Part shown: piece after piece, positions 1-64,000 of the stretch | Position numbering within the stretch: position 1 is the stretch's first letter | Layout of the letters: each line of letters starts with the position of its first letter | Origin: Minisyncoccota bacterium | Lineage (GTDB): Bacteria; Patescibacteriota; Minisyncoccia; Phycocordibacterales; Phycocordibacteraceae | Direction of reading: 5' to 3' | NCBI GenBank assembly: GCA_036405415.1 | Contig: DASWXP010000002.1 | Location: forward strand, 48,097-112,096 | Length of the DNA: 64,000 nucleotides | Position numbers and translations under genes: made by a program | Notes under the pieces: model-generated | The model's input: only the letters and a program-made list of their open reading frames with translations | Database searches by the model: none | Told to the model about the DNA's origin: nothing

Positions 1-50
1 TTGCTGGAATTGGCTTTGGTAGTCGTTCGCTCATGAGTGCAAGTATACCG

Positions 51-929
51 CTAATCAAAAAGCTCTCCCAAATACCCGTCTATGACCCGCTGGTCGAGCT
101 CGTAGAACGCTTTCTTGTCGTCGTGGAGCCGCTCGGCCAGGTCCTTGCCAACGAACCGCCAGTGCCAAGGCTCGTATTGGTAGTATCCGTTGTTCTTCGG
201 ATAGGAGAGTATGAACCCGTAGCGCCATGCCCGGCTCTCAAGCCATTCGAACTCTTTCGTGCGGTCGAACCCTACGAACATACCGCCGATCGCAGGCGTC
301 GTGAAATCAACCGTGGTGCCAAGCTGATGCTCTGAATATCCCTGGTCCGCTGAGAAGGCGTTCGCTCCTGAGCCGTAGCGGACCTTGTATCCGGCCTTGA
401 GCGATGCCTGCGCATCGAAAGAGCGGTATCCGGACGCTACCTTTAGCGACAAGCCTTCTTCCTTCGCGTCCTTGAGCAGGTCCTCGAGGAAGGGAAGCAT
501 GCCCTCGTGCACTTCGTAGGTCCTGCCGCTCTCGAACCCGAACTCTTCCGGAATCGTAGAGAGCGACGGCGGCGCATAATTCTCGTTCAGGAAATAGACC
601 TTCGAGTACTTCACAAGCAGCTCAGGGTCCATGGACACCTGCTTCGTGAGCGTCTTCACCGTGTCCTTCGCGTCATCGAGATCGTCCTTAAGAGTCCCTG
701 CTTTCTGCTGCTCGCGCTCGAGCGCTTCCTTGAGGAGCGTACCCTCCTGCACCTTCGCACGAAGCTCCTCGGAGAGCGCGGCAAGCTCGGAAGCGTGCTC
801 CTGCTGGGCAGCGGCGAACGACGCGCGGAGCGCAGAAAGCTCTCTGGACAACGAGAGCGCCCAGACCCCGAGCGATAGGGAAAGGATCCCAAGCGCTACA
901 GAGACTCCGGCGAGTACCCGGACCCGCAT
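51..929 (-). CDS. D-alanyl-D-alanine carboxypeptidase, peptidase M15 (VanY-like), N-terminal TM plus coiled coil
   Basis: Motifs SGYRSFDAQ, SEHQLGTTVDF and EPWHWRF are typical of the VanY/M15B zinc carboxypeptidase. Hydrophobic N-terminus. Confidence 0.7.
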   Translation of the reverse strand: MRVRVLAGVSVALGILSLSLGVWALSLSRELSALRASFAAAQQEHASELAALSEELRAKVQEGTLLKEALEREQQKAGTLKDDLDDAKDTVKTLTKQVSMDPELLVKYSKVYFLNENYAPPSLSTIPEEFGFESGRTYEVHEGMLPFLEDLLKDAKEEGLSLKVASGYRSFDAQASLKAGYKVRYGSGANAFSADQGYSEHQLGTTVDFTTPAIGGMFVGFDRTKEFEWLESRAWRYGFILSYPKNNGYYQYEPWHWRFVGKDLAERLHDDKKAFYELDQRVIDGYLGELFD

Positions 930-932
930 ACG

Positions 933-1298
933 CTATGCAATCTCCGCGAGCACCGCCTCTATCTCCTTGAGGCCCGCAGGCTTCACGAGATGATGCGAGA
1001 ACCCGGCCTTCTCAGCTTTCCGGAGGTCCGATTCTTGGCCGTATCCCGTAAGCGCGATAAGCGACGCCTTCACGGACTCATCCGTCCGGATGGCGCGCGC
1101 CACGTCATAGCCTTCGATATCCGGGAGCCCGATATCGAGGATGATGGCTTTCGGCTGGAACAAGGGAGCTTCGCGGATAGCGGATTCTCCCGAATACGCC
1201 GTCTTCACGGTGTGGCCGCGCAGCGTAAGGAGCTTTGCGAGCGCGTCCGCTGCCGCGCGGTTGTCGTCAACGATGAGGATCCGCATGCCGCTTTCCAT
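933..1298 (-). CDS. single-domain response regulator (CheY-like receiver)
   Basis: MRILIVDDN...ILDIGLPDIEGY...LTGYG...LVKPAGL matches the receiver domain with its phospho-acceptor Asp. The C-terminal motif is almost identical to the receiver of the hybrid kinase at 4896-6947. Confidence 0.8.
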   Translation of the reverse strand: MESGMRILIVDDNRAAADALAKLLTLRGHTVKTAYSGESAIREAPLFQPKAIILDIGLPDIEGYDVARAIRTDESVKASLIALTGYGQESDLRKAEKAGFSHHLVKPAGLKEIEAVLAEIA

Positions 1299-1377
1299 GC
1301 CTCTATCATGCGCGCTTTAGGTTGAACGCGCAAACCGCTTGCGCGGGTGCCCGCTGGGGCCGTAGTATGGGGAAACT

Positions 1378-1788
1378 ATGCCTTCTTCCAAATTCACCCC
1401 GATTGCCGTGCCGCTTCACGTGAAGCGATCGAGCGCGGGACTCGGGCTCTTCGCGGGCGCGCCTATCAAGAAAGGTTCCTGCGTCATCGAGTACGTCGGC
1501 CGCGAGCTCTCCGAAGAGGAATCCACCACGAGCAAGAGCAAGTACCTTTTCGAGATATCAAAGAAGCGCACGATAGACGGGAAGCCGAAGATCAATAAGG
1601 CGGGCTACATCAACCACTCCTGCGAGCCTAACTGCGAGACGGAGATAAGCAAGGGCCGCGTGTTCGTGATGGCTATCAAGAACATCAAGGAAGGGGACGA
1701 GCTCACGTACGACTACGGCGAGGAGTACTGCCTCGAGCACTGCGTGCCGTGCCGCTGTAACGCGAAGAAGCACCTCTACAGCACGTAG
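1378..1788 (+). CDS. SET-domain protein (putative lysine methyltransferase)
   Basis: NHSCEPNC and ELTYDYG are SET-domain signature motifs. Cys-rich post-SET tail (CxxCxC). Confidence 0.7.
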   Translation: MPSSKFTPIAVPLHVKRSSAGLGLFAGAPIKKGSCVIEYVGRELSEEESTTSKSKYLFEISKKRTIDGKPKINKAGYINHSCEPNCETEISKGRVFVMAIKNIKEGDELTYDYGEEYCLEHCVPCRCNAKKHLYST

Positions 1789-1789
1789 C

Positions 1790-2332
1790 ATGACGACGCT
1801 CGACGCTCCTTCTAAGGTCTATATCGCTGATTCTTCGATCGCGGGAGCCGGGCGCGGGGTATTCGCAAAGGAGACCATCACGGAAGGCGAGCTCATTGAG
1901 GCGTGCCCGGTCGTGGCGCTCGAAGACCGGAAGGACCGCGATCGCCTCAGGAAGACGGGCCTCGTGAACTACTACTTCCTCTGGGGAGAGAAGCGGGATC
2001 ATGCGGCCGTATGCCTCGGGTGGGGCGCGGTATACAACCATTCCTTCTCGCCAAACGCGCGCTTCGAGAAGCACTTGGAGGACAATCGGATGGATTTCCA
2101 TGCGATCCGCGATATCGCTCCCGGAGAGGAGATCGTCGTGAACTACAACGGAGACCCGCGCAACACGAGCCCGCTCCTCATCCCAGGCATCCCAGCCGAA
2201 GCCGGCGGAATGCCCGAGTATAAGACCCCGCGCATTATCCGCGGCATCGTTCGCCGTGCACGCCTCGCGCTCTCATGGTTCGCGAAGCGTCCGGTCGGCT
2301 CGTTCGCGCTCGCGCTCGCGGCCGCCGCTTAG
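1790..2332 (+). CDS. SET-domain protein (second, tandem paralog)
   Basis: Motifs GRGVFA, NHSFSPNA and EEIVVNY. The start is 2 nt after the previous stop. Confidence 0.65.
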   Translation: MTTLDAPSKVYIADSSIAGAGRGVFAKETITEGELIEACPVVALEDRKDRDRLRKTGLVNYYFLWGEKRDHAAVCLGWGAVYNHSFSPNARFEKHLEDNRMDFHAIRDIAPGEEIVVNYNGDPRNTSPLLIPGIPAEAGGMPEYKTPRIIRGIVRRARLALSWFAKRPVGSFALALAAAA

Positions 2333-2778
2333 GTGTAGCGCCCGTTCCAGTACGGATCCGGATCGAACGTATTGTCCGCGTCGTTGCGATCGAGGTCCCG
2401 GAACCCGAAGAGTCCCTTGCGGACGCGCTTAGGCGCGAGGTGCACGTGGCCGCTCTCGCTGCGCGCGATCGGCGTGCCAACCGATACGCGCGCGCCGTCT
2501 TCGACGAGGGTCGCGGAGAGGTGCAGGAACGTGAGTTCTGCGTAGGCGCGCTTCCCGTCCGGGAAATCCGAGGGGGTAGCGGACACGATCGAGAGGAATA
2601 CGCCGGCGCTGCCTTTGTGATGTCCTGAGAACGTCACGATCCCCTCGATAGGGGAGCGTATCTCATGGTTCTCCGTGATCTCTATATCGATCCCGTTGTG
2701 CTTCTTGGAGCCGATCGCGCCCCATGCGCGCGATACGGCATGCGGACGGATCGGATAGTACAAGGATAGCTGCGCCAT
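2329..2778 (-). CDS. peptidase M23 (LytM-like) domain protein
   Basis: Motifs HNGIDI and GHVHL match M23 metallopeptidases (HxxxD ... HxH). Confidence 0.6.
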   Translation of the reverse strand: MAQLSLYYPIRPHAVSRAWGAIGSKKHNGIDIEITENHEIRSPIEGIVTFSGHHKGSAGVFLSIVSATPSDFPDGKRAYAELTFLHLSATLVEDGARVSVGTPIARSESGHVHLAPKRVRKGLFGFRDLDRNDADNTFDPDPYWNGRYT

Positions 2779-2855
2779 TGCCCCTATCGTACCGCATTCA
2801 TGATGTCTTCAGTAGCGAAGTGTCACGCTGTAGCAGTATTCAATAACCCGCACCT

Positions 2856-3209
2856 ATGCATCCGTACGTCGCTCCATCCACTAAGCCCCTCTATCGCGGC
2901 ACCCAGATCGTCTGGTACGTGCTCGGCGTGATCGAGGCGCTGCTCGCGTTCCGCTTCGTGCTCCGTCTTCTCGGCGCGAACCCGGACGCAGGATTCTCAT
3001 CCTTCATCTACGGGCTTTCGTTCCCGTTCACCTATCCGTTCTCCGCGGTATTCGGCTCCACCGTAGTATCTGGCAGCGTCTTCGAATGGACCACGCTGCT
3101 CGCTATGGCGGTGTACTGGCTCGTCGCCTTCGGCATCGTGAAGCTCCTCTCGATGAGCCGGGCCGTAACTACGCCCGAAGCGGCGCAGAAGCTCGAGTCG
3201 CAGGTATAG
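2856..3209 (+). CDS. YggT-family small membrane protein
   Basis: FRFVLRLLGANP repeat-like motif and two TM segments are typical of YggT/Ycf19. Confidence 0.55.
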   Translation: MHPYVAPSTKPLYRGTQIVWYVLGVIEALLAFRFVLRLLGANPDAGFSSFIYGLSFPFTYPFSAVFGSTVVSGSVFEWTTLLAMAVYWLVAFGIVKLLSMSRAVTTPEAAQKLESQV

Positions 3210-3210
3210 A

Positions 3211-3243
3211 AAAACGCCCCGGAGCTGTCCGGGGCGTTTTTCG
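3211..3243. terminator. bidirectional Rho-independent terminator
   Basis: Stem acgccccgga/tccggggcgt flanked by an A-run and a T-run. It sits between convergent genes. Confidence 0.75.
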
Positions 3244-3507
3244 TTAGCGGCTGCGCCAGGCGTCCTCGAAGGCTTTCTGCGCGTCCGCATCAGTCGCTCC
3301 CGGGTGCTGCTGCTTGTATTCCTCGAGCCAGCGCGCCATGGCGTCAAAGTTCCTATCGAACGCTTCCTTGTCAGGAGCCGCTTCGCGCGCCTCGATGTAG
3401 CGCTCGAAGTCCTCGTGGCGCTGGTTCATATGCGCGATGGCTAGGCCGGCGAAAAGGCCGATGATAGCGCCAAGGCCGATAAGGAGATAGGTGGTCTGCT
3501 TGTTCAT
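3244..3507 (-). CDS. small membrane protein, hypothetical
   Basis: A single TM (LLIGLGAIIGLFAGLAIA) followed by a charged tail. Confidence 0.4.
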   Translation of the reverse strand: MNKQTTYLLIGLGAIIGLFAGLAIAHMNQRHEDFERYIEAREAAPDKEAFDRNFDAMARWLEEYKQQHPGATDADAQKAFEDAWRSR

Positions 3508-3554
3508 GGGATGCATCATGCCCTAGCATTCATGAAGCGTGGCTGAAGCCTTCA

Positions 3555-4167
3555 TTATCGAGAAACCGTCTTTGCGATTGCGCGAATAGCATCCGCATCA
3601 GATTCCTCTACGCTCTTGTTGAGCGGCGCGTGTACGATGAGGACCTTGGTTGCGGTCGCGCCGGTCTCGAGCACGAACGCGTAGAACGGTCCGCGATCGA
3701 CTTCGGTAACGGTTCCGGAAGGGAGTTCTGTGAGCGCACCGGTGAGGTAGATCTCGAACCCTGGCATGCCAGAATTCGTCACGAACGGCACGGCGCTCTT
3801 CACGCCGGTGCAGGAGAACGAGCCGGTCGGGCCGTCCGCGGCGCAGAGGTTCGCGAGCTCTCTGGCTGCGGTGTCTTGAAGTGACTCACCAGGCTCCCCA
3901 ACGAGCACCATCGCGCGCACGTCAGCGACGCTGTCGATGCCGCCTTCGATAGGGGTACCTATGGACGCCATGTCATCCGTGTATTCGAGGATGGAAAGGT
4001 TCTCCGGATAGGAGAGGGAGAACCCGTGCGCGTCGCTAGTGTATGCGCTAGCTTCGGTCTGAGCCTCTGGGGCCGGAGTCGGCTGGTTCGGGGTTAGGAA
4101 ATAGAGGAAGCCCAGCACGCCTATAAGAAAGACGATGCCGATGAGGATGGTGAAGGTGCGGTTCATA
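3555..4167 (-). CDS. membrane-anchored secreted hypothetical protein
   Basis: Internal start MNRTFTILIGIVFLIGVLGF (signal anchor). The upstream extension in the ORF track is Arg/Ser-rich and probably not translated. Confidence 0.5.
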
Positions 4168-4215
4168 TGGGCCAGTATACCTAAGGGAATAGCGGCCGCC
4201 CAAGAAAGGCGGCCG

Positions 4216-4833
4216 CTATGTGTGATCGATCGCGACGATGTGGATCTCGACCCACGCGTTAGGGTCGCCATCGCTGTCCTCGTCATCTTTCCGAACCCGG
4301 TACATATCCTCAGCCATGAACTCTGTAATGGTCAGCTCGTACCAGTGTGACGTCGCCGAAGTGATGATTCCAGGATAGACGGACGAAGGGTAGTCCGGGT
4401 TCTTTCTCCCGATGGGGAGCGGCACCAGGACTGCTGAAGGCTCAGAGACACCGAAGTGATATCCGAGTTCTTTCGCGAGGCCGCGAACCGCGGCGTTGAA
4501 AGGTTCCTCCTGATACTTGCACGTCTCGCGGATGGCGTATTCCTGCTCCTTCGTGACGATGGTTCCGTTCGGATAACTGCGCGCGACCTCGACCCAGCTC
4601 CGGCCCCGTGCAGGGTCGACAATCACGATCTTCACGTTCGTGACGATCCGCTTGATGAATCCGTCCGTGTCGCGGACGAGCACTATCTCGCGTCGCGTCA
4701 CTTCCTTGTAGAGATCACGCAAGCCTTTCGGGCTCGTGTTGAATGCAGCAAGGTCGATTCCTCTCCCGTGCGCTATGAATGCGACCATCTCCTCAAACGA
4801 CGAGGAGGGGTCGAAGGTGAGCTTCTCGCCCAT
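4216..4833 (-). CDS. hypothetical protein (weak Nudix-box-like stretch REtckyqEE...LAKELGY)
   Basis: The ORF looks coding (balanced composition). Only a degenerate Nudix-like motif, so function not assignable. Confidence 0.45.
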   Translation of the reverse strand: MGEKLTFDPSSSFEEMVAFIAHGRGIDLAAFNTSPKGLRDLYKEVTRREIVLVRDTDGFIKRIVTNVKIVIVDPARGRSWVEVARSYPNGTIVTKEQEYAIRETCKYQEEPFNAAVRGLAKELGYHFGVSEPSAVLVPLPIGRKNPDYPSSVYPGIITSATSHWYELTITEFMAEDMYRVRKDDEDSDGDPNAWVEIHIVAIDHT

Positions 4834-4895
4834 GGACGCCTCCTCTTGCTAAGGTCCGGGTTGACTATACCTCAAAAAATAAGGGAAATCAAGCT

Positions 4896-6947
4896 CTACG
4901 CGATCTCAGGGATCGCTTCCATAAGCTCGGCGAGCCCAGCAGGCTTCACGAGGAACCCGTCGAATCCGGCCGCTTTTCCGCGGGCCTTCACGTCGTCCGT
5001 GCTGAATCCCGTGAGGGCGATGAGGCGGCCTGTGTAGCCTTGCGCGCGCAGGGTCTCAGCTACCGAATAGCCGTCGCGGTCCGGAAGCCCGAGATCAAGC
5101 AGCGCTATGTCAGGACGCTCGTTGAGCGCCTGTTCGATGGCCTGTCCCGCGTCATACGCGTAGGCGACGCGCGCGCCGCGCAGCGACAGAAGCTTCCCGA
5201 TGCCCCAGGCTGCCGCGTCATTATCATCGACGACGAGCACCGAAGGCCCGGAGTCTCGCGCCGCAGCCTTGATGCTGGTCTCGGTTCGGTCGGCCGTACC
5301 CGCCGCATGCTCGGTAAGCGGAAGGCGCACCACGAACCGGCTGCCGAGCCCTGCGCCGTCGCTCAGGACGCTGATGGAACCTTCGTGCGCGGTGACGAAG
5401 TTATGCACGAGCGCGAGCCCGATACCGAGCCCCTTGCGGGTGCGCGAGCCCTGCTCGATCTGCTGGAAGGGGAGGAATATCGTATCGAGCATCTCCGGAG
5501 GGATGCCGATCCCCGTATCCTTCACCGTTATCTCGGCAGAGTCGCCGTCCTTGCGCAGCGTAATATCGATCGGGTCCCCGGGGTCTGAATACTTCGAGGC
5601 GTTCGTTATGAGGTTCGTGAACACCTGCTCGAGGCGCACCGGATCTCCCATCACGTAGAGCGCTTCTTTGGGGGCTCGGATCGAGACGGTCTGGTGCCGG
5701 TCCTCGATGTAGGTCTCGGTTGAGACAATCGCCCTGCGCAGAATCGCGTTCAGTTCCGTAGGCTCCTTCTTGAGAGAGAGCTTGCCCTCGGAGATGCGGG
5801 AGATATCGAGGAGGTCATCGAGCAGATGGCGCACGGTCTGCATGCGCTCCTCCATCATGATGAGCGTCTCCTGGTCCTCGTGATCCTTGGCGCGCGTCTC
5901 CTTCATGAGCTCGATCGCGCTTACGACAGGCGCAAGCGGATTCCGGAGCTCGTGCGCGAGGATGGCGATGAAGTCGTTCTTCGCGCGGGACTCGGACGAG
6001 ATGCGCGAGACCGCGTTCTCCAAGGTCGCCATCTGCGAGCGGATGAGCCGTGTGGCGATGCGGCGGTCTTCCTGGAGCGAAGAGATGATGAGGAAGATGC
6101 CTGAGAGCACGATCATGAACGTTTCCACCTGGAAGATGCGATCGTTAAGTGGCTGCGGATCCGGCGTTATATAGAGGCTTGAAAGCGCCGCGAGCGCGAC
6201 CAGGATGAGCGCGAGCGTGGTGAAGCGCGGACGAAGACGGAGCGCTATCCAGAAGAGCGGGATGAAAAGGGTGTAGACGAGCGGGAACGGACCGATGGCG
6301 GTGATATCCGCGATGAATATCGCGTAGCATACGCTAAGAAGCCCGCCGAAAACGATGAGCGTCTCGAGCGTCTCAGGGAGGGATCGCGCGAACCGCGGCT
6401 TCGCGAACCAGCGCAAGATGAACGGGACGATAACCACGAAGCAGAACACCGTGCCCGTATACCAGTAGAGCCAGGACAGGCTCCCGAACGGCTCGCCCGT
6501 AACGAAAGTATTGAGCCAGCGCGTAAAGACGCCGAAAGTCGGCACTACCACCGACGAGATCATGGCTGCGGCGAGCGTGATCAAGATGTCGCGCGTGCGC
6601 CTGAATAAGGGGTCGACGCCGGCACGCCTGAGGATGGTCGCGCCGAACCCGGCCTGAAGCGCCTGGGCGAATGGCATGATAAGGAGGTACACGAGCGGAG
6701 ACCCGAGCACGAAGTTGCTGATCAGTGATGCGATGTACACCACGGGCCAGATGCGCGCGCCCGCGAAGAAGAGTACTGATACGGCGATCGCGGATGCAGG
6801 GAAGAGGATGGCTATGTTCGGCAGGAACATCGATGAAACCCAGAGCGCGCCGAGGTATAGGAAAAAGAGGAGGAGACCGATCTTCCAATGGCGACGTACC
6901 GCGCGAAGGAGGAAGGAAATCATCGAAGTCTTGGTCATGGCGGGCAC
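4896..6947 (-). CDS. hybrid sensor histidine kinase (multi-TM sensor, HisKA, HATPase_c, C-terminal receiver)
   Basis: About 8 N-terminal TM helices. H-box AHELRNPLAPV. G-boxes DTGIGIP and GLGIGL. Receiver VLVVDDN...LLDLGLPDRDGY...LVKPAGL. Confidence 0.85.
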   Translation of the reverse strand: MPAMTKTSMISFLLRAVRRHWKIGLLLFFLYLGALWVSSMFLPNIAILFPASAIAVSVLFFAGARIWPVVYIASLISNFVLGSPLVYLLIMPFAQALQAGFGATILRRAGVDPLFRRTRDILITLAAAMISSVVVPTFGVFTRWLNTFVTGEPFGSLSWLYWYTGTVFCFVVIVPFILRWFAKPRFARSLPETLETLIVFGGLLSVCYAIFIADITAIGPFPLVYTLFIPLFWIALRLRPRFTTLALILVALAALSSLYITPDPQPLNDRIFQVETFMIVLSGIFLIISSLQEDRRIATRLIRSQMATLENAVSRISSESRAKNDFIAILAHELRNPLAPVVSAIELMKETRAKDHEDQETLIMMEERMQTVRHLLDDLLDISRISEGKLSLKKEPTELNAILRRAIVSTETYIEDRHQTVSIRAPKEALYVMGDPVRLEQVFTNLITNASKYSDPGDPIDITLRKDGDSAEITVKDTGIGIPPEMLDTIFLPFQQIEQGSRTRKGLGIGLALVHNFVTAHEGSISVLSDGAGLGSRFVVRLPLTEHAAGTADRTETSIKAAARDSGPSVLVVDDNDAAAWGIGKLLSLRGARVAYAYDAGQAIEQALNERPDIALLDLGLPDRDGYSVAETLRAQGYTGRLIALTGFSTDDVKARGKAAGFDGFLVKPAGLAELMEAIPEIA

Positions 6948-7000
6948 TATCCGCTTTTATTCATGAAGTCTACATGAATAGGCTCTGATAGAGTACCTCC

Positions 7001-7642
7001 ATGCATCCCGAACTGCTGCTCGTAGACAAGCCTAAAGGCATCACCTCCTTCGGCGTAATCGCGCGCCTACGGAAAGCGCTCAATACGCGCAAGATGGGGC
7101 ATGCGGGCACGCTTGATCCGCTCGCGTCCGGTCTCATGCTCGTGGGCGTCGAGAAGGGAACCAAGAAGCTTGCGGAACTCATCAAGCTCCCGAAGACGTA
7201 TGAGGCAGAGATCGTGCTCGGAGAAAGGAGGAGCACGGGAGACATGGAAGGAACGATCCTGGAAGAATCGGTAGCAAGAAACATCTCTGAAGACCTGGTG
7301 CGAAAGGCGCTCTCAGACATGGAAGGCATCATCGAGCTCCCGGTGCCCGCGTTCTCTGCGCTCAAGAGAGACGGGAAGCCGCTCTATGTGCGTGCGCGCA
7401 GAGGCGAGATGGTGGAGACGCCCATTCGCGCCATGGAGGTTCGGAGCGCCGTGCTAGATCGTATCGAAACGCACGGAGACAGGACGCATGCATTTATTAC
7501 ATTCGATGTAGGAAGCGGCACGTATATCCGCTCGCTCGCAGAAGAGCTCGGGAGAAGGCTCGGGCATCCTGCGACACTCGGAAACCTGAGGCGCACGAGG
7601 ATAGGGGAATTCGATATCGAGGACGCGCAGGCATTGCCGTAG
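7001..7642 (+). CDS. truB: tRNA pseudouridine(55) synthase TruB
   Basis: LLVDKPKGITSF, HAGTLDPLASGLML and GSGTYIRSLAEELG. Confidence 0.9.
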   Translation: MHPELLLVDKPKGITSFGVIARLRKALNTRKMGHAGTLDPLASGLMLVGVEKGTKKLAELIKLPKTYEAEIVLGERRSTGDMEGTILEESVARNISEDLVRKALSDMEGIIELPVPAFSALKRDGKPLYVRARRGEMVETPIRAMEVRSAVLDRIETHGDRTHAFITFDVGSGTYIRSLAEELGRRLGHPATLGNLRRTRIGEFDIEDAQALP

Positions 7643-7838
7643 CGTTCATGCGCGCTACAGCACCCATGCGCTTTCATGAGCGCATATGAACAACGCACAA
7701 GGATACCCGCGGACCGGAACGCAGCTGCGAGAAGAAGCGAAGCGCAAGGAATCAGGGAAGGCAGGGCGCGTCGCACAGAAGGGCGGAGCGCCTACCTCGA
7801 ACAAGGCGAGAGGAGGGAAAGGCGCTCGCTAAAAGCAA

Positions 7839-7868
7839 AAGAGACCCTTGCAGGGTCTCTTTTATTTT
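7839..7868. terminator. Rho-independent terminator (downstream of tRNA-Asn on the minus strand; also T-run on plus)
   Basis: Stem aagagaccct/agggtctctt with loop tgc, then ttattttg. Confidence 0.7.
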
Positions 7869-7869
7869 G

Positions 7870-7942
7870 CTCCGCGGGCAGGATTCGAACCTGCGACCAA
7901 TCGATTAACAGTCGACCGCTCTACCGCTGAGCTACCGCGGAA
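7870..7942 (-). tRNA. tRNA-Asn (anticodon GUU)
   Basis: Cloverleaf with acceptor UCCGCGG/CCGCGGA, D-loop with GG, anticodon loop CUGUUAA, T-loop GGTTCGAATCC and discriminator G. Confidence 0.85.
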
Positions 7943-7975
7943 TGGTAGCTGCCCTCCGGGGGAGGGCTAAGGCAC

Positions 7976-8003
7976 ATAGTAGCGAAAATCCCCGATTCGG
8001 CAA
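7976..8003 (-). promoter_or_regulatory. sigma70-like promoter for tRNA-Asn (-35 TTGCCG, 16 nt, -10 TACTAT)
   Basis: Read on the minus strand: gTTGCCGaatcggggattttcgcTACTATgtgcc, about 30 nt upstream of the tRNA 5' end. Confidence 0.45.
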
Positions 8004-8027
8004 CAGAGGGCTTGGTATACTGGAAGC

Positions 8028-8267
8028 ATGATCCTCTATGTTAAGAGCGGCTGCCCGTTTAGCGCGAAGGTCCTCATCGAAGCCTCTCTTATCGGCGTAG
8101 AGCTCGAGGAGCGGAACATCAAGGACGAAGCCTTCAAGGAAGAGCTCCTCCAGAAGGGCGGAGAGCTCCAGACGCCGTATCTCGTGGACGAGGAACGCGG
8201 CGTCGCTATGTACGAATCAGACGCCATCGTCGACTACCTTCATGCGACCTTTACTGACGGTCCGTAA
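8028..8267 (+). CDS. glutaredoxin-family protein (CPFS active-site variant)
   Basis: MILYVKSGCPFSAKV has a thioredoxin-fold N-terminus. TPYLVDEE...DAIVDYL is typical of glutaredoxin. Confidence 0.65.
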   Translation: MILYVKSGCPFSAKVLIEASLIGVELEERNIKDEAFKEELLQKGGELQTPYLVDEERGVAMYESDAIVDYLHATFTDGP

Positions 8268-8305
8268 AGTAGAGGGATACCAGGTTCTCTAACTCCGAGA
8301 TTCCT

Positions 8306-8671
8306 ATGCAGATCCACTTCAAAGGTACGAATTATGAGCTTCCTAGCCGCATAACCGCGCTCGCGCGCAGGAAGGTGGAAGCGCTGGGGAAATACCTCGG
8401 AAGGGATCGCGAATACGCGAGAGCGTACATAGACCTCGGGAAGGAGAGCGAGGCGCACCAGAACGGCAAGTTCTGGAGGACTGACATCAATCTCGATGCG
8501 GACGGAAACCGCTTTTACGCCAAAGCGGTAGAAGAGAGCATCGAGAAGGCGATCGACAAGGCCGTGGCCGAGCTCGCAAGCGAGATCAAGACCGCGCGCA
8601 AGCGCCAGCAGAGCCTCGTCAGGAAAGGCGGCGGCGTGATCAAGTCGCTTATGCGCGGCTTCCAGGGATAA
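8306..8671 (+). CDS. hpf: ribosome hibernation promoting factor (HPF/RaiA, short form)
   Basis: MQIHFKGTNYELP...RITALARRKVEALGKY is the canonical HPF N-terminus. Confidence 0.8.
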   Translation: MQIHFKGTNYELPSRITALARRKVEALGKYLGRDREYARAYIDLGKESEAHQNGKFWRTDINLDADGNRFYAKAVEESIEKAIDKAVAELASEIKTARKRQQSLVRKGGGVIKSLMRGFQG

Positions 8672-9518
8672 AACCCTGCGCGAGGAGGTTCGCGTAGTCG
8701 GTCTCAGGCTTTCCTTCAGGCACCACTCGGAGCGGCACGAACGTGCCGCTTTCGAGTTTCGCTGAGCGCACCTTCACGCGCATGCGCACACCGTCCTTCT
8801 CCATGAAGAAGTACGTACCCGGAGATTCTGCATACGCGCGATACTTGCTCCAGTTCTCGGCACTGTCACCCAAAAGGGAAAGCTCTCCGGCTTCCTTCTT
8901 TATCTTCCGCGTATGCGTCGCGTGCGCATGGTGCTGAGGGACGCCCGGAAGCGCTCCTGATTCGAAGGCAGGAAGGATCTCTACGAGAAGCTCGTAACCG
9001 AGCGCGATGAGGCGGGGCCTGAGCTCGCGCGTTGTCTCCTCGGGTTGTATAGAAAGCGTCTTCGTGGCAAGCACGTCGCCCGCATCGAGCTCGTACACCA
9101 TTCTCTGGATGGAGACTCCAGTCTTAGTGTCGCCGTTCAGCAGCGCGGCCTCTACCGGCGAGGCGCCGCGATACTTCGGCAGGAGCGAGTAATGGACATT
9201 GAGGACGCCAAGCGGGAAGGAATCTATGAGCTTCTCGGGGAGTATCTTCCCGTATGCAACCACGATCGCGTACGCAGCATCGTACGCAGAAAGGGAATCG
9301 ATGAACGCGTCGTCGATGCGCTCCGGGGTAAGCACCTCGAGTCCTTGCTCAAGCGCGTACGCTTTCGTGTCGCAGGGCGTGAGCACATGGCCGCGGCCCT
9401 TGGGCGCGTCCGGACTCGTTATGACCGCTTCCGGGCGGTACCCTTTCAGAAGGAGGAACGCGAGCGTGTCGCGCGCGACGTAGGGAGTACCGAAGAAAAG
9501 GAAGGGCTTATGCGTCAT
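8649..9518 (-). CDS. fmt: methionyl-tRNA formyltransferase
   Basis: FFGTP, NVHYSLLPKYRGASPV and a C-terminal Fmt domain. It overlaps the def stop. Confidence 0.9.
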   Translation of the reverse strand: MTHKPFLFFGTPYVARDTLAFLLLKGYRPEAVITSPDAPKGRGHVLTPCDTKAYALEQGLEVLTPERIDDAFIDSLSAYDAAYAIVVAYGKILPEKLIDSFPLGVLNVHYSLLPKYRGASPVEAALLNGDTKTGVSIQRMVYELDAGDVLATKTLSIQPEETTRELRPRLIALGYELLVEILPAFESGALPGVPQHHAHATHTRKIKKEAGELSLLGDSAENWSKYRAYAESPGTYFFMEKDGVRMRVKVRSAKLESGTFVPLRVVPEGKPETDYANLLAQGFIPGSRA

Positions 9519-10026
9519 GGGATTCTTCGCGACGCACCTCTACCATGTCTTCTGCGTGGTCTATGAAGAGGATGCCGTTCAAGTGATCGGTCTCATGTTG
9601 GAATATCTGCGCGAGGATGCCGCCTCCGCCGCGCTCAAACGTGGAGCCGTCGAACGCGCGGGCGCGCACGGTCGCACGGTCATGCCGCATGGTCTTGCCG
9701 TAGATGCCGCGGACCGAGAGGCACCCTTCGTCCATGGAGACGCGCCGCTTCGAGCTCTTCGCGAACTCGGGGTTGATGTATACGCCTACGTCCGGAGGAA
9801 ATGGTAGGTCGCCGGGGGGCACGATGCGGTCGTTGCGGACGATGAAGATGCGCAGCGAGATGCCGATCTGCGGAGCCGCGAGCGCAACGCCGTCCGGCTG
9901 TGCGTCCAAGGACTCTTCCATATCCTTGAGTATCTTCGAAAGCTCCTCGGTACCGAAGAGTTCCTCTCGGACCGGCTCCGCTATCTTGCGGAGAACCGGC
10001 TCGCCGTCTTGGACGATTGGCGTCAT
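9508..10026 (-). CDS. def: peptide deformylase
   Basis: GVALAAPQIG, EGCLSV and QHETDHLNG. The start MTPIVQDGEPVLRK is chosen over the upstream in-frame extension, which would run through a terminator hairpin. Confidence 0.9.
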   Translation of the reverse strand: MTPIVQDGEPVLRKIAEPVREELFGTEELSKILKDMEESLDAQPDGVALAAPQIGISLRIFIVRNDRIVPPGDLPFPPDVGVYINPEFAKSSKRRVSMDEGCLSVRGIYGKTMRHDRATVRARAFDGSTFERGGGGILAQIFQHETDHLNGILFIDHAEDMVEVRREESHDA

Positions 10027-10043
10027 ATAGGGACTATATAGCA

Positions 10044-10090
10044 CAAAAACGAAAAACGCCGGTCTTGGGGTGAAGGCAAGACCGGCGTTT
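10044..10090 (-). terminator. strong Rho-independent terminator (minus strand)
   Basis: Stem acgccggtcttg ... caagaccggcgt (12 bp) followed on the minus strand by TTTTTCGTTTTT. It ends about 18 nt upstream of the def start. Confidence 0.8.
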
Positions 10091-10376
10091 CGAAAGATGC
10101 CGCGCAACGAGGCGCCGGACTGCGGATACGCATGCCTTCCAGGGGTTGGGTGACGACGCATCGTCAGGCAAAAATTCCGCTTCGTCGCTCACTGCCGTAG
10201 AGCAACATCTTCCTAGAGAAACCGGTCATTGTGCCGGCCTCTCATTAGTGTTCGTAAAGATCAGATGCGTCCCGAGAAACCTTCCAGTTGCTCATATCAT
10301 GCACAAGTCACTGGTAGGTCCCTCGGGAACGCCAAGCGGGCAACGCTTGAGCGCGGGGGAGACAGGCTCCGAGGCG
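10091..10376 (-). ncRNA. candidate non-coding RNA or structured leader (about 290 nt) between the promoter and the terminator upstream of def
   Basis: Perfect TTGACA-16-TATAAA promoter. No ORF above about 20 codons, GC-rich paired segments and an intrinsic terminator. The class is not recognised. Confidence 0.3.
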
Positions 10377-10383
10377 CGAGGTT

Positions 10384-10411
10384 TTTATATCAGAAATAGG
10401 AACTCTGTCAA
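10384..10411 (-). promoter_or_regulatory. sigma70 promoter (-35 TTGACA, 16 nt spacer, -10 TATAAA)
   Basis: Minus-strand sequence gaTTGACAgagttcctatttctgaTATAAAaacc, immediately after the stop of the 10419..10709 gene. Confidence 0.6.
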
Positions 10412-10418
10412 TCAGTCC

Positions 10419-10709
10419 CTAGAACGGCCTGTCCGGCTCCTTATGCTTTTCCGGGTCTATCTCCCACCAGAACTTCTTGCTGAAATTCTTCGCGCGGCTG
10501 CATACGGTCTTCAAGTAATAGAGGTCGTCCGTAGGAATGCCCTCGAGGATGCGGCCCATGCGCGCCATGGTGAGTTTCGGGAGTCCGTCCTCAGCGCGCG
10601 AGTAGTTGAGGTGCCGCACAAAAAAGCGCATCAGTTCGCCGCGCTCGGTCTTCCTGCTCGGCTTCTGGTCGCCGAAATCCTTAGGGAGGATGTCGCCGAT
10701 GCTCTTCAT
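10419..10709 (-). CDS. hypothetical small protein
   Basis: 96-aa ORF downstream of murA with coding-like composition. Confidence 0.45.
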   Translation of the reverse strand: MKSIGDILPKDFGDQKPSRKTERGELMRFFVRHLNYSRAEDGLPKLTMARMGRILEGIPTDDLYYLKTVCSRAKNFSKKFWWEIDPEKHKEPDRPF

Positions 10710-10731
10710 GGCGACAGTGTAGCAAACAGGG

Positions 10732-12042
10732 CTACGCGTGCTCTATCCGGGCACCGATAGACTGGAGGCGATTTACCAAGTCCTCGTATCCGCGATTGAT
10801 GCTATAGACGTTCCTAAGCGTCGAGCGCCCGTCTGCTGCGAGCATGCCGATGAGGAGGATGGTTGCGGGACGGAGCGCTGGAGGCGCCACGATCTCGGCG
10901 CCGCGCAAGTGTACCGGGCCATGGAGCTGGATGCGGTGCGGATCGAGGAGAAGCGTGTTCGCGCCAAGACGGTCGAGCTCGGTGTAGTAGATGGCGCGCT
11001 TCTCGTACACCCAGTCATGGATCAAGGTCTCGCCCTCGGCCTTCATGGCGATAACCGCGAAGAACGGCAGGTTATCGATGTTGAGGCCCGGGTACGGGCG
11101 TGCATGGATCTTCTCCGGGAACGCCGTGAGCTCTGAAGGCTCGATATGGATGTCGGCAAGTTTCGTGATGCCGTTGTCTGAAAGAGCGTGATCTGTAAGG
11201 GAGAAATTGAGCCCCATCTTTGCGAGCACTTCGAGCTCTACCTCAAGGAACTCGATCGGCGCGTTGCGGATGGTGAGTGCCGAGTTCGTGGTCGCGGCGA
11301 GTGCGATGAAGAACATCGCATCGATCGGGTCCTCGCCGATCGCGTAGGACACGTCTTTCCGGATCTCCCCGACGCCGGTCACGGTAAGGGTGGTCGTACC
11401 GAGCCCTTCGATCGTCACGCCGAGCTCCCTAAGGAACCCGCACACTTCCTGCACCTGGTAGTTTGCGCTCGCGTACTTGATAACGGTAGTGCCCTCGATG
11501 CGGGAAGCCGCAAGGAGCGCATTAATAGTCGCGGTATCGCTCGATTCGTAGAGCACGATCTCCGCAGGCGAGAGGCCGTCATGCGAGACCTGATAGTGGT
11601 CGGTAAGCGTCTCGATCGCGATGCCGAACTTCTCGAGCGCCCAGAGATGCGAGCGCACGGAACGCAGGCCTAAGGTGCAGCCCCCAGATTGTGGGATCTC
11701 GAAAGAAGTGAAGTGGTGCACGAGAGAACCAATGAACATAAGGATGGAGCGTGTGCGCACCGCGGCTGCGCGATCAATCTGATCGAGCGCGATCGTCTCA
11801 GGCGGCGTGATAACCACGTCCTTGCCCTGCCACTCGACAGACACGCCGATGGAGCGGAGCACCTCGATGAGGCGGTGCACCTCTTCTATCTTCGGGACCT
11901 TCCGGAGCGTGGTCGTGCCCTTATTCAGGAGGGACGCGGCGAGTATCGACACTGCCCCATTTTTGGAGCAGTTGGTGGTAATGGAGCCCGAGAGCGGGTG
12001 GCCGCCCTCTACGACGAAATTGTTCTCTCCAGATTGGGTCAT
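10732..12042 (-). CDS. murA: UDP-N-acetylglucosamine 1-carboxyvinyltransferase
   Basis: FVVEGGHPLSGSITTNCSKNGAVSILAASLL aligns with the MurA N-terminus, on an EPSP-synthase fold. The start was moved to MTQSGENNF. Confidence 0.9.
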   Translation of the reverse strand: MTQSGENNFVVEGGHPLSGSITTNCSKNGAVSILAASLLNKGTTTLRKVPKIEEVHRLIEVLRSIGVSVEWQGKDVVITPPETIALDQIDRAAAVRTRSILMFIGSLVHHFTSFEIPQSGGCTLGLRSVRSHLWALEKFGIAIETLTDHYQVSHDGLSPAEIVLYESSDTATINALLAASRIEGTTVIKYASANYQVQEVCGFLRELGVTIEGLGTTTLTVTGVGEIRKDVSYAIGEDPIDAMFFIALAATTNSALTIRNAPIEFLEVELEVLAKMGLNFSLTDHALSDNGITKLADIHIEPSELTAFPEKIHARPYPGLNIDNLPFFAVIAMKAEGETLIHDWVYEKRAIYYTELDRLGANTLLLDPHRIQLHGPVHLRGAEIVAPPALRPATILLIGMLAADGRSTLRNVYSINRGYEDLVNRLQSIGARIEHA

Positions 12043-12142
12043 GGCCGCTATTGTAACAGCCGAGACACGTTCCTGATATCTGCCTTTACAGCAACCCCAG
12101 GCAGGCGTAAGGTCCATGCAGACTCTTCTTTGGAGGAAGGTT

Positions 12143-12643
12143 ATGAATGCTTTCGAACCGTTCGCGACCCTGCGACTGGGGACGTGCCACTATCCCGAGA
12201 CGCTCGCGATGATTCTGCGAGAGCGCGGCTACAAGGACAGGCTCCTGAAGTGTGTACGCACCGGCGACATCGTAAATGCTCAGGAGGAGAGTGAGGTCGA
12301 CATTGTAGCCTGCATGTCAGAGCAACTCGGGATATCGTACATACCTACTGTGTACCATGAGGTCTGCGCACGCGGGGTGGCACTTGGACTCAGGCTGTGT
12401 CCTGGGGAGGCTTACCTGCAGCTCTTGCTGCAACATGAGGATTCTCTCCGGAACCTGAGTGCCCGATACAACAACAGCAGCGTAACTGTGGTGTCGAAAC
12501 TCATCCCTGACCATGACCTGAGTCCTTATGTCATGCGGTTCAGAGCCTATGAAGATAGGCTGCTACTCGAACCTCACTGGTGCCGGCACTACAAGGATGT
12601 CTGGGGAACGGGCCCGTATCTGTTCATACAGCCTCGCCAGTAA
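12143..12643 (+). CDS. hypothetical protein, possible papain-like (C39/BtrH-like) cysteine peptidase domain
   Basis: GGAGGA Shine-Dalgarno before the ATG at 12143. GTCHYPETLAMIL resembles the Cys motif of C39-like peptidases. Weak call. Confidence 0.4.
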   Translation: MNAFEPFATLRLGTCHYPETLAMILRERGYKDRLLKCVRTGDIVNAQEESEVDIVACMSEQLGISYIPTVYHEVCARGVALGLRLCPGEAYLQLLLQHEDSLRNLSARYNNSSVTVVSKLIPDHDLSPYVMRFRAYEDRLLLEPHWCRHYKDVWGTGPYLFIQPRQ

Positions 12644-12650
12644 GTCGCTG

Positions 12651-12687
12651 AAAAGCCCGTCCAGAACAATCTGGCCGGGCTTTTTTG
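12651..12687 (+). terminator. Rho-independent terminator
   Basis: agcccgtccaga / ctggccgggct followed by tttttt. Confidence 0.75.
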
Positions 12688-12721
12688 AAGCTTGTAAAAA
12701 GCAGGGTATGATGCGTCTCAC

Positions 12722-13732
12722 ATGCCTCTCTTCTCTCCGCGCATCGGGATAGACCTCGGAACCACGAACGTGCTGGTGTTCGTGCCAGGGAAGGGAGTAG
12801 TCCTCAACGAGCCGTCCGTGGTGGCGGTATCGACCGATACTAATAAGGTGCTCGCTATCGGCGCAGAAGCTAAGGCGATGGTGGGGCGCACCCCGGATTC
12901 CATCCAGGCATACCGCCCGATGAAGGACGGCGTGATCGCGGACTACCGCGTTACCGAAGCGATGCTCCGCTACTTCATCCGGAAGGCGCTCGGCCGCAAC
13001 CTCTTTAAGCCGACCGTGCTTGTGTCGGTGCCCGCGGGTGTGACCTCTACCGAGAAGCGCGCCGTTATCGAGGCTGCCGTGAAGGCGGGAGCGTCTGACG
13101 CGTACGTCGTCAAAGAGCCGATCCTCGCTGCCATCGGCGCAGGCATCCCGATCCAGGAAGCGCTCGGGCGCATGGTCGCGGACATCGGCGGCGGCACTAT
13201 CGACGTGGCCGTGATTTCGCTCGGCGGCATCGTAGCGTCCACGTCCGTGAAGGTCGCAGGCAACAAGCTCGACCGCGCGATCATCGACTACGTGAAGAAG
13301 CAGTACAACCTCTCCATCGGCGACAAGACCGCAGAGGAGATCAAGATCACGATCGGGTCTGCGGTTCCCGTGACCGAGGAGCTCGTCATGACGGTGAAGG
13401 GACGCGACCTCGTGTCGGGCCTCCCTCGCACCATAGAGCTCAAGACCAACGAGGTGGTGCAGGCGCTGAACCGCGAGCTCCGCGAGATGATGAACGCCGT
13501 CCGCAAGGTGCTCCAGGACACGCCACCCGAGCTCGCTTCCGACATCATCGACAACGGCATCATCCTTACGGGGGGAACGTCGCAGCTCCGGCACCTTCCG
13601 GAGCTCGTGTACCGCCGCACCGGCGTGCAGGCGAAGCTCGCCGACGACGCGTACTACTGCGTGGCGCGCGGCACCGGCATCGCGCTCAACCATCTCGATA
13701 CGTATCGGAAGAGCATCATCTCGAAGAAATAG
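12722..13732 (+). CDS. mreB: rod shape-determining protein MreB (paralog 1)
   Basis: IGIDLGTTNVLVFV, DIGGGT and GGIVLTGGTS are actin-fold ATPase motifs of MreB. Confidence 0.9.
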   Translation: MPLFSPRIGIDLGTTNVLVFVPGKGVVLNEPSVVAVSTDTNKVLAIGAEAKAMVGRTPDSIQAYRPMKDGVIADYRVTEAMLRYFIRKALGRNLFKPTVLVSVPAGVTSTEKRAVIEAAVKAGASDAYVVKEPILAAIGAGIPIQEALGRMVADIGGGTIDVAVISLGGIVASTSVKVAGNKLDRAIIDYVKKQYNLSIGDKTAEEIKITIGSAVPVTEELVMTVKGRDLVSGLPRTIELKTNEVVQALNRELREMMNAVRKVLQDTPPELASDIIDNGIILTGGTSQLRHLPELVYRRTGVQAKLADDAYYCVARGTGIALNHLDTYRKSIISKK

Positions 13733-13766
13733 AGAAAGGCCCCGGAGCAATCCGGGGCCTTTCTCC
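13733..13766 (+). terminator. hairpin terminator (weak T-tract)
   Basis: gaaaggccccgga gcaa tccggggcctttc. Confidence 0.45.
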
Positions 13767-13792
13767 TAATGCCGAGGCAACAGCAAGCCTAT

Positions 13793-13821
13793 TTGACAAT
13801 CATATATTCATATACTATAGT
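13793..13821 (+). promoter_or_regulatory. sigma70 promoter (-35 TTGACA, 17 nt, -10 TATAGT) in an AT-rich stretch
   Basis: atTTGACAatcatatattcatatacTATAGTat. GGAAGGA Shine-Dalgarno 8 nt before the ATG at 13862. Confidence 0.55.
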
Positions 13822-13861
13822 ATATCCAGTACCCACTCACTGAATTCGGAAGGAATTCCTG

Positions 13862-14506
13862 ATGCTGAAGGCTGTTCTTCTCGCTTCCTGCATGACCATC
13901 GTGTGCGCCGTCCCGGCAGCGGCCCAGACCGCGATGCCCGGATCCGGTGGCCAGACCACCGTCACCGTCTCTGCGCAGAACGACTACCGCTTCGAGCGCC
14001 TGGCCGAGACCATTCCCGGCGCGGTCGCGAACGTGGAACTGAACCATGACGTCGGCAACGGCATCTCGTTCAACGCGTGGGCCCAGGCGGGCGAGTCGAA
14101 GCTCGCGCACGAGCTCGATCTCACTGTCACCGGTACGAAGGCCTTCGGCATCGTCGAAGCGTCCCTGACGGCCGGCACCTATCTCGTCCGCGACACGGAG
14201 CCCATCTACGTCGTGACGGCCACGGCGAGCATTCCGATCTCCGAATCGGTGTCGCTCGACTACCAGGTCGATCACTTCGAAGGCGGCTTCGAGGAGACCA
14301 CGCACAGCGTGGCCGTCTCGGGCATCGTCGGGAACGCGTCGTTGTCGGCCGGCAAGGCGCACAACGCCCGGAGCGGGCTCGATCCGTGGTTCGCCACGGC
14401 GAGCGTGCCCATCTTCGGGGACTCGGGCTTCTCGCTCGAGCTGAAGGGCTACTGGGGCGCCGGCGACGACCAGGGCGTGACGCTCGGGATCTCCCGAACG
14501 TTCTAG
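13862..14506 (+). CDS. secreted hypothetical protein (signal peptide; C-terminus resembles an OMP beta-signal)
   Basis: Signal peptide MLKAVLLASCMTIVCAVPAAAQTA. Ser/Thr/Gly-rich and beta-strand-like. It ends VTLGISRTF, alternating hydrophobic residues with a terminal Phe. Confidence 0.55.
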   Translation: MLKAVLLASCMTIVCAVPAAAQTAMPGSGGQTTVTVSAQNDYRFERLAETIPGAVANVELNHDVGNGISFNAWAQAGESKLAHELDLTVTGTKAFGIVEASLTAGTYLVRDTEPIYVVTATASIPISESVSLDYQVDHFEGGFEETTHSVAVSGIVGNASLSAGKAHNARSGLDPWFATASVPIFGDSGFSLELKGYWGAGDDQGVTLGISRTF

Positions 14507-14568
14507 TTCATGCAGGAACCGAAAAGGGACCTGGACTCATCGAGCCCAGGTCCCAATTCATTTCTATG

Positions 14569-15027
14569 CTACCTGACCCTCGTGAACGAGAGGGTATTGC
14601 CGCGCGCGAGGTACGAGAGCTCGAGCTTCTCGTCCGTGAGCGTCACGACCGCGAAGTACAGCACCTCTTCCGGGAACTCAATCTTTATGGTGCGCATGCC
14701 GGAGAGCGTCGCGAACTCGGGCTGCTCGGCGTTCGCATCCTCGACCACGTTCCAGCGGCCTATAACCGTGGCGCTCTCTTCGCCTTCGTAATAATCGGTC
14801 ACGGACCCGTCTATAGCGAAGACGCGAATGAACCGGGGGTCCTGCGTGCTGCGCCAGGTCCCTGAAAGCGAGAACGGCTCTTCGGCGTTCGGGCTCGTCA
14901 CGTCCTCGGATACGGCCTCCGTATCAAGCGGCGTGCCTGACGCAGGCATCATGAACGCGAAGACCCACCAGCCGAGCACGGCGAGCGCGATCACGACAAC
15001 GATCCCTAAAACGACATTCCTATTCAT
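14569..15027 (-). CDS. membrane-anchored hypothetical protein
   Basis: MNRNVVLGIVVVIALAVLGWWVFAF TM followed by a soluble domain. Confidence 0.5.
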   Translation of the reverse strand: MNRNVVLGIVVVIALAVLGWWVFAFMMPASGTPLDTEAVSEDVTSPNAEEPFSLSGTWRSTQDPRFIRVFAIDGSVTDYYEGEESATVIGRWNVVEDANAEQPEFATLSGMRTIKIEFPEEVLYFAVVTLTDEKLELSYLARGNTLSFTRVR

Positions 15028-15083
15028 AGGCTCAAGGGCTAGCTCGTATGGAGTCCAGTCTAGCACCGGGGTAGACTACGGAC

Positions 15084-15773
15084 ATGGCGCATCATGCGTA
15101 TCTCTACGTAGGAGGTAAGGAGGACGGCATCGAGGCCGTCCGCGCGTACGCGGCGCGCGAACTTTCGCTTAAGGGCATCGAACATCCCGATATCGCGATC
15201 TTCTCCTATGACGGCCTGTTCTCCGTGGACGACGCGCGCGCGGTGAACCGGTTCGCGCTCCAGGCGCCGATCGCAGGCGATAAGAAGCTGGTCGCGATCG
15301 CTACCGGACGCATCTATCACGAGGCGCAGAACGCGCTCTTGAAGACGTTCGAAGAGCCGCAGGAGGGAACCACGCTCGTACTCATCGTGCCGACCGAAGG
15401 TATCGTGCTCCCGACGCTCCGCTCAAGGCTTCAACCGCTTCCGGGCGGGAAGCGCACGGTCCCAGCGGAAGCGCAGACATTCATCGTGGCTTCGAAGGCC
15501 GAGCGCGAGAAGTTCGTGACGAAGCTATTGGCGCGCGCGAAGTCCGACAAGGACCTCGAGAAGCAGGCCGCGCGCATGGAAGCGGCGCGCATCGTCGAAG
15601 GGCTTCTGGTTGCCGCGCATGCGGCACGTGCGGGGGCTGCAGCACAGAACGCCAAGGAGCTCGACCTCCTGCTCTCCGACCTCAGCCGCTTCATGCCGAT
15701 CATGCACCAGAGCTCCGCGCCTCTGAAGCTCATCTTCGAGCATCTCCTTCTCGTACTGCCCGCGAAACTCTAG
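15084..15773 (+). CDS. holB: DNA polymerase III delta' subunit-like (short HolB)
   Basis: HHAYL, HPD, NALLKTFEEP and TLRSRLQPL match delta' motifs (P-loop degenerate, SRC-like motif). Confidence 0.7.
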   Translation: MAHHAYLYVGGKEDGIEAVRAYAARELSLKGIEHPDIAIFSYDGLFSVDDARAVNRFALQAPIAGDKKLVAIATGRIYHEAQNALLKTFEEPQEGTTLVLIVPTEGIVLPTLRSRLQPLPGGKRTVPAEAQTFIVASKAEREKFVTKLLARAKSDKDLEKQAARMEAARIVEGLLVAAHAARAGAAAQNAKELDLLLSDLSRFMPIMHQSSAPLKLIFEHLLLVLPAKL

Positions 15774-15795
15774 AAGTGCTACACTTTGAGGCACT

Positions 15796-16350
15796 ATGGC
15801 ATCATTCGATTTCTCACCGCTCGACAAGAACATCAAGGAGACCGAGGAATGGCTCGTGCGCGAGCTCTCCACGATCCGCACCGGCCGCGCGACGCCGGCT
15901 ATCCTCGACAACGTGAAGCCTGAGGCGTACGGCGCGCGTCAGGCCGTGAACCAGATGGCAGCGATCACCATCGAGGACGCGCGGTCGCTCCGCATCGTCC
16001 CGTGGGACAAGTCGCTCACGAAGAACATCGAGCGCGCCATCCAGGACGCGGATCTGGGCGTGGGTCTTGCGACCGACGATCAGGGGCTCCGCGTCACGTT
16101 CCCAGAACTCACCGCAGAGCGCCGCGGCATGCTCGCGAAGGTGGCAGGAGAGAAGGTGGAGCAGGCTCGCATCACGCTCCGCGGGCATCGCACCGACGCG
16201 CTCAAGTCGCTCGATGCTGCCGAGAAGGAAGGCGGCATGAGCAAGGACGAGCTCGGACGCTTCAAGGACGAGGTGCAGAAGAAGATCGATGCCGGTAACG
16301 CGGCGCTCGAGGTGCTCGGCAAGAAGAAGGAAGCTGAGATCTCTATCTAG
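15796..16350 (+). CDS. frr: ribosome recycling factor
   Basis: Full-length RRF-like: LSTIRTGRATPAILDNV ... RITLRGHRTDA. Confidence 0.9.
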   Translation: MASFDFSPLDKNIKETEEWLVRELSTIRTGRATPAILDNVKPEAYGARQAVNQMAAITIEDARSLRIVPWDKSLTKNIERAIQDADLGVGLATDDQGLRVTFPELTAERRGMLAKVAGEKVEQARITLRGHRTDALKSLDAAEKEGGMSKDELGRFKDEVQKKIDAGNAALEVLGKKKEAEISI

Positions 16351-16353
16351 CAC

Positions 16354-17454
16354 ATGACTATCCTCATCTTCGCGCTCGTCCTCATCGCCCTCATCGTCGT
16401 GCATGAGTTCGGACACTTCGTTGCGGCGAAGTGGTCAAGCATGCGCGTGGACGAGTTCGGGCTCGGCTACCCCCCAAAGGCATACGGAAAGAAGATCGGA
16501 GAGACGGAATACACCCTTAACTGGCTCCCGTTCGGCGGCTTCGTGAAGATATTCGGAGAGGACCCGGTTCAGGGACAGGCTCCGGCACCGCGTTCCTTCA
16601 CTTCACGGCCGCGCATCCTCCAGGCGCTCGTGCTTGTTGCTGGCATCGCGATGAATCTCTTGTTCGCATACGTCCTCATAACCGTCACGCTCGGCATGGG
16701 CACTACTCGCGCGCTCACCGAAGAGGAAGCGCGCATGGTGCCTGATGCGCGCCTTGCGGTAGCGAGCGTGCTTCCGGAATCTCCGGCGGCCGAAGCAGGC
16801 TTCAAGCAGGGAGATCTCATCCTCGCTGCGTCAGCGGACGACGAGACCTTTAATGGCAACGACGCATCGGCGTTCACTGCGTTCGTAGCGGAAGAGGGCG
16901 CGGGCAGAGAGCTCTCATTCGTGGTCGAGGGTCAGGACGGTGCGCAGCGCACGCTTACAGCGACGCCTGAGGCCGGGGTCGTCGCGTCTGCTCCAGAGCG
17001 CGCAGCGCTCGGGGTAGGGCTTGCGGTTGTCGGCACGCACGCGACGCCGTGGTGGCAGGCGCCTATCGAAGGCGCGGTCCTCACCTGGGAGCTCACGAAG
17101 CAGACCGGAATCGCGCTCCTGCAGTTCTTTGGCAGCATCTTTACGCTCTCTGCGGACTTGGCGCAGGTCTCAGGTCCCGTCGGTATCGCAGGGGCGGTGG
17201 GGAACGCGTCAGAGGACGGGCTCGCATCGCTTCTCACCATCACCGCGCTCATATCCATAAATCTTGCGCTCATCAACCTGCTCCCGATCCCGGCGCTCGA
17301 CGGCGGACGCCTGCTGTTCGTCATCATCGAATCCATCATTCGCCGCCCGATCCCGCCGACGTTCGCGAACGCGGTTAACGGCATCGGGTTCCTCGCGCTC
17401 ATCCTCCTCATGTTGGTGGTTACGGCGAGCGATATCTTCAAGATCGTCGGATAA
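16354..17454 (+). CDS. rseP: RIP zinc metalloprotease RseP (site-2 protease, M50) with PDZ domain
   Basis: HEFGHFVAAK (HExxH), NWLPFGGFV, a PDZ-like middle region and a C-terminal LDGG motif. Confidence 0.85.
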   Translation: MTILIFALVLIALIVVHEFGHFVAAKWSSMRVDEFGLGYPPKAYGKKIGETEYTLNWLPFGGFVKIFGEDPVQGQAPAPRSFTSRPRILQALVLVAGIAMNLLFAYVLITVTLGMGTTRALTEEEARMVPDARLAVASVLPESPAAEAGFKQGDLILAASADDETFNGNDASAFTAFVAEEGAGRELSFVVEGQDGAQRTLTATPEAGVVASAPERAALGVGLAVVGTHATPWWQAPIEGAVLTWELTKQTGIALLQFFGSIFTLSADLAQVSGPVGIAGAVGNASEDGLASLLTITALISINLALINLLPIPALDGGRLLFVIIESIIRRPIPPTFANAVNGIGFLALILLMLVVTASDIFKIVG

Positions 17455-17467
17455 GAGAAAGGCCGCA

Positions 17468-17743
17468 CTAGGCGGCCAAGGGGAAGTCGAGCTGGGCAGG
17501 ATTCGTCTCCTGCTTTTCTGGAAGCTCTTCCGGGTCGTACGGGCAATACGGGTTCTGGTGTTCCTTGCGCACCCGTATGACCCGATAGCGTCCGAGTATG
17601 TGCAAGGACACGATCCTTGCATACTGGTCTCCGGGAAAGATCGGTTGATCACACAAGTCGCAGCAATGCCGGACTCGCGCGACATGCAAGTCATAAGCAA
17701 CCATCGGCATTGGCAAACTCCTGTGTACGCAATCACTGTACAA
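17468..17743 (-). CDS. small Cys-rich hypothetical protein (zinc-ribbon-like)
   Basis: CCDLCDQ ... CPYD spacing suggests metal binding. The start is uncertain. Confidence 0.35.
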   Translation of the reverse strand: MYSDCVHRSLPMPMVAYDLHVARVRHCCDLCDQPIFPGDQYARIVSLHILGRYRVIRVRKEHQNPYCPYDPEELPEKQETNPAQLDFPLAA

Positions 17744-17807
17744 TACTTATTAATTATTTCAAGTATGACTTCCCCCCGCGTAGTTGAAACCGTATACTGA
17801 AAGAACT

Positions 17808-19049
17808 ATGCGGCAATCCCAGCTTTTTACGAGAACCAGGCGCGAGGCTCCTAAGGACGAGGAAGCCAAGAACGCGCAGCTCCTCATCCGCGCCGGCTTC
17901 GTGCATAAGGAGCTTGCCGGCGTCTACACGTACCTGCCGCTCGGCCTCAAGACCCTTACCAACATCAACCGCATCATCCGCGAAGAGATGAACGCGATCG
18001 GCGGGCAGGAGATCGTGATGACGGCGCTCCAGGACAAGCAGGTCTGGGAGAAGACCGACCGCTGGGACGACGCGAAGGTCGACAACTGGTTCAAGACCGA
18101 ATTCAAATCAGGAGGCGAGACCGGCCTCGGCATCACGCACGAGGAGCCGATCACGCGGATGATGTCCGAGCATATCGCCTCGTACCGCGACCTCCCGGTA
18201 TACGCGTACCAGTTCCAGACGAAGTTCCGGAACGAGCTGCGCGCGAAGTCAGGCATCATGCGCGGCAAGGAATTCCTCATGAAGGACCTCTATTCGTTCT
18301 CGAAGGACGAGGAGGAGCATCAGGCATTCTTCGCGAAAGCGCGCGAAGCATACCTGAAGGTCTTCCAGCGCTGCGGCATCGGAGCAGAGACATACGTCAC
18401 GTTCGCGTCCGGCGGCATCTTCAGCGCGTTCTCGGAGGAGTTCCAGACGCTGTCGGACGCGGGAGAAGACACTATCTATGTAGATGAGGAGAAGCGGCTC
18501 GCCGTTAACAAGGAAGTCATGACGGACGAGAACCTCGCGACGCTCGGCCTCTCGCGCGAGAAGCTCGTAGAGAAGAAGGCCATCGAAGCCGGGAACATCT
18601 TCAGTCTCGGCACCCGGTTCTCCGAGCCGCTCGGCCTCACGTTCATGGATGAGAAGGGAGAGAACAAGCCGGTGGTGATGGGCAGCTACGGCATCGGGCC
18701 GACTCGCCTCATGGGCATCATCGCGGAGGCGCTCTCGGACGAGAAGGGCCTCGTATGGCCGGAAGAGGTCGCGCCGTTCACGTATCACCTCGTCTCGCTC
18801 GCAGGAAGCGACGGGGATCTCCAGAAGATCGCGGACGAGCTCTACGCCGACCTGGTGTCTGAGGGCAAGACCGTGCTCTACGACGATCGCGACGCGCGCG
18901 CAGGAGAGAAGTTCGCGGACGCGGACCTCATCGGCCTCCCGCACCGCATCGTGGTAGGGAAGGAGGCGCTCGCAAGCGGCAAGCTCGAGGTGGTGAATCG
19001 CAGGACCGGAGAGGTATCGATGGTCCTCAAGGAGGAACTCTTTAAATAG
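17808..19049 (+). CDS. proS: prolyl-tRNA synthetase (bacterial type lacking the INS editing domain)
   Basis: MRQSQLFTRTRREAP...AGFVHKELAGVYTYLPLG, class II motifs and a C-terminal anticodon-binding domain. Only about 414 aa. Confidence 0.9.
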   Translation: MRQSQLFTRTRREAPKDEEAKNAQLLIRAGFVHKELAGVYTYLPLGLKTLTNINRIIREEMNAIGGQEIVMTALQDKQVWEKTDRWDDAKVDNWFKTEFKSGGETGLGITHEEPITRMMSEHIASYRDLPVYAYQFQTKFRNELRAKSGIMRGKEFLMKDLYSFSKDEEEHQAFFAKAREAYLKVFQRCGIGAETYVTFASGGIFSAFSEEFQTLSDAGEDTIYVDEEKRLAVNKEVMTDENLATLGLSREKLVEKKAIEAGNIFSLGTRFSEPLGLTFMDEKGENKPVVMGSYGIGPTRLMGIIAEALSDEKGLVWPEEVAPFTYHLVSLAGSDGDLQKIADELYADLVSEGKTVLYDDRDARAGEKFADADLIGLPHRIVVGKEALASGKLEVVNRRTGEVSMVLKEELFK

Positions 19050-19051
19050 GT

Positions 19052-20113
19052 ATGGCAAAGAAGCAGCGATTCTCGAGGAACTCTCTCTTCTCGACCGATA
19101 TCGGTATCGACCTCGGTACCGGCAACACGCTCGTATACGTGCGTGGGCGGGGCATCGTGATCGCGGAGCCGTCGGTCGCGACCGTGAACGAGAAGACCGG
19201 ACAGCTGGTCGCGGTCGGAAAGGAAGCCAAGGCGATGCTCGGGAAGACGCCGCCGCATATCCGCGCGGTCCGTCCTCTCTCGCACGGCGTGATCTCTGAT
19301 TTTGAGGTTACGGAAGAGCTGCTCGCGTATTTCATAAACAAGGCGCAAGGCGGCCGCTCGCGCCTTTTCGGTCCGCGTGTGGTAGTGGGCGTGCCGACCG
19401 GCGTCACGAACGTTGAGAGTAGAGCGGTGCGCGACGCGGCGATGACGGCTGGCGCGCGCGAAGTATTCATACTCGAAGAGCCTATGGCCGGGGCTATCGG
19501 CGCGAAGCTCCCGGTCATGGAGGCGGTCGGCACCATGGTGCTCGATATCGGCGCCGGCACCACCGACATCGCGGTGATCGCGCTCGGTGGCTCGGTCGCC
19601 GGGAAGAGCTCGCAGGTAGCGGGCGACCGGTTCAACGACAACATCATCGACTACGTGAGGAGCGAGTTCCAGCTCGCCATCGGCGAGAAGACCGCCGAAG
19701 ACACGAAGGTGGCTGTCGGCGCGGTGCTCCCGCTCGCAGAATCGCTCGAGAAGGCGGTGCGCGGCCGCGACCTCGCTACGGGCCTGCCGCGCGAAATCAT
19801 CCTCACGGACTCTCATGTGCGCGAGGCGCTCGCGCCGTCCATGGAAGCCTTGATGGAAGCGATGAAGGAGGTCATCGAGAAGACGCCCCCGGAGCTTCTT
19901 TCGGACGTGCTTGAGCGCGGCGTAACGGTGTTCGGCGGAGGCGCCTTGCTGCGCGGCCTTCCGGAGCTCCTTGCGAAGATGCTCGGCGTGCCGGTGCATG
20001 TCGCGAGCGATCCGCTTACGGCCGTGGTGCGCGGCACGGGCGTGGTAACGGAAGACCCGCGTCCGTGGCAGGACGCATTCATGCATGAGGAAGCGATTCT
20101 CCCGAAGGCATAA
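19052..20113 (+). CDS. mreB: rod shape-determining protein MreB (paralog 2)
   Basis: IGIDLGTGNTLVYV, DIGAGTTD and VFGGGALLRGL. It heads the mreC-mreD-mrdA operon. Confidence 0.85.
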   Translation: MAKKQRFSRNSLFSTDIGIDLGTGNTLVYVRGRGIVIAEPSVATVNEKTGQLVAVGKEAKAMLGKTPPHIRAVRPLSHGVISDFEVTEELLAYFINKAQGGRSRLFGPRVVVGVPTGVTNVESRAVRDAAMTAGAREVFILEEPMAGAIGAKLPVMEAVGTMVLDIGAGTTDIAVIALGGSVAGKSSQVAGDRFNDNIIDYVRSEFQLAIGEKTAEDTKVAVGAVLPLAESLEKAVRGRDLATGLPREIILTDSHVREALAPSMEALMEAMKEVIEKTPPELLSDVLERGVTVFGGGALLRGLPELLAKMLGVPVHVASDPLTAVVRGTGVVTEDPRPWQDAFMHEEAILPKA

Positions 20114-20873
20114 TTCCATAGTAGGCGCGTACCCGTGGCTCGGGCCAGCGGCGCTCGCGCTGCTCGCACTTGTGCTGGTATTTGGCATGCTCCGGATATT
20201 GCTTCCAGGCGCGCTCGTGGCGCTAGCATCCCCGTTCTGGGCTACGGGGTCCGCGCTCTCAGCAGGCGTCGGGAACGCGAGCGGACTCTTCGCGGATAAG
20301 CCGTCCTTGCTTGAAGAGCGGGACCGTCTCCTGTCTGAGAACGCGGCTCTCTACGCGAAGAGCGCGACGCTCGAAGCACAGGTAGCGGACCTTGAGCGGC
20401 TTTTGGGAGACCGCACCGAAGCGGGAAGCGGCGTGCTCGCGGGCGTGCTCGCGCGCCCTCCGGTATCCCCGTACGACACGCTGATCGTGGATCAGGGCGA
20501 GCGCGCAGGCGTTTCAGTCGGAATGCGCGCAGAAGGACCGGGCGGCATGCCGCTCGGCACGGTTGAGAGCGTGTCAGGCGGGTCAGCACGCATCGTCCTC
20601 TACTCGGCTCCCGGCAAGGAGACTGAGAGCTGGATCGGGGAAGCGCGCATCCCGGTTACTGTACTAGGCGAAAGCGCAGGAGCGATGAGCGCGGTCGTGG
20701 CGCGCGAAGCAGGCATCGTCCCGGGAGACCTCGTCTACGTCGCAGGTTCCGGCGCGCGTCCGGTCGGGACGGTCGTCTCGGTCGCGAACGACCCCTCGCT
20801 GCCGCGCTCGCGCGTCGATATCCGCCCGCTTGCCAATCCCTTTTCGATCACATGGGTGACCCTCGTGCCGTAA
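20085..20873 (+). CDS. mreC: rod shape-determining protein MreC
   Basis: N-terminal TM, a coiled coil (LEAQVADLERLL), then SPYDTLIVDQG...IPVTVLGE beta domain. Confidence 0.75.
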   Translation: MRKRFSRRHNSIVGAYPWLGPAALALLALVLVFGMLRILLPGALVALASPFWATGSALSAGVGNASGLFADKPSLLEERDRLLSENAALYAKSATLEAQVADLERLLGDRTEAGSGVLAGVLARPPVSPYDTLIVDQGERAGVSVGMRAEGPGGMPLGTVESVSGGSARIVLYSAPGKETESWIGEARIPVTVLGESAGAMSAVVAREAGIVPGDLVYVAGSGARPVGTVVSVANDPSLPRSRVDIRPLANPFSITWVTLVP

Positions 20874-21124
20874 TGCGTGTCATGTCCATCATCCTCGCGC
20901 TTATCGCGCTCTTCATATTCCCGTGGCAGGTAGCGCTCATTGCTGTTTTTGGCGCCTCTCTCCTTACGCCGCTCTCGGGTATCGCGCTCGGCATCGTCGC
21001 TGACCTGGTGTACTTCGTTCCAGGAGCGGCATTCGTACCGTATTTCTCGCTCTTCGGACTTATCGCTACGGCAATCGGCTTTCTCGTGCAGCGTTTCGTG
21101 AAGACGCGTATCATAGGGGAATGA
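20873..21124 (+). CDS. mreD: MreD-like small membrane protein
   Basis: Two or three TM segments. The start overlaps the mreC stop (TAATG) and the stop overlaps the mrdA start. Confidence 0.5.
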   Translation: MRVMSIILALIALFIFPWQVALIAVFGASLLTPLSGIALGIVADLVYFVPGAAFVPYFSLFGLIATAIGFLVQRFVKTRIIGE

Positions 21125-22794
21125 TCTTCGGGCGATTCAGGAGACCTAGGCGCGGGCTTGAGCTCAACCCTGACGACATATTCCTCGACGCGTCGAACCT
21201 CTCAGGGTTCGACCAGAGCAGGCTTGAAGGACGTCTTGAGCGCCCGGTAGCGGAGCGCACCTTCGCGACGATCGGACTCGTCGTGGGCCTTCTCTTCATC
21301 GCCCTCATGGCGCAGGCAGCGAACCTGCAGATCATTAAGGGGAAGGAATACGCAGAGCGCTCTGAGCGCAACCGCCTGCGTCCTGAAGTGCTGTTCGCAG
21401 AGCGCGGTGCCATAGTCGACCGCAACGGCACTCCGCTCGTATATAACGAGCAGGGCGAGGACGGGTTCGTCCGGCGCGTATACGAATACCCGGGATTCTC
21501 GCATCTCCTCGGGTACGTGTCGTATCCGAAGAAGGATTCTTCCGGCAATTTCTACGAGACGGAGATAAAGGGACTGAACGGCGTGGAAGAAGCGATGGAT
21601 ACGGTCCTGGCAGGAGAGAACGGCACGTTGCTCGTCGAGGAGGACGCGCATGGCGATTTGCAGTCTTCCGGGACCGTGAAGCCTTCGCGCAAGGGCGAGA
21701 CGGTAACGCTCGCGATCGACGCGCGAGCGCAGCGCGCGTTCGCGAACGCAGTATCGGAACTCGCCGACCGCATCCCGTTCATGGGAGGCTCGGCGATCCT
21801 CATGGACGTGAACACCGGAGAGGTGCATGCGCTCGTGTCCTATCCCGAGTACGATCCGAACGTGCTTTCTTCGGGAGGGCCTTCGGACGTGATCGCGTCG
21901 TACCAGACGAACTCGCGCCGCGTCTATCTTGATCGTGCGGTGTCGGGTCTCTACACGCCAGGCTCCATCATAAAGCCGATGGAAGCGGCAGGAGCGATCT
22001 CGGACGGCGTAGTCTCGCCGTCCTGGGGCATCGTCTCGACCGGCTCCATCTCGATCCCGAACCCGTACGATCCGTCCCGACCATCGATCTTCAAGGACTG
22101 GAAGGCGCATGGGTATGTCGATGCGCGTCGCGCTATCGCCGTGTCTTCGGACGTGTACTTCTACGCGGTCGGCGGCGGGTACGGCGACGTGAAAGGGCTC
22201 GGCATAGAGCGTCTCAAGTACTGGTATGACGCGTTCGGCTTCACGAGTCCTACTGGCATAGAGCTTTCAGGCGAAGCGTCCGGCTTCGTGCCGACGCCTG
22301 CATGGAAGCAAGAGAAGTTCGGGGACCCTTGGCGTCTCGGCGACACGTACAACACGTCGATTGGACAGTACGCGATGCAGGTGACACCGCTCGAGGCCGC
22401 ACGGGCCGTTGCCGCGATTGCGAACGGCGGCATGCTGGTGAAGCCAACCCTTATCAAAGATGCGCCCTTGCAGGGACAGACCATCCAGATTAGCAAAGAT
22501 GCGATACGGGTCGCGCAGGAGGGCATGCGCATGGGAACAACCGAAGGAACTTCCATCGGACTGAATGCGCTCCCGTTCGTGAAGGTTGCCGGCAAGACCG
22601 GTACGGCGCAGCTCGGGGTTAACAACGAGTTCTATAACTCGTGGTCCGTAGGGTACTTCCCGTACGACAAGCCGAAATACGTGTGGGTGGTAGTGATGGA
22701 GCGCGGTCCGTCTACGAACGCTATCGGCGGCATCTTCGCTACCTATCAGGCGCTCTCGGAACTGCACCGCACCGCGCCTGAGTATTTCGAATAG
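21121..22794 (+). CDS. mrdA: penicillin-binding protein 2 (elongasome transpeptidase)
   Basis: N-terminal TM and dimerisation domain. SIIKP (SxxK) and KTGTAQ motifs. Confidence 0.85.
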   Translation: MIFGRFRRPRRGLELNPDDIFLDASNLSGFDQSRLEGRLERPVAERTFATIGLVVGLLFIALMAQAANLQIIKGKEYAERSERNRLRPEVLFAERGAIVDRNGTPLVYNEQGEDGFVRRVYEYPGFSHLLGYVSYPKKDSSGNFYETEIKGLNGVEEAMDTVLAGENGTLLVEEDAHGDLQSSGTVKPSRKGETVTLAIDARAQRAFANAVSELADRIPFMGGSAILMDVNTGEVHALVSYPEYDPNVLSSGGPSDVIASYQTNSRRVYLDRAVSGLYTPGSIIKPMEAAGAISDGVVSPSWGIVSTGSISIPNPYDPSRPSIFKDWKAHGYVDARRAIAVSSDVYFYAVGGGYGDVKGLGIERLKYWYDAFGFTSPTGIELSGEASGFVPTPAWKQEKFGDPWRLGDTYNTSIGQYAMQVTPLEAARAVAAIANGGMLVKPTLIKDAPLQGQTIQISKDAIRVAQEGMRMGTTEGTSIGLNALPFVKVAGKTGTAQLGVNNEFYNSWSVGYFPYDKPKYVWVVVMERGPSTNAIGGIFATYQALSELHRTAPEYFE

Positions 22795-22863
22795 ATTGAC
22801 GCCCGGTAGGGGTCCCGTACAATACCCCTAACCAACAGCGTTCATATTTCATTCATTACACCC

Positions 22864-23334
22864 ATGACCGAGCAGGAGACTGTCGTAAGCCAGGAAAAGT
22901 TCGACGAGATGATCAAGGAGCTCGAGCACCTCAAGACCGTCCGTCGTACCGAGATCGCGGAGAACCTCGAGTACGCTCGCTCGCTCGGGGACCTTTCTGA
23001 GAACGCTGAATACCAGGAGGCACGTGAGCTTCAGGCCGCTACCGAAGAGCGCATCAGGAAGCTCGAGGAGCTCGTGAAGCGCGCGAAGATCGTGACTGAC
23101 GGCAAGAAGAAGGACGTCGTAGGATTCGGCTCCACCGTCACCATCAAGAAGGACGGGGCAGGCGAGGCGCATGAGTACACTATCGTCGGCTCGGAAGAGG
23201 CGGACATGCGCGTACACAAGCTCTCGCATGTCTCTCCGCTTGGCGCGGCGCTCATGGGCAAGAAGAAGGGGGACGTCTTCACCTTCGAGACGCCTAACGG
23301 GAAGCAGACCTACACCGTAGAGAAGGTTGCATAG
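22864..23334 (+). CDS. greA: transcription elongation factor GreA
   Basis: An N-terminal coiled coil carries the conserved acidic residues (SENAEYQEA). C-terminal FKBP-like domain. Confidence 0.9.
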   Translation: MTEQETVVSQEKFDEMIKELEHLKTVRRTEIAENLEYARSLGDLSENAEYQEARELQAATEERIRKLEELVKRAKIVTDGKKKDVVGFGSTVTIKKDGAGEAHEYTIVGSEEADMRVHKLSHVSPLGAALMGKKKGDVFTFETPNGKQTYTVEKVA

Positions 23335-23336
23335 CT

Positions 23337-23364
23337 GAAAGGCGGCCCGAGGGCCGCCTTTTGC
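23337..23364 (+). terminator. Rho-independent terminator after greA
   Basis: ggcggccc ga gggccgcc followed by ttttg. Confidence 0.75.
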
Positions 23365-23376
23365 GTTTGCTGCATT

Positions 23377-23877
23377 CTACAGCGCCGTGCCGGGACTGTA
23401 CCCGCACGATCCGACGAAGTGGCCCCGGTCTCGGTGATGTCGTGCCGCGTTGCGAGCGGCCCTCCACTGTCCGTTGCTCGTTCTCCGGGGAACCTTAAGC
23501 GCACCCTTCAGGGAATCAGTGAAGCGCGCAAGCGGCTTCCCGGAATAGACCCCTGAATCGCTGCGTGCCCGCTTCACCAGAACCAGACGCGGATGATGCG
23601 CGAGCCCAGGATCGATCTCGACGCCGCGCTGGGCGAGGTCTTGTTCGCGCGCTCCTGCTTCGCTGCGCAGGGTACAGGCAAAGTTGCCCTTGATAGGGGT
23701 GTCTCTCGAACAGGAGACGAGCACGATCGCGTCGTGGGGCACAGGATTCCCGTGCTCCACGAAGCGCGGCTCCCACCGAGCGCTCGAGAATGAACGGATG
23801 GTTGCGCTGAGCTGACTCAGCACGGCACCCTCCATGCCGACCAGGACGATGGGTTGGATACGAGCCAATGTATGCAC
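23377..23877 (-). CDS. doubtful hypothetical ORF
   Basis: The N-terminal half looks protein-like and the C-terminal half is Arg-rich. A plus-strand terminator lies downstream in the same intergenic space. Possibly not coding. Confidence 0.25.
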   Translation of the reverse strand: MHTLARIQPIVLVGMEGAVLSQLSATIRSFSSARWEPRFVEHGNPVPHDAIVLVSCSRDTPIKGNFACTLRSEAGAREQDLAQRGVEIDPGLAHHPRLVLVKRARSDSGVYSGKPLARFTDSLKGALKVPRRTSNGQWRAARNAARHHRDRGHFVGSCGYSPGTAL

Positions 23878-23947
23878 GGGTTGCTTCCTCTTGCTTTGGG
23901 AACTAGGCGGTTCCCGGTTGAAAGATCTGTACTTCGCTTGCCTGTAA

Positions 23948-24010
23948 CGAAGGAGCCCCCGTCCGTTTCCGGTCGGGGGCTCGTTTCAAGTTTCTTCGTT
24001 TACTTTTTCG
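23948..24010 (+). terminator. strong hairpin with a T-rich tail on the plus strand, no obvious upstream plus-strand CDS
   Basis: gagcccccgtccg tttc cggtcgggggctc, then gtttcaagtttcttcgtttactttttcg. Confidence 0.4.
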
Positions 24011-24171
24011 TAGAAACCTCAAGCGAAACCCCGACCGGACGAATGAGTCCGACGTAGACGAGGGCGGTAAAGACGAAGTTGCAGATCGCTTGATTCATTG
24101 CCGTATGAGCATAGCTTGAATCCGCGATTGCTCCAAATGCCGGTTATACACAACTTCCTGTACGGAACGTG

Positions 24172-24230
24172 AAGGGAAGTGGGGCGTAGTGTCATATAAT
24201 TGTGTATACGTGGGATGAAGTGGGAACAGG
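24172..24230 (+). promoter_or_regulatory. mraZ promoter (-10 TATAAT at 24195-24200) with TGGGG/TGGGA direct repeats (candidate MraZ operator)
   Basis: The repeats are GTGGGG at 24179, then GTGGGA at 24210 and 24220 (10-bp phasing). They lie just downstream of the -10, about 30-45 nt before the mraZ ATG. Confidence 0.5.
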
Positions 24231-24257
24231 TTCCCTTCATCCTCCGCCGAAACTTCC

Positions 24258-24692
24258 ATGCTCATCGGAGAATACCGCCACACCCTCGACGCGAAGAACC
24301 GGCTTTCCTTGCCGGCGAAGTTCCGTAAGGAGCTCGGCGCATCGGTCATCGTGACGCGCGGCCTCGATCACTGCCTCTTCGTATACCCGAAGGCGGCCTG
24401 GAAGAAGGAAGCGCAGAAGTTCTCGGCGCACTCCTCAGGCACCGCAGCGGGCCGTGCGTTCGCGCGCCTCATGCTTGCAGGCGCTTCCGAAGCGGACGTC
24501 GACAGCGCCGGCCGCATCCTCGTGCCTGATTACCTGAAGTCCTACGCTACCCTCTCGGGGAAGTGCGTGGTTGCCGGCGTCTCGGACCGTGTCGAGCTCT
24601 GGGACGAAGCGGCATGGGAGAGCTACACCAAGGATATCGAGCGGGATGCGGACTCGTTCGCTGAAGCTCTCGGCGCTAAGGCGCTCCAATAG
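24258..24692 (+). CDS. mraZ: transcriptional regulator MraZ
   Basis: MLIGEYRHTLDAKNRLSLPAKFR, and the second half repeats ...GRILVP.. Confidence 0.9.
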   Translation: MLIGEYRHTLDAKNRLSLPAKFRKELGASVIVTRGLDHCLFVYPKAAWKKEAQKFSAHSSGTAAGRAFARLMLAGASEADVDSAGRILVPDYLKSYATLSGKCVVAGVSDRVELWDEAAWESYTKDIERDADSFAEALGAKALQ

Positions 24693-24695
24693 CAT

Positions 24696-25646
24696 ATGGA
24701 AGGCCGTCACGACACCGTTCTCCTCGAAGAAGCCGTCGATGTGCTCGACGTACAGGCAACGGACGCTGTCGTGGATGCGACCTTGGGCGGCGCAGGGCAT
24801 TTCGCGCTCCTTCTCGGGAAGCTCGGGAAGAACGGCGCGCTCATGGGAATCGATGCCGATGAGGACGCTATCGCGCGCGCAAACAAGGTAGTTGCTGAAG
24901 TCTCAGAAGCGGATCGACCTAAGGTATCCCTCATGCACGGGAACTTCCGCGAGCTTGCGACCATGCTCGACGAAGCAGGCATGACGCCGGACAAGGTACT
25001 CTTTGACCTCGGATGGAGCGGCTTCCACCTCACGCGCGGCCGCGGCTTCTCCTTCAAGGCGGATGAGCCGCTTCACATGACCTACGGGGACCCGGCTCAG
25101 GGCACTACCGCCGCAGATCTCGTGAACCATCTTTCCGAGGCGTCGCTCGCGGACATGCTGTGGTCCTTGGGCGAGGAGCGCTTCGCGCGCTCGATCGCGC
25201 GCTCGATCGTCGCAGCCCGTGAGAACAGGCCGCTTGAGACGACGAGCGACCTCGTAGCGGCTATCGAGCAGGGCGTCCCGTCCTGGTACCGGCATCGCCG
25301 CATCCATCCGGCAACGAAGACCTTCCAGGCGCTGCGCATCGCGGTTAACGACGAGCTCGGCGCGCTGCGCGAGGGCCTTGCGGCAGCCCTCGAGCGCGTC
25401 CCTGCCGGCGGACGCATTGCGGTCATAACCTTCCACAGCATCGAAGACAGGATCGTAAAGACCCTGTTCCGCGAGGCGGTGGAAGCCGGGAAGGGAAGCC
25501 TGCTTACGAGAAAGCCCTTAGCCCCGTCGGTCCAAGAGACCGTACGGAATCCGCGAGCCAGATCCGCGAAGCTCCGCACGTTCGTCTCGGGCCCTCAAGA
25601 AATTAAGAAACGCATCAATCTAACCTCGTTCCCCGCTTATGCCTAG
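24696..25646 (+). CDS. rsmH: 16S rRNA (cytosine1402-N4)-methyltransferase RsmH
   Basis: VDATLGGAGH, FDLGWSG and ITFHSIEDRIVK. Confidence 0.9.
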   Translation: MEGRHDTVLLEEAVDVLDVQATDAVVDATLGGAGHFALLLGKLGKNGALMGIDADEDAIARANKVVAEVSEADRPKVSLMHGNFRELATMLDEAGMTPDKVLFDLGWSGFHLTRGRGFSFKADEPLHMTYGDPAQGTTAADLVNHLSEASLADMLWSLGEERFARSIARSIVAARENRPLETTSDLVAAIEQGVPSWYRHRRIHPATKTFQALRIAVNDELGALREGLAAALERVPAGGRIAVITFHSIEDRIVKTLFREAVEAGKGSLLTRKPLAPSVQETVRNPRARSAKLRTFVSGPQEIKKRINLTSFPAYA

Positions 25647-25917
25647 CAAGACCATCCCGTATCTCGGATACACCGCAGCCGCGCTCGTCGCTGCGTACCT
25701 TATGCTGGTTGCCGTCACGGTCTCCATGGCAGCGTGGAAGACAAGCCTTTCGATCGAGGTGCATGAGACCGAGCAGGACATCGCGCGCCTCGAGGGCCGA
25801 TTCTACGCAATGGTTTCCGACATCGATAGGGCGGACCCGGGAAGCCGAGGACTCGAGAAGCCGAAGAGCGTGACCTACGCGACGACTCAGGCAGCACCGA
25901 CCGTCTCCATCCGCTAG
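25639..25917 (+). CDS. FtsL-like cell-division membrane protein
   Basis: A single TM plus a short coiled coil at the ftsL position between rsmH and ftsI. It overlaps the rsmH stop by 8 nt. Confidence 0.55.
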   Translation: MPSKTIPYLGYTAAALVAAYLMLVAVTVSMAAWKTSLSIEVHETEQDIARLEGRFYAMVSDIDRADPGSRGLEKPKSVTYATTQAAPTVSIR

Positions 25918-25921
25918 CGGT

Positions 25922-27652
25922 ATGCGCAGGGCGATACGGCTCAGACTCCGGCTCCTCACCTTCGGGCTCGCGGCCGTCGCGCTCCTTCTTGTTACGCGTC
26001 TCTATTTCGTGCAGGTAGTGCATGGCGGGGAGTTCGGTTTGCGGGCCGAACGCCAGTACATGTCCGCGAGCCAGGAGCTCTTTGATCGCGGCTCCATCTA
26101 CTTCACCAGGAAGGACGGGAGTATGCTTTCGGCTGCGACCCTGGTTACGGGCTTCACGGTTGCGATGAGCCCGAAGCTGGTCGAAGATCCGGAAGCCGCG
26201 TACGTCGCTATCAATGCTATCTTCCCGATCGAGCGGGAGCCGTTCTTCCAGTCGGTCGCGCGCAAGGAGGACCCGTACGAGGTTGTCGCCAAGCGCGTGC
26301 CGGAAGACGAGGGGCGCGCTATCGAGGCGCTCGGACTCGAGGGAATTTCTGTGTCCCGGGAGCGCTGGCGCGCGTACCCGGGCGAGACCCGCGCCGCGCA
26401 GTCTATCGGGTTCGTCGCGTTCGACGACGACGACACGATCGCGGGACGTTTCGGGCTTGAGCGCTACTACGAGGACGTGCTCTCGCGCGGCTCCACCGGC
26501 GTGTTCGGGAACTTCTTCGCGGAGCTTTTCGCGAACATCGACAACGCGGTCGCGGACGGCCGCGGCGCGCGCGAGGGCGACCTCGTGACCAGTATCGAGC
26601 CGATGGTGCAGGAGAAGCTCGATCAGGTGCTCCTTTCCATAAACGCGCAGTACGGGAGCCGCGAGACCGGCGGCATCATCATGGACCCCAAGACCGGCGC
26701 CATCATCGCGCTCGATACCGCGCCGTCTTTTAACCTGAACGATTTCCAGAATGGGGACTCGACGCACTTCGGGAATCCGCTCGTGGAGCACCGGTACGAG
26801 TTTGGCTCCATCGTGAAGGCGCTTACCATGGCCGCGGGCCTCGATTCGGGTGCTGTAGGGCCTACCTCGACCTACAACGATACGGGCTGTACCACGCTCA
26901 ACAACAAGACGTTCTGCAATTACGACCTCAAGGCGCGCGGCGGCGGGACACCGATGCAGGAAGTGCTCTCGCAGTCCCTTAACATGGGTGCCGCATATAT
27001 AGCGCTCCAGGTAGGGCACGAGCGCTTCCGCGGATACTTCAAGGATCTCGGCATGAACACGGAGACCGGCATCGACCTGCCGAGCGAGATCCGCGGGGAC
27101 CTCGCGAACATCGAGACGAGTCCGCGCGATATCGAGTACGCGACCGCGTCTTACGGACAGGGTATCGCGCAGACGCCTATCGCCATGATCCGGGCGCTTG
27201 GCGCGCTCGCGAATGACGGGCAGATCGTCACGCCGCACCTGGTATCGAAGGTGCGTCTCGAGTCAGGGATCGAGAAGCAGCTTTCCTGGGGCATGCCGGA
27301 GCGCGTGTTCAGCTCGAAGGCAGCGGAAGACACGACGCGCATGCTGGTCGAGGTGGTGGACGCGAAGCTCGCCGGAGGGACCGTCAAGATCCCGGAGATG
27401 AGCGTCGCCGCGAAGACCGGTACCGCGCAGATCGCAGGCCCGGGCGGCAAGTACGCAGAAGGCAAGTACTTCCACTCCTTCTTCGGGTACTTCCCGGCGT
27501 ACGAGCCCCGGTTCATCATCCTGCTGTACACGAGGGAGCCGGGAGGGGTACAGTACGCTTCCGAGACCCTCACGCACCCCTTCATGGAGCTCACACATTT
27601 CCTGATCAATTATTACGAGATCCCGCCTGACCGGGCAGACTATCCTTCGTAA
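25922..27652 (+). CDS. ftsI: penicillin-binding protein (FtsI/PBP3-like transpeptidase)
   Basis: N-terminal TM, SIVK (SxxK), SQSLN (SxN) and KTGTAQ. Confidence 0.85.
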   Translation: MRRAIRLRLRLLTFGLAAVALLLVTRLYFVQVVHGGEFGLRAERQYMSASQELFDRGSIYFTRKDGSMLSAATLVTGFTVAMSPKLVEDPEAAYVAINAIFPIEREPFFQSVARKEDPYEVVAKRVPEDEGRAIEALGLEGISVSRERWRAYPGETRAAQSIGFVAFDDDDTIAGRFGLERYYEDVLSRGSTGVFGNFFAELFANIDNAVADGRGAREGDLVTSIEPMVQEKLDQVLLSINAQYGSRETGGIIMDPKTGAIIALDTAPSFNLNDFQNGDSTHFGNPLVEHRYEFGSIVKALTMAAGLDSGAVGPTSTYNDTGCTTLNNKTFCNYDLKARGGGTPMQEVLSQSLNMGAAYIALQVGHERFRGYFKDLGMNTETGIDLPSEIRGDLANIETSPRDIEYATASYGQGIAQTPIAMIRALGALANDGQIVTPHLVSKVRLESGIEKQLSWGMPERVFSSKAAEDTTRMLVEVVDAKLAGGTVKIPEMSVAAKTGTAQIAGPGGKYAEGKYFHSFFGYFPAYEPRFIILLYTREPGGVQYASETLTHPFMELTHFLINYYEIPPDRADYPS

Positions 27653-27654
27653 TC

Positions 27655-28938
27655 ATGAAAGCACTCATAAAGATGCTCGTAGCGTGGTACCTCGCCGTCC
27701 TGGCGCGAGCCATCCTCAAGAAGTACCGTCCCTTGGTAGTCATGGTCACGGGAAGCGTCGGCAAGACCTCGACCAAGGACGCTACCGCAGCGGTCCTGGC
27801 AAATCGCTTCAACCTGCGTGCGAGCGAGAAGAGCTATAACAGCGAGTTCGGCGTCCCGCTCACCATCATCGGCGCGAAGAACCCGTGGGAGAACCCGGTC
27901 GCATGGATACGCGTATTCCAAGAGGCGCTTGCGCTCATTCTCCTCCCGAACCATTACCCGAAGCTTCTCGTGCTCGAGGTTGGGGCAGACCGCCCAGGAG
28001 ACCTCGCTAAGATTCTCCGGTTCGCGGACCCTGACGCGGTTGTCGTTACCCGGCTTCCGGAGGTGCCGGTGCACGTAGAAGCGTATGCGAGCCCGCAGGC
28101 GGTGCGCGAGGAAGAATTTGCGCCTGCGTATGCGCTTACGCCCGGAGAGCCCCTTATCATCTCCGCGGACGATCCGTATGCGGTATCCATGAGCGGCAGG
28201 CTCCCGGCAAAGCTCTCTACCTTCGGGTTCGCGGACGGCGCAACGGTCCGTCTCTCTGGCTATTCGTTCTACGAAGAAGACGAGGAATGCGGTATGGAAG
28301 CGGCGCTCGAGATAGGAGGAAGGTCCTTCGTGCTCCGAGTGAAAGACGCGCTCGGCCGCTCGCAGTTGTATGCGCCCGCTGCCGGAATCGCGTGCGCACT
28401 CGCGCTCGGCATGTCTGCCGAAGACGCGCTCGAGGGTGCAAGCAATTACGTCTCTCCTGCAGGGCGCGGCCGAATCCTCCGCGGGAAAGATGGCGCCCTT
28501 ATAATCGACGACTCGTATAACGCTTCGCCTGCTGCCGTAGAGGAAGCGCTCGCTGCGCTTTCGCTCATCCAGGGAGGGTCGCGCAGGATAGCAGTCCTTG
28601 GCGACATGCTCGAGCTCGGACGGTATTCCGCAGAAGAGCATCGGCGCATCGGAACGCTTGCCGCTGCGGGCGCAGACGTTGTTGTCGCGGTAGGCATGCG
28701 TGCTCGCGCCATAGCAGAAGCCGCACGCGAAGCGGGGCTTGCCGGAGACAAGGTGCTTTCCTTTGACTCCTCTATGGACGCTGCTGAGGCGCTCGCGGGA
28801 ATGGTGGGGAAGGGAGACGTCGTCCTCGTGAAGGGTTCGCAAGGCATCCGCACCGAGCGGGTCGCAGCCGCGCTCCTTAAGGACGAGGCGGATCGCGCGA
28901 AGCTGGTGCGCCAGGAGCGCGAGTGGCAGCGCCGCTAG
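27655..28938 (+). CDS. murF: Mur ligase, MurF-like (UDP-MurNAc-pentapeptide synthetase)
   Basis: VTGSVGKTSTKD P-loop with the Mur ligase middle and C-terminal domains. It is the only Mur ligase in this reduced dcw cluster, so MurF versus MurE is uncertain. Confidence 0.6.
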   Translation: MKALIKMLVAWYLAVLARAILKKYRPLVVMVTGSVGKTSTKDATAAVLANRFNLRASEKSYNSEFGVPLTIIGAKNPWENPVAWIRVFQEALALILLPNHYPKLLVLEVGADRPGDLAKILRFADPDAVVVTRLPEVPVHVEAYASPQAVREEEFAPAYALTPGEPLIISADDPYAVSMSGRLPAKLSTFGFADGATVRLSGYSFYEEDEECGMEAALEIGGRSFVLRVKDALGRSQLYAPAAGIACALALGMSAEDALEGASNYVSPAGRGRILRGKDGALIIDDSYNASPAAVEEALAALSLIQGGSRRIAVLGDMLELGRYSAEEHRRIGTLAAAGADVVVAVGMRARAIAEAAREAGLAGDKVLSFDSSMDAAEALAGMVGKGDVVLVKGSQGIRTERVAAALLKDEADRAKLVRQEREWQRR

Positions 28939-28980
28939 CCCTGGCGTCACGCGCGGCTTTCTGGTATAAAAGTCCTGACC

Positions 28981-29052
28981 GGCCTCATCGTCTAACGGCT
29001 AGGACAGATCCCTCTCACGGATCAAATCGGGGTTCGATTCCCCGTGAGGTCA
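28981..29052 (+). tRNA. tRNA-Glu (anticodon CUC)
   Basis: Acceptor GGCCUCA/UGAGGUC, anticodon loop CUCUCAC, T-loop GGTTCGATTCC and discriminator A. Confidence 0.85.
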
Positions 29053-29060
29053 CACGAGCA

Positions 29061-29085
29061 AAAACCGCCCAAGGGCGGTTTTTGC
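29061..29085. terminator. bidirectional Rho-independent terminator
   Basis: aaaaccgcc caag ggcggttttt. Confidence 0.75.
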
Positions 29086-29107
29086 GTCACAGAACGAAAC
29101 GAGCCGC

Positions 29108-29326
29108 CTAGGGTGGCGGCTCTTCGAAGTCCTGGATGACGGCTTCCATGTCTACGGAACTGGTGAATCTGACATCGCCGTCTTCCTCGACCTCGAATCC
29201 CATGAATTCGCAGTGCTTCGGGATAGGCTCTCCCTTAGCCACCGCTGTGACGCAGACGCCTACGAGAAGCGCTGCTTTCCGCATCCGAGGTTGGCTCAGG
29301 TACCTCTCCCTTTCGTGTTCTGCCAT
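29108..29326 (-). CDS. hypothetical small protein
   Basis: 72-aa ORF. Confidence 0.35.
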   Translation of the reverse strand: MAEHERERYLSQPRMRKAALLVGVCVTAVAKGEPIPKHCEFMGFEVEEDGDVRFTSSVDMEAVIQDFEEPPP

Positions 29327-29373
29327 AACGCCCTCCTTCTGGCTCTGAAAATGAGCATAGCAGGAGTTAGGAG

Positions 29374-30192
29374 CTATCGGAACTCCCGGGTCCAGAGCCT
29401 GAGCAGTCTCGAGAATCTGCCGATGCGCGTCCTTCGAATGGAGAGCGCCATGCCGGTTGTCCCGAGCGCGCGCCCGATGCGGGACGCGAGGGTCCTCATA
29501 TAGGTGCCTGAAGCGCAGGTAACGCGAAGGCGCAGAACAAAGAACGAGCGGTCAGGCAGCGCGTCGAACAGCTCGTCCCAGGCAGCACGTATCCTGTCTT
29601 GCCGGAAGTCCTCGCCGAGCCTCTTTGAAGGCGAATCGGTGCGCGGCGCCAGCGAAAGCATTGTTTGAATACGCTTGTTGAGCGCTTCCTTCGAGAGCTC
29701 AACGCATGCGAGCTCTTTGATCCTGTAGATAGTCTCTTCATGCGAAGGAATCTCAATCGAATCTAGTTTCCCTTCAAGCGAATACTGGAAGAGCGGCTTG
29801 CCGGCGACCGTCTTTGAGGAGAAGGCAGGATAGGGAACGGCATGAGTTCCGGTCTGTGCGCGAAGAGCCTTTGCGCTCGCGTCTGCTTTCGGAACGGTCT
29901 TGATTTCTGCGTATGTAGGAACGCCAAGCGCGTCGCCGGTGTCGCTTGAAAGGTCGAGCAGCACTTCAATCTCGTATTCCTTATCAAGATTCCGGTACCG
30001 GTCCTGACGCTTGCATTCGTCTCCGAGCAGGACAAGAAGTGCCCCTTCGGCCATAGGGTCGAGCCTGCCTGCGTAGGTAGCAGGAACAGAAGTGTATGCG
30101 GAATCAGTCGTTCTCCAGGTATCTATTGCTTGAAGAGGCGTCTGGCCGATCTTTTTATGGAGAAGCACATACCGGATGCTCATTACGGCCAT
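29374..30192 (-). CDS. TruB-family pseudouridine synthase paralog
   Basis: GRLDPMAEGALLV carries the catalytic Asp motif. GTYMRTLASRIG parallels GTYIRSLAEELG of TruB at 7001. Confidence 0.6.
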   Translation of the reverse strand: MAVMSIRYVLLHKKIGQTPLQAIDTWRTTDSAYTSVPATYAGRLDPMAEGALLVLLGDECKRQDRYRNLDKEYEIEVLLDLSSDTGDALGVPTYAEIKTVPKADASAKALRAQTGTHAVPYPAFSSKTVAGKPLFQYSLEGKLDSIEIPSHEETIYRIKELACVELSKEALNKRIQTMLSLAPRTDSPSKRLGEDFRQDRIRAAWDELFDALPDRSFFVLRLRVTCASGTYMRTLASRIGRALGTTGMALSIRRTRIGRFSRLLRLWTREFR

Positions 30193-30256
30193 CGTATCAA
30201 ATGAAAAACCGCCCGGCGCATTCTGCGTCCAGGGCGATTCTGTTCATGCGCACCTC

Positions 30257-30541
30257 CTAGTGCATGGTGACTTCGTCGGGAGCGAAATACTCCTTCATGT
30301 CAGCGACGAGGTTGGCCCCGTGCCGGCGGATCCCGTCATACGAAGCCACGCGAACCGATCGCTCGATGACGACCCAAGAGTCTTCCCGGTCGATCTTGTC
30401 GTCCTTGCAGTCCTTCGCGAAGAGCAGGAGGCGGACTTCATCCACTTCAGATGCTCGGATGAAGCCCTTAACGGTTACGACCTTGCCGTCCTGACCAAGA
30501 AAGCCCGGATTCGGCAAGGCGACGAACGCGTGTGAACACAT
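30257..30541 (-). CDS. hypothetical protein
   Basis: 94-aa ORF. Confidence 0.35.
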   Translation of the reverse strand: MCSHAFVALPNPGFLGQDGKVVTVKGFIRASEVDEVRLLLFAKDCKDDKIDREDSWVVIERSVRVASYDGIRRHGANLVADMKEYFAPDEVTMH

Positions 30542-30652
30542 TGTGGTAACTCCTCATTTCTCGAGAATGAATAAGTCACCATCACCAAACTCCAAGCGGA
30601 GGATAGCATTTATGCAATAAATTGGAAGCATTGTCTTCATGAAGAAGGCGGC

Positions 30653-30901
30653 CTACAAGTGGCCGCCAAATTCATAGTCATCTCCTTTCTCTGCGTGTGC
30701 TTCGGGTCGCAACTTGGAGCGTTTGATAGTTTTGTCCTTGAGGATCTGCTCGTAGAGCTCGTCCTCGTTGTCTGTTTTCTTGATCGCTTGTCGCTTTGCT
30801 GCCGCCGCTTGTCCGCCGCGACGAGCATATGCCCGCACGAGATCCATGTCGTCCCGGGCAAGTGCTTCAGCGATGAACGCAGGCCTTGACCGCTTCGTCA
30901 T
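30653..30901 (-). CDS. hypothetical small basic/acidic protein
   Basis: 82-aa ORF. Confidence 0.3.
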   Translation of the reverse strand: MTKRSRPAFIAEALARDDMDLVRAYARRGGQAAAAKRQAIKKTDNEDELYEQILKDKTIKRSKLRPEAHAEKGDDYEFGGHL

Positions 30902-30958
30902 CCTTGCTCTCCAGACTGAACTGTCTGAAGGTATTCTAGCTAAAAGACGCCGAAAGAA

Positions 30959-31414
30959 TCAAGCGAGAAGCGAATCCACGGCTGCCTTCACGTCGCCACC
31001 GTCCGCGCGGCCCTTGAACTCCTGCATGAGAGAGCCCATGAATCGCCCTGCGTCCTTCTTGTCGGTTATACCGGCTTCAGTAAGCTTCGCCTTCACGATC
31101 GCCTCAATCTCCTCGCGGCTCATTTGTTCCGGAAGGAACGACTCTATGACCGCAAGCTCAGCGATCTCGGGTTCTGCAAGCTCGGGACGGCCGCCTGCGG
31201 TGAACTGCTCGATAGAGTCCTTGCGCTGGTTGGCTGCGCGCTTTAGTACCGCGAGCGCCTCCTCGTCCGTAAGGAACTCGTCAGGCTTTCGCTTCTTGGC
31301 GACAACCTCGTTGGTCATAAGCGTCACAACGGAACGGAGGGTGCGCAGGCGGACTTCGTCCTTGGCGCGCATGGCGTCAGGGATACCGGCCTTCAGGGTC
31401 TCATGTATGGTCAT
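30959..31414 (-). CDS. GatB/YqeY domain protein
   Basis: LKAGIPDAMRAKDEVRLRTLRSV ... has the YqeY family architecture. Confidence 0.8.
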   Translation of the reverse strand: MTIHETLKAGIPDAMRAKDEVRLRTLRSVVTLMTNEVVAKKRKPDEFLTDEEALAVLKRAANQRKDSIEQFTAGGRPELAEPEIAELAVIESFLPEQMSREEIEAIVKAKLTEAGITDKKDAGRFMGSLMQEFKGRADGGDVKAAVDSLLA

Positions 31415-31416
31415 GG

Positions 31417-31713
31417 CTAGAATCGTACCATCTTCCGGGTCGAGTAGGTACGAGGCGCTTTGCTCTCCTTGAGCTGATAATGCTCATGTAGATGGATGAG
31501 ATCCTTGCGCACCGAAGCCGCAAAATCCGCCTTCGTCTTGTTATCCGGGTCGCCGGTGCAGGCCCTCGCGGCCTCTTCGAGGAATCCGATCACGCTCGCA
31601 AGGAAGGGGAAGTAGTCTCCTTGCTCGATATGGAACCTGAGGCGCTTCAGGCGCTCGTCGTCGCTCTCGTCACGCAAGAGCCAGGATATGGGAATGAGCG
31701 AATACGTTCGCAT
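31417..31713 (-). CDS. hypothetical protein
   Basis: 98-aa ORF abutting the YqeY gene. Confidence 0.4.
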   Translation of the reverse strand: MRTYSLIPISWLLRDESDDERLKRLRFHIEQGDYFPFLASVIGFLEEAARACTGDPDNKTKADFAASVRKDLIHLHEHYQLKESKAPRTYSTRKMVRF

Positions 31714-31715
31714 GG

Positions 31716-32486
31716 CTAGCGATACTTCGCAGGAACGCTCGTATAGCCGTTCTTGGTGACGATGACGTGATCCACGAGCTCGATCCCGAGGAGACGGCCC
31801 GCATCGACGAGCTGCGCGGTTACGGTCTTGTCCGCGGCGGAAGGCTCAAGCACGCCCGATGGATGGTTGTGCACAAGGATCACTGCCGCGGCTGCGTAAT
31901 CGAGGGCAGGACGGAATACCTCGCGCGGATGCACTATGTTTGAATCAATGGTCCCGATCGAGATCACCTCGTCGCGCACCACCTTGTAGTGGCCGTTCAG
32001 GTAGAGCCCTCGGAGCTGCTCCTTGGGAAGGGTCCGCATCTCGACGACATAGTCGTACACGTCTCGCGCGGTGCGCAGCACCGGAGCGGCGATCTCGTTC
32101 TTCGCGAAGAACCGGCGTCCGAGCTCGGCTGCGGCGACCACTTGCATCGCCTTGCCCTGCGGCAGGCCTATCTCGCGGGCGAGCCGCGCAGGATCGGTCT
32201 CCTGCATGAACGTGCGCTCGCCGTACTCCTTCACGATCCTCGAGGCCATGGAGAGCACGTCTTCTTTGGCGGTTCCAACCGAAAGGAGGATGGCGATGAG
32301 TTCGGTTGTGGAAAGCGCAGCAGGTCCATTAGCGAGCAGCCGCTCGCGCGGGCGATCCGTGTCCGGAAGGTCATGGATGGTGAGCGTGTAGGTGCGGTCG
32401 GTCGCTTCGACAAGAGGAATGTCTGGTGACAGGGAATACTGAGTCATAGTTCGCATCATAGCTGCGGGTAGCGTGTGCGTGCGCAC
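31716..32486 (-). CDS. radC: RadC-like JAB/MPN domain protein
   Basis: HNHPSG and a helix-hairpin-helix N-terminal region. Confidence 0.8.
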   Translation of the reverse strand: MRTHTLPAAMMRTMTQYSLSPDIPLVEATDRTYTLTIHDLPDTDRPRERLLANGPAALSTTELIAILLSVGTAKEDVLSMASRIVKEYGERTFMQETDPARLAREIGLPQGKAMQVVAAAELGRRFFAKNEIAAPVLRTARDVYDYVVEMRTLPKEQLRGLYLNGHYKVVRDEVISIGTIDSNIVHPREVFRPALDYAAAAVILVHNHPSGVLEPSAADKTVTAQLVDAGRLLGIELVDHVIVTKNGYTSVPAKYR

Positions 32487-32643
32487 TAGAAATCCCCAGA
32501 AGATTTCAGGTTTTCTTTATATTTCTGATACTCAGGTATACACAAGATTCATTGTGGCCCATGTGCTGCCTAACAAAATGGATTTCTAGATTGCACGGTC
32601 AGCAGATCATTAGAAAGATCTGTTCAGGTATACTTCAAGGACG

Positions 32644-35309
<2,666 letters not shown>

Positions 35310-35313
<4 letters not shown>

Positions 35314-36368
35314 ACGCTATAACCATCGTCATCATCGTCGCGGTCGTGATGCTCCTGCAGGGCATCGGTCTCTATATCGTGCTCAGGCGCCGCGAGAGTG
35401 ATGCTCCTAAGGACGACGGTCAAGGGCTCATGCTCCTCCAGAACCAGATGGAGAAGCTCGAGCGCTCTCTCGATGCGCGCATGCACGAGTCTTCACGAGA
35501 GATGCACGAGACGGTACGCTCGCAGCTCGGGGAATCCTCGCGCCTCATTCGCGAGATTACGCAGGAAATTACATCTGTTAAGGAAATCGGCCGGGAGACC
35601 GGCAGGTTCGCCGAGCAGCTGAAGTCGCTCCAGGACATCCTGAAGAACCCGAAGCAGCGCGGCATCCTCGGCGAGTATTATCTCGAGACCGTGCTTAAGA
35701 ACGTGCTTCCGCCAGGCATGTACAAGATGCAGCACATGTTCGAGAACGGGGAGATCGTGGACGCGGCCGTCTACGTGAACGACAAGCTCGTGCCGATCGA
35801 TTCGAAGTTCTCGCTCGACAATTACAACCGCTACGTGCACGCCGAAGGCGCTGAGCGTGTGACGCTCGAGAAGGCATTCGTGAACGACCTTAAGAACCGC
35901 ATCACGGAGACGGCAAAGTACATCCGTCCTGAGGAAGGAACCATGGACTTCGCGTTCATGTTCATCCCTTCGGAAGGCATCTATTACGATCTCCTCACGA
36001 ATCAGGTGGGCGCAGGCGAGGACGAGAACCTTATCCAGAGGGCGGCAGGGAAGTACAAGGTCATCATCGTCTCTCCGACGTCGTTCCTCGCGTACCTCCA
36101 GACCGTCCTCCAGGGACTGAAGGCGCTCCAGATCGAGAAGCAGGCAGAGGAGATCCAAAAGCGCGTAGGCGAGCTCGGGAAGCACCTGTCCGCGTATGAG
36201 ACCTATTACCAGAAGCTCGGTACTGCGCTTGGCACCGCCGTCTCCCATTACAACAGTGGGTACAAGGAGCTCGGGAAGGTCGAGAAGGACGTGTACCGCA
36301 TCGCGAAGGAGAAGATAGGACTCGAGGTCGAGCTGCTCGAGAAGCCGGGAACGCAGGAGATTGACTAA
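35310..36368 (+). CDS. rmuC: DNA recombination protein RmuC
   Basis: N-terminal TM, a long coiled coil and GILGEYYLETVL...FMFIPSEGIYYD. Confidence 0.85.
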
Positions 36369-36436
36369 ATAAAGTTTTTTCAGTATAAGTTCCGAAGAGG
36401 CATCCGGATATCCTGGATGCGTGTGTAGGTTGAACC

Positions 36437-36835
36437 ATGCAATTCGTGCGAAGGATCCTCGGGGCGGCAATGGCCGGATGGAGCATCGTTTTCATCGTCA
36501 TGTCGGTCTGGACCATGATCATCTCGATCAGGGCAGCGGGCGAGGCGGCTCTGCCCGTCACCATGCTCCCGGAGTACTTCTCCGTGCTGGCCATGCTCTG
36601 CCTGGTATGGGTCGTAACGACCATCATCCCGGGTATCCTGATGGCCAACAGCGGCAAGCCGCAGCGCGGCTGGAGCCTGGTTTCCCTGGCGAGCTTCGCG
36701 GCCATGATGGGCTTCGCCTGGCTGGTCAGGGGGCACGGGGGAGACGGCGTCACGCCGCCGGCCTGGCTCCTGTTCGGGATCCCGTTCCTGTCCTTTCTGG
36801 ACATCGTGCTGCCGCCCTGGAAGTCCAAGACCTAG
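36437..36835 (+). CDS. hypothetical membrane protein (4 TM)
   Basis: Hydrophobic segments throughout. Confidence 0.5.
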   Translation: MQFVRRILGAAMAGWSIVFIVMSVWTMIISIRAAGEAALPVTMLPEYFSVLAMLCLVWVVTTIIPGILMANSGKPQRGWSLVSLASFAAMMGFAWLVRGHGGDGVTPPAWLLFGIPFLSFLDIVLPPWKSKT

Positions 36836-36848
36836 GAACGGCGCCTTT

Positions 36849-36883
36849 GGGCCGCTCGGGAAACCGAGCGGCCTTGCCTTTTA
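36849..36883 (+). terminator. Rho-independent terminator
   Basis: gggccgctcgg gaaa ccgagcggcc followed by ttgcctttt. Confidence 0.75.
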
Positions 36884-36911
36884 GGGCCTATTTCGGTACT
36901 ATAGCGGGACT

Positions 36912-37241
36912 ATGGAACTCGCAGTAATCAAGACCGGAGGCAAGCAGTACGTTGTCTCCCCGGGCGCAACCGTCACGATCGAGAAGCTCGGTCGCGGTGC
37001 CGCTACCCAGGACGTGAAGAAGGGCGACACTGTCACCTTCGACCAGGTCCTCATGACTGATAACGGAACCCTCTCGCTCGGCACCCCGACCCTTTCCGGG
37101 AAGACCGTGACCGGCACCGTGCAGTCGGTAGGACGCGCGAAGAAGGTAGAGGTGGTCAAGTACAAGGCCAAGAGCAACTACTTGAAGCGCCGCGGACACC
37201 GCCAGCCGCAGATCAAGGTGAAGATCGACAAGATCGCCTAA
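36912..37241 (+). CDS. rplU: 50S ribosomal protein L21
   Basis: MELAVIKTGGKQY...VKYKAKSNYLKRRGHRQ. Confidence 0.9.
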   Translation: MELAVIKTGGKQYVVSPGATVTIEKLGRGAATQDVKKGDTVTFDQVLMTDNGTLSLGTPTLSGKTVTGTVQSVGRAKKVEVVKYKAKSNYLKRRGHRQPQIKVKIDKIA

Positions 37242-37245
37242 CGAG

Positions 37246-37272
37246 AAACCGCCCCTCCGGGCGGTTCTTGCG
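37246..37272 (+). terminator. Rho-independent terminator after rplU
   Basis: aaccgcccctccgggcggtt followed by cttg. Confidence 0.6.
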
Positions 37273-37331
37273 TTACGTACAGCAACTCGGTATGTTCTAA
37301 TCTGAGCCATACCGCAGCAGAGGAGTTTCCG

Positions 37332-37610
37332 GTGTCGCAGGTTCTTTTACGGGTATTTCCGGACCGCCCACGCAAAGGGGTGTCCGGGATGCAGAAGGGC
37401 ATCGAGCTCGAGGACGAATACAAGGACGGGGATCCGTTCCATCTGCATGAGCTCGCTCATGAATTTCCGGTCGAGAAGCGTCCCAAAGTGATCCCGGAAG
37501 GGTATGACTACGCTCTTCACTTCATCGTGCCTGCTCACGTCATGGGCAGGTTTACCGAGGAAGCGGGTTGGGCCGAGATCACAGGATGCGCTACCTGTCC
37601 TCGTGAGTAA
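37332..37610 (+). CDS. doubtful hypothetical ORF
   Basis: It overlaps the next ORF in another frame. Confidence 0.25.
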   Translation: MSQVLLRVFPDRPRKGVSGMQKGIELEDEYKDGDPFHLHELAHEFPVEKRPKVIPEGYDYALHFIVPAHVMGRFTEEAGWAEITGCATCPRE

Positions 37611-37650
37611 CAAACGTTTTCCATATTCGCAGACATACAGGGAGAGAAAA

Positions 37651-37914
37651 ATGATGCGATGGATTATGACGAGTGCGGATCCGGAACGACGCGTCGCGGT
37701 ATCCAAGGATTGGCTCCTCAAGGAGCCGCTCACGGAAGGTGCGAAGATCTGGGTTCCCGAGCTCAATCGGCAAGTGAGGGTCGATCGGCTCTATGACCAT
37801 GAGTTCCATACGGTCGTGAGCGCCGGCGACGTGGACACTATTCTGAAGGCGCCGGGCACGACCTGGGTGGACCACAAGGACTATGTCGACGAGATGGCAA
37901 GAAACGCCGCTTAA
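37651..37914 (+). CDS. hypothetical small protein
   Basis: GGGAGAG Shine-Dalgarno before ATGATG at 37651. 87 aa. Confidence 0.4.
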   Translation: MMRWIMTSADPERRVAVSKDWLLKEPLTEGAKIWVPELNRQVRVDRLYDHEFHTVVSAGDVDTILKAPGTTWVDHKDYVDEMARNAA

Positions 37915-37932
37915 GAGGGAACGTCAGACAGA

Positions 37933-37965
37933 AGGGCCCGCGCGCAGTACGCCGCGGGCCTTTTC
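37933..37965. terminator. Rho-independent terminator between convergent genes
   Basis: ggcccgcg cgcagtacgc cgcgggcc followed by tttt. Confidence 0.7.
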
Positions 37966-37966
37966 G

Positions 37967-38572
37967 CTATGCCTCCTTTCGGTTCTGAAGCGCGGCCGAA
38001 AGGGTAGCAGAGTCCGCGTACTCGAGCTCGCTTCCGGTCGCGAGCCCGCGTCCGAGCTCAGAGAGGGTAATGGGACCGCGCAGCGGCGCAAGGAGCTCGC
38101 GCACCCTGTCTGCGGTGTGTTCGCCCTCGGACGTCGCTGAGAGCGCAAGCACGATCTCTCGGAGCCCGTGCTTCGCGCGTATCTCTACGACGCGTACGAG
38201 GTCCCGTTCGCGTATCGCGCCCTTGCCGGAAAGGGTTATGACGCCACCAAGCACGAAGTAGCGTCCCCGGTACGTGCCGGCGCGCTCGACCGCCTGAAGG
38301 TCCTGGTCCTTCTCGAGCACCATGAGAATGGAGTCATCCCGGTTCACGTCCGCGCAGTAGTTGCAGAGGTTCTCGTGGTTGGTCGGTGCAAAGCGCATGC
38401 AGAGTCCGCATTGCCGAACGTCAGCGGCAAGGTTCTGTATCAGATCCGCAAGATGAGTGCGGTCTCCCTGAGGCACGGAAAGAAGATGATATACGAAGCG
38501 CTTCGCCTGCCTGGGGCCTATGCCCGGGAAGCGGTTGAACGCGCTTGCAAGTTCGTCGATGCGGTCGCGCAT
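37967..38572 (-). CDS. recR: recombination protein RecR
   Basis: Helix-hairpin-helix GIGPRQA, a C4 zinc finger CGLC...CNYC and a Toprim domain. Confidence 0.9.
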   Translation of the reverse strand: MRDRIDELASAFNRFPGIGPRQAKRFVYHLLSVPQGDRTHLADLIQNLAADVRQCGLCMRFAPTNHENLCNYCADVNRDDSILMVLEKDQDLQAVERAGTYRGRYFVLGGVITLSGKGAIRERDLVRVVEIRAKHGLREIVLALSATSEGEHTADRVRELLAPLRGPITLSELGRGLATGSELEYADSATLSAALQNRKEA

Positions 38573-38575
38573 AGG

Positions 38576-39940
38576 CTAGAACTCGTCGGCGAACTCTCCG
38601 TACCCGGTCTTGTCCATCGGCATGAAGCTCGTGCGCTTCTCGTCGAAGTAGAGCTCGACCTTGCCCGTGGGGCCGTTACGATGCTTCTCGATGAGTATCT
38701 CAGCGATGTTCGGGCGATCGCTTTCCTTGTTCTGCTTGTCCTCGCGATGGATGAACATGACCACGTCCGCGTCCTGCTCGATGGAACCCGAGTCGCGGAG
38801 GTCCGAGAGGCGCGGCTTGCCGCCGCGCTGCTCCACGGCGCGCGAGAGCTGCGAGAGCGCGATAACCGGCACTTCGATCTCGCGGGCGAGCTGCTTCAGG
38901 GAGCGGGAGATCTCCGTGACCTGCTGCACCATGGAATCGGATGCCTTGGTATTGGTCGGGGCCATGAGCTGGAGGTAGTCCACCACGATGAGCCCGATGC
39001 CGCGCTCGCGCTTCAGGCGGCGCGCAACCGCGCGCATGGAAAGGATGTTCTGTGCGGGCTTGTCGTCTATGTAGATAGGGGCTTTCGACAGGGTTTCGAG
39101 CGCGTCGCGGATCTTTCCGAAATCCTCCTCCGCATGGATCGCGCCCGTGCGCATCTTCCACGAGTTCACGAACGACTCAGCGGAGAGCATGCGGTCTACG
39201 AGCTGCTCGGAGCTCATCTCGAGCGAGAAGATGCCCACCGGCGTGTCGTGCTTCACGGCAACGTTGCGCGCGATATCGAGCGCGAGCGACGTCTTACCCA
39301 TGGACGGACGGGCCGCGAGGATGATGAGGTCGGACTTATGGAGGCCCGAGAGGAGATTGTCGAGGTCCGGGAAACCGGTAGGAACGCCGCGCACGCTGCC
39401 GCCGTTCTTCGAGAGGGTTTCGATGCGCTCCCATGCGCCGTCCACCTTGTCCTTGATCGCGATGAACTTATGCGTGGCCGATGCGTTTCCGATCGCATAG
39501 ATAGACTTCTCTGCGTGGTCGAGCACATGCGCCGTATCGCCTGCGTCGTCGTACGCGGCTTCCGTGATCTCGTGCGCCACGTCGATAAGGGAGCGCATGA
39601 CATGCTTCTTCGCGACAAGTTCCGCGTAGTGCGCGTAGTTGCCCGGAGTGGGAGACGAGCTCGCGAGCTCCGCGATATACGCGCGCCCGCCAGCGCGCTC
39701 AAGCACGCCTTTCGCGTTAAGGCGCTCGCCGAGGGAGAGGATGTCGATCGGGTCGCCGCGCTCCGTGAGCTCGCGCATGCACTCGAATATGTGGCGGTGC
39801 TTCTCTGCATAGAAGGAGTCGGCGCGGATGAGGTCCGAGACGTCGTGTATGGCGTCAGGCTTCAAGAGGAGGGAACCGAGCAGGGCGCGCTCAGAGTCCA
39901 TGCTCTGAGGCGGTACGCGGAGAGTCGGGTCAGCAGCCAT
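38576..39940 (-). CDS. dnaB: replicative DNA helicase DnaB (no intein)
   Basis: N-terminal DnaB domain. Walker A GKTSLAL in ARPSMGKTS, a Walker B motif and ILIEKHRNGPTG. Confidence 0.9.
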   Translation of the reverse strand: MAADPTLRVPPQSMDSERALLGSLLLKPDAIHDVSDLIRADSFYAEKHRHIFECMRELTERGDPIDILSLGERLNAKGVLERAGGRAYIAELASSSPTPGNYAHYAELVAKKHVMRSLIDVAHEITEAAYDDAGDTAHVLDHAEKSIYAIGNASATHKFIAIKDKVDGAWERIETLSKNGGSVRGVPTGFPDLDNLLSGLHKSDLIILAARPSMGKTSLALDIARNVAVKHDTPVGIFSLEMSSEQLVDRMLSAESFVNSWKMRTGAIHAEEDFGKIRDALETLSKAPIYIDDKPAQNILSMRAVARRLKRERGIGLIVVDYLQLMAPTNTKASDSMVQQVTEISRSLKQLAREIEVPVIALSQLSRAVEQRGGKPRLSDLRDSGSIEQDADVVMFIHREDKQNKESDRPNIAEILIEKHRNGPTGKVELYFDEKRTSFMPMDKTGYGEFADEF

Positions 39941-39953
39941 CCCCTCTATTCTA

Positions 39954-41414
39954 TCAACCGGCCTTCGGGGTGACTACGGGTCCGGAAGGCCCGTCCTCAA
40001 CAGCATATCCACTGCTCTCGATGTGGATACGCAGCGTATCGGCCTTCGCGAAATCGCGTGCGGTACGCGCCGCTTCGCGCTCAGAGACCAGGGCGAGAAT
40101 GTGCGGCGGGACCTCTGCGCGCGCGGCAGAAAGGAGTCCGAGGCCAAGAACACGGTCTGCGGCTTCGATGGCGCCGAGCTGCTCCTCGCGGGTAAGGTCT
40201 TCGTCCTTCACCGCTTCCCATAGGAGCGCGAGCGCCTGCGGGGTCGAGAGGTCGTCCCTGAGAAGCGCTATGATGCGACGGCTCCATTCAGATGGGCGGG
40301 TACGGCCCTCGGCTTCGCCGCGTATGGTCTGTGCAAGACGGGTAAGGCGCTTCAATGCCGCGTCCGCGGCCTCGAGCGATTCCCAGGAGAAGGAAAGCGG
40401 AGATGCGTAGTGCGCCTGGAGGAAGAGATAGCGGAGTGCAAGGGGAGAGAAGCCGCGTTCTGTGATGTCTGATACGTACACGTCGTCCCCGGCAGATTTC
40501 GATATCTTCCGGTTCTCGATTGTAAGGAACGCGTTGTGCATCCAGAAGCGAGCAAGCGGCTTCCCGTACGCAGCTTCGGACTGCGCGATCTCGTTGGTGT
40601 GATGCACAGGAATGTGATCGATGCCGCCCGTATGGATATCGAACGGCTGCCCAAGAAGCGCCCGGCTCATCGCGGAACACTCGATGTGCCACCCTGGGAA
40701 CCCGCGGCCCCACGGGCTGTTCCATTCCTGCTGGCGCCGGGACCCTGGGGGAGAGAATTTCCAGAGGGCGAAATCCGCAGGGTGCCGCTTCTCATCGTTC
40801 GCGGCGATGCGGCGGCCGATCTCCGAGAACGCCTCCTCGCGGAGCTTGTCTCCTCCATGGTCGAGCGTGCCGTAATTTGGGAATGCGCGGGTATCGAAAT
40901 AGATGCCGTCCTTGATGCGATACGTATACCCCTTCTCTTCGAGGATCTTGATTATGTCGATCTGCTCCTCGATGTAGTCGGTTGCGCGCGGGAAGCTGAT
41001 ATTGTCCGCGTCCACACCAAGCACCCGGATGTCCTCGATGAAGAGCCTGGTGTAGCGCGCGGCGATATCGGAGGCGCTCATGCCCGCTTCGCGTGCTCCT
41101 TTCTCCATCTTGTCTTCGCCCGAGTCCGCGTCGTCGGTGAGGTGCCCGACGTCCGTGATGTTTATGACCCTCCTCGCCTGATACCCGGCCTGCGAAAGCA
41201 TACGCGCGAGCGCGTCAGCGAACACGTAGGAACGGAGGTTCCCGATATGCGCGCGGCTGTATACGGTAGGGCCGCAGGAATACATCGCGACGATGCCCGC
41301 CTTAATGGGAGAGAAGACCTCCTTCCGGCCTGAGAGGGTGTTCTCGAGCAGGACCGGCGCGTCGCTCGTCACGGGCTCGCTCTTAGGCGAGAAGAGAGAG
41401 GTGAGCCATTTCAT
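39954..41414 (-). CDS. cysS: cysteinyl-tRNA synthetase
   Basis: CGPTVYSRAHIGN (HIGH region) and KISKSAG (KMSKS). Confidence 0.9.
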   Translation of the reverse strand: MKWLTSLFSPKSEPVTSDAPVLLENTLSGRKEVFSPIKAGIVAMYSCGPTVYSRAHIGNLRSYVFADALARMLSQAGYQARRVINITDVGHLTDDADSGEDKMEKGAREAGMSASDIAARYTRLFIEDIRVLGVDADNISFPRATDYIEEQIDIIKILEEKGYTYRIKDGIYFDTRAFPNYGTLDHGGDKLREEAFSEIGRRIAANDEKRHPADFALWKFSPPGSRRQQEWNSPWGRGFPGWHIECSAMSRALLGQPFDIHTGGIDHIPVHHTNEIAQSEAAYGKPLARFWMHNAFLTIENRKISKSAGDDVYVSDITERGFSPLALRYLFLQAHYASPLSFSWESLEAADAALKRLTRLAQTIRGEAEGRTRPSEWSRRIIALLRDDLSTPQALALLWEAVKDEDLTREEQLGAIEAADRVLGLGLLSAARAEVPPHILALVSEREAARTARDFAKADTLRIHIESSGYAVEDGPSGPVVTPKAG

Positions 41415-41429
41415 ACGCCCTATTCTACC

Positions 41430-42347
41430 CTAGAGCCACTTCTTGAGCCGGAAATACGTGAAGAGAGACAGTCCGGCGAAGACCATAAGCCCGAGCACCA
41501 GCCAGAAGCCGTGCTCCAGGTGTACGATCGGCATGTTCTCCGCGTTCATGCCGAAGATGGACGCGATAAGGGTGAGCGGAAGCGCTACGAACGCCATGAC
41601 CGTGAGCGTCTTTGTCACCTGGTTCTGGCTCGCGGTGAGCAGGGAGTCGTTCGTGATGCGGAGCTCCTGCGCGACGGCACGAAGCGAAGACACGAGGGAT
41701 GCCGCGTGGATGCGCCTCGCCTCGATGTGCGCCGTATGCTCTTCGAACGAGGAGCCGAAGAACTGGGGGGTGGCGAGCGCCGCGAGGAAGTCCGCGAGCG
41801 GCTCCTTGTGCCGGGCGAGCGCGGTCTCAAAGCGCAGCAGGACGCGCCCTGCTTCTGATATCGTGCGCACCGCATGCTGCTCGCGTCCGGAGAAGATATC
41901 GCGCTCGATGCGCTCGAGGCGCTTTCCCACCTGTTCGATCTCCGTGCTGATGGACGCGTAGAGGCGGCTTATGACGCGCTCGAGGAAGGCTCCGGTCTTC
42001 ACGGTATGTTCCGGGATATTAAGTAGCTCCTCGGCTTCGAGGATGCGGTGCAGGTTATGGAGCGACTCAACCGGCTCGTATCGGGCGGTTATGAGGAACT
42101 GCTTCCCGACGATGAAGTCAACCTCCTGCGAGCGGGTGCCGTCTTCGGACCCCGCTACCGGGAAATGGAGGATGAGGTAGGTATAGCCCCCGAACGGGAT
42201 GGTGAGCGGGTAGGGGGTAGGGGTCGCGATCTCCTCGTGGATACGCTCGTCGATATCGAACTCGCGCATCACGAGCGCGAGCTCCTCTTCCGTCGGGGAT
42301 TCGAGGTCTACCCAGACGGTCTTGCCGCGCATGTGCCTCGTTATCAT
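41430..42347 (-). CDS. corA: CorA-family magnesium/cobalt transporter
   Basis: GMN motif (IFGMNAENMP) and two C-terminal TM. Confidence 0.85.
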   Translation of the reverse strand: MITRHMRGKTVWVDLESPTEEELALVMREFDIDERIHEEIATPTPYPLTIPFGGYTYLILHFPVAGSEDGTRSQEVDFIVGKQFLITARYEPVESLHNLHRILEAEELLNIPEHTVKTGAFLERVISRLYASISTEIEQVGKRLERIERDIFSGREQHAVRTISEAGRVLLRFETALARHKEPLADFLAALATPQFFGSSFEEHTAHIEARRIHAASLVSSLRAVAQELRITNDSLLTASQNQVTKTLTVMAFVALPLTLIASIFGMNAENMPIVHLEHGFWLVLGLMVFAGLSLFTYFRLKKWL

Positions 42348-42367
42348 CGCTATTCAGTATACGGCGC

Positions 42368-43678
42368 ATGCGCGCCATGAGCGCTTCATCAGCCGTGGAT
42401 AGAATGTGCGTGATAGAATGCACGCATATGCAAGAAGAAGAGGTACAGGCTTCGAAGCCTGCATTTGCCAGGATCGCAAAGCTCGGCATCGCGTTCGCGC
42501 TCGTGCTCGCCATCGGCTTTGCCGGAGGTGTCGCTGCAGGCGCGGAAGGGAAGAGCGTATTCTCCAATCTCCCGATCCTCGGAGACGGACTCGACGCCAC
42601 TCCCGATTCAGAAGCGGACCTCACTGATTTCTGGAAAGCATGGAACGCGCTCGATCAGCGATTCGTAGAGACTCATGCGACGGGCACGCCGCCATCGATC
42701 AAGGAGAAGCTCTGGGGCGCTATCCAGGGCCTTGCGGCGTCCTACGGGGACCCATATACGGTATTCATGCCGCCGAGCGAAGCCAAGCAGTTCAAGGACG
42801 ACATCAGCGGCAACTTCGAAGGCGTGGGCATGGAGGTGGGCGTGAAGGACGGCGTGCTTACCGTCATCTCGCCGCTCAAGGGAACGCCGGCTGAGCGCGC
42901 GGGCCTGCGCTCAGGGGACGCGATCCTTACGATCGACGGCACCTCGACTGACGGGCTCTCGACCGACCAGGCCGTTAAGCTCATCCGCGGCAAGAAGGGA
43001 ACGACGGTCGTGTTCAATATCCTGCGCGAAGGCTCGGTATCCGAGATCTCCGTGGTGCGCGATACCATCGCGGTCCCGACCATCGAGACGTCTGAGGAGA
43101 GCGGAGTGTTCATCATCTCCTTCTACAGCTTCACCGCCAACTCCGCGCAGCTCTTCTCGAAGGCGGTGGCAGAGTTCCGTGCGTCCGGCTCGAAGTCCCT
43201 CATCGTAGACCTCCGCGGCAATCCTGGCGGATACCTCGAGGCCGCGGTCTCGATCTCGAGCCACTTCCTTCCGAAGGGCGCGGTCGTGGTAACCGAGGAC
43301 TTCAAAGGAAAGCAGGAGAACGTCGTGCACCGCAGTCGCGGCATCGGCGGGCTTCCGGAGGGCACGAGGGTAGCGATCCTCATCGACCAGGGATCCGCAT
43401 CAGCCTCTGAGATCATGGCCGGCGCGCTCCAGGACGGGGACGCGGCTACCCTCATCGGCGCCAAGTCCTTCGGAAAGGGCTCGGTGCAAGAGCTCGTCGA
43501 GATCAACGGCGGGGCGCTCAAGGTTACGATCGCACGCTGGCTCACGCCAGCAGGGCAGTCCATCTCGGACGGCGGCCTTACGCCGGACATCGAGGTCAAG
43601 CGCACCCGTGAGGACGCTGAGGCCGGAAGGGACCCCCAGAAGGCTCGCGCTATCGAGTTCCTCACGACCGGGCGCTAG
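42368..43678 (+). CDS. ctpA: carboxyl-terminal processing protease (S41, PDZ)
   Basis: PDZ domain (GLRSGDAILTIDG), LIVDLRGNPGGYL and DQGSASASEI. Confidence 0.85.
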   Translation: MRAMSASSAVDRMCVIECTHMQEEEVQASKPAFARIAKLGIAFALVLAIGFAGGVAAGAEGKSVFSNLPILGDGLDATPDSEADLTDFWKAWNALDQRFVETHATGTPPSIKEKLWGAIQGLAASYGDPYTVFMPPSEAKQFKDDISGNFEGVGMEVGVKDGVLTVISPLKGTPAERAGLRSGDAILTIDGTSTDGLSTDQAVKLIRGKKGTTVVFNILREGSVSEISVVRDTIAVPTIETSEESGVFIISFYSFTANSAQLFSKAVAEFRASGSKSLIVDLRGNPGGYLEAAVSISSHFLPKGAVVVTEDFKGKQENVVHRSRGIGGLPEGTRVAILIDQGSASASEIMAGALQDGDAATLIGAKSFGKGSVQELVEINGGALKVTIARWLTPAGQSISDGGLTPDIEVKRTREDAEAGRDPQKARAIEFLTTGR

Positions 43679-43693
43679 ATAGTTCTGAAATGC

Positions 43694-43728
43694 GAAACGC
43701 CGGGATCAAGAGATCCCGGCGTTCTTCG
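43694..43728. terminator. bidirectional Rho-independent terminator
   Basis: aacgccgggatc aaga gatcccggcgtt. Confidence 0.75.
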
Positions 43729-43730
43729 TC

Positions 43731-44126
43731 TCAGCCGTACGGATAGCCGTCATACGGCGGCACGGGCCTTCCGGTGAGGATTGCCGTCAGAGCCGTGTGG
43801 GCGGACTGTTCGAGCCAGGGCTCAGAGACCCGGTTGGCAAACCGGATCGCTCCTTTCATCTGGTTGAGAGGGAAGAGCTTCGGATAGACGTACGGCATCT
43901 TTACGGCACGTCTTCCAGAAGGCCCGATGATGCGTGCCTCGGTCGAGACCGCCCATGCACCGATGAATGGAAGGTAGTGCAAACGAACGGGTCCATGCGT
44001 TTTCGTCGTGCGGACGGTCCAGCTCGAAAGATTGCCTCGTTCATCCAAAACCGCCCTGTAGGCATCGAGCTTTTCGAGGACCGCTTTATCCAGAGGAAAT
44101 AGCGGGTACTGTATAACTTCAGACAT
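43731..44126 (-). CDS. hypothetical protein
   Basis: GGAGA Shine-Dalgarno 5 nt before the ATG (MSEVIQYPLF). The ORF-track N-terminal extension is rejected. Confidence 0.45.
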   Translation of the reverse strand: MSEVIQYPLFPLDKAVLEKLDAYRAVLDERGNLSSWTVRTTKTHGPVRLHYLPFIGAWAVSTEARIIGPSGRRAVKMPYVYPKLFPLNQMKGAIRFANRVSEPWLEQSAHTALTAILTGRPVPPYDGYPYG

Positions 44127-44220
44127 CGCTGTCTCCTGTTCAGGTCTAGGATGAATTAACCACCAAAGCTGCTTGTGGTCAATTTGCTGTATCATCGTCC
44201 GCCCGGTACGATGCCTATAT

Positions 44221-44646
44221 ATGAAAGTCGTACTACTCAAAGACGTTAAGAACACGGGACGTGCTGGCGCGGTTATCGAGTGCTCGGACGGTCATGCCCT
44301 CAACTTCCTTATCCCTCGCAAGCTCGCTGCTCCGGCAACCGCAGCGAACGTAAAGCAGGCAGAGCTCCGTGCGCAGCAGGACAAGGACCGCCGCGCGCTC
44401 GATGTGAAGCTCGTCGAGGAGCGTATAGCGTCTCTCGCAGAGGAGCGCATCGTCATCAAGAAGAAGGCGAACGAGAAGGGTCACCTGTACGACGCGGTCG
44501 ATGCCGCTGACATCGCGAAGGCAACGGATCTTCCGGCAGACGCGATTCGTATCGAGAAGCCGTTCAAGGAGACCGGAACATTTGATGTGCCGGTTGCGGC
44601 AGGGGAGGGCTTCGGAAAGATTTCCATCGTTATCGAGGCTGAGTAA
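44221..44646 (+). CDS. rplI: 50S ribosomal protein L9
   Basis: MKVVLLKDVKNTGRAGAVIECSDGHALNFLIP. Confidence 0.85.
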   Translation: MKVVLLKDVKNTGRAGAVIECSDGHALNFLIPRKLAAPATAANVKQAELRAQQDKDRRALDVKLVEERIASLAEERIVIKKKANEKGHLYDAVDAADIAKATDLPADAIRIEKPFKETGTFDVPVAAGEGFGKISIVIEAE

Positions 44647-44667
44647 CCTTGAGTGCACAGAAACCAA

Positions 44668-44697
44668 AAGCGGCGCGTCCTTTCGGGCGCGCCGCTT
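44668..44697 (-). terminator. Rho-independent terminator (T-run on the minus strand)
   Basis: aagcggcgcg tcctttcggg cgcgccgctt. On the minus strand it is followed by ttttggtttctg. Confidence 0.7.
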
Positions 44698-44703
44698 GCG
44701 TCG

Positions 44704-45270
44704 TCAACGAAGAAACGACCTGTTCGGAAGAACAAATGACCAGATTCTTGACCAGATGGATTTCCGGAACGTGTGAACACGCCTCTTCCTAAACATTCTG
44801 CCTAAGAAGCGTGCGGTCTGCTTGCCGAAGAGTCCCCAATACAGGATTCCGGTAACAAGGAACCCGATCATACAGAATATGATCACGATGTCGCCTGGAT
44901 AGCGTCGGATATATCCGGTCATGCTGTCTTCTTGCGCGCCCAGATAGAACTCCGTGTACACCCTATGCTTATTAGCCTGGGTTTCCAGAGATCCCGTCAG
45001 AGTCGCGATCTGCTCGTCCTTTTGTGCGAGCACGGCCTTGTTGCTGACTTCCCGCTCACAGAGGTATTCGACAGTCATGCCCTCAAAGACCGGCTCCCCG
45101 AACACGATGGTCCCGATCCGGAGGCTTTCCGGATCGATTCTCGGTCCGGCCGGGTCGTGCATGAGGTATTCCTTGCAGGACTCGAGAGTCATGGATTCTT
45201 GCGCGACCGCTGGAGCGGCAATAAGCAGCAGCACGGTCGCTGCGCCCACTGCCGTAGCTTTTTTGTGCAT
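44704..45270 (-). CDS. secreted/membrane hypothetical protein
   Basis: Signal peptide MHKKATAVGAATVLLLIAAPAVAQ and a C-terminal TM. GGGGG Shine-Dalgarno. Confidence 0.5.
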   Translation of the reverse strand: MHKKATAVGAATVLLLIAAPAVAQESMTLESCKEYLMHDPAGPRIDPESLRIGTIVFGEPVFEGMTVEYLCEREVSNKAVLAQKDEQIATLTGSLETQANKHRVYTEFYLGAQEDSMTGYIRRYPGDIVIIFCMIGFLVTGILYWGLFGKQTARFLGRMFRKRRVHTFRKSIWSRIWSFVLPNRSFLR

Positions 45271-45370
45271 ATGTTCCCCCTAAAGAACAAAAGGGACTCG
45301 ACGTCCCGTGATTGAAAACTTGGAGCAGTATGCAATGAAATTAGTGCTGGTGCAACGAAATGCTTCATAA

Positions 45371-45402
45371 ACGTGAAAAGGCCGCCCTGGTGGGACGGCC
45401 TT
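45371..45402 (-). terminator. Rho-independent terminator
   Basis: aaggccgccc tggtg ggacggcctt. On the minus strand it is followed by ttttcacgttt. Confidence 0.6.
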
Positions 45403-45522
45403 CGAAATGTTCTATCGCAAGACTGCTTATGCTGGACCTCTGCCAACTCCTCTCCGTCGTTGCCTTCGGAAGAACGCACCCTTTCAGGTACGTAGCGCGG
45501 ATCGGCGGCCCGGAGCCCTGAA

Positions 45523-46131
45523 TCATTCAGGGGGCGGACGCGAAGCTTGCGGAGACGAATCTTTGAAAGGGCTTACCAGCGGATACTCGCGATGCGAACC
45601 GCGGAGCACGCGCTTCGCTTCATAGCGTTGTGCGGACTTCTTGCTCTGGCGGTAGAGCCAGAAGATGAACAGGGCGAATGCCACGAGAGTTATCAGTGTG
45701 TACGCCAGGACTTCACTCATCCGACCGCTCTTCTCATCCAGCGATTCCTTTTCATATTTCTCGTGGTCGGCCACGTCTCCTGAGGCAGTAGTGCCTATTG
45801 GGCTCGGCGCCGGATGCGTTTCCGTCTTGGGCGTAGCAGCTGCTGCTGCCTGCTCCTCGAGATGCTTCCGGCACACGTTCCAGACGATGTCGCCTTTCGT
45901 GAAGGTATGGGACTTGCCGCAGACCATGAGGGTCGTCGGCGGGTCGATGCTGATCTGACGCTCGTAGACGAGGATCTCGGCGGCGTCGAGGCGGTTGGCG
46001 GTCGCATACGCGGCGCGCCATTCGTTGACGCCGTCGAGCACGTCGGCGTTAGTGACCTTCGCGTGGGCTTGGGGAGCCCAGACGAAGAACAGAAGGGCGA
46101 AGAACGCCCCGATATAAGCCTTGAAGGACAT
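45523..46131 (-). CDS. secreted hypothetical protein with C-terminal TM and Pro-rich tail
   Basis: Signal peptide MSFKAYIGAFFALLFFVWAPQAHA. Confidence 0.5.
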   Translation of the reverse strand: MSFKAYIGAFFALLFFVWAPQAHAKVTNADVLDGVNEWRAAYATANRLDAAEILVYERQISIDPPTTLMVCGKSHTFTKGDIVWNVCRKHLEEQAAAAATPKTETHPAPSPIGTTASGDVADHEKYEKESLDEKSGRMSEVLAYTLITLVAFALFIFWLYRQSKKSAQRYEAKRVLRGSHREYPLVSPFKDSSPQASRPPPE

Positions 46132-46278
46132 GACTGTCCCTTTCTTGCGATAGTGTGAATGATCAAGGGTCCCGTGTGGCAGCAATCCCTGCGCCACTCG
46201 ACCCAGGCTCATATAATACAACTTTTATGGAATAAAAGCAAATCGCCGCGAGAGCGGCGATTTGGGAAGGAGAGTGGC

Positions 46279-46557
46279 TTATGCCGGGACGACGTCTACG
46301 ACCTTCTTCGTGACAACGCGGCCGTCGAAGTTGGTCTTGCGGCGGTTGCGGAAGGCGACCTTGCCTACGACCATCGAGTAGAGGGTGTGGTCATGACCGA
46401 CCTTCACGTTCTTGCCGGCCTCGATCTTCGTGCCGCGCTGACGGACGATGATCATTCCTGGGCGGGCTGCCTGGCCGTCAGCGAGCTTAACACCGAGGTA
46501 TTTCGGGTTTGAGTCGTTGAGGTTTTTTGCTGATCCACCAGCTTTAGTACTTGCCAT
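46279..46557 (-). CDS. rpmA: 50S ribosomal protein L27
   Basis: GGSAKNLNDSNPKYLGVK...IIVRQRGTK...GHDHTLYS. Confidence 0.9.
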   Translation of the reverse strand: MASTKAGGSAKNLNDSNPKYLGVKLADGQAARPGMIIVRQRGTKIEAGKNVKVGHDHTLYSMVVGKVAFRNRRKTNFDGRVVTKKVVDVVPA

Positions 46558-46580
46558 ACGGTATAATCTTTACGTTGTTT

Positions 46581-46991
46581 ATGACTATAGCAGAGCTCCT
46601 GGGGAGAGGCAAGGCTCTACTAGGCCGTATTCCGGCTGATGCGCTGGTCCTCGTAGCCCTCATTCTCGCCTCCACGCTCTCGTTCGGAGCCGGGATACTG
46701 GTGGGGAAGGATCTGGAGCGGGAGAAGGCAGGGAACTGGTTCTGGATCGAGCAGCTGCCAGAGGGGACGCTCGGTCCTGCCGCCGCTATCGAGGCGCTTC
46801 CGAAGAAGGAAGCGGTATCGGTTGGATCCTCGTCCGGGACCTATGTGGCCTCGAAGAACGGCACGAAGTACTACCTCCCGAGCTGCGGGAGCTCTAAGCG
46901 TATAAAGGAGGAGAATAAGGTGTGGTTTAAGACGAAGGAGGAGGCAGAAGCGGCTGGGTACGGTCCGGCCGCGAACTGCCCGGGGCTCTAG
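46581..46991 (+). CDS. membrane-anchored protein with Ada-like metal-binding-domain-like C-terminus
   Basis: N-terminal TM. YYLPSCGSSKRIKEENKVWFKTKEEAEAAGYGPAANC resembles the Ada Zn-binding motif (Y..P.C...KRI..N.V.F...EEA.AAGY.P...C). Confidence 0.45.
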   Translation: MTIAELLGRGKALLGRIPADALVLVALILASTLSFGAGILVGKDLEREKAGNWFWIEQLPEGTLGPAAAIEALPKKEAVSVGSSSGTYVASKNGTKYYLPSCGSSKRIKEENKVWFKTKEEAEAAGYGPAANCPGL

Positions 46992-47003
46992 TACAATAGA
47001 GGT

Positions 47004-47609
47004 ATGATCGTCCTTGATGTTGAGACCACGGGTCTCGTGCCAGAAAAGCACTCCATCCTCTCCTTAGGTGCGGTGGATCTCGACGAGCCTACCAACCAGT
47101 TCTACGAAGAATGTCAGGTATGGGAGGGTGCAGATATCTCTGATGAGGCACTTGCAATCAACGGGTTTACGCGGGAGGAAGTAGTAGGACAGGGACGCGC
47201 GAAGCAGTCCGAGGCAGCGCTCATCGCTTCGTTCGTCGCGTGGGCTACCGACCGGCCGAAGGACCGTACGCTCGCCGCGCAGAACGTATCGTTCGATCTC
47301 GAGTTCGTTCAGGCAGCGTGCAAGCGCGCAGGTATCGAAAGTCCCTTTGGTAAGCGCACGCTCGACGTGCATACGCTCACCTGGCTCCATATGACTTCGC
47401 GCGGGATCGTGCCGCCTGTCGCGAAGCATCACTCCGCCATCAATCTCGATGCCGCGCTCGTGTACTGCGGCCTTCCAGGGGAACCGAAGCCGCATAACGC
47501 GCTTACGGGAGCGCTCTGTCACGCAGAGGTGATCGCGCGCATAGCGTATACTAAGAACCTACTACCAGACTTCAGTACCTTTCCGATTCCATGGGAGACG
47601 AGCCGATAA
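47004..47609 (+). CDS. DEDDh 3'-5' exonuclease (DnaQ-like)
   Basis: VLDVETTG, a second motif with QNVSFDLEF, and H...D in the third. Confidence 0.8.
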   Translation: MIVLDVETTGLVPEKHSILSLGAVDLDEPTNQFYEECQVWEGADISDEALAINGFTREEVVGQGRAKQSEAALIASFVAWATDRPKDRTLAAQNVSFDLEFVQAACKRAGIESPFGKRTLDVHTLTWLHMTSRGIVPPVAKHHSAINLDAALVYCGLPGEPKPHNALTGALCHAEVIARIAYTKNLLPDFSTFPIPWETSR

Positions 47610-48385
47610 TCACCACACCGACTACCAGCCTCTACACGCCGGACGAAGGAAAGCCGGAGCCTGCGCGCGATCGCGAGATGGGCAACATGCTCGTGCGCGC
47701 GATCGAGGAAGGGAAGCAGGTGGTCCCGGAGAACCCGGCGCCCTTGGTATGCAAGCCGCAGCAGCTTGAGAGCTGGCGGGTGTTCAAGATCATGGCCGAG
47801 TTCGTGGACGGCTTCGACCTCCTGAAGAAGTACGGCCTCACCGCCACCTTCTTCGGAAGCGTGCGCACGCAGCCGGGAGAGCCGGCATATGAGGCGGCGC
47901 GCGAGCTTGCGGGACGCCTCGCGAAGGCAGGGTACGCGATCGTAACCGGCGGGTCTGCCGGCATCATGGAAGCGGGGAATCGCGGCGCTCATGAGGCAGG
48001 GGGCGCATCTGTCGGCCTCAATATCCGCCTCGCGGACAATCAGGCGAATAACGAGTACCTTACAGACAACTTCATCTTCGATCACTTCTTCGTGCGCAAG
48101 GTGATGCTCGCGTTCGCGTCCGAAGTCTACGTGTACTTCCAGGGAGGATACGGGACGCTCGACGAGTTCTCTGAGATCGTCACCTTGGTACAGACGAAGA
48201 AGATCAAGCCGGTGCCGATCGTGCTCTACGGCAAGGAATTCTGGGATCCGATCGTGACCCTCTTCAGGGAGCACCTGCTCGGGAAGTACGGCACCATCAG
48301 CGAAGAGGATCTCGCGCTCTTCCAGGTGGTAGATTCGGTCGACGAGGCGTTCGAATACATCAAGAAGACCGTCACGGCCTGCTAG
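47591..48385 (+). CDS. LOG-family protein (TIGR00730, cytokinin riboside 5'-monophosphate phosphoribohydrolase-like)
   Basis: VFGSVRT, TGGSAGIMEA and GGYGTLDEF. Confidence 0.8.
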   Translation: MGDEPIITTPTTSLYTPDEGKPEPARDREMGNMLVRAIEEGKQVVPENPAPLVCKPQQLESWRVFKIMAEFVDGFDLLKKYGLTATFFGSVRTQPGEPAYEAARELAGRLAKAGYAIVTGGSAGIMEAGNRGAHEAGGASVGLNIRLADNQANNEYLTDNFIFDHFFVRKVMLAFASEVYVYFQGGYGTLDEFSEIVTLVQTKKIKPVPIVLYGKEFWDPIVTLFREHLLGKYGTISEEDLALFQVVDSVDEAFEYIKKTVTAC

Positions 48386-48388
48386 CCT

Positions 48389-48547
48389 ATGGGACTCGAC
48401 TACAGCCAGAAGCGCCTCGTGTCGATGGCTCGGCACACGAAAGGGAACAGTAAGCACGCGAAGCGTCTCAGGCTCTATGCCTTCCTTACGGGCATCATGG
48501 GTCTTCTGATATCCCTCGTGCAGCTCTATGTCGTTGCCACGCGCTAG
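48389..48547 (+). CDS. small single-TM protein (52 aa), paralog A
   Basis: A basic N-terminus (KRL...KHAKRLRLYAF) then LTGIMGLLISLVQLYVV. Absent from the track because it is under 60 aa. Confidence 0.4.
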   Translation: MGLDYSQKRLVSMARHTKGNSKHAKRLRLYAFLTGIMGLLISLVQLYVVATR

Positions 48548-48569
48548 CGCGTGGTATCCTCTTAGGCAT

Positions 48570-48695
48570 ATGGCACGGAGCAGGAAGCGCGCTAAGAAAG
48601 GAAAGTTCGAGCTCGAGGTCTACGCGTTCTGGACCGGATTCGCGAGCACGCTCATAAGCCTTCTTCACGTCATCCTCATGGCGACAAAGGGATAG
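48570..48695 (+). CDS. small single-TM protein (41 aa), paralog B
   Basis: MARSRKRAKKGKFELEVYAFWTGFASTLISLLHVILM shares the pattern of paralog A. Confidence 0.4.
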   Translation: MARSRKRAKKGKFELEVYAFWTGFASTLISLLHVILMATKG

Positions 48696-48698
48696 TAG

Positions 48699-48911
48699 AT
48701 GCGACGCATGAAGCATCTCTACAGCATCACGAAACCGCAGCTTATTACGCTATGGGTGTTCGGTGGCGTGGCTACGTTGTGGGCGATTGATAAGGCGACG
48801 TACCTGCCGTACTCGTCATCGTTCACGTTCACCGAGTTTGTCGGTTGGGTTACGCCGCTCATACTTTTCCTCTATACGTTCGGATGGTGGGAGAAGCAGA
48901 AGAAGAAATAG
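48699..48911 (+). CDS. small membrane protein (2 TM, 70 aa)
   Basis: It starts right after the double stop TAGTAG of the previous small ORF. Confidence 0.45.
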   Translation: MRRMKHLYSITKPQLITLWVFGGVATLWAIDKATYLPYSSSFTFTEFVGWVTPLILFLYTFGWWEKQKKK

Positions 48912-48913
48912 GA

Positions 48914-48940
48914 AAGGGCCGGAGATTTCCTCCGGCCCTT
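48914..48940. terminator. bidirectional Rho-independent terminator
   Basis: aagggccggag atttc ctccggccctt with T-runs on both strands. Confidence 0.75.
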
Positions 48941-48955
48941 GTCGTTGTCCGTATT

Positions 48956-49126
48956 CTACGGGCGTCTGGATGCGCCGGTGACGAAGTCACACAGCTCCAT
49001 CACCAGGAAGATGATGCCGAGGATGACAAGCACCAGAAGACCCGGAGGATCGCTTTCGTTGTCCAGCGTCTCTTCGGCACCAGCAGGCGGTCCTTGAAGG
49101 GTAGTGGGGTCATACTCTGCTGTCAT
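48956..49126 (-). CDS. small membrane protein (56 aa)
   Basis: AGGGAGA Shine-Dalgarno. Acidic N-terminus then LLVLVILGIIFLVMEL TM. Confidence 0.4.
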   Translation of the reverse strand: MTAEYDPTTLQGPPAGAEETLDNESDPPGLLVLVILGIIFLVMELCDFVTGASRRP

Positions 49127-49138
49127 GAGCTTCTCCCT

Positions 49139-49363
49139 CTACGAGACCGTTGCGCTGCGATACAGGCGCCGACCGATTTCTCCTGCAGCAATGCAGAGGA
49201 GCGCGGGGAAACCTGCTGTCCGGGCTGGAAGCCCGAGCCACAGGAAGCCGATGGCGAGGGCCGCAAGACCCGCGCCTGCGAGAATCATGAGGATGACGCC
49301 TCCAAATAGCCGGGCCGTCATGAGATGCATCTCACTGGTTTCAGACTCGGGGTTCATGTGCAC
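49139..49363 (-). CDS. small membrane protein (74 aa, 2 TM)
   Basis: LFGGVILMILAGAGLAALAIGFLWLGL. Confidence 0.45.
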   Translation of the reverse strand: MHMNPESETSEMHLMTARLFGGVILMILAGAGLAALAIGFLWLGLPARTAGFPALLCIAAGEIGRRLYRSATVS

Positions 49364-49506
49364 GCTCCAATGTTCAGATGAATACTGTGTGGATTATACC
49401 ATGAGAAATTACGATTAGGAAGTATGTGATTAGACAACATAAGTTAAGGGGTGGGGAAGCGAGGACTTTATTTTGTCTTTATTACTGTGAGGTAGGATTT
49501 GGGTAT

Positions 49507-50115
49507 ATGGAACTAGACCCACCAGTAATCCAGGCGCTCATTATAGCGACCACCACTTCTACTAACGATCTGCAAGTTCAAACGGCACTTTTGACCGGTT
49601 CATTTATAGTGCTCGGCGCTGCGGTTTCAGCACTTGCCACGTATTTAACGATGAAGCATCAGCAAGTTGCTGCAAACAAAGCTGCATCAGATCAACGTCT
49701 TTTTGATGCGCGTCGTATCGCGTACGGAGATGCGTTCTCGGTGATCAGTTTTTCAATCAATGAGCGGAATAACGGTCGAAGATATCCTGAACGTTCTACT
49801 GACCCAAGCAATAGAGAAGCAAATGATCTGATGGCACGACTATCCCTTCTATCATCTCAAGAAATGTCAGAACCATTAAGGCTTATGTTTGGTTACTTAG
49901 CCAGTCTAATTCCAGATACTGATGAAGCTAAAAAGCAAGACATGATTCAAGGGACTCTTTTATGGCAGAATCTGTTGTATGCCATGCGAGAAGATTTGCA
50001 TGGAGACGGCACTTTTTTACCAAATATTGTCCCTACTCCAGAGGGAGAGACCGTAAGGGAGACTGAAGACTCTACGGTGGTAACTGAGTCGTCGAGTCGA
50101 GATACCGGCCATTAA
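49507..50115 (+). CDS. membrane-anchored hypothetical protein (first gene of the AT-richer island)
   Basis: Its composition drops relative to the flanks. A TM (LLTGSFIVLGAAVSALATYL) is followed by a soluble domain. Confidence 0.45.
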   Translation: MELDPPVIQALIIATTTSTNDLQVQTALLTGSFIVLGAAVSALATYLTMKHQQVAANKAASDQRLFDARRIAYGDAFSVISFSINERNNGRRYPERSTDPSNREANDLMARLSLLSSQEMSEPLRLMFGYLASLIPDTDEAKKQDMIQGTLLWQNLLYAMREDLHGDGTFLPNIVPTPEGETVRETEDSTVVTESSSRDTGH

Positions 50116-50144
50116 AAATTCCCAATCTTTCCAAATTGTAGACA

Positions 50145-50654
50145 GGGAAGTGGCCTCTCCGGAGGCTTCTTCCTTTACCTCTAAAAGCACTCCCCCGGAC
50201 TCAATTTCGGGATTTCGGGGAAGTGGTCCGAAATGCTCTATTTCGCGCGCACGAAACTTTCGCAGGAGAAATCCCAGAGAGCCGGCCGGTGAGAGATTCC
50301 TATAAAAGAGTCTAAAGGGAAGTAGAGGAGTCTATGAATCGGAAGCCTTAAATGAACATTTTCAGCATTCCCGGATTCTATAGAAGTACTTCGTACAATA
50401 TATCTTTTACGCAGCACTTCTACAATACAGCGAGAAAGTGGGCCGTATTCGTTCTCGTGATGATCTCGGTCTCCGCTCGTCTAAGTAGATATATGTTCCG
50501 TACAAATGTCATTCAACCTATATGGAATCACATCTATCTACTCCTAAATCATCATCTAAAATATCCTCAGTGACACTTCCCCGATTACTGATAATGAGCC
50601 GGGGGAGTTATCTGTAAAAGAGAAAGAGTAGCCCCTCCCAGAAGTTACTTCCCT
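50145..50654. repeat. quartet of GGGAAGT(G) motifs: two direct (50145, 50217) and two inverted (50574, 50647), spaced about 72 nt within each pair
   Basis: agGGAAGTGGcc and gGGGAAGTGGtcc on plus. cACTTCCCCg and tACTTCCCTg are their reverse complements. They enclose an AT-rich 350-nt core. Confidence 0.5.
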
Positions 50655-50671
50655 GCCAAATCAAGCATTGA

Positions 50672-50818
50672 AGTCTTTGTAGTTCAGTCTCCCCAGGTCT
50701 TTCAGACTCTTGAACTGGTCCTTGAGAATAACGGTGAGGAATCTATTGAATCTTAGGTAGAAGCACAGTAGGATCCTGAGCAGCTTCTTAGGGATGCTCT
50801 TGCCTTATCGCAGCACCG
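50672..50818 (-). pseudogene. possible transposase C-terminal remnant (no start codon)
   Basis: The open frame GKSIPKKLLRILLCFYLRFNRFLTVILKDQFKSLKDLGRLNYKDFNA* resembles the R...(I/V)(E/I)..F..LK...GL C-terminal motif of IS4/IS5 DDE transposases. Weak call. Confidence 0.25.
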
Positions 50819-50853
50819 GGGCGCCCCATACAGAGAGCACTTCACCCAAGAAG

Positions 50854-51159
50854 ATGCGCATCGAGAATCGTGCCCAGAAGAAGCGCATTGCCAAGTTAGA
50901 AGACTACAGATGTCAGATCTGTAACTGGTCTATGACCTGGACTAACAAGAAAGGAAAAAGCTTCCAGCGTATAGACGTGGATCACATTATCGATAAATCC
51001 AAAGGCGGTGGAGAAGAAGCTTCCAACCTATGGGTGCTCTGCCCTAATTGCCACGTAAAGAAGACACTCGGTGTTATTACGATTGATCCAAAGAAGAAAT
51101 TGATTCAGGAGAATGGCCAGAAGATTGAGCTGCACCATGACTCTCATTTGGGGTGGTAG
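50854..51159 (+). CDS. HNH endonuclease
   Basis: CQICNW...DVDHIIDKSKGG...NLWVLCPNCH matches the HNH motif with a Zn-binding CxxC pair. Confidence 0.75.
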   Translation: MRIENRAQKKRIAKLEDYRCQICNWSMTWTNKKGKSFQRIDVDHIIDKSKGGGEEASNLWVLCPNCHVKKTLGVITIDPKKKLIQENGQKIELHHDSHLGW

Positions 51160-51493
51160 TCTTTGGCCACTTTCGTTTAATAGTCTCCTTGCCAAGTTTC
51201 CATAAATCCAATAGCAACGCGCCACTCCAGCCAAGTAATATTCCAATTAAAACCAAAGCCGGAGTTCCTATCATTGGTAGGTAAAGTACCTTTTCAAGTT
51301 GTTCAGGTCTGTCCTCCTTTACCATCTCAACAAAAATCATAAAAACAGGTATTCCCCAAATGGCACTGAATGCTGCATATTCAAACTCTCCAATTTTTTC
51401 TTCGCGCTTTCCTGCAAAGAATCTGTAACTGCAAACAACGCTAAAACCTCCCAAAACTATAAGAAAGTAGTTTAGGACATTTGGGTCGATCAT
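51077..51493 (-). CDS. hypothetical membrane protein (4 TM)
   Basis: Its 3' end overlaps the HNH gene convergently. The exact end is uncertain. Confidence 0.4.
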   Translation of the reverse strand: MIDPNVLNYFLIVLGGFSVVCSYRFFAGKREEKIGEFEYAAFSAIWGIPVFMIFVEMVKEDRPEQLEKVLYLPMIGTPALVLIGILLGWSGALLLDLWKLGKETIKRKWPKTTTPNESHGAAQSSGHSPESISSLDQS

Positions 51494-51494
51494 A

Positions 51495-52094
51495 TTACCT
51501 GTTGGTTGAGAAGTTGGTCACATTTATATCGTGACCCAACTTATTCTTTTTAGATAGCAGGTACTTCTCAATTTCTGGTGAGATTTCTAGATTGAGTTGA
51601 ATTCTCTCACTTACTTCAAAACCCTCATCAGTAAGCTGCTTTAGCTTCCTGGGGTTGTTGCTAATTAATCTAACTGGACTCGCCAAATGTAATTCTTTAA
51701 GGGCATTAATTGCTCCTGAGTAATCTCGAGGATCAAGATCCAAGCCCAACAACTCAAAAGCATCATGCGTATCGATGTCATGTATTCGTTGCACTTCCAT
51801 TGCTTCAATCTTCCTTTCAATACCGTGACCTCTCCCTTCCTGATACAGGTACACCAGAGCACCGCCCTGTTCAGACATTGATTTTAGGCTTTCTTGTAGC
51901 TGGAGATTGCAATCGCAGTCAACAGAACCAAGACTCTCGCTAAATATGCAGGACGAGTGGAGTCGCACCAGTGGATTAGCTACTTTCTCAACGCCCTCTG
52001 TCCAAAGGAGTAAGCCATGGGAATTAGTATCTCCCCAAGACCGGACCATAAAGCTGCCATACTTTGTAGCCAACGTAGTTTGAGGGTTAGTCAT
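51495..52094 (-). CDS. GTP cyclohydrolase II (RibA-like)
   Basis: VRLHSSCIFSESLGSVDCDCNLQL...GGALVYLYQEGRGHGI...RDYSGA...RLISNNPRK aligns with the RibA zinc-binding (CxC) and catalytic motifs. Confidence 0.75.
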   Translation of the reverse strand: MTNPQTTLATKYGSFMVRSWGDTNSHGLLLWTEGVEKVANPLVRLHSSCIFSESLGSVDCDCNLQLQESLKSMSEQGGALVYLYQEGRGHGIERKIEAMEVQRIHDIDTHDAFELLGLDLDPRDYSGAINALKELHLASPVRLISNNPRKLKQLTDEGFEVSERIQLNLEISPEIEKYLLSKKNKLGHDINVTNFSTNR

Positions 52095-52109
52095 GCTGCA
52101 GATTGGAAA

Positions 52110-52877
52110 CTAGCGTTTCTTCCACGTAATTACATCCCCAACTTTAATACCAAGGTTTCGTGCGCCGAGGGCACGTGCCTGACCTATCTCAAAAAGCCCA
52201 AATGAACTTCCAGGAAACATAGCCCACGCTCCTGTATCAAGAGACATCAATCGAGGTTCATACACTACCTCAAGAGCGTTTCCATTAATGGTGACATCAA
52301 ACACATCGCCAACCTCAACAGGTCCTGGGTCTCCGACAAACTTCATCATGCCAAAGTTATCGATGTGAACTATCGTTCCTTCTGCAAGGTCCATTCGCAC
52401 GATGTCTTTAGGATCAATTGCCTTTCCAAGCTCTGAAAGCGGTACGCCGCGTGCGGCGGCGGCGGCCAGTTTCGCCGTCGTGTACTTTCCAGCGAAGGAA
52501 ATAAAGCCTGCCTTATTATGCTCGGTCAGATCATACAGCTCTGAACATCCGTAGTCTCGTGTGAGCCAATCAAAACTTCCCATATTGCGACCTATGAACA
52601 CGATGCCACCTTTCTCTGTGCGGCCAATCACATTCATGGGCCGAACCTTCTCTGCATTGATGGTCGTCATCAAAACACTATTTTCAGGATACGAATCTGC
52701 CATCAATCGAACAGCAAAGTTTGTATTGATTACTGAGAATTCAGGCTGAATAGGAACAATAGGAGGGACAACGACGTTATCCATGCCTGCCACCTCACGA
52801 ATTAGGACCGCGTAGAGCTCATGTGCGGCTATGTCTATACAGTCCGTAATGTTAACCAGGTATTTGGTGTCAGTCAT
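52110..52877 (-). CDS. SAM hydroxide adenosyltransferase-like protein (DUF62; fluorinase/chlorinase superfamily)
   Basis: VHIDNFGMMKFV and GAWAMFPGSSFGLFEIGQARALGARNLGIKVGDVI match conserved C-terminal DUF62 blocks. The N-terminal motif has TDC in place of TDFG. Confidence 0.65.
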   Translation of the reverse strand: MTDTKYLVNITDCIDIAAHELYAVLIREVAGMDNVVVPPIVPIQPEFSVINTNFAVRLMADSYPENSVLMTTINAEKVRPMNVIGRTEKGGIVFIGRNMGSFDWLTRDYGCSELYDLTEHNKAGFISFAGKYTTAKLAAAAARGVPLSELGKAIDPKDIVRMDLAEGTIVHIDNFGMMKFVGDPGPVEVGDVFDVTINGNALEVVYEPRLMSLDTGAWAMFPGSSFGLFEIGQARALGARNLGIKVGDVITWKKR

Positions 52878-52934
52878 TGCCTTAAGAGTAGGCCGGACTT
52901 ATGCATTGTCAACCAAACCCTAGGAATAAGACCG

Positions 52935-53783
52935 CTACTTGCTAAGGGGTCTGGCTATGAACCCAAACTCAAGATTGAATTTTTCGGAAGGATTGCCATC
53001 AAAAAATAGTCTATGCATTTTGCGCGGCTCACTACTATCAAATGACGTGCGTGCATGCAGAGTACGCAAGTTGTCAGTAATAAGTACCTGCCCATGAGTA
53101 AGCCTAAAAGACATGCTGTTCGCACAGTTTTCGAGATAAGTACTAATCTTTTTCATCCCCTCTCGCACCAGCGCATCTTCAGAAGGAATACTTGTTTCGT
53201 CAGATCTGTATCGTATTGATATCCGGTCTCCAACTCTTTGAAGCAGAGCCTGGCACGAATCTTTCCCTGCTCTACTCACACGCAAAGCATTGGGTGCAAA
53301 GAGAGCCCTGGCTACTTCAGCATTATCCTTGACTAGATACTGGTAGATGTCATCACCACTTGCAAGTCGAGTGATGCCACCCTCTGCAGCCGGGGTGTCA
53401 CAGCGAAGCGCTACAGCACGAGGAGGAGTCTGCGCATATGCACCATCTGTATGAAATGAGTGTTCAAGGTTTGAAGTGCCCAAGTAGCCTTGGAAGTCTT
53501 CTGACACTGCGATTTCAGCAATATCATCTTCGTTTGCTCGATCATGCGGCATAGAATTACCGAAAATTTCTTTGAAGCAGAGCAGTTGTTCTCGAGGACT
53601 TTCATCTTGCGAAAACTCTACAACAACGGCCCCGTACCTATTAAAAAGCGTAACGATTTCCTTTGCAGCAGACGGCACGTCTTGAGAAGAACCAACCTTA
53701 ACGAGAATGGATCTCAAGAGAGTGGCTGAATTAAGCACTCCTTGAGTTGGATCTAATTCTCTTTTGCGGCTATTCCAGAACAT
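52935..53783 (-). CDS. TauD/TfdA-family Fe(II)/2-oxoglutarate-dependent dioxygenase
   Basis: HTDGAY (HxD facial-triad motif) and a distal His/Arg (RKMHRLFF) in a jelly-roll fold. Confidence 0.65.
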   Translation of the reverse strand: MFWNSRKRELDPTQGVLNSATLLRSILVKVGSSQDVPSAAKEIVTLFNRYGAVVVEFSQDESPREQLLCFKEIFGNSMPHDRANEDDIAEIAVSEDFQGYLGTSNLEHSFHTDGAYAQTPPRAVALRCDTPAAEGGITRLASGDDIYQYLVKDNAEVARALFAPNALRVSRAGKDSCQALLQRVGDRISIRYRSDETSIPSEDALVREGMKKISTYLENCANSMSFRLTHGQVLITDNLRTLHARTSFDSSEPRKMHRLFFDGNPSEKFNLEFGFIARPLSK

Positions 53784-53880
53784 GATTAACCCATCCTAGC
53801 TCTGCATTACATAAAAAGGAAATAGTCTTAATTTTACAAACCCCTTTTTCGCAGTTACGCTTACGTACACCAATATCGCC

Positions 53881-54873
53881 ATGACCTATAAACACCCTTC
53901 TCAACCTAGACTTAAAGAAGGTGATCTAGTCCGTGTAGTTTCATTTGGGCTTAGTACCAGGGGTATTACTCCTACCCAGCGAGAACTCTGCATTTCAAAT
54001 CTTGCAAGACTAGGACTGCGTGTTTCCTTTGGAAAGCATGTTGACGAGAGTGATGAATTTGACTCTTCGAGTGTTGAGAGTCGCATAGAAGATTTGCACG
54101 ATGCGCTGATTGATCCTGAAGTGAAGTTAGTACTCTCAAGTCTTGGGGGCATGAATGCTGCTCAAATACTGACTTATGTAGACTGGGAACTACTACGTGC
54201 GAATCCAAAGATGTTTTGTGGGTTTTCAGATATGGCGGCGCTCGTAAACGCAATTCACTCTAAAACAGGACTCGTCACCTATAACGGTCCCTTCTTTGGT
54301 ACATTTGGAATGAAGCAAGGACTGGAATACACACTTGAATCATTTGAGAAATGTCTCTTCACCTCTTCTGTATACCCACTTGAGCCGACAGAAACTTGGA
54401 GTGATGACGCGTGGTGGGCAGACCAAGAAAACAGGACATTTAATAATAATCCTGGCCCTACAGTTCTCAGTGAAGGAGAGGCTTCGGGTCGATTAATCGG
54501 AGGTCACCTTACTTCATTTGCTACCCTTTTTGGAACAGAATTTGCTCCAGATTTCTCTGACTCCATAGTAGCTATCGAAGAAAACTCAGAAATTAACCCA
54601 CGATCTTTCGATAGATTATTGCAAAACCTTGTACACCAAAAGGGCTTCAAAGAGGTCAAGGGCCTTCTTATAGGTAGATTTACTTCTCAGAGTGGAGTTA
54701 CTGACGAGATGCTTACTCGAATAGTTAGAACTTATCCTGAGCTTTCAAGTATTCCGGTAATAGTTAATCTCAGTTTCGGACATACCTACCCTCAGGCAAC
54801 TCTACCAATCGGCGGCAAAGTCCATATGGTTGCTAAAGGAGAGCAGCCTTTAGTAAATATCGTTAGCCATTAG
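53881..54873 (+). CDS. LD-carboxypeptidase, peptidase S66 (LdcA / microcin C immunity MccF-like)
   Basis: GFSDMAAL (nucleophile Ser in GxSD), LSFGHTYP (catalytic His) and the conserved Glu region. Confidence 0.7.
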   Translation: MTYKHPSQPRLKEGDLVRVVSFGLSTRGITPTQRELCISNLARLGLRVSFGKHVDESDEFDSSSVESRIEDLHDALIDPEVKLVLSSLGGMNAAQILTYVDWELLRANPKMFCGFSDMAALVNAIHSKTGLVTYNGPFFGTFGMKQGLEYTLESFEKCLFTSSVYPLEPTETWSDDAWWADQENRTFNNNPGPTVLSEGEASGRLIGGHLTSFATLFGTEFAPDFSDSIVAIEENSEINPRSFDRLLQNLVHQKGFKEVKGLLIGRFTSQSGVTDEMLTRIVRTYPELSSIPVIVNLSFGHTYPQATLPIGGKVHMVAKGEQPLVNIVSH

Positions 54874-54887
54874 AGTAAGGAAATCAC

Positions 54888-55277
54888 TTACTCCCCCTTC
54901 ATCCTCGATTCCCTTTTAATCTGCCAATACACTTCCTCGGACCCCGCATCTGTTCCTTCTTCCCTATTCTTAAAAACTTCAGCAGGATACTTGTCACGAA
55001 TCTTCTGGAGTTTTTTCTCGATAATCTCTGCGGTATCAAGTCCAAGCAATACGCTCATATCAAGGCAATAGATTAGGACGTCTGCCAACTCCTTCTTAAT
55101 GGCCTCGATTTTTTCCGTGTCCTCCTTAACTTCTTCAAGACTCGGGTTGGTCCACTGGAACAGTTCCAAAAGCTCGGACGCTTCTATTGAAATAGACTTT
55201 GCGAGATCTCCAGGACGGAGCTGGTCCCAGCCGCGCTCCACAAGATATTGCTTAATTGCGTCCTCCTGTTCCTTCAT
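54888..55277 (-). CDS. MazG-like nucleotide pyrophosphohydrolase
   Basis: EASELLELFQW and ELADVLIYCLDMS, with the EExxE/D metal-binding helices of MazG/dCTPase-like all-alpha NTP-PPases. Confidence 0.8.
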   Translation of the reverse strand: MKEQEDAIKQYLVERGWDQLRPGDLAKSISIEASELLELFQWTNPSLEEVKEDTEKIEAIKKELADVLIYCLDMSVLLGLDTAEIIEKKLQKIRDKYPAEVFKNREEGTDAGSEEVYWQIKRESRMKGE

Positions 55278-55312
55278 ACATACAGCATAGCAAATAGGTA
55301 CAAGGCGGTCTT

Positions 55313-55573
55313 TTAGTCCCGCCTTGCTAGTAGCTCCTTCGCTTCTTCTTCGGTTATGAACTCAAACACCGTGCAGCGGTCAGCCTCCTCGGGAGCACAG
55401 CACCCGCAGGAATAATCGTCTTCCCAAAGGATGTACTCCCCATGATTGTTTCGGAAAAGGTGTTTGCCGTCAGTGTGAAATTCGTACCTCAGGCAATCAC
55501 CACTTTCTGATCCAAGTCTGAACGCGGGATCGTTCCTGCGAGGAACGATAATTCCACAAGTTCCAACTCTCAT
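55313..55573 (-). CDS. hypothetical Cys-rich small protein
   Basis: SCGCC and CT motifs. 86 aa. Confidence 0.35.
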   Translation of the reverse strand: MRVGTCGIIVPRRNDPAFRLGSESGDCLRYEFHTDGKHLFRNNHGEYILWEDDYSCGCCAPEEADRCTVFEFITEEEAKELLARRD

Positions 55574-55584
55574 GTCCTTGCTCT

Positions 55585-55830
55585 CTAATGCACCGAAGGG
55601 ATAGGGAGATTCACATCTCCAGTTTCTCCATCGTGTTCCTCGTCATCAAGATCTGGAACAAAACCCTCGGAGATTTCAGGTTCATGATTAAGCGGCACGA
55701 TAACTGCCACCGAATCTTGCCCACGATCTATCTCGGGTTCGTCATCTGAATGCTCGAGGTCTGGCAGAAAAGGTCTATTCCCCACCTCGGGCTTTGGGGG
55801 CCTTTTTCGTATCTCAGTCTGATACGGCAT
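55585..55830 (-). CDS. hypothetical acidic small protein
   Basis: 81 aa, rich in Asp/Glu/Pro. Confidence 0.3.
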   Translation of the reverse strand: MPYQTEIRKRPPKPEVGNRPFLPDLEHSDDEPEIDRGQDSVAVIVPLNHEPEISEGFVPDLDDEEHDGETGDVNLPIPSVH

Positions 55831-55952
55831 GATCCTGGCTCCGTGTTGATGGGATCTTCCTGCAGCTTACGGTATTAGAATCCTTCTGCAATATGTGCTA
55901 GCGTCTGTCCAGATATGCGGCCAATTGCCGTGACCGTTCTTGGAGGTGGCTC

Positions 55953-56528
55953 ATGCCAACCGTCATTCACACCCTGGACGAGGATCGTGGAGACATGGAA
56001 TTCCTCACGTTCAGATTCCAGCTGCCCTATCTTGAGGGCGAGTGCTATGCATTCGCCATCGCGTTAAACCAGGGTCTTGGCTGGCCTCTGGTTGGACTTA
56101 TGAAGGGCGATGAGATCTGGCACGCAGGCGTTCGCGCGCCTAACGGCAAGATCTACGACGCTCGGGGTCCCCTCACGGAAGAAGCGTTCGGTGGCCACTT
56201 CATGCCGCCGCCGCACGTCATTCGCGAGGTCACCGAGGCCGAGCTGCGTGCTACCCGGCCAATTGCTGACTTCTCGGTCCAGCAAGCGCGGCAGTTCGCT
56301 GAAGTAAACTGGCCTGCGCTGCCCTGGCAGGAAAGCCTGGCTTCAAGAATCGAGGCCTTCGCAAGCGATCTGGAGGTCCTTTCTCGGAAGCATGGCTTCT
56401 GGATTGACGGACCCGTTCCTGCCAGTCTGCCGCTCATCATTCCTGGCGAGGGCGATGAAGGAGGCTACGAGCTTCGGCTCACGGTCGACGGCATGAAGTA
56501 CACCATCAATCGCTACCTGCTCAGGTAA
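55953..56528 (+). CDS. hypothetical protein
   Basis: 191-aa ORF followed by a strong terminator. Confidence 0.45.
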   Translation: MPTVIHTLDEDRGDMEFLTFRFQLPYLEGECYAFAIALNQGLGWPLVGLMKGDEIWHAGVRAPNGKIYDARGPLTEEAFGGHFMPPPHVIREVTEAELRATRPIADFSVQQARQFAEVNWPALPWQESLASRIEAFASDLEVLSRKHGFWIDGPVPASLPLIIPGEGDEGGYELRLTVDGMKYTINRYLLR

Positions 56529-56543
56529 TTCCCTGAGCAAACC

Positions 56544-56577
56544 AAGCCCCCGATTGCGGTCGGGGGCTTGCTCTTTA
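56544..56577. terminator. bidirectional Rho-independent terminator
   Basis: caagcccccga ttgcgg tcgggggcttg followed by ctcttt. Confidence 0.75.
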
Positions 56578-57036
56578 AAAGATCGCGACGGTTTCGTATC
56601 CCGTTACGGGAGGATTGTAGTCAGGCGATGCCTCTTCAAACACTCTGCGCTGCACTAGGTACGCCCCATTTGAAGCCACAACCTTATAGTACCTGCCTAG
56701 CCCTGCGTAATAGCAGATGATCATGGTCGAGTCCGGATACACGTCTGAATCTGGCGGCGTGTACTCGTTACAGCTTCCCTCGACGACGTCCACAATCTTT
56801 CGGGCAGTAGATCCGTCAGAATAGTTCGCGGCGATCGCTATCGCTGTCTGAGGGATACCGTCTTTCTCAGAGGCTGTGTAGTCCCACGAGAATCTCGGAT
56901 TGCCTCTGGGAGCAGTCTCCTCAGCAGGACTCTCTTGGACGGTCTCGACCCGAGATTGGTTTATAAGTCCTATCGCAAACGTGATGAGCGCGATGCCAAG
57001 CACGAGCGCAACAAGTATGCCGAGTATCTTTCCCAT
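56575..57036 (-). CDS. membrane-anchored hypothetical protein
   Basis: MGKILGILVALVLGIALITFAIGL signal anchor. Confidence 0.5.
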   Translation of the reverse strand: MGKILGILVALVLGIALITFAIGLINQSRVETVQESPAEETAPRGNPRFSWDYTASEKDGIPQTAIAIAANYSDGSTARKIVDVVEGSCNEYTPPDSDVYPDSTMIICYYAGLGRYYKVVASNGAYLVQRRVFEEASPDYNPPVTGYETVAIF

Positions 57037-57038
57037 GA

Positions 57039-57941
57039 CTAGTTCTTGTACGCTTCCTCAAGCGTAGCGATATCAATACGCTTCATAGGGAGCATCGCCT
57101 GCGTGATGCGATCGATCTGCTCTTGGGTGCCTTCACGCATCATCTCTTCCATGCGCATCGGAGACGCCTGCCAGGACACGCCGAACTCATCCTTCATCCA
57201 GCCGCATTGCTCAGCCTCAGGTACTGCGGAGAGCTTGTTCATGTAGTAGTCGAGCTCTTCCTGGGAATCGCAGCGGATCAGGAACGAGATGCCTTCCGTA
57301 AAGCCGAACTCGTGCTTGTGTGCACTATCCATCGCGACGAACCACTGCCCTTCGAGCATGAAGTCACTGAACATAACCGTACCTTCCTTGTCCGGCTCCA
57401 TGCCTGCCGGATACCGTGAGATGGCACCCCGCTTCGCGTTCTTAAATACGGATACGTACAGGTCTCCTGCCACTTCTGCTTTGCCGCATACGTCTCCAAC
57501 GAACAGCATGGACGGAATGATGAACGGACGCTCCTCGCCGTCTGGGCTTGTGAGGATGAGCTGCCACGACACGCCAAACTTGTCCTCGATCCATCCGTAC
57601 CATTTGCTGAACGGATATTCGCCGAGCGGCATGAGCGCCTTTCCTCCTTCTGAGAGTTTTGCCCAGAGCGCGTCCAGGTTCGCTTTCGCGTTCGGGTCTC
57701 GGGATGGATCGAAGTTAACCATGAACGAGATGGACGGATTCGTCTTGAAGTACGGTCCTGCGCTTATAGCCATGAACTCGTATCCGGAAAGCGAGAACGT
57801 CAGGAACTCAGCGTCGCTAGACGGCGTGTTGTGGAGCGTCGTTACGTTTGTAATCTTCGAATCAGGAAAGGCTGATACATAGAATTCGGCGGCTTCCTTA
57901 GCCTCTTTATCGAACCAGAGATGCGGGACGATCTTTTGCAT
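57039..57941 (-). CDS. VOC-superfamily protein with tandem PhnB-like (3-demethylubiquinone-9 3-methyltransferase family) domains
   Basis: MQKIVPHLWFDKEAKEAAEFYVSAF is the typical PhnB N-terminus. The second copy is FIIPSMLFVGDVCGKAEVAGDLYVSVF. Confidence 0.7.
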   Translation of the reverse strand: MQKIVPHLWFDKEAKEAAEFYVSAFPDSKITNVTTLHNTPSSDAEFLTFSLSGYEFMAISAGPYFKTNPSISFMVNFDPSRDPNAKANLDALWAKLSEGGKALMPLGEYPFSKWYGWIEDKFGVSWQLILTSPDGEERPFIIPSMLFVGDVCGKAEVAGDLYVSVFKNAKRGAISRYPAGMEPDKEGTVMFSDFMLEGQWFVAMDSAHKHEFGFTEGISFLIRCDSQEELDYYMNKLSAVPEAEQCGWMKDEFGVSWQASPMRMEEMMREGTQEQIDRITQAMLPMKRIDIATLEEAYKN

Positions 57942-58226
57942 GGTATTCAGGATTACTTCCTTCTAGGATACCGCATCGAGCTGAGTTCCGAATGAAGCAA
58001 TATATGCGAAATGCTGTATACTTTAGGGTAGTGGGACCTGAGTATCCCCATCGGCTATTGCAGCCATGCATCCTCGCAAGAGCTGCAGCTTCCTCCATCT
58101 TCGGTAGTTGTCAACGAGGTTAAAGTGACAGCTACTCACGGACCGCTGGTTTCGGCTGGCGGTTTCGCGTTTCTATAGGAAGTAGCGTACTCTATACCCA
58201 TACCCCAGAACGAATCTAATACTCTT

Positions 58227-58340
58227 ATGGTAAAGAACAGCCACGGCGTCAGCTCGAAGAACAATCCGAAGAAGACGCCAAAGACCAAGAAGCGCCTTGC
58301 CGCCAAGCAGGCTCGCAAGGAGGCGCAGCGCGCAAAGTAA
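58227..58340 (+). CDS. candidate 37-aa highly basic small protein
   Basis: MVKNSHGVSSKNNPKKTPKTKKRLAAKQARKEAQRAK ends at a strong terminator. No clear Shine-Dalgarno. Confidence 0.3.
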   Translation: MVKNSHGVSSKNNPKKTPKTKKRLAAKQARKEAQRAK

Positions 58341-58378
58341 AGAAAAAAGCGTCCGGATGTCCGGACGCTCTTTTCTTT
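58341..58378. terminator. bidirectional Rho-independent terminator
   Basis: aaaaaagcgtccgg atgt ccggacgctcttttcttt. Confidence 0.85.
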
Positions 58379-58387
58379 ATGTACCTC

Positions 58388-58870
58388 TTACTTCTTCTTC
58401 GCAGCAGCCTTCTTCGCAGGCACTTTCTTAGCAGCAGCCTTCGCGGCTACCTTCTTCGCAGGCTTCTTCTCTGCGGAAGCCGTGAGTATGGACGAGTACG
58501 CGGCACTCTCAAGCTTCTCGATGAGCGTATCAAGCTTCCCATGCACCTCGGCGAGCTCGCGCTGGAGCGCGCTAATGCGCGGATCGCTTACTGGAGCCTC
58601 TGGCTTCTGGGAGAACGAGCGCTGAGGAGCGAAGCTGCGCTTCTCGAACGGGCGAGACTCGCGGGAATCGTCACGGACGAAGCAGTCCTTGCAGTACACC
58701 GGCTTCTTGCCGTTAGGACGGAATGGCACGCTGCAGCGCGTACCGCACTTGTTGCACTGCGCATCGAACAGCTCCTTCGAATCACCGTTGCGAGAATCGA
58801 ACGGGCGACCCCCGGACTTGGTAAAAGGACGGCGTGGGCCGTTCGAGTAGTTCTTCTTGAAATCAGGCAT
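58388..58870 (-). CDS. zinc-ribbon protein with histone H1-like Lys/Ala-rich C-terminal tail
   Basis: CNKCGTRCSVPF...PVYCKDCF (CxxC...CxxC), a coiled-coil middle and a tail KKPAKKVAAKAAAKKVPAKKAAAKKK. Confidence 0.55.
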   Translation of the reverse strand: MPDFKKNYSNGPRRPFTKSGGRPFDSRNGDSKELFDAQCNKCGTRCSVPFRPNGKKPVYCKDCFVRDDSRESRPFEKRSFAPQRSFSQKPEAPVSDPRISALQRELAEVHGKLDTLIEKLESAAYSSILTASAEKKPAKKVAAKAAAKKVPAKKAAAKKK

Positions 58871-59045
58871 GAGTATTGGTTATATCTCCCGCCCGCGATC
58901 CATAAGATGATGTATTTGCGGCTTCGTTGTGAAATGGTCGGCACGAATGCCGGATAAGCCGCAAATAGCTCATCTCATGGAGACAAACCAAAGATACGTT
59001 TAAAATACTATAACTGGGAGCAAAAGTCAAATACACCCAGCGTTC

Positions 59046-60038
59046 TTACTCAACGGATGCTTCCTCGTCTTCCGGAGCTACGCCGATACCGAGATCGCGA
59101 TCCGCCTCCACAAGCGTCTGGAGCTTCGAGAGGCGCTGGTCGGCTTCAGTGTAGAGAAGGAGCGCGCCTTTGCGGTCCCCTGCCTCGCGCGCCTCCCATG
59201 CTTCGGCGATGATAACGTTGATCTCAGAAAGCTCCGCGGTGATGGTCTCACGATCGTCTGTGCTGATAGCGGCGGACTGGGTCTCGAGTTCCGTAAGGAG
59301 CGCAGAGATAGATACCTGCGTCTCGGTCGCCTGTTCTGCTACTGAAGTATCGTCCGTAAGCGCAGGCGCGAGCGCATCCACGATCTCCTGCTCGATGTTC
59401 TCGGTCGTAGCGATTCCGGCGTCCACCGATGCGGCGATAGCCGTGAGGTCATCCTTGGTCTCAGGCTTCTGCTCGCCCAAGGTGTCGAGCACGACGCTAT
59501 GCGCCTCAAGCACGGACTGGAGATCCGCGTTCGCCTTGAGCGCGCTGTCCGCGCTTCCGGTCTCGGTGTAATCCCGAACGTCTCCGGATACTTCGGCGAT
59601 GCTCTCAGAGAGCGAGGAAGCGATGAGCGCGGTGGTCTCAGGGTTTGCTTCTTCGCTCGACGCGTACGCGGCGAATTCCTTGAGCCTGCGGTCGGTGCGC
59701 TCGATAGCGAACGCTGTCTTCTCCTCAGGATCGAATGTAAGCGCTGCGCGAGCCGGCTCCGTGATGCGGATCTTCGTACCATAGAGCACATCACCCGGCT
59801 TTGCGGTGTCAGCTGAGACTACTCCCCCGCCACCTACCATTACGAGGACCGCGAGTGCGGTAGCGTAGCGCGCTCCCGGAGCCATGAGCCATGCGTATGG
59901 AGAGCGGACCGGAAGCGGGTTCTTCTCCATGAACGCGAGCACCGTATCGCGGCCCGCTGCCTTCTCGTCGGCACGGAGCGACGTCACCTCAGAGAGGCGC
60001 TCGAGCGAGTCTTCGATGTGGTGGTTGGTGTTGGTCAT
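59046..60038 (-). CDS. putative anti-sigma factor (single TM, acidic extracytoplasmic domain)
   Basis: Immediately downstream of the ECF sigma gene and overlapping it (4-nt ATGA). A short cytoplasmic N-terminus, then the TM ATALAVLVMVGGGGVV. Confidence 0.5.
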   Translation of the reverse strand: MTNTNHHIEDSLERLSEVTSLRADEKAAGRDTVLAFMEKNPLPVRSPYAWLMAPGARYATALAVLVMVGGGGVVSADTAKPGDVLYGTKIRITEPARAALTFDPEEKTAFAIERTDRRLKEFAAYASSEEANPETTALIASSLSESIAEVSGDVRDYTETGSADSALKANADLQSVLEAHSVVLDTLGEQKPETKDDLTAIAASVDAGIATTENIEQEIVDALAPALTDDTSVAEQATETQVSISALLTELETQSAAISTDDRETITAELSEINVIIAEAWEAREAGDRKGALLLYTEADQRLSKLQTLVEADRDLGIGVAPEDEEASVE

Positions 60039-60541
60039 GGTGTGTTTGGTTGCATCTTGTCTTTGAGTTCCTGGATGGCTCGGTGGATGCGTACCGAGAC
60101 CGTATTTGGCATGAGCCCGAGTATCTCTGCTACCTCCTTAACGGCAAGTCCGTTCGTGTAGCGGAGCGTAAGGAGCTCCTGATCTTCGGGACTGAGGTCC
60201 GCGAGGTATCTCATGAGGAGCGATGCTTCCGCAAGGCGCTCAGGGCCCTCGCTCTCGGTATCCTCAGGCTCGAACCCGGATACCGAAAGCTCTTCAAGGG
60301 AAAGAGTCTTCGATCGCACCGCCTCGTTTACGGAAAGATTGCGTGCGGTCTTGTAGAGGAACGCCTTGAGGTTCTCTATCTCGTTCCCGCCGGCGATGTA
60401 TGCCCAGGTCCTCATGAAGGTGTCCTGCATCAGGTCTTTGGCACGCTCGCGGTCCTTTATGCGGAAGACGCAGAAGCGGAATATCTCGTCCGCCAGCTCG
60501 TCATACGCTCGTATGAATGCCTTTTCAGAGATCCTTCCCAT
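60035..60541 (-). CDS. ECF (sigma-24 type) RNA polymerase sigma factor
   Basis: Region 2 DLMQDTFMRTW and region 4 LSPEDQELLTLRYTNGLAVKEVAEILGLMPNTVSVRIHRA. Confidence 0.85.
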   Translation of the reverse strand: MGRISEKAFIRAYDELADEIFRFCVFRIKDRERAKDLMQDTFMRTWAYIAGGNEIENLKAFLYKTARNLSVNEAVRSKTLSLEELSVSGFEPEDTESEGPERLAEASLLMRYLADLSPEDQELLTLRYTNGLAVKEVAEILGLMPNTVSVRIHRAIQELKDKMQPNTP

Positions 60542-60699
60542 AGTTAAGGACCGGTGAAGCGGCACTTTGTTACACGCCGGCATCGGTAAGATTTCCGGCA
60601 CCCGCCTGTCCTATTCCTGTCCCCGGTAGCGCACGGGCTGCCAGGCTGGACGGAAATACAGCTAAAACCGTGCATTACCAAGAATCCTACCAGAAATTT

Positions 60700-62499
60700 A
60701 TGATTACTAAGAACACAAAGCTTGCGCAGGCGACCACCGTCGGTCTCATGGCTACCATGGTCCTTTCGGGCACCGGTGCCGCGCTCGCACAGCCGTCCGT
60801 AGCGTCCGCACAGGCCGCAACGGCAACGAGCGTCACGTTTACGCGTGACCTCACGATTGGTTCTTCGGGTGCCGATGTTATCGCGCTCCAGAACTGGCTT
60901 ATCAGCAAGGGCTTTACGATCGCCGCAGGCGCGACTGGCTACTTCGGTGGTCAGACCCAGGCAGCGCTCGCGCGCTACCAGGCATCCGCAGGCATCGCGC
61001 CGGCAGCCGGTTACTTCGGCCCGGTTACCCGTGCCAAGGTGAACGCAGGCACCCCGACTACGCCGACCACCCCTTCCAATCCGGATAACGGTGGCGCGCT
61101 CAAGGGTGACGAGGCAGACCTCAGAGACTTCGACTTCCGCCGCGAGCAGTCCTTGGGCAACGAGGGCGAGGAGGAGGTTGAGATCGCAACCGCAGAGTTC
61201 GACGTCGAGGATGGCGACATCCGCGTCGAGCGTATGGAGATCCTTGTCGAGGGTGCGAACTCCTCCCTTAACATGCAGCCATGGAGGTACTTCGATCGCA
61301 TCGCGGTGCTTGCTGACGGCAAGGAGGTAGCGGATCAGGATGTAGACTCCCGCTCTGACTGGAGCAAGTCCGGCAACGGCTACCGCCTCAACCTTACGGG
61401 CATGAAGCACATCGTCCGCGAGGGCGACACGGCAGAGCTCACGATTGTCGCAGACATCTCTGACAACATCGACACCGCAGACCTCGCGCAGACCTTCACC
61501 TTCCGCATCGCTGATAACGGCATCCGTGCCGTCGATGCAAAGGGCATCCAGCAGTACGTTGGCGAGGATAGCGAGACCGTGTCCTTCGGCTTCGGCGCAG
61601 AGGAGAACGGAGACCTCCGCATCTCCCGCGCAAGCGACAACCCGAAGGCATCGATCCTCGTATCTGACGAGGACCGCGAGTCTGGCGAGTACGAGGTATT
61701 CGTATTCGACATCGAGAACCGCGACGACGTTGATTCTCTCATCACGGATCTTACGATCAACGTGACGGGCATGAACGGCGGCGTGAACGCATCCGATGTT
61801 ATCCGCCGCGCATCCCTTGAGATCGGTCGCGATACCTTCGATGGCGACGTGAACGCATCCACCATCGAGTTCGAGGACATGGATCTCGAGATCGGTGGCG
61901 ACGATGAGGAGACGGCAACGCTTATCGTCCGCCTTGCGCGCTCTGCAACCAGCACCCCGATCGCCTTCTCTGTCGGCGACATCGAGGCTGAGGGCGTAGA
62001 GAGCGGCAACAGCGCAACGGTTGACGGTTCCGCTTCGAGCGAGACCCACACCATCGCTTCTACCGGCGTAGCCCTCGAGTCCGTATCGACCTCGCAGTCG
62101 GTCGTGACCCCGGGTGACGACGCTTCGGCGACCTACGGCACCTTCACCATCAAGTTCGATGTGACGGCGCTCGAGGATGATGCATACATCGCTTCCTCGA
62201 CCGCAGCTACGGGAACCGTAGGCGCGCTCTACGAGATCGGCGCAACCGCCTTCTCGGGCAGCGAGTCTGCAGTCCTCACGTCGACTGCACGCATGGAGAA
62301 CGGCTACTACCTCGTCCGCGAGGGCAGGACCGAGACCTTCACCCTCACGGTGACCCTCAATCCTGACGCAGCTGGTACGTTCGATGTCCGCCTTAAGGAG
62401 GTTCGCTTCAACGATGAGGCTTCCCTCTCAGGCTCGACGACCTTCACGGTCGCAAACGACAGCGACTACCGCACCAACCCGGTCTACATCGCAAACTAG
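60700..62499 (+). CDS. secreted protein with peptidoglycan-binding (PG_binding_1-like) domain and large acidic C-terminal region
   Basis: Signal peptide, then LTIGSSGADVIALQNWLISKGF...GYFGGQTQAALARYQ, a Pro/Thr linker and a D/E-rich domain of about 450 aa. Confidence 0.6.
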   Translation: MITKNTKLAQATTVGLMATMVLSGTGAALAQPSVASAQAATATSVTFTRDLTIGSSGADVIALQNWLISKGFTIAAGATGYFGGQTQAALARYQASAGIAPAAGYFGPVTRAKVNAGTPTTPTTPSNPDNGGALKGDEADLRDFDFRREQSLGNEGEEEVEIATAEFDVEDGDIRVERMEILVEGANSSLNMQPWRYFDRIAVLADGKEVADQDVDSRSDWSKSGNGYRLNLTGMKHIVREGDTAELTIVADISDNIDTADLAQTFTFRIADNGIRAVDAKGIQQYVGEDSETVSFGFGAEENGDLRISRASDNPKASILVSDEDRESGEYEVFVFDIENRDDVDSLITDLTINVTGMNGGVNASDVIRRASLEIGRDTFDGDVNASTIEFEDMDLEIGGDDEETATLIVRLARSATSTPIAFSVGDIEAEGVESGNSATVDGSASSETHTIASTGVALESVSTSQSVVTPGDDASATYGTFTIKFDVTALEDDAYIASSTAATGTVGALYEIGATAFSGSESAVLTSTARMENGYYLVREGRTETFTLTVTLNPDAAGTFDVRLKEVRFNDEASLSGSTTFTVANDSDYRTNPVYIAN

Positions 62500-62512
62500 C
62501 ATCTGCTAGATA

Positions 62513-62546
62513 GCAAAAAGCCCCGCTTCTGCGGGGCTTTTTGCTA
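62513..62546. terminator. bidirectional Rho-independent terminator
   Basis: gcaaaaagccccgc ttct gcggggctttttgc. Confidence 0.85.
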
Positions 62547-63233
62547 TGTGTACTCCGTGTAGTACTCGACTTTGATATCATCCACCCATTCGGTGCCCGG
62601 GATAATCGAGATGACCTTTCCGAACACACGAGAATCTTCCTCACGCACGATGATGGGCTTGTACGTGCCGTAGTGATTCTCTGGGTTGAGGTACACCACT
62701 TCATCCACCTTCGTGAAGCGCTTGATTACGGCCATGTTGCCAAGGATCGCGACTACCTTGTCTCCGTCGGTGACGTTCTCCGTCACCTCGACGATCACGT
62801 AATCGCCATTGCGGATACCGGCGTCGATCATGCTGTCTCCAACCGCGCGCACTGCCACGATATTTGTCGCGTTCTTGCGCGCGCCGATCAGGCTCCGGTC
62901 TACGACGATGTACTCCCCAAAGCTCTGCTCCGCGTATACGTCCAAAGCGTCGCATCCCGCAGAAGCGATAACCGGTACCTCGATGAGGTCAGAGGACATC
63001 TGGGACTCCACCCCTTCGATGATCGCGATGCTGCGGTGGCGGAACCGGTCGCGCTTGATAAGTCCCTTGCGCTCGAGCGCCTCGAGCCGCTGCGTCACGC
63101 TTCGGAGCGACTTGAGCGAGAACCGAGCACCGAGCTCGGTAATGGTCGGCGCCTTGCCGTGCTCATGCACGTACTCCTGGATGAACGAGAGCGTTTCCTT
63201 CTGAGCCGGGGTGAGCGCAACGAGCCGAGTCAT
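62544..63233 (-). CDS. lexA: LexA repressor (S24 peptidase)
   Basis: Winged-helix N-terminus, ASAG cleavage site, GDSM catalytic Ser and VIKRF Lys. Confidence 0.9.
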   Translation of the reverse strand: MTRLVALTPAQKETLSFIQEYVHEHGKAPTITELGARFSLKSLRSVTQRLEALERKGLIKRDRFRHRSIAIIEGVESQMSSDLIEVPVIASAGCDALDVYAEQSFGEYIVVDRSLIGARKNATNIVAVRAVGDSMIDAGIRNGDYVIVEVTENVTDGDKVVAILGNMAVIKRFTKVDEVVYLNPENHYGTYKPIIVREEDSRVFGKVISIIPGTEWVDDIKVEYYTEYT

Positions 63234-63267
63234 ACGTACATGCTACATCCCGAGCGTGCATGCGTGA

Positions 63268-63335
63268 ATACACAACCTGTGTCTTTTTCCACACAACATA
63301 CACAACTTTGGGATTTTCGATACAATAGAGAAAGC
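63268..63335. promoter_or_regulatory. lexA / exonuclease divergent control region: TGTGT-N8-ACACA palindrome, ATACACAAC direct repeats and a -10 TACAAT
   Basis: cTGTGTctttttccACACAa at 63277-63296. ATACACAAC at 63268 and 63298. TACAAT at 63321-63326, 10 nt before the ATG at 63336. Confidence 0.45.
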
Positions 63336-64000
63336 ATGGCTCGTTCCCTCACCACAACGCAATCAATTGAATGTCTTGCAGAAGGCACGTATGCATTCGT
63401 GGACGTCGAGACTACGGGCACGAGCGCCAAGTTTGGACAGATCATCGAGATCGGCATCTTGCGCGTCGAGAACGGTGCCGTTACGGATATGTATCAGACG
63501 CTCCTCAAGCCCGCGCGCCCCCTGCCGCCCATCATCACCTCCATAACCGGCATAACGGACCAGGACCTCGAGGATGCGCCGCCCTTCGAATCTGTGGCAG
63601 GACGTATTGAGGAGCTCCTTCAGGGTGCGGTATTCGTGGCGCACAACGCCGCTTTCGACTATTCCTTCGTGAAGCAGGAGTTCTCGCGCCTCGGGATCCG
63701 CTTCAACGCGAAGACGCTCTGCACCGTAAAGGTATCCCGCATGCTCTACGCTTCCGAAGAGCGGCATAACCTGGACGCGCTCATCGCCAGGCATAGCCTT
63801 GCCATGGAGAATCGCCATCGCGCCTATGACGACGCAGCCGCGCTGATCGAATTCCTGAAGGTCGCAACCAAGGAGCACGGGACAGAAGCTGTACAGGCTG
63901 CTATCGCACGTGCCTTAGGATCTGCCTCTCTCCCTACGACGCTCGACCCAAAGATCGTGAAGGATCTCCCGCACGCGCCCGGCGTCTACATCTTCTACGG
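63336..64000 (+). CDS. DnaQ-like 3'-5' exonuclease fused to GIY-YIG nuclease domain (Cho/Rv2191-like), 3'-truncated by the window end
   Basis: FVDVETTG, HNAAFDYSF and HRAYDDAAAL give the DEDDh motifs. It then reads LPHAPGVYIFYG, the start of a UvrC-type GIY-YIG. It is not in the ORF track because no stop falls inside the window. Confidence 0.7.
   Translation, partial: MARSLTTTQSIECLAEGTYAFVDVETTGTSAKFGQIIEIGILRVENGAVTDMYQTLLKPARPLPPIITSITGITDQDLEDAPPFESVAGRIEELLQGAVFVAHNAAFDYSFVKQEFSRLGIRFNAKTLCTVKVSRMLYASEERHNLDALIARHSLAMENRHRAYDDAAALIEFLKVATKEHGTEAVQAAIARALGSASLPTTLDPKIVKDLPHAPGVYIFY

Follow-up and report, generated by a model that had tools for sequence, protein, structure and literature searches.

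A predicted non-coding RNA gene with its own promoter and terminator between p96 and def-fmt in a Parcubacteria-type bacterium

The window, that is, the whole stretch of 64,000 nucleotides analysed, comes from an uncultured Parcubacteria-type bacterium and contains, all on the minus strand, p96, a promoter-to-terminator unit for a predicted RNA, and def-fmt, in this order. The features of the junction, with folding energies and z-scores where an RNA hairpin is concerned, are the following.

10419..10709, minus strand: p96, an ORF for a conserved 96-aa hypothetical protein, with its own TGCTACACT box 6 nt before the ATG
10406..10411, minus strand: -35 hexamer TTGACA, starting 8 nt past the p96 stop codon
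10384..10392, minus strand: extended -10 element TGATATAAA (TGn plus TATAAA, the latter at 10389-10384), 16 nt from the -35 hexamer
10045..10377, minus strand: predicted non-coding RNA, its ends placed from the consensus promoter and terminator elements
10333..10377, minus strand: 5' hairpins H1a (with a C-rich internal loop, CUC/CCC) and H1b (-17.3 kcal/mol, z -2.7)
10267..10332, minus strand: H2, a 66-nt near-perfect hairpin with 5 G-U pairs (-38.6 kcal/mol, z -7.0)
10243..10266, minus strand: predicted single-stranded linker AUCUGAUCUUUACGAACACUAAUG, with the motif UCUUUACGA at 10260-10252
10215..10242, minus strand: hairpin H3 (-12.5 kcal/mol, z -2.9)
10092..10213, minus strand: H4, a long irregular hairpin with a 12-bp closing stem (z -1.6 alone)
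10045..10090, minus strand: intrinsic terminator with a 15-bp stem and a 9-nt loop CCUUCACCC, then UUUUUCGUUUUU (-24.2 kcal/mol, z -6.4)
10164..10229, 10023..10133 and 10034..10192, minus strand: listed ORFs of 21, 36 and 52 aa, respectively
10033..10043, minus strand: extended -10 element of def, TGCTATATAGT (TGnTATAGT), placed between the U-run and the start codon, 6-8 nt from the latter
9508..10026, minus strand: def, peptide deformylase (Pfam PF01327), with its true start at ATG 10026
8649-9518, minus strand: fmt (Pfam PF00551), downstream of def

The first-pass annotation had proposed a transcription unit directly upstream of def-fmt, running from a TTGACA-16-TATAAA promoter behind the stop of the 10419..10709 gene to a GC hairpin and U-run ending 18 nt before the def start, and both ends were borne out. 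The promoter, TTGACA-16-TGATATAAA (10411-10384), matches the sigma-70 consensus at 11/12 positions plus the TG and is the best such site in a scan of the whole 64 kb window, where 2 sites reach at least 11/12 against 0.13 expected in shuffles; the standard promoter scan skipped it, since its rule demands a T at position 6 of the -10 box. At the other end, ACGCCGGTCTTG and CAAGACCGGCGT form the terminator stem, which can be lengthened to 15 bp; past it comes TTTTTCGTTTTT, whose last base, 10045, lies 18 nt upstream of the def ATG at 10026. This hairpin was also skipped by the standard terminator scan, as its loop exceeds 8 nt, and it was re-evaluated by hand and by folding. With the 5' end placed about 7 nt past the -10 box and the 3' end within the U-run, the predicted RNA runs from about 10377 to 10052/10045 on the minus strand and measures 326-333 nt, instead of the approximately 290 nt first estimated. 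The unit as a whole was confirmed by its recurrence between the equivalent genes of about 30 related loci.

An in-frame extension of def up to 10161 had been judged spurious, and rightly so, since PF01327 spans def residues 2-161 and the tblastn alignments of most of about 70 orthologues begin at residue 1, both of which fit ATG 10026. The public def ORF is over-extended at this locus. There is no Shine-Dalgarno sequence ahead of this ATG, and TATAGT is found in 19 of 24 homologous spacers (1.3 expected). Moreover, the TGnTAtAgT-6/7 nt-ATG layout also occurs in relatives that have no spacer and at other genes of the window. Thus, with its own -10 box only 6-8 nt from the ATG, def is most simply read as a leaderless mRNA, and def-fmt would most simply be expressed separately from the RNA unit; the same spacing at many genes of the window implies that leaderless mRNAs may be widespread in this genome. 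The U-run of a terminator also runs straight into a TGn -10 element in front of further genes of the window, as is the case near 30199, and this overlap therefore appears to be a general feature of this compact genome. In such places, terminator U-runs double as the T-rich stretch immediately 5' of the -10 box of the next gene.

On the other side of the unit, p96 has more than 600 homologues in Parcubacteria/Paceibacterota and no match in Pfam, NCBIfam or the PDB sequences; its AlphaFold2 model is all-helical (pLDDT 83) and was found to have no fold match in the PDB. The p96 protein was considered as a partner of the RNA and rejected, given that it has no family, PDB sequence or fold match and occurs just as often in genomes that lack the RNA. 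Since p96 lacks a terminator of its own, its transcripts must run into the RNA unit and share its terminator.

The predicted RNA folds as a whole at -149.7 kcal/mol (z -5.9), and all 24 scored homologous bodies fold far better than their shuffles (z -3.5 to -11.1). In the window, the signal stems mainly from H2 and the terminator, with H2 being more stable on the minus strand because of its 5 G-U pairs. H4, which is not significant when folded alone (z -1.6), holds a helix between GCGAC (about 10189-10185) and GGCGC (about 10116-10112) with an A.G mismatch, and its apical segment, CACCCAACCCC, is C-rich.

The order p96-def-fmt is kept in about 75 related loci, in which the length of the p96-def spacer is bimodal, either about 4-50 nt or 150-580 nt. 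Approximately 30 of these loci carry a promoter-RNA-terminator unit with a common layout, namely TTGAC-16/17-TAtaaT, a body of 105-424 nt, a hairpin with a U-run and TGnTATAGT. The hairpin and U-run lie at the equivalent position in all homologous spacers, and in 20 of the 24 scored ones the TTGAC box begins 0-12 nt past the p96 stop. The spacer is absent altogether from about half of the related genomes, relatives with spacers of 80-130 nt carry the terminator hairpin only, and the unit is missing or decayed in two close relatives whose p96 is 80% (L091) and 81% (L088) identical, so that the RNA unit must be dispensable. In other genomes, the p96-def junction takes unrelated insertions of 550-1470 nt.

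The bodies themselves are not conserved in primary sequence. An nhmmer search with the window RNA detected no sequence homologue in 92 related loci, and blastn among the spacers aligned only the terminator and promoter parts; therefore, the case for homologous RNA bodies is built on synteny, architecture and short motifs. Alignment with MAFFT was meaningless between the window and L001 and did not succeed for the last hairpin of the clade of the window, while pairwise RNAalifold was uninformative. L083 and L084 represent the same organism and thus offer no informative substitutions between them. Covariance models were built from L007/L086 (R1) and from nine sequences of a more distant group, clade B (R2); they recovered only their own seeds and, for R2, also L019 (a near-duplicate of the seed L018) and, weakly, L043, and neither of them detects the window RNA.

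These observations bear on the possibility that the RNA is functionless, that is, a hairpin-rich stretch that evolves rapidly, has expanded from the p96 3' region and terminator and insulates def, with a promoter that is incidental or serves some purpose other than making the RNA, or a set of palindromes acting at the DNA level. The unconserved body, its four-fold variation in length, its loss in close relatives, the terminator-only spacers and the tolerance of the junction for unrelated insertions would all be expected in this case. Moreover, the sense strand folds better than the antisense strand in only 15 of 30 bodies and G-U pairs make up 8.8% of the predicted pairs, and with no strand asymmetry and few G-U pairs the folding signal alone would also fit DNA-level palindromes. 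However, the near-consensus promoter keeps a constant distance to the p96 stop in 20 of 24 lineages and, with proteins 54-90% identical, neutral sites should be saturated, so that a kept promoter counts against a functionless RNA. Useless DNA of 300-400 nt should also be deleted from genomes as compact as these, and the spacer is not repeated within the window, in which a search with spacer segments longer than 15 nt found no other copy. For the latter reason, a repeated palindromic element (REP/MITE) or a mobile element was also discarded.

Further evidence against a functionless RNA comes from the interior of the bodies, where C-runs in loops and short motifs are enriched beyond dinucleotide composition and one helix covaries. 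Thus, CCC occurs in 44 of 181 hairpin loops, whereas 20.3 +/- 3.8 are found in dinucleotide shuffles, an approximately two-fold enrichment, and unpaired CCC reaches 122 against 76 +/- 5.6 in the same kind of shuffles; G, on the contrary, is 85% paired, and GGG appears in loops 3 times, compared with the 44 loops with CCC. Among 30 homologous RNA interiors, TCTTTA is present in 7 (0.8 expected) and TAATGA in 6 (0.9 expected), while AGCGAC is found 9 times and CCTCC 20 times in homologous RNA interiors, against 2.2 and 11.8 expected, respectively. The short motifs that recur across the RNAs are UCUUUAC and the GCGAC/GGCGC helix. The pair GCG[AC]C...GGCGC is present in 13 of 31 bodies, compared with 3.9 in shuffles (maximum 10), and the GCGAC/GGCGC pair is common to the window, L009, L004, L006, L007, L085, L086 and L087. 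In nine lineages, the closing helix of the last hairpin is 84% paired, with double changes in 6 of 13 pairs and a covariation score of 0.301, against 0.193 +/- 0.027 when shuffled (reached in 0 of 500 shuffles) and 0.05-0.17 in slid controls. Taken with the kept promoter, these features make a functionless RNA unlikely.

The position of the unit raises another possibility, that it acts in cis on def-fmt, either as a regulated attenuator leader or through transcription that modulates the def promoter by occlusion or polymerase hand-over. The unit always lies directly 5' of def-fmt on the same strand, its U-run abuts the def -10 box and, in the clade closest to the window, GGGACC/GAGACC, which forms the 3' side of the terminator stem, stands 17 nt before this box, in the manner of a weak -35. 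A more speculative variant is that the cassette might pass RNA polymerase that has just terminated on to the neighbouring def promoter, which has no -35 element. However, a -10 box belonging to def itself is retained 6-8 nt from the ATG, as in relatives without a spacer, and transcripts reading through would translate def poorly, given that no Shine-Dalgarno sequence precedes its ATG. Furthermore, the terminators are strong, no adjacent conserved alternative pairing or antiterminator was seen in the folds, and there is no match to a riboswitch, leader or other cis-regulatory family of Rfam. The body shows no conservation of sequence, the element is absent in about half of the relatives, and the passage from a U-run into a TGn -10 box is shared with other genes of the window, such as that near 30199. 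Action in cis is thus regarded as quite unlikely. The first-pass annotation had left the choice between an independent small RNA and a structured leader or attenuator of def-fmt; its first option is favoured here by the presence of an own promoter and terminator at conserved positions, whereas the second is unsupported, as def has a -10 box of its own.

Coding potential offers little competition to a non-coding transcript. The earlier statement that the unit holds no ORF longer than about 20 codons does not strictly stand, as ORFs of 21, 36 and 52 aa lie on the same strand and ORFs of 56 and 204 aa on the plus strand, although none of the five is conserved in any frame among the homologous spacers. 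That a small protein is encoded by one of the three minus-strand ORFs or by the 56-aa ORF could be argued from the mere existence of these frames, and a public gene caller has annotated, in L085, an ORF of 87 aa that spans the corresponding region. Nevertheless, a six-frame peptide comparison of about 28 homologous spacers revealed no conserved peptide, its matches being short, in several frames at once and over terminator and promoter DNA; the 52-aa and 204-aa ORFs had no match in Pfam, and the 36-aa and 52-aa ORFs cross the terminator and the def promoter. A small protein is, therefore, very improbable.

The RNA had also been said to show no likeness to RNase P, tmRNA, SRP or 6S RNA, which agrees with the searches performed. 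No Rfam family was found in the window in gathering mode, nor in E-value mode (E up to 5-10) in the region 9900-10550 and 16 homologous loci, and ARAGORN predicted neither a tRNA nor a tmRNA for the spacer. A highly divergent version of one of these RNAs, missed by the Rfam models, would be consistent with an RNA of this size that has a strong promoter and lies among housekeeping genes; 6S RNAs differ greatly from one another in sequence, and ssrS adjoins a folate-pathway gene in some bacteria. Against it stand not only the searches at permissive E-values and the ARAGORN result, but also the structure, which is a row of local hairpins rather than the 5'-3' closed rod with a central bubble of 6S RNA and lacks P4-type long-range pairing, a T-arm or an acceptor stem. 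In addition, absence from many close relatives does not fit an essential RNA, and a divergent universal RNA is thus hardly credible.

Considering all of the above, the unit is best read as an independent, functional, trans-acting non-coding RNA gene, to which a probability of roughly 0.55 is assigned from the sequence comparisons, and the RNA as a new family outside Rfam that would be restricted to one lineage of Parcubacteria/Paceibacterota. The near-consensus extended -10 promoter, 8 nt past the p96 stop, would drive a stand-alone RNA of about 330 nt, predicted to comprise five hairpin domains, connected by a conserved linker that stays single-stranded, and to end at the strong terminator. 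The p96 mRNA would share this terminator, which would be the layout of a 3'-UTR-embedded small RNA with its own promoter. As a side effect, the terminator may shield the leaderless def promoter against read-through. However, the terminator hairpin alone insulates def in relatives with spacers of 80-130 nt, so that a strong promoter and an RNA of 100-400 nt need another reason to be retained in genomes this small and compact.

The layout resembles that of DapZ and MicL, 3'-UTR-embedded small RNAs of enterobacteria with their own promoter, in that a promoter lies at the end of an upstream coding gene, the terminator is shared with the upstream mRNA and the product is non-coding. Small RNAs of this type are approximately 80-300 nt long, Hfq-dependent and endowed with a defined conserved seed, whereas the RNAs described here measure 105-424 nt, form many hairpins and have a promoter just past the stop codon, not inside the coding sequence. 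RsaE/RoxS and other UCCC-motif small RNAs of Firmicutes base-pair through C-rich loops, and several unpaired C-rich loops or segments, together with the over-represented CCUCC, are likewise candidates for pairing with G-rich Shine-Dalgarno regions here; nevertheless, there is no Rfam match, this RNA is at least 3 times longer and belongs to another phylum, and many host genes appear to be leaderless. With 6S RNA (ssrS) it shares a strong promoter, a structured and stand-alone transcript, poor sequence conservation and a place beside housekeeping genes, but it does not match RF00013, does not form a single rod with a central bubble and is absent in many close relatives. OLE, raiA, HEARO and GOLLD are also larger than a typical small RNA, rich in hairpins, lineage-restricted and of unknown function; all of them are in Rfam, with conserved cores of sequence and structure that support covariance models, whereas here short motifs and one helix are conserved, the models stay with their seeds and no Rfam match was obtained. 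Attenuators and riboswitch leaders are similarly structured RNAs that end in an intrinsic terminator just 5' of a same-strand gene, but def has its own promoter past the terminator, and no aptamer-like core, antiterminator or Rfam match was found. Finally, the RNA differs from CsrB/RsmZ sponges in that its loops do not appear to be GGA-rich, as judged from the pairing of 85% of G and the occurrence of GGG in loops 3 times.

If the RNA is functional, it probably acts in trans, and the parts most likely to do the work would be the unpaired loops rich in C, the linker with UCUUUAC(GA) and the GCGAC/GGCGC helix, in which A and G are mismatched; these parts could base-pair with G-rich stretches of mRNAs that resemble a Shine-Dalgarno sequence, or be bound by a protein. 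The complement of the linker, GTTCGTAAAGATC, has 7 non-self sites in both strands with at most 2 mismatches, against 1.5 expected; they are mostly inside or antisense to ORFs, and at the only site adjacent to a start codon, 4284-4296, the frame is ambiguous and the protein has no Pfam match. Base pairing through the C-rich loops as the specific mechanism is a tentative proposal, more apt to be wrong than right. It is doubtful, even as a conjecture, that this Paceibacteria-specific RNA of 100-420 nt, with anti-Shine-Dalgarno-like C-rich loops, might be a global regulator or sponge for mRNAs led by a Shine-Dalgarno sequence or for a C-binding protein; in such a case, the hosts of a putative Shine-Dalgarno-targeting RNA would otherwise rely largely on leaderless mRNAs, those led by a Shine-Dalgarno sequence being a minority.

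The leaderless layout and the overlap between U-runs and -10 boxes matter for gene calling, as illustrated by the over-extended def and the 87-aa "gene" in L085. To our knowledge, RNAs of a regulatory or structural kind are almost unexplored in the Candidate Phyla Radiation, and a literature search for structured or non-coding RNAs in this group retrieved nothing relevant. In these uncultured bacteria, whose genomes are very small, a persisting non-coding unit of 300-400 nt is unlikely to be idle. Thus, if the RNA is real and abundant, it would offer a first way into the study of how these bacteria control their genes after transcription, and a concrete locus for metatranscriptomic validation.

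The promoter-to-terminator feature upstream of def is real. It lies on the minus strand between def and p96, the name given here to a conserved hypothetical gene, where the gene order is murA, p96, a 392-nt spacer, def and fmt.

Features of the murA-fmt interval
10732-12117, minus, murA, likely true start near 12040
10419-10709, minus, p96, hypothetical protein of 96 aa
10027-10418, minus, p96-def spacer, 392 nt
10411-10406, minus, -35 box TTGACA at the start of the spacer
10392-10384, minus, extended -10 box TGATATAAA, 16-nt gap after the -35
10090-10054, minus, G+C-rich terminator hairpin, 15 bp
ending at 10045, minus, terminator tail UUUUUCGUUUUU, 18 nt before the def ATG
9508-10026, minus, def
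8649-9518, minus, fmt

A dedicated scan of the 64 kb ranks the promoter of the predicted RNA first among sigma-70 matches, with 11/12 positions and the TG extension; sites at 11/12 or better number two in the window against 0.13 expected. The terminator has a folding energy of -24.2 kcal/mol (z -6.4). Neither element was reported by the built-in promoter/terminator scan, whose rules do not admit a 9-nt loop or a -10 whose last base is A. Thus, the TTGACA-16-TATAAA promoter after the upstream stop and the GC-rich stem with a T-run 18 nt before def, both described in the first-pass annotation, are borne out. Its length of about 290 nt gives way to a predicted RNA of 326-333 nt (about 10377 to 10045-10052), and its claim of no ORF longer than about 20 codons is inexact, since same-strand ORFs of 21, 36 and 52 aa occur, but none of them is conserved. 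The whole predicted RNA folds at -149.7 kcal/mol (z -5.9). This signal derives from hairpin H2 (z -7.0) and the terminator; the z-scores of H1 and H3 are modest (about -2.8), and that of H4 by itself (-1.6) lacks significance. H2 contains five G-U pairs, and in the window the sense strand has a 9 kcal/mol advantage in stability; among 30 RNAs, the sense strand is more stable than the antisense in 15, which is no excess, and G-U pairs make up 8.8% of predicted pairs. A 15-nt exact match to the loop end and 3' arm of the terminator at 26685-26699, within the long ORF 25922-27652 (plus strand), is probably due to chance (E 0.02 in the window) and, having the same sense as the predicted RNA, is not a pairing site.

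The N-terminal extension of def, 45 extra codons that cross the terminator, had been judged spurious, and rightly so: the deformylase match (Pfam PF01327) covers residues 2-161 counted from the ATG at 10026, alignments of def orthologues start at residue 1 from the same codon, and both place the conserved start there. The mechanical ORF call (9508-10161, minus), 45 codons too long, is probably an artefact, as is probably an 87-aa 'gene' called over the equivalent spacer of a related locus (L085, 1554-1817).

At gathering thresholds, Rfam recognized only two tRNAs in the whole window, both outside the spacer. Permissive searches returned noise only for 9900-10550, such as microRNA models, and no match in the spacers of 16 homologous loci, in keeping with the earlier failure to match RNase P, tmRNA, SRP or 6S by eye; ARAGORN found no tmRNA. 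A divergent form of a universal RNA is thus very improbable, and a small protein encoded in the spacer is just as hard to credit, since no conserved peptide was found in six frames among homologous spacers. A repeated element was also rejected, as no repetition of the spacer was found within the window.

From how p96 homologues are named, the source is judged to be a bacterium of the Parcubacteria/Paceibacterota, within the Candidate Phyla Radiation. Across that group, the small protein p96 (91-124 aa in homologues P0001-P0120) is encoded between murA and def and is highly conserved, with invariant motifs including PTxDLYYL and FWWE(V/I)DP. It has no match in Pfam, NCBIfam or PDB sequences, and its all-helical AlphaFold2 model (pLDDT 83) matches no PDB fold. 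Moreover, it is equally present where the RNA is absent, and yields no functional clue to it. Since p96 has no terminator to itself, the p96 mRNA must stop at that of the RNA, an arrangement like that of 3'-UTR-embedded sRNAs that have their own promoters.

Scans of genome and metagenome collections, queried with def and a p96 homologue alignment, together with exact-protein look-ups yielded 94 related loci. The p96-def-fmt order is kept in essentially all of the ~75 loci having both p96 and def. Spacing between the p96 stop and the def ATG falls into two classes, about 4-50 nt (~30 loci) and 150-580 nt (~30 others), and most of the window's closest relatives are in the second. Long spacers follow one plan: a TTGAC box 0-12 nt past the p96 stop (20 of the 24 scored), a TATAAT-like box 16-17 nt later, often with TGn, an RNA body of 105-424 nt, then a G+C-rich hairpin and its U-run and, right after it, a TGnTATAGT element whose distance to the def ATG is 6-10 nt. 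All 24 scored RNA bodies fold much better than dinucleotide shuffles (z -3.5 to -11.1). The unit is dispensable, being missing in L091 and decayed in L088 (p96 80% and 81% identical, respectively). In L001 (3422-3700), a hairpin terminator lies between p96 and the RNA promoter, an opposite-strand ORF of ~40 codons resembles a single transmembrane helix (MSILIEDHWAGFFATLIVLVFALIVLLACAAHLP...), and a perfect GC-rich palindrome stands just upstream of the TTGACG promoter. In some relatives, the p96-def junction is occupied by longer, unrelated insertions (300-1470 nt) that do not follow the promoter-RNA-terminator plan, which makes it look like a hotspot for insertions.

Insertions at the p96-def junction
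L081, 2792-4254
L052, 2795-3818
L042, 1262-2309
L076, 2795-3528
L049, 708-1259
L065, 937-1238

The primary sequence of the RNA body is not conserved: blastn between spacers aligned only the terminator and def-promoter parts, and nhmmer with the window RNA found nothing in 92 loci. This is unsurprising given the divergence of the proteins (def 54-82% and p96 62-90% identical). Covariance models from subsets found their own seeds only and did not reach the window. Synteny, the fixed promoter offset, architecture and short motifs, rather than alignment, therefore suggest a single RNA family across all loci. CCC occurs in 44 of 181 predicted hairpin loops (20.3 +/- 3.8 in shuffles) and unpaired CCC 122 times (76 +/- 5.6), 85% of G residues are paired, and 20 of 30 RNAs contain CCUCC (11.8 expected). 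The window has a single-stranded UCUUUAC(GA) motif between H2 and H3 (10260-10252), and TCTTTA recurs in 7 of 30 RNA interiors against 0.8 expected. An (A)GCGAC / GGCGC(U) helix with an A.G mismatch is shared by the window and its nearest clade (L004, L006, L007, L009, L085, L086, L087); the pair inward of it is variable, being A-U in L004, L007 and L085, U-A in L009 and G-C in the window, and L006, L086 and L087 lack a direct pair. Both motifs of the helix are carried by 13 of 31 RNAs, against 3.9 in shuffles (at most 10). In nine lineages that form a more distant group, the last hairpin is closed by a covarying stem, GCC-RY-CGGC / GCCG-RY-GGC. It is 84% paired, 6 of its 13 pairs show double changes, and its covariation score is 0.301, a value that none of 500 shuffles reaches (0.193 +/- 0.027); with the partners slid, the score is 0.05-0.17. 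Complements of the linker GAUCUUUACGAAC with up to 2 mismatches give seven non-self near-matches in the window against 1.5 expected in shuffles, scattered over both strands, one overlapping a possible start codon at 4286; this excess may be a codon-composition effect.

Near-complements of the linker
4284-4296, 4636-4648, 25451-25463, 34671-34683
39110-39122, 42922-42934, 62613-62625

In the spacerless relatives, the same TGnTAtAgT box stands 6-7 nt before the def ATG, right after the p96 stop. In the window, p96 is itself preceded by a TGCTACACT box, 6 nt and the ATG, and many genes on both strands, also in the related loci L023-L082, have an extended -10 (TGnTAnnnT) whose end is 6-8 nt from the ATG, with no Shine-Dalgarno sequence.

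Extended -10 sites close to start codons in the window
about 6986, 8013, 10724 and 12058: genes including p96, murA and ORFs 7001-7642 and 8028-8267
about 30199, 31430, 39956, 42411 and 55292: genes near these positions

By established promoter geometry, such spacing sets transcription start at or next to the AUG, so these genes would have leaderless mRNAs, which the genome and its relatives seem to use commonly. T-rich tails of terminators at the same time form the T-rich run that immediately precedes the -10 of the following gene. In the nearest clade (L004, L005, L006, L009, L085, L090), the terminator 3' arm (GGGACC/GAGACC) lies exactly 17 nt upstream of the def TATAGT and may double as a weak -35; in the window, an extra U-run breaks this spacing. 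Shine-Dalgarno-led and leaderless genes coexist, as the second-best sigma-70 promoter of the window (13793-13870, plus, TTGACA-17-TATAGT) precedes a gene with a leader and GGAAGGA (ATG 13862), whose product, named as a secreted protein, begins with a signal-peptide-like sequence.

No Shine-Dalgarno sequence precedes the def ATG, so the internal AUG of a read-through transcript would be poorly placed for translation. Together with def's own -10 box, kept in spacerless relatives, this argues against a leader or attenuator and favours two independent units, def being insulated by the terminator. Between the two options of the first-pass annotation, an independent RNA is therefore the better reading, and a cis effect on def appears improbable.

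Most likely, judging from sequence comparison, the spacer holds an independently transcribed, structured ncRNA gene embedded in the p96 3' region, whose terminator insulates a leaderless def-fmt. We give roughly 0.55 to its being an independent, functional, trans-acting RNA gene. A spacer without function, or acting as an insulator only, is unlikely, if somewhat less so than a cis effect: relatives with 80-130 nt spacers have a bare terminator hairpin only, and though this suffices there, ~30 lineages whose genomes are small and compact retain a folded RNA of 100-400 nt together with a near-consensus promoter, which favours function. The enriched C-rich loops and conserved linker suggest that the RNA could pair with G-rich, Shine-Dalgarno-like mRNA regions, as the C-rich sRNAs of Firmicutes do; Shine-Dalgarno-led genes, such as the one at 13862, occur in this genome. 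The GCGAC/GGCGC helix and the mismatch conserved in it more closely resemble a site of protein binding or tertiary contact. The locus would thus be a candidate promoter-to-terminator bacterial ncRNA gene, of a familiar kind, in a phylum with few such genes known.

What the first reader, a model, noticed from the sequence alone, without database searches (positions are those of the whole stretch)
48389..49363. Unannotated cluster of five tiny membrane proteins (41-74 aa), including tandem paralogs, convergent on a bidirectional terminator
Three plus-strand small ORFs (52, 41 and 70 aa) sit back to back directly after the LOG gene, with TAGTAGATG spacing. The first two share a basic N-terminus followed by ...YAF(L/W)TG...LISL... 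in a single TM. Two minus-strand small TM ORFs (74 and 56 aa, with an AGGGAGA Shine-Dalgarno) converge from the other side of the terminator at 48914-48940. All lie at the edge of the foreign island. Tandem small single-TM proteins of this kind are typical of toxin-like or phage-exclusion peptides, bacteriocin immunity proteins and holin-like proteins. They would be missed by a 60-aa ORF cutoff.
Basis: seen in the sequence. Interest (0 to 1): 0.55.

Follow-up and report, generated by a model that had tools for sequence, protein, structure and literature searches.

The report
LOG-linked small membrane proteins beside dif
Three of the five tiny ORFs are real, conserved small membrane-protein genes that always trail the LOG enzyme gene, close to a probable chromosome dimer-resolution (dif) site, in one group of Patescibacteria; the other two are weakly constrained species-specific additions, and none of the five looks like a toxin, holin or immunity gene.

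Summary
All five ORFs exist as described. They are not unannotated: GenBank lists them as hypothetical proteins VGE53_00625 to VGE53_00645. The cluster is two different things.

**A (52 aa), B (41 aa) and C (67–70 aa)** are genuine core genes.
- Orthologs follow LOG in the same order in about 80 Patescibacteria loci.
- pN/pS is 0.21–0.38, against 0.26 for LOG, and the proposed frame is the best of six.
- A and B are true paralogs (hhalign 98%). Both are tail-anchored, with one conserved face of small residues along the TM helix. Some lineages carry a single ~65 aa gene combining A's N-terminal motif with B's TM segment.
- B has a conserved extended −10 box 6–9 nt before its ATG in most loci, which suggests a leaderless mRNA.
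- No Pfam, NCBIfam, PADLOC, PHROGs, PDB or viral matches.

**D (56 aa) and E (72 aa)** occur only in this species. Constraint is weak (13 synonymous to 13 non-synonymous changes), although they have a promoter, Shine-Dalgarno sequences and a shared terminator hairpin.

**Context.** The locus abuts a dif-like site (50388–50415) at the GC-skew maximum. In the most distant relatives B sits 22–110 nt from that site. C, D, E and the low-GC cargo are later insertions between B and the site.

The toxin, holin and immunity readings are not supported for A–C. This is a modestly interesting, undescribed microprotein family.

The parts
47004..47609 (+). DEDDh/RNase T-type 3'-5' exonuclease gene, first gene of the conserved block. 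It overlaps the LOG start by 19 nt.
   Evidence: Pfam RNase_T 1.5e-11. Conserved upstream of LOG in about 36 Patescibacteria loci. 33 synonymous to 4 non-synonymous changes against the sister strain.
47591..48385 (+). LOG / TIGR00730-family gene (264 aa), ending in a clade-specific C-terminal Cys
   Evidence: Pfam Lysine_decarbox 2e-28. TIGR00730 128 bits, above the cut-off of 96. 60 synonymous to 1 non-synonymous change. C-terminal Cys statistics.
48389..48547 (+). A: 52-aa tail-anchored small membrane protein. It has the conserved N-terminal motif MGLDYSQKRL, a basic linker and a C-terminal TM segment (YAFLTG...ISL). It starts 3 nt after the LOG stop.
   Evidence: Orthologs in 16 genome loci and 46 of 58 metagenome loci. 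pN/pS 0.38, lowest of six frames. 11 synonymous to 1 non-synonymous change against the sister strain. 62 database clusters, all hypothetical. AlphaFold helices 5-19 and 22-51. GenBank HEY0947983.1.
48552..48560 (+). TGGTATCCT: a conserved extended -10-like box 9 nt upstream of B's ATG, proposed as an internal promoter giving a leaderless or near-leaderless B(-C) mRNA
   Evidence: TGnTAnnnT lies upstream of B's in-frame ATG in 66 of 69 non-redundant loci, against 7.5% of control windows. Spacing is 6-9 nt in 48 of 66. The TG, TA and final T are invariant while the middle three bases vary. It is the only GTGRTATYCT in the window.
48570..48695 (+). B: 41-aa tail-anchored small membrane protein, paralog of A. 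It has a variable basic N-terminus and a near-invariant TM core LEVYAFWTGFaSTiISLl(Q/H)ViIiAxK, ending 1-3 residues after the TM segment.
   Evidence: 17 genome loci and 64 metagenome loci. pN/pS 0.21-0.29. 2 synonymous to 0 non-synonymous changes. Conservation periodicity peaks at 100 degrees. hhalign against A 98.3%. GenBank HEY0947984.1.
48699..48911 (+). C: 67-70 aa two-TM hairpin protein with both ends basic (predicted inside). The probable start is 48708.
   Evidence: Orthologs follow B in L002, L004, L005 and L006 and in three metagenome loci. pN/pS 0.27. 19 synonymous to 4 non-synonymous changes. Hydropathy. GenBank HEY0947985.1, 67 aa.
48914..48940 (.). G+C-rich hairpin with an 11-12 bp stem, shared by the convergent units: probable bidirectional intrinsic terminator
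   Evidence: The stem is conserved in sister strain L083 while the loop and closing pair are flipped.
48956..49126 (-). D: 56-aa ORF with an acidic, proline-rich N-terminus and one TM segment. Species-specific.
   Evidence: Found only in this organism and in sister strain L083. 6 synonymous to 5 non-synonymous changes, ORF intact. AGGGAGA Shine-Dalgarno in an invariant 12-nt spacer. No viral relatives.
49139..49357 (-). E: 72-aa ORF with a long hydrophobic segment (one or two TM). Species-specific, first gene of the E-D unit.
   Evidence: Only P0063 (identical) and P0064 (89% identical) among 5.8 billion clusters. 7 synonymous to 8 non-synonymous changes, ORF intact. GGAG lies about 10 nt upstream of the ATG. 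No viral relatives.
49393..49401 (-). TGGTATAAT: extended -10 promoter-like box for the E-D unit
   Evidence: Read directly from the sequence. Unchanged in L083, whose differences begin further upstream.
50388..50415 (.). dif-like 28-bp site ACTTCGTACAA-TATATC-TTTTACGCAGC, which bounds the locus and marks the replichore boundary
   Evidence: 18 of 28 identical to B. subtilis dif (9/11 left arm, 5/6 centre), with arms inverted at 8/11. The cumulative G-C maximum is at 50345. The 13-mer core is single-copy downstream of B in 60 of 78 loci, with 0 hits in 471 kb of controls. The GC-skew shift at the core holds across 37 genomes, p 1.2e-6. Reference dif sequences and the dif/skew rule come from PMC3025954.

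Best explanation
Shown:
- A, B and C are genuine, vertically inherited small membrane-protein genes. They form the tail of a conserved exo-LOG-A-B(-C) gene block in one clade of Patescibacteria (Paceibacterota).
- A and B are paralogs. Other lineages carry either a single ~65-aa gene (A's N-terminal motif plus B's TM segment) or B alone.
- Both are tail-anchored by sequence: a basic N-terminus, one C-terminal TM helix and only 1-3 residues after it.
- The TM helix has one conserved face of small residues (A-G-S/T-S-V-A) and a conserved polar Q/H.
- A starts 2-10 nt after the LOG stop codon.
- B is preceded by a conserved extended -10 box 6-9 nt from its ATG in most loci.

Inferred:
- A is co-transcribed with LOG and translationally coupled to it.
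- B (and C, where present) can also be made from an internal promoter as a leaderless mRNA.
- A and B pack through their small-residue faces into a small hetero-oligomeric helix bundle, joined by C in this sub-lineage.
- The bundle acts as a membrane-embedded accessory partner of the LOG-linked function, for example by tethering or regulating the exonuclease/LOG pair at the membrane through A's conserved cytoplasmic N-terminal motif. It is not a toxin, holin or immunity protein.

D and E are a separate, young, species-specific two-gene unit with its own promoter and Shine-Dalgarno sequences. [quoted passage not shown]
For: Gene reality:
- Orthologs sit in a fixed order right after LOG.
- pN/pS is 0.38 for A, 0.21-0.29 for B and 0.27 for C, against 0.26-0.28 for LOG. 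Synonymous sites are saturated, and the proposed frame is the best of six in every case.
- Sister-strain synonymous to non-synonymous changes are 11:1, 2:0 and 19:4.
- GC3 is 0.70-0.75.
- GenBank calls all of them.

Linkage to LOG:
- A scan seeded only with B patterns found LOG upstream in 41 of 42 loci with room to tell.
- LOG-to-A gaps are 2-10 nt in 17 loci.

Paralogy and fusion:
- hhalign 98.3%.
- The ~65-aa single-gene forms combine A's N-terminal motif with B's TM segment.

Helix-packing face and tail anchoring:
-.

Internal promoter:
- 66 of 69 loci against 7.5% of controls; spacing 6-9 nt in 48 of 66; the motif persists inside the coding sequence of the long forms.

Not mobile or defensive:
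- No hits in Pfam, NCBIfam, PADLOC, PHROGs or PDB.
- No relatives in viral contigs.
- Housekeeping neighbours: L9, S41 peptidase, DEDDh exonuclease.

Precedent for small subunits encoded just downstream of their partner's genes:
- CydX after cydAB (PMC12648545).

D and E:
- Species-restricted.
- Combined 13 non-synonymous of 26 changes against a neutral expectation of 0.73, P about 0.01. Constraint is much weaker than in A-C, Fisher P about 1e-6.
- Promoter, Shine-Dalgarno sequences and hairpin are kept in the sister strain.
Against: - There is no expression or interaction data of any kind.
- LOG is a soluble enzyme, and no LOG-TM fusion protein was found among 1.84 billion representatives. 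A physical link is therefore pure inference from gene order.
- Sister lineages keep exo-LOG but have no A or B next to it, so LOG evidently works without an adjacent partner.
- B is linked to the dif-like site about as tightly as to LOG: it sits 22-110 nt from the site in 30 loci. The conserved position could therefore reflect frozen gene order near that site rather than shared function.
- The leaderless-promoter reading rests on a consensus match. Promoter rules for Patescibacteria are not established (only 2 papers mention both 'leaderless' and 'Patescibacteria'; neither was read).
- For E, the antisense frame gives the same substitution ratio, so selection alone does not prove which strand codes.
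Confidence: 0.5

Rival explanations
1. A, B and C are real housekeeping membrane microproteins whose function has nothing to do with LOG. They might be small subunits or regulators of some membrane complex encoded elsewhere. Their position after LOG would simply be frozen gene order at the end of a replichore.
For: - B is as close to the dif-like site as to LOG.
- Relatives keep LOG without an adjacent A or B.
- B appears to have its own promoter, so it need not be co-regulated with LOG.
- No LOG-TM fusions were found.
- Most characterised small membrane proteins partner with membrane complexes, not soluble enzymes (PMC12648545).
Against: - LOG lies upstream in 41 of 42 loci from a B-seeded scan, across lineages where LOG is only about 55% identical and synonymous sites are saturated.
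- LOG-to-A gaps of 2-10 nt suggest coupled translation.
- The only other membrane protein in the conserved block is C, which is itself a small two-TM protein, so no obvious membrane partner is encoded there.
Confidence: 0.3
2. One reading: the small TM proteins are toxin-like or phage-exclusion peptides, bacteriocin immunity proteins or holins.
For: - The proteins are small and hydrophobic.
- C has a two-TM layout with both ends predicted inside and a basic C-terminus, a topology also seen in class II holins (plus my own knowledge of holins).
- D and E sit in a strain-variable zone next to low-GC cargo.
Against: For A-C:
- core, syntenic and under strong purifying selection;
- no PHROGs or PADLOC hits;
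- no viral relatives;
- no lysin, bacteriocin or transporter neighbours;
- single-copy, not patchy;
- the TM segment is at the C-terminus with a basic N-terminus, the opposite of typical type I toxins (my own knowledge).

For D and E:
- no homologs anywhere, including viral contigs.
Confidence: 0.07
3. D and E are not functional genes. They would be chance or decaying ORFs in recently inserted DNA between B and the dif-like site.
For: - No homologs beyond one sister strain.
- Synonymous to non-synonymous changes are near 1:1 (6:5 and 7:8). Individually this is not, or only barely, distinguishable from neutrality: P 0.04 and 0.09.
- GC3 of 0.63-0.67 is weaker than in the core genes.
- The antisense frame of E scores the same.
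- Small TM ORFs in the same slot in relatives are unrelated to each other.
Against: - Both ORFs are intact after 7% divergence, with no indels.
- The combined deficit of non-synonymous changes has P about 0.01.
- A TGGTATAAT promoter box, an AGGGAGA Shine-Dalgarno in an invariant spacer, a GGAG before E and a conserved terminator hairpin together form a complete expression unit.
Confidence: 0.3
4. exo-LOG-A-B-C is a nucleotide-centred defence or conflict system, with a SLOG-fold sensor, a nuclease and small TM effectors.
For: - Weak PADLOC similarities: LOG to PsyrA (8.5e-6, 47 residues) and the exonuclease to DEDDh/'Effector' models.
- A Pfam LDcluster4 (SLOG cluster 4) hit, 4e-17.
- The locus adjoins a variable region.
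Against: - LOG scores above the curated TIGR00730 cut-off and best matches canonical Lysine_decarbox.
- The block is vertically inherited, in a fixed position, among housekeeping genes in about 80 loci. This is unlike the patchy distribution of defence systems.
- The small proteins have no PADLOC hits.
Confidence: 0.04
5. A and B act in chromosome dimer resolution or division at the replication terminus, for example as membrane partners of FtsK/XerCD. That would explain why B sits 22-110 nt from the dif-like site.
For: Tight, conserved adjacency of B to the dif-like core, and the location at the GC-skew shift point.
Against: - In this window and its near relatives, 0.25-2.8 kb of unrelated insertions separate B from the site without loss of B.
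- Lineages without A or B keep the site directly after LOG.
- Being close to a DNA site does not imply that a membrane peptide acts on it.
- I know of no precedent.
Confidence: 0.04

Closest known systems
Small accessory membrane subunits encoded just downstream of their partner's genes (e.g. CydX, 37 aa, after cydAB; PMC12648545)
   Same: A 35-50 aa single-TM protein in a fixed position at the 3' end of a conserved operon, conserved over long evolutionary distances, with a TM helix whose conservation pattern suggests helix-helix packing.
   Different: CydX's partner is a membrane complex. Here the upstream genes (DEDDh exonuclease and LOG) are soluble enzymes. There is no sequence similarity, and no partner has been shown.
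Bacterial tail-anchored and very small membrane proteins inserted post-translationally (e.g. YohP; PMC7549839)
   Same: A single TM segment at the extreme C-terminus. The protein is too short to leave the ribosome before translation ends, so insertion must be post-translational.
   Different: No homology. The insertion pathway in Patescibacteria is unknown. A and B carry an unusually long, strongly basic N-terminal tail.
Type I toxins (Hok, TisB, Fst, TxpA; comparison from my own knowledge)
   Same: Size of 30-60 aa and a single hydrophobic helix.
   Different: Type I toxins usually have an N-terminal TM segment and a charged C-terminus. They are paired with an antisense RNA, are often multi-copy and patchily distributed, and evolve fast. 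A and B are single-copy, syntenic core genes with the opposite polarity and strong purifying selection.
Class II (two-TM) phage holins (comparison from my own knowledge)
   Same: C has two TM segments, both ends predicted inside and a basic C-terminus.
   Different: No lysis cassette, no phage context, no PHROGs hit. C is conserved as a chromosomal gene after B in several related genomes.
dif/XerCD sites and the mobile elements that integrate next to them (IMEX; PMC3025954 for dif, IMEX from my own knowledge)
   Same: A 28-bp imperfect palindrome at the GC-skew shift point, single-copy and conserved across the clade. Strain-specific low-GC DNA lies directly next to it.
   Different: Xer binding is untested. 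The right (XerD-side) arm is poorly matched to model dif sites. No duplicated dif-like site flanking the cargo was found in the window (the 13-mer core occurs once). Whether the cargo arrived by Xer-mediated integration is unknown.

Membership tests
Tail-anchored small membrane proteins (structural class) | A single hydrophobic TM segment at the extreme C-terminus, with at most a few residues after it | tested here: met
   A: TM about 29-51 of 52. B: TM about 18-39 of 41. The family ends 26-27 residues after the start of the core in 61 of 63 B-type sequences. AlphaFold gives helix 22-51 with pLDDT 83-96.
Tail-anchored small membrane proteins (structural class) | Cytoplasmic N-terminal domain (positive-inside rule) | tested here: met
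   The N-terminal flanks carry net charges of +6 (A) and +5 (B). The N-terminus stays basic while its sequence varies across orthologs. The topology itself was not tested experimentally.
Small accessory subunit of an operon-encoded partner (CydX-like logic) | Conserved co-location in the same operon as the partner | tested here: met
   LOG lies upstream in 41 of 42 B-seeded loci. LOG-to-A gaps are 2-10 nt.
Small accessory subunit of an operon-encoded partner (CydX-like logic) | Physical association with the partner, and a functional requirement for it | not testable with these tools
   Needs co-purification or genetics. No LOG-TM fusion was found as indirect support.
Type I toxin-antitoxin toxins | Patchy, often multi-copy distribution with rapid turnover | tested here: not met
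   A and B are single-copy in each locus, in a fixed syntenic position, with pN/pS like LOG.
Type I toxin-antitoxin toxins | Overlapping or adjacent antisense RNA antitoxin | tested here: inconclusive
   No Rfam family in 48200-49600. The antisense ORF is a shadow. Novel antisense RNAs cannot be excluded without RNA-seq.
Type I toxin-antitoxin toxins | Membrane toxicity on overexpression | not testable with these tools
   Requires an expression experiment.
Phage holins | Phage or prophage context with an adjacent endolysin | tested here: not met
   Neighbours are L9, S41 peptidase, the exonuclease and LOG. None of the five small ORFs nor the adjacent 229-aa ORF has a PHROGs hit. No relatives in viral contigs for B, D or E.
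Bacteriocin immunity proteins | Adjacent bacteriocin precursor and a dedicated transporter or modification genes | tested here: not met
   No such genes lie in the conserved block 42-49 kb. The island genes are HNH, GTP cyclohydrolase II, SAM_HAT, TauD, S66 peptidase and MazG-like.
Known anti-phage defence systems (PADLOC) | A match of the component proteins to defence-system models | tested here: not met
   No hits for A-E. Only weak generic fold-level hits for LOG and the exonuclease.
dif (XerC/D chromosome dimer resolution site) | 28 bp: two roughly 11-bp inverted arms around a 6-bp centre, similar to known dif sites | tested here: met
   ACTTCGTACAA-TATATC-TTTTACGCAGC. Arms are inverted at 8/11. 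18/28 identical to B. subtilis dif (9/11 and 5/6 in the left arm and centre), though the right arm is only 4-6/11. Reference sequences checked in PMC3025954.
dif (XerC/D chromosome dimer resolution site) | [quoted passage not shown] | tested here: met
   The core occurs once in 64 kb. The cumulative G-C maximum at 50345 is 43 bp from the site. The skew shift at the core holds in 37 related loci, Wilcoxon p 1.2e-6, while the control split shows none.
dif (XerC/D chromosome dimer resolution site) | Bound and recombined by XerC/XerD | not testable with these tools
   Biochemical. I did not look for xer genes in this genome.

The most novel reading that the evidence does not exclude
A clade of Patescibacteria couples a soluble LOG-family (TIGR00730) enzyme to a dedicated pair of tail-anchored microproteins. 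A is translated in tandem with LOG and carries a conserved cytoplasmic docking motif (MGLDYSQKRL). B, made from a conserved leaderless internal promoter, supplies the invariant membrane helix. Together they would hold or gate the exonuclease/LOG pair at the membrane. This would be a microprotein-mediated membrane recruitment of a soluble enzyme not described before, in organisms thought to depend on imported nucleic acids. The split, fused and B-only gene forms would be a natural record of how such a two-part adaptor evolves.
Probability: 0.25. Interest if true: 0.6.

Novelty: new member of a known kind. Interest (0 to 1): 0.4.

Why it matters
Patescibacteria genomes are full of small hypothetical membrane proteins, and very few have any functional lead.

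This family comes with unusually clean comparative evidence:
- strong purifying selection;
- a near-invariant TM helix with a clear packing face;
- a 98% association with one enzyme gene (LOG);
- natural fused and split gene forms;
- a conserved promoter layout that suggests leaderless expression.

That makes it a tractable test case for how microproteins work with enzymes in ultra-small bacteria. It also shows that ORFs of about 40 aa can be validated from sequence data alone.

The context matters too. A clade-wide candidate dif site and replichore boundary gives a fixed landmark for these mostly fragmentary genomes. It also shows that the DNA between the last conserved gene and that site is where new small genes and foreign cargo accumulate.

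Tried and rejected
1. Family searches. Pfam, NCBIfam, PADLOC and PHROGs scans of all five proteins, and a PDB profile search with the A/B family alignment, found nothing.
2. Known RNA instead of genes. Rfam at E<=1 over 48200-49600 gave no match.
3. The minus-strand ORF 48495-48716 and the plus-strand ORFs overlapping D and E (154, 104 and 72 aa). I rejected them as shadows: stop codons or non-synonymous excess in the sister strain, and weak tblastn conservation.
4. Stop-codon readthrough fusing LOG to A. They are in frame in the window, but the frame relation is not conserved in L002, L005 and L006 (start coordinates).
5. LOG-TM fusion proteins as indirect evidence of interaction. None were found. 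The long hits are repeat artefacts, plus one lone chimera with a histidine-kinase fragment.
6. My interim inference that B is absent from protein databases was wrong. It was an artefact of the concatenated query. B is in GenBank, and B-like proteins are in the larger library.
7. Homology between D/E and the minus-strand small TM ORFs in the same slot in relatives: none.
8. The ~310-nt conserved element at 50140-50455 as a structured RNA. It has no Rfam hit, and RNAalifold finds 6 pairs with no covariation. I reinterpreted it as a dif-like site with flanking conserved DNA.
9. Linkage of that element to the nearby HNH gene: relatives have no HNH homolog.
10. Literature searches for LOG-associated small proteins in Patescibacteria, or for leaderless genes there, found nothing specific.
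Full report

| ORF | Coordinates | Strand | Length |
|---|---|---|---|
| A | 48389-48547 | + | 52 aa |
| B | 48570-48695 | + | 41 aa |
| C | 48699-48911 | + | 70 aa (67 aa from 48708) |
| D | 48956-49126 | - | 56 aa |
| E | 49139-49363 | - | 74 aa from GTG (72 aa from the ATG at 49357) |

- A G+C-rich hairpin at 48914-48940 separates the two convergent groups. It is much more stable than shuffled controls on both strands: -32.2 and -23.8 kcal/mol, z -4.9 and -3.8.
- LOG (47591-48385) is a TIGR00730/Lysine_decarbox protein. A DEDDh exonuclease gene overlaps its start.
- The claim 'unannotated' does not hold. An exact-sequence look-up shows all five in GenBank as consecutive hypothetical proteins HEY0947983.1 to HEY0947987.1 (VGE53_00625 to VGE53_00645) of a Candidatus Paceibacterota MAG. 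B is called at 41 aa, C at 67 aa and E at 72 aa.

**Source organism and comparison set.**
- A LOG-seeded scan of one genome per species returned about 38 Patescibacteria loci with LOG 56-89% identical.
- A scan of metagenomes seeded only with B-family patterns returned 64 more loci.
- A Logan contig, L083, is a sister strain. It is collinear with window 47000-49422 at 92.3% identity with no gaps.

**A, B and C are real genes.**
- tblastn finds A and B directly after LOG in 16-17 of the genome loci. C follows B in four.
- Codon-aware alignments give pN/pS of 0.38 (A), 0.21-0.29 (B) and 0.27 (C), against 0.26-0.28 for LOG. Synonymous sites are saturated (pS 0.68-0.79).
- In each case the proposed frame has the lowest ratio of all six. 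The usual antisense shadow frame comes second, exactly as for LOG.
- Against the sister strain, synonymous to non-synonymous codon changes are 11:1 (A), 2:0 (B) and 19:4 (C), with 60:1 for LOG.
- The competing minus-strand ORF 48495-48716 gains a stop codon in that strain and shows 1:6.

**What A, B and C are.**
- A and B are homologous: hhalign probability 98.3%, E 1.3e-14 over 35 columns.
- Both have a strongly basic N-terminal part (net +6 and +5), one hydrophobic helix and only 1-2 residues after it. By sequence they are tail-anchored with the N-terminus inside.
- AlphaFold with the family alignment gives A a moderate-confidence helix at 5-19 and a confident helix at 22-51.
- Across 63 distinct B-type sequences the core is LEVYAFWTGFaSTiISLl(Q/H)ViIiAxK.
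  - A5, F6, W7, G9 and S12 are invariant.
  - Y4, T8, T13, S16, V20, A24 and K26 are nearly invariant.
  - Conservation has a clear 100-degree period.
  - This puts a stripe of small residues (A-G-S/T-S-V-A) on one helical face, the usual signature of tight helix-helix packing (established knowledge). There is also a conserved polar Q/H inside the membrane.
- A keeps a conserved extreme N-terminus, MGLDYSQKRL, and a looser TM segment.
- C is a two-TM hairpin with both ends basic.
- None of the five matches Pfam, NCBIfam, PADLOC or PHROGs, and a PDB profile search with the A/B family alignment found nothing.
- The A search finds 62 clusters, all unnamed or 'hypothetical', all Patescibacteria.
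- An exhaustive profile search of 1.84 billion representatives finds only 40 clusters, almost all 35-84 aa. The family is narrow and undescribed.

**Gene architecture varies informatively.** Downstream of LOG one finds one of three forms:
1. A plus B, as in this window.
2. A single ~64-70 aa gene with A's N-terminal motif, a basic linker and B's W-type TM segment.
3. B alone (35-37 aa).

The fused form argues that A's cytoplasmic motif and B's helix belong to one functional unit.

**Linkage to LOG.**
- In the B-seeded metagenome set, LOG lies upstream in 41 of 42 loci with room to tell. This holds even where LOG is only about 55% identical.
- LOG-to-A gaps are 2-10 nt in 17 loci, which fits translational coupling.
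- LOG in this clade ends in a C-terminal Cys in 66 of 68 loci with A/B, in 16 of 22 Patescibacteria loci without them, and in 0 of 40 LOGs from other phyla.
- Against a strict dependence: several sister lineages keep exo-LOG with no A or B beside it, and no LOG-TM fusion exists.

**A conserved promoter-like box before B.**
- Directly after A's stop codon lies CGTG(G/A)TAT(C/T)CT. In the window this is GTGGTATCCT at 48551-48560, the only such site in 64 kb.
- Generalised as TGnTAnnnT, it precedes B's in-frame ATG in 66 of 69 non-redundant loci, against 7.5% of control windows.
- The invariant positions are exactly the TG, TA and final T of an extended -10 element. The three middle positions vary.
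- The spacing from the last T to the ATG is 6-9 nt in 48 of 66 loci, with a mode of 7.
- With standard sigma-70 geometry (established knowledge) this places the transcription start at or within a few bases of the ATG. That means a leaderless or near-leaderless mRNA, and it would explain why B lacks a Shine-Dalgarno sequence.
- The box persists inside the coding sequence of the fused ~65-aa forms. It is therefore conserved as DNA, not as protein. This step is inference; no 5'-end data exist.

**D and E are a different matter.**
- They have no counterpart in any related genome locus.
- A database search returns only E itself and an 89% variant from the sister strain. D's cluster likewise holds only this organism and that strain. 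Viral contigs hold nothing.
- Both ORFs are intact in the sister strain, but synonymous to non-synonymous changes are 6:5 and 7:8.
  - The combined deficit of non-synonymous changes is marginal (P about 0.01).
  - Constraint is far weaker than in the neighbouring core genes (Fisher P about 1e-6).
  - E's antisense frame scores the same.
- In favour of expression:
  - a TGGTATAAT box at 49393-49401 on the minus strand;
  - a GGAG before E;
  - an AGGGAGA in the invariant 12-nt E-D spacer;
  - the conserved hairpin downstream.
- Relatives carry unrelated small TM ORFs on the minus strand in the same slot.
- I regard D and E as probably expressed, young, lineage-specific ORFs of unknown value to the cell. 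There is about a 30% chance that they are not functional genes.

**The surroundings explain the layout.**
- Synteny with relatives stops exactly at C's stop codon, 48911, and resumes near 58.4-62.5 kb.
- The sister strain's homology stops at 49422. Beyond that it carries different low-GC DNA with no match anywhere in the window.
- A ~310-nt stretch at 50140-50455 is conserved downstream of LOG in more than 30 relatives.
  - It has no Rfam match.
  - It has no covariation support as an RNA.
- Its invariant core, ACTTCGTACAA-TATATC-TTTTACGCAGC (50388-50415), resembles dif.
  - It is 18/28 identical to B. subtilis dif: 9/11 in the left arm and 5/6 in the centre.
  - Its arms are inverted repeats at 8/11 positions.
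  - The reference sequences, and the rule that dif lies at the GC-skew shift point, were checked in PMC3025954.
- The cumulative G-C maximum of the window is at 50345.
- GGGAAG occurs 46 times on the plus strand to the left of the site and never to the right.
- Genes on the far side, including LexA, are mostly on the minus strand.
- The 13-mer core is single-copy downstream of B in 60 of 78 loci, and in 33 of 38 with at least 2.9 kb of room. It has no hits in 471 kb of loci from other phyla.
- Across 37 loci the GC skew is positive to the left of the core in 36 and drops to about zero on the right (Wilcoxon p 1.2e-6). A control split shows no change.
- In the more distant lineages B's stop codon is only 22-110 nt from the core. 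In the window's near relatives the gap is 0.25-2.8 kb, and in the window it is 1.7 kb.

So exo-LOG-(A)-B is the last conserved unit of one replichore. C, a ~40-aa basic peptide seen in relatives, assorted minus-strand TM ORFs, D/E and the low-GC cargo are successive insertions between B and the dif-like site. The convergent orientation and the 'foreign island edge' follow from that position.

**Interpretation.**
- Firm: A, B and C are real. They form an undescribed family of tail-anchored (A, B) and hairpin (C) membrane microproteins. A and B are paralogs. They are core genes, not mobile ones.
- My best mechanistic reading is inference from anatomy and gene order, at about 50% confidence. A and B form a small TM helix bundle through their conserved small-residue faces. 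The bundle serves as a membrane partner for the LOG-linked function, with A's N-terminal motif as the cytoplasmic contact.
- The main rival, at about 30%, is that they serve some unrelated membrane function and that the linkage is positional inertia next to the dif-like site.
- The toxin, holin, immunity and defence readings are unlikely for A-C. They are unsupported, though not excluded, for D and E.

**Novelty.** This is a new family within a known kind, bacterial small membrane proteins. It has some unusual, testable features: near-absolute linkage to a soluble enzyme gene, natural split and fused forms, and a conserved leaderless-type promoter. Interest is moderate (0.4).

Noticed in passing
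window 50388-50415 (core); 50140-50455 (conserved stretch): A clade-wide conserved 28-bp dif-like site, ACTTCGTACAA-TATATC-TTTTACGCAGC, lies 43 bp from the cumulative G-C maximum (50345). It is single-copy downstream of LOG/B in 60 of 78 related loci, and the GC skew shifts at it in 37 genomes. It is a probable XerC/D site marking the replication terminus of these Paceibacterota.
   Followed up: yes
window about 50140-50660: The dif-like core is flanked by conserved GGGAAGTG / CGGGGAAGTGG blocks on the left (50145, 50218). Their reverse complements appear on the right (about 50574 and 50640-50657), giving a roughly 520-bp quasi-palindrome. Some relatives (L003, L006, L008, L098) show a full inverted copy of the left arm beyond the core. 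GGGAAG is strongly strand-polar: 46 against 0 on the plus strand, left against right of the site. These may be FtsK-orienting (KOPS-like) sequences, or something else.
   Followed up: partly
L001-L009 and several metagenome loci, just after B or C (e.g. L004:7329-7451): Relatives encode a very basic peptide of about 40 aa ending ...GFSxKGVKKPVRATYYGKKAR, between B/C and the dif-like site. It is absent from the window (tblastn). Function unknown.
   Followed up: no
window 48380-48385 and the LOG 3' ends in all loci: LOG in this clade ends with a C-terminal cysteine (...NVxC-stop). This holds in 82 of 90 Patescibacteria loci, including 66 of 68 with A/B downstream, and in 0 of 40 LOGs from other phyla. 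An invariant terminal Cys on a soluble enzyme is unusual and unexplained.
   Followed up: partly
window 49423 to about 56000; L083:1-1147: Low-GC (0.42-0.50) strain-specific DNA lies on both sides of the dif-like site. It encodes a 229-aa unknown ORF, an HNH endonuclease, GTP cyclohydrolase II, a SAM_HAT-like protein, a TauD-family dioxygenase, an S66 peptidase and a MazG-like protein. Together these may form a small nucleoside or cofactor-modification cassette. The sister strain carries entirely different low-GC cargo (53-aa and 198-aa ORFs) at the same junction.
   Followed up: partly
window 48914-48940 against L083: Between the two strains the terminator hairpin keeps its stem, but the loop and closing pair are exchanged. 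The L083 plus strand reads like the window's minus strand with 1 mismatch. This looks like an inversion of the palindrome centre.
   Followed up: no
window 48956-49357 against 47591-48385: Synonymous-site divergence from the sister strain is 0.12-0.14 in D and E, against 0.33 in LOG. Possible causes are more recent shared ancestry of the D/E segment (recombination), or extra constraint on the DNA.
   Followed up: no
L116:1362-1808: In one metagenome locus a 148-aa ORF is inserted between A and B. It carries what looks by eye like a Nudix box (GGGIDEGES...REFIEETG). B keeps its TGGTATCCT box, which fits the idea that B is an independent transcription unit.
   Followed up: no
P0103 (131 aa): A single database protein joins a B-like N-terminal TM segment (LQLYAFWTGLTSTLVS...) to what looks like a histidine-kinase ATPase fragment. 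It may be an assembly or gene-call chimera. It was not seen again.
   Followed up: no
distant loci, downstream of the dif-like core (e.g. L105:3356-3523, L110:861-1010): A second pseudo-peptide string, M(A)WIEMPKKDSA.KR..., recurs in spurious ORFs. It indicates another conserved nucleotide element just beyond the dif-like site, followed by a conserved ORF of about 210 aa. It was not examined.
   Followed up: no

Follow-up and report, generated by a model that had tools for sequence, protein, structure and literature searches.

What does a small AT-rich block of nucleotide-acting enzymes do in the otherwise GC-rich chromosome of a patescibacterium? The window analyzed here, a 64,000-nucleotide stretch of a Minisyncoccota contig, contains such a block. 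The host has a tiny genome and is placed in Candidatus Paceibacterota (CPR) by its DnaB, which is 98% identical to that of a Paceibacterota MAG. An initial reading of its letters (the original prediction) proposed a horizontally acquired cassette that makes, modifies or detoxifies a GTP/SAM-derived nucleoside compound, either as an antibiotic system with self-immunity or as an antiphage or anti-defence module. The features of the block are as follows.

49370..55900, no strand: low-GC genomic island, defined by GC, GC3 and tetranucleotides, and by genes missing at the syntenic site in relatives
49508..50115, plus strand: 202-aa ORF at the left island edge, one membrane helix predicted (gene call on L001)
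50794..51159, plus strand: small stand-alone HNH endonuclease, island cargo (PF01844, 41 bits)
51077..51493, minus strand: 138-aa predicted membrane protein, TM138 (ORF list)
51495..52094, minus strand: GTP cyclohydrolase II-like enzyme (GCHII), unfused (Pfam GTP_cyclohydro2, 121 bits)
52110..52877, minus strand: DUF62-superfamily protein (SAM adenosyl-transferase fold) without the hydrolase His and Asp
52935..53783, minus strand: TauD-family Fe(II)/2-oxoglutarate oxygenase, first operon gene (Pfam TauD, 106 bits)
53881..54873, plus strand: S66 serine peptidase of the MccF-like branch (Pfam Peptidase_S66 and S66C)
54888..55277, minus strand: MazG-like NTP pyrophosphohydrolase, island cargo (PF12643, 50.5 bits; PHROG pyrophosphatase)
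55313..55830, minus strand: two small ORFs upstream of MazG, one of 86 aa with six Cys (55313-55573), one acidic of 81 aa (55585-55830)

The island has a GC content of 0.451, against 0.599 for the rest of the window. Sliding GC drops from 0.54–0.64 to 0.39–0.49 between about 49.3 and 55.9 kb, GC3 is 0.34–0.60 in island genes versus 0.59–0.85 in flank genes, and with tetranucleotide L1 distances of 0.41–0.54 (background 0.13–0.23) the island is the sole tetranucleotide outlier in the window. These measures all agree with the AT-richer block that had been placed at about 49.4–55.9 kb. In relatives without the island (L095–L110), the flanking proteins are 83%–86% identical and the synteny of the S41, exonuclease, LOG and small-membrane-ORF genes is kept; all island genes are missing there, and in L098 another, different low-GC insert occupies the same site. 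The island is therefore foreign and horizontally acquired at a variable site, as predicted from composition and now seen also from its absence in relatives. Its supposed borders fared less well. TRF, a repeat finder and a comparison of the two borders returned no repeat quartet and no shared direct repeat of 9 bp or longer, and no border ORF has a transposase-like Pfam match. The paralogous small membrane ORFs at 48389–48911 belong to the core genome, since they are conserved in relatives without the island.

Pfam profiles upheld the HNH, GTP_cyclohydro2, TauD, Peptidase_S66 and MazG-like calls, and the small Cys-rich and acidic ORFs are indeed present, so that composition, gene content and small ORFs of the original prediction stand, and its repeat quartet and transposase remnant do not. 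The conserved unit, however, comprises only four genes (51495–54873), encoding the TauD-like, DUF62-like, GCHII-like and S66 proteins; the HNH, MazG and small ORFs, once counted in the functional set, do not travel with it in related loci. Neither the HNH protein, which has only generic HNH matches in PADLOC and PHROGs, nor the MazG-like protein has a homologue in related cassette loci, though it is possible that a NUDIX-HAD protein in one of them (L175) is a functional analogue of the latter. The Cys-rich and acidic ORFs are predicted as genes on Logan contigs too, and have no match in Pfam, NCBIfam, PADLOC or PHROG. The same four collections give none for TM138, which directly follows GCHII and overlaps the HNH 3′ end, nor does tblastn in related loci; the 202-aa ORF has no family match in Pfam or NCBIfam.

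The four core genes recur as a cassette across genomes of differing GC and phyla, in varied orders, with TauD accompanying the DUF62-like gene in ten loci and S66 accompanying the cassette in ten. In L179 the order is ArgRS / TauD, DUF62-like, GCHII (193 aa, with the Met discussed below), S66, IleRS / RecO, the IleRS carrying an inserted His_Phos_1 domain. GC3 is 0.36–0.49 in this cassette, 0.55 in the IleRS and 0.68–0.91 in the host; a different patescibacterium, also GC-rich, here harbors a second, independent island of low GC, and the island's IleRS, with a GC3 below that of the host, appears to have been co-acquired. Several more Patescibacteria have the cassette next to IleRS; L010/L016, L017 and L018 carry DUF62-like, TauD, IleRS, GCHII-HAD and S66 genes, with an ABC transporter directly upstream in L010/L016. 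L012 and L021 have partial sets, and L175 combines TauD, His_Phos, NUDIX-HAD, MFS and DUF62-like genes. In Kitasatospora cineracea the series runs HAD, GCHII (Met), DUF62-like (55% identical), alpha/beta-hydrolase and C domain, and onward through a 1056-aa IleRS, MbtH-A-PCP, MFS and NRPS, a typical biosynthetic cluster with a copy of its presumed target. The co-occurrence of RibA-like, DUF62 and S66 genes is thus conserved outside the window. The literature searched yielded no matching description of the combination, in line with the initial judgment that it was not a described system.

The DUF62 call fell just below the Pfam cut-off (SAM_HAT_N 25.0 bits, gathering threshold 26.3) but was upheld by profile search and fold. 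A profile built from the family finds DUF62, SalL and FlA structures over their full length (2zbu, E = 5e-19), and the top 40 structure matches of the AlphaFold model (pLDDT 95) all belong to the superfamily, with the same two-domain fold (TM ~0.8). Identity to these proteins is only 14%–22%, yet the D-x-F-G and G-S-S...E motifs and the ribose-binding Asp (D12) are kept. A 2023 review (PMC10491745) describes the catalytic triad of the superfamily as invariably retained by hydrolases and missing from halogenases. The window protein has N74 in place of the catalytic Asp and A129 in place of the catalytic His. Across 76 family members the first site is Asn in 69 and Asp in none, and the second is Gly, Ala, Ser or (once) Glu, never His. 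The window protein resembles the SalL chlorinase and FlA fluorinase in lacking both hydrolase residues and in its Gly (G130) at the SalL G131 position, but has Asn where SalL has Tyr70, FlA Thr80 and hydrolases Asp, and a small residue where SalL has Tyr and hydrolases His. The family has invariant residues of its own (C13, D15, E20, W104, H171, K179 and R235) and lacks a nucleoside phosphorylase partner, its neighbors being aminoacyl-tRNA synthetase (aaRS) genes, peptidases, kinases and phosphatases. Fusions of DUF62-like and HAD domains exist, tying the enzyme to a phosphatase step.

The operon runs TauD, DUF62-like, GCHII, TM138, with S66 divergent across a 97-bp intergenic region. In the TauD protein, H111-x-D113, H243, R254 and R258 are invariant among homologues, and the nearest folds to its AlphaFold model (pLDDT 88.8) are TmpA, BBOX, AsnO, CarC, KDO1 and CAS. 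These are not ordinary ribA, ldcA and mazG genes in conserved synteny. The GCHII-like protein scores 153.7 against the NCBIfam RibA subfamily (cut-off 148) but 133.9 against the equivalog TIGR00505 (cut-off 205.85), and its gene lies outside any riboflavin operon. It keeps the Zn cysteines (54, 65 and 67) and R128, and by alignment has Met at the Tyr105 position, as do the enzymes of L179 (56% identical) and Kitasatospora (46%). In Streptomyces coelicolor, a SCO6655-type GCHII with this Tyr-to-Met change reportedly yields a formylated FAPy product, a finding attributed to Spoonamore and Bandarian in 2008. The window enzyme shares these features with SCO6655, and a like product is predicted from sequence; the position is not uniform, however, since HAD-fused homologues in sister cassettes apparently keep Tyr and L021 has neither residue.

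By sequence, the S66 protein lies on the MccF side of its family (LdcA equivalog score 96, cut-off 378; E = 1e-18 to 1e-23 against LD-carboxypeptidases). As in the microcin C system, nucleotide-acting enzymes adjoin a Ser-His-Glu peptidase that resembles MccF more than LdcA, and the implied target would be an aaRS. Its match to Bacillus anthracis BA_5613 "MccF-like" (4e5s, E = 1e-94) nevertheless places it in the uncharacterised BA_5613/Lmo1638 branch and not with MccF proper (1e-35). The window also lacks the MccA peptide gene, the MccB (ThiF-like) adenylyltransferase, MccD and MccE, and the adenosine moiety would derive from SAM and not ATP.

The DUF62-like family is linked to aaRS genes. 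A Trp, Tyr, His-like or Ile synthetase gene lies within 5 kb in 45 of 80 GTDB loci, an enrichment for which one syntenic neighborhood serves as a weak control; often there are two or three paralogues, and DUF62-like clades track aaRS type. Immediate neighbors include 13 tRNA-synt_1b, ten S51 peptidases and six PPDK-like kinases, as well as radical SAM enzymes, methyltransferases, SARP regulators and a PEP mutase, and other family members sit in evident biosynthetic clusters. In the 20 kb available per genome, the neighboring IleRS genes are candidate second copies, although those of L019 and L179 are located among housekeeping genes. Antibiotic clusters that include a resistant version of the aaRS they target (mupirocin mupM, albomycin abmK, agrocin 84 agnB2 and SB-203207/altemicidin sbz) are similar in that an aaRS gene sits inside the cassette or travels with it (L179, L016–L018, Kitasatospora) and exporters are near. 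They differ in that none has GCHII, DUF62-like or S66 genes, the window copy has no aaRS gene, and resistance of the sister-cassette IleRS is putative.

Recurrence beside IleRS and inside an actinomycete NRPS cluster makes a nucleoside-type tRNA synthetase inhibitor the most likely product, and favors the antibiotic option of the original prediction. We put at roughly 40% the probability that the cassette directs biosynthesis of a SAM/GTP-derived nucleoside inhibitor of IleRS with MccF-type immunity. Beyond the observed foreign origin, domain identities, active-site residues, co-occurrence and aaRS link, we infer substrates, step order, product and target. The compound would be small, secreted and aimed at an aaRS, most likely IleRS. 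The GCHII-like enzyme would remove pyrophosphate from GTP and open the imidazole ring, the Tyr105-to-Met variant perhaps halting at the formylated FAPy nucleotide. Phosphate could then be removed by a HAD, NUDIX-HAD or histidine phosphatase, which sister cassettes encode either as a fusion or as a neighboring gene; the window has no such phosphatase, and there the nucleotide may be handled by the MazG-like protein. The DUF62-like enzyme would bind SAM and move 5′-deoxyadenosyl to a non-water nucleophile or halide, releasing methionine. The TauD-like oxygenase might hydroxylate an amino-acid-like or onium-type intermediate, and the S66 peptidase might cleave an aminoacyl-nucleoside amide bond, for producer protection or product maturation. 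Sister cassettes also contain an apparently co-transferred IleRS, putatively a resistant target, and an ABC or MFS exporter. Puromycin exemplifies a nucleoside-antibiotic route from an NTP that uses a pyrophosphatase plus a phosphatase (Pur7 and Pur3). The GCHII-HAD, NUDIX-HAD, histidine phosphatase or MazG-like enzymes that accompany the cassette imply similar processing from NTP to NMP to nucleoside, though with other enzyme families and base chemistry and without aminonucleoside enzymes. Because the window cassette encodes neither an enzyme for amino-acid ligation nor an IleRS or recognised exporter, it may on its own yield just a precursor or serve another purpose.

This same lack of a ligase is compatible with a resistance island that destroys an environmental aminoacyl-adenylate mimic and does not make one, an alternative we consider unlikely. 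S66 would cleave the aminoacyl amide like MccF, TauD would oxidise the drug, and the DUF62-like protein would attack C5′ of an adenosine analogue or adenosylate the drug, SAM and aminoacyl-adenylates being alike in shape; sister islands would contribute a resistant IleRS and pumps. The MccF-type peptidase and the neighboring IleRS, ABC, MFS and EamA genes fit, and the PPDK_N/PEP-utilizer kinases (rifampicin phosphotransferase-like), APH, NTP_transf_2, S51/S66 peptidases and pumps could equally be antibiotic-inactivating partners. Against it, GCHII with HAD, PrpD, enolase, KAS III, NRPS, radical SAM, methyltransferase and PEP mutase neighbors look biosynthetic, it is hard to see what opening the GTP ring would contribute against an adenosine analogue, and no DUF62-type resistance enzyme is known.

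Salvage or metabolite repair in an auxotrophic symbiont seems improbable. The DUF62-like protein would split SAM or a damaged isomer into adenosine and methionine, GCHII, MazG and phosphatases would process scavenged nucleotides, and S66 would recycle peptides. Canonical DUF62 proteins do hydrolyse SAM and (R)-SAM (NCBIfam NF058624 is a weak match), members of the rare DUF62-like family seen here cluster in CPR, DPANN and other lineages with reduced genomes, and the family has kinase and phosphatase partners, with MetK 5 kb away in L178. But the whole family lacks the catalytic Asp and His, close relatives do without the cassette, which is an accessory island, and salvage leaves unexplained both the actinomycete biosynthetic-cluster contexts and why the linked genes encode Trp, Tyr, His-like and Ile synthetases and not MetRS.

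Very improbable is the other original option, an antiphage or anti-defence module depleting or modifying GTP and SAM with HNH and MazG as effectors. In its favor, HNH and MazG-like proteins often turn up in phage- and defence-related settings, enzymes that degrade SAM and systems that deplete NTPs are known, and the island is mobile. Yet PADLOC models match none of GCHII, DUF62-like, TauD, S66 or MazG, no relative of the DUF62-like protein occurs among 2.9 million viral contigs, neither HNH nor MazG is conserved with the cassette, and the conserved partners of the cassette are aaRS genes and not defence genes. What stands of the original interpretation is the foreign block, the co-occurrence and the absence of a matching description in the literature searched; the antiphage role lacks support, as do the cargo genes as part of the set and the proposed borders.

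That the genes are chance neighbors without joint function, as the failure of HNH, MazG and small ORFs to be conserved together might suggest, is already disfavored and hardly credible for the core. Its four genes recur together across differing GC, phyla and orders, in loci that differ by 20%–55% in protein sequence, which speaks against one recent ancestor, and at least six of 15 TauD homologues have a longest contig equal in length to that of a clade-8 DUF62-like protein and so probably share its contig.

The GC content of the window falls sharply from 0.54–0.64 to 0.39–0.49 at ~49.3–55.9 kb in a sliding profile. The block from 49370 to 55900, referred to here as the island, has a GC content of 0.451 compared to 0.599 for the remaining window, and GC3 ranges from 0.34 to 0.60 in ten island ORFs versus 0.59–0.85 in twelve flanking genes. 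It is also the sole tetranucleotide outlier within the 64 kb (L1 distance 0.41–0.54 versus 0.13–0.23). The composition shift predicted for ~49.4–55.9 kb is thus borne out by all three measures, and the predicted ORFs with HNH, GTP_cyclohydro2, TauD, Peptidase_S66 plus S66C, and MazG-like domains are all present with HMM support. The stretch around the island is chromosomal and encodes CysRS, PBPs, a MurA-like protein, and a DnaB that shares 98% identity with that of a Candidatus Paceibacterota MAG, which places the host in the Patescibacteria (CPR). The features discussed below are as follows.

51077–51493 (-), predicted 138-aa membrane ORF
51495–52094 (-), GTP cyclohydrolase II (GCHII)-like protein
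52110–52877 (-), DUF62-like protein
52935–53783 (-), TauD-like protein
53881–54873 (+), S66 peptidase
55953–58900, region holding a 191-aa ORF, a 153-aa membrane-anchored ORF, a 300-aa PhnB-like protein (3-dmu-9_3-mt), and a zinc-finger protein
58388–58870 (-), that zinc-finger protein, CxxC type (Pfam zf_Tbcl_2, Logan gene call)

To place the island in a chromosomal context, we retrieved 80 metagenomic loci containing homologues of the LOG-family gene immediately to its left. The synteny of S41 peptidase, exonuclease, LOG, and small membrane ORF is kept in relatives whose LOG protein is 74%–86% identical, and none of these relatives carries the island genes. One of them (L098) has an unrelated ~4-kb insert (GC 0.39–0.47) at the same site, just before the conserved genes for a 330-aa protein, a sigma factor, and a peptidoglycan-binding protein. 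The empty site in the relatives and the different insert in L098 identify the site as a hot spot for the insertion of foreign low-GC DNA in the Paceibacterota lineage of the host, and, together with the low GC content, they confirm that the island was acquired horizontally, as had been proposed. The exact island protein sequences were found only in one set of sequencing runs. The L098 insert (L098:1500–5600, syntenic to ~48.9–59.0 kb of the window) encodes an M23-type peptidase, a TolB-like beta-propeller protein, and secreted proteins. The region at 55953–58900, between the low-GC block and the conserved 330-aa and sigma-factor genes, is likewise absent from the syntenic relatives, so the variable region is wider than the low-GC block.

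The original prediction placed a repeat quartet and a transposase-like remnant at the borders; searches for border repeats, tandem repeats, and target-site duplications returned none, and no border ORF has a Pfam match to a transposase or an integrase. No tRNA gene lies near the island. Within it, riboswitch and T-box leader searches gave no signal above noise, and promoter and terminator scores did not exceed shuffle expectation. Three small tandem ORFs (52, 55, and 70 aa) at 48389–48911, each with a basic N-terminus followed by one membrane helix, may be what was taken for repeats; the first two are clearly paralogous, and they are kept in relatives without the island.

A word search yielded 93 homologues of the DUF62-like protein, mainly from Patescibacteria, plus Kitasatospora cineracea; neighborhoods were inspected and ORFs clustered across 80 species-level loci. 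The genes for the TauD-like, DUF62-like, GCHII-like, and S66 proteins (the cassette) recur together across related loci. In the window the first three and the 138-aa membrane ORF form a minus-strand operon, in the order TauD, DUF62-like, GCHII, membrane ORF, with gaps of 57, 15, and 1 bp, and S66 diverges from it across 97 bp. None of the related loci has a counterpart of the HNH and MazG-like genes, the 138-aa membrane ORF, a 202-aa ORF, or the two small ORFs, and we therefore treat these as island cargo. The joint enzyme set of the original prediction accordingly holds for the four core genes, while HNH, MazG, and the small ORFs lack conserved linkage.

Gene content of related loci
L179: ArgRS / TauD, DUF62-like, GCHII (193 aa, unfused), S66, IleRS / RecO
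L010/L016, L017, L018: DUF62-like, TauD, IleRS, GCHII fused to a HAD phosphatase, S66
L175: TauD, histidine phosphatase, P-loop kinase, NUDIX-HAD, MFS, DUF62-like
L013/L025 and L046: S66, GCHII-HAD, P-loop protein, DUF62-like, PrpD
Kitasatospora: HAD, GCHII, DUF62-like beside an alpha/beta-hydrolase, a C domain, a 1056-aa IleRS, MbtH-A-PCP, MFS, and a multimodular NRPS

An ABC transporter lies directly upstream of the cassette in L010/L016, and L013/L025 additionally has an ATP-grasp gene. The HAD identity of the GCHII fusion partner is based on a match to 2pke (E 5e-20). The most informative of these loci is L179, whose DUF62-like protein is 78% identical to that of the window. Its host is GC-rich (GC3 0.68–0.91), whereas the four cassette genes have GC3 of 0.36–0.49, which makes it a second, independent low-GC island. 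The L179 IleRS is compositionally foreign as well (GC3 0.55) and appears to have been acquired together with the cassette. A TauD protein 92% identical to that of the window occurs in a JGI metagenome (P0214), indicating that a closer copy of the island exists elsewhere; the 1466-bp contig is too short to give its context.

The DUF62 assignment was part of the original prediction; the single sequence scores 25.0, or 1.3 bits below the Pfam SAM_HAT gathering cutoff of 26.3. Profile and fold settle it: a profile of 36 homologues matches DUF62, SalL, and FlA structures over the full length (E 5e-19 to 2zbu), the AlphaFold model (pLDDT 95) has the two-domain DUF62 fold, and its best 40 Foldseek matches all belong to the DUF62 superfamily (TM ~0.8). 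The ribose-binding D12 is kept, as are the D-N-F-G and G-S-S...E motifs. The hydrolase triad is not: hydrolase Asp68 aligns with N74 and His127 with A129. Among 76 family members, 69 have N at the Asp site and none has D; the residue at the His site is G, A, S, or, in one case, E, with H never occurring. A His-Arg-Asp triad is strictly conserved in SAM hydrolases, absent from halogenases, and regarded as defining (PMC10491745). Of the halogenase pocket residues compared (SalL Tyr70 and Gly131; FlA Thr80 and Ser158), SalL Gly131 aligns with G130, and N74 occupies the SalL Tyr70/FlA Thr80 site. Unlike the SalL and FlA clusters, which have a downstream purine nucleoside phosphorylase (SalT/FlB), the DUF62-like protein has no such partner; the domain was found neither among the island proteins nor among the commonest neighbor families. 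The family is rare: 1.84 billion representatives yield 64 clusters at 50% identity (E up to 1e-30). Some members are fused to a HAD phosphatase and, with a weak match, to a nucleotidyltransferase domain.

The GCHII-like protein matches GTP_cyclohydro2 at 121 bits and, aligned with Escherichia coli RibA, keeps the Zn cysteines 54, 65, and 67, Arg128, and further conserved positions. HMMER alignment places a Met at the catalytic Tyr105 of RibA, as also in L179 and Kitasatospora. This Tyr-to-Met change is reportedly what distinguishes SCO6655 of S. coelicolor, an enzyme whose reaction ends with FAPy, which is ring-opened and still formylated (Spoonamore and Bandarian, Biochemistry 2008). The HAD-fused forms seem to retain Tyr, so Met would not be universal among cassette GCHIIs. 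In NCBIfam the protein passes the RibA subfamily cutoff but does not reach that of the equivalog TIGR00505 (133.9 versus 205.85). There is no rib-operon context, the gene being missing from relatives and its neighbors being the DUF62-like and TauD genes.

The S66 peptidase aligns with MccF at the motifs CGFSD (GxSD serine), IEEN (Glu), and FGHT (His). It is closer to MccF (E 1e-35) than to LD-carboxypeptidases (1e-18 to 1e-23), with best matches to the uncharacterized 'MccF-like' BA_5613 (E 1e-94) and to Lmo1638 (E 1e-84), and scores 96.4 against a cutoff of 378 for the LdcA equivalog NF008424. No mccA–E genes were found among the island proteins. Ordinary housekeeping ribA and ldcA genes, which would have contradicted the original prediction, are rejected on their absence from syntenic relatives, their scores below the equivalog cutoffs, and the replacement of Tyr105. 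The TauD-like protein (TauD Pfam 106 bits) has an HxD...H iron triad (H111, D113, H243) and 2OG-binding R254 and R258 that are invariant among homologues. Its structure, predicted with database homologues, is nearest to TmpA, BBOX, AsnO, KDO1, and CAS (hydroxylases of onium compounds or free amino acids) and to CarC.

An IleRS gene borders the cassette in L010/L016, L017, L018, L179, and Kitasatospora, and in L019 its neighbor is a lone DUF62-like gene; no aaRS gene lies within the window island. In a survey of 80 DUF62-like loci, a Trp, Tyr, His-like, or Ile synthetase gene lies within 5 kb of the DUF62-like gene in 45. An empirical control gave 0/80; its loci all represent one syntenic neighborhood, and we therefore also give the expectation from gene density, ~2–3 of 80. 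Among 141 immediate flanking genes from 75 species, the Pfam families include tRNA-synt_1b (13), Peptidase_S51 (10), Enolase (7), PPDK_N kinases (6), and tRNA-synt_His-like (5). Methyltransferases, S66, and radical SAM enzymes are also among the commonest, and SARP regulators and one PEP mutase are present. The partner set tracks the DUF62-like clade. Only the window clade has TauD, GCHII, S66, IleRS, PrpD, and P-loop partners; other clades have TrpRS or TyrRS with a PPDK-like kinase and a 263-aa protein, a HisRS-like protein with S51, or enolase. Members from other phyla are located in evident biosynthetic clusters.

Several further observations concern these neighborhoods. Across the GTDB loci (L015–L094), which come from CPR bacteria, DPANN archaea, Bacillota, Holosporales, Chlamydiales, and actinomycetes, the triad-less DUF62-like family has as neighbors TrpRS/TyrRS paralogues (often a pair or a trio in one locus), PPDK_N/PEP-utilizer kinases, HisRS-like proteins, enolase, S51 peptidases, and three conserved uncharacterized proteins (~263, 262, and 190 aa). 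The IleRS genes at L019:4677–8105 and L179:11552–14920, directly beside a DUF62-like gene or cassette, have a His_Phos_1 domain of ~155 aa inserted in the catalytic domain; to our knowledge no such IleRS has been described. A Kutzneria buriramensis locus (L022; NZ_CP144375.1, 3277156–3297899) has a TauD and DUF62-like pair near KAS III and a small LanB-like protein (Lant_dehydr_C). LanB-like proteins of this type use aminoacyl-tRNA, a further hint of an amino-acid/tRNA link in actinomycetes. Contexts in the high-GC actinomycete loci L022 and L023 are partly resolved, given crude ORF calls and several ORFs without a Pfam match.

Our leading interpretation of the cassette, to which we give a probability of roughly 40%, is a compact biosynthetic module for a SAM-/GTP-derived nucleoside directed against IleRS, with S66 serving in MccF-type immunity or maturation; its steps and product are what we infer from the genes. 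Sister islands would add a co-transferred IleRS and an exporter to the module. The main rival, unlikely in our estimate, is a resistance or detoxification island: many of the partner families are typical drug-inactivating enzymes too, and the window copy has no ligase, IleRS, or recognized exporter. Salvage or SAM repair is quite unlikely and at odds with three findings: the catalytic residues are missing, the distribution is accessory, and the synthetase partners are not those for Met. An antiphage or anti-defense function, one option in the original prediction, is very improbable. PADLOC has no match for GCHII, DUF62-like, TauD, S66, or MazG, the matches in the defense and phage libraries together (PADLOC, PHROGs) are limited to generic HNH, pyrophosphatase, and a single unnamed S66 PHROG, and a viral contig scan for DUF62-like relatives found none. 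Chance co-location, equally improbable, is contradicted by the recurrence of the four core genes.

Within the proposed nucleoside module, the DUF62-like protein could represent a new class of SAM-dependent 5'-deoxyadenosyl transferase generating adenylate mimics, a suggestion we consider unlikely as it stands. Such an enzyme would adenosylate a larger nucleophile, such as the phosphate group of an amino-alcohol phosphate or hydroxy-amino-acid phosphate made by a kinase, to give a stable aminoacyl-adenylate mimic without ATP. Each enzyme clade would then have two partners, the synthetase (Ile, Trp, Tyr, or His-like) that it poisons and an immunity peptidase (S66/S51). Together these would amount to a modular weapon widespread among CPR bacteria, DPANN archaea, and actinomycetes, with the Ile-type module in the window.

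The full-text literature, as far as covered, describes neither the cassette nor a DUF62-like/aaRS link, in agreement with the predicted novelty of the gene combination; as coverage was incomplete, this is absence of evidence only. CPR bacteria are usually regarded as metabolic dependants, not producers. If an aaRS-directed nucleoside is made, a minimal-genome CPR bacterium would carry a compact, mobile antibiotic and immunity module; if the island instead confers resistance, it would represent a new way to inactivate adenylate-mimic antibiotics. That synthetase genes (Trp, Tyr, His-like, and Ile) are paired with the DUF62-like gene throughout the family provides a directly testable prediction and a route to new synthetase inhibitors and new biocatalysts. 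According to a 2023 review, the only acceptors known for SAM adenosyl transfer are fluoride, chloride, and hydroxide (PMC10491745), and the proposed transfer, if true, would be a fourth type.

Two minor features lie outside the low-GC block. The zinc-finger protein at 58388–58870 has a Lys/Ala-rich C-terminal tail, with imperfect direct repeats at 58397–58480 (spacing 15 and 27 bp). At 4896–6947 (-), and unrelated to the island, this CPR genome encodes a hybrid histidine kinase that combines a MASE1 membrane sensor with a receiver domain.
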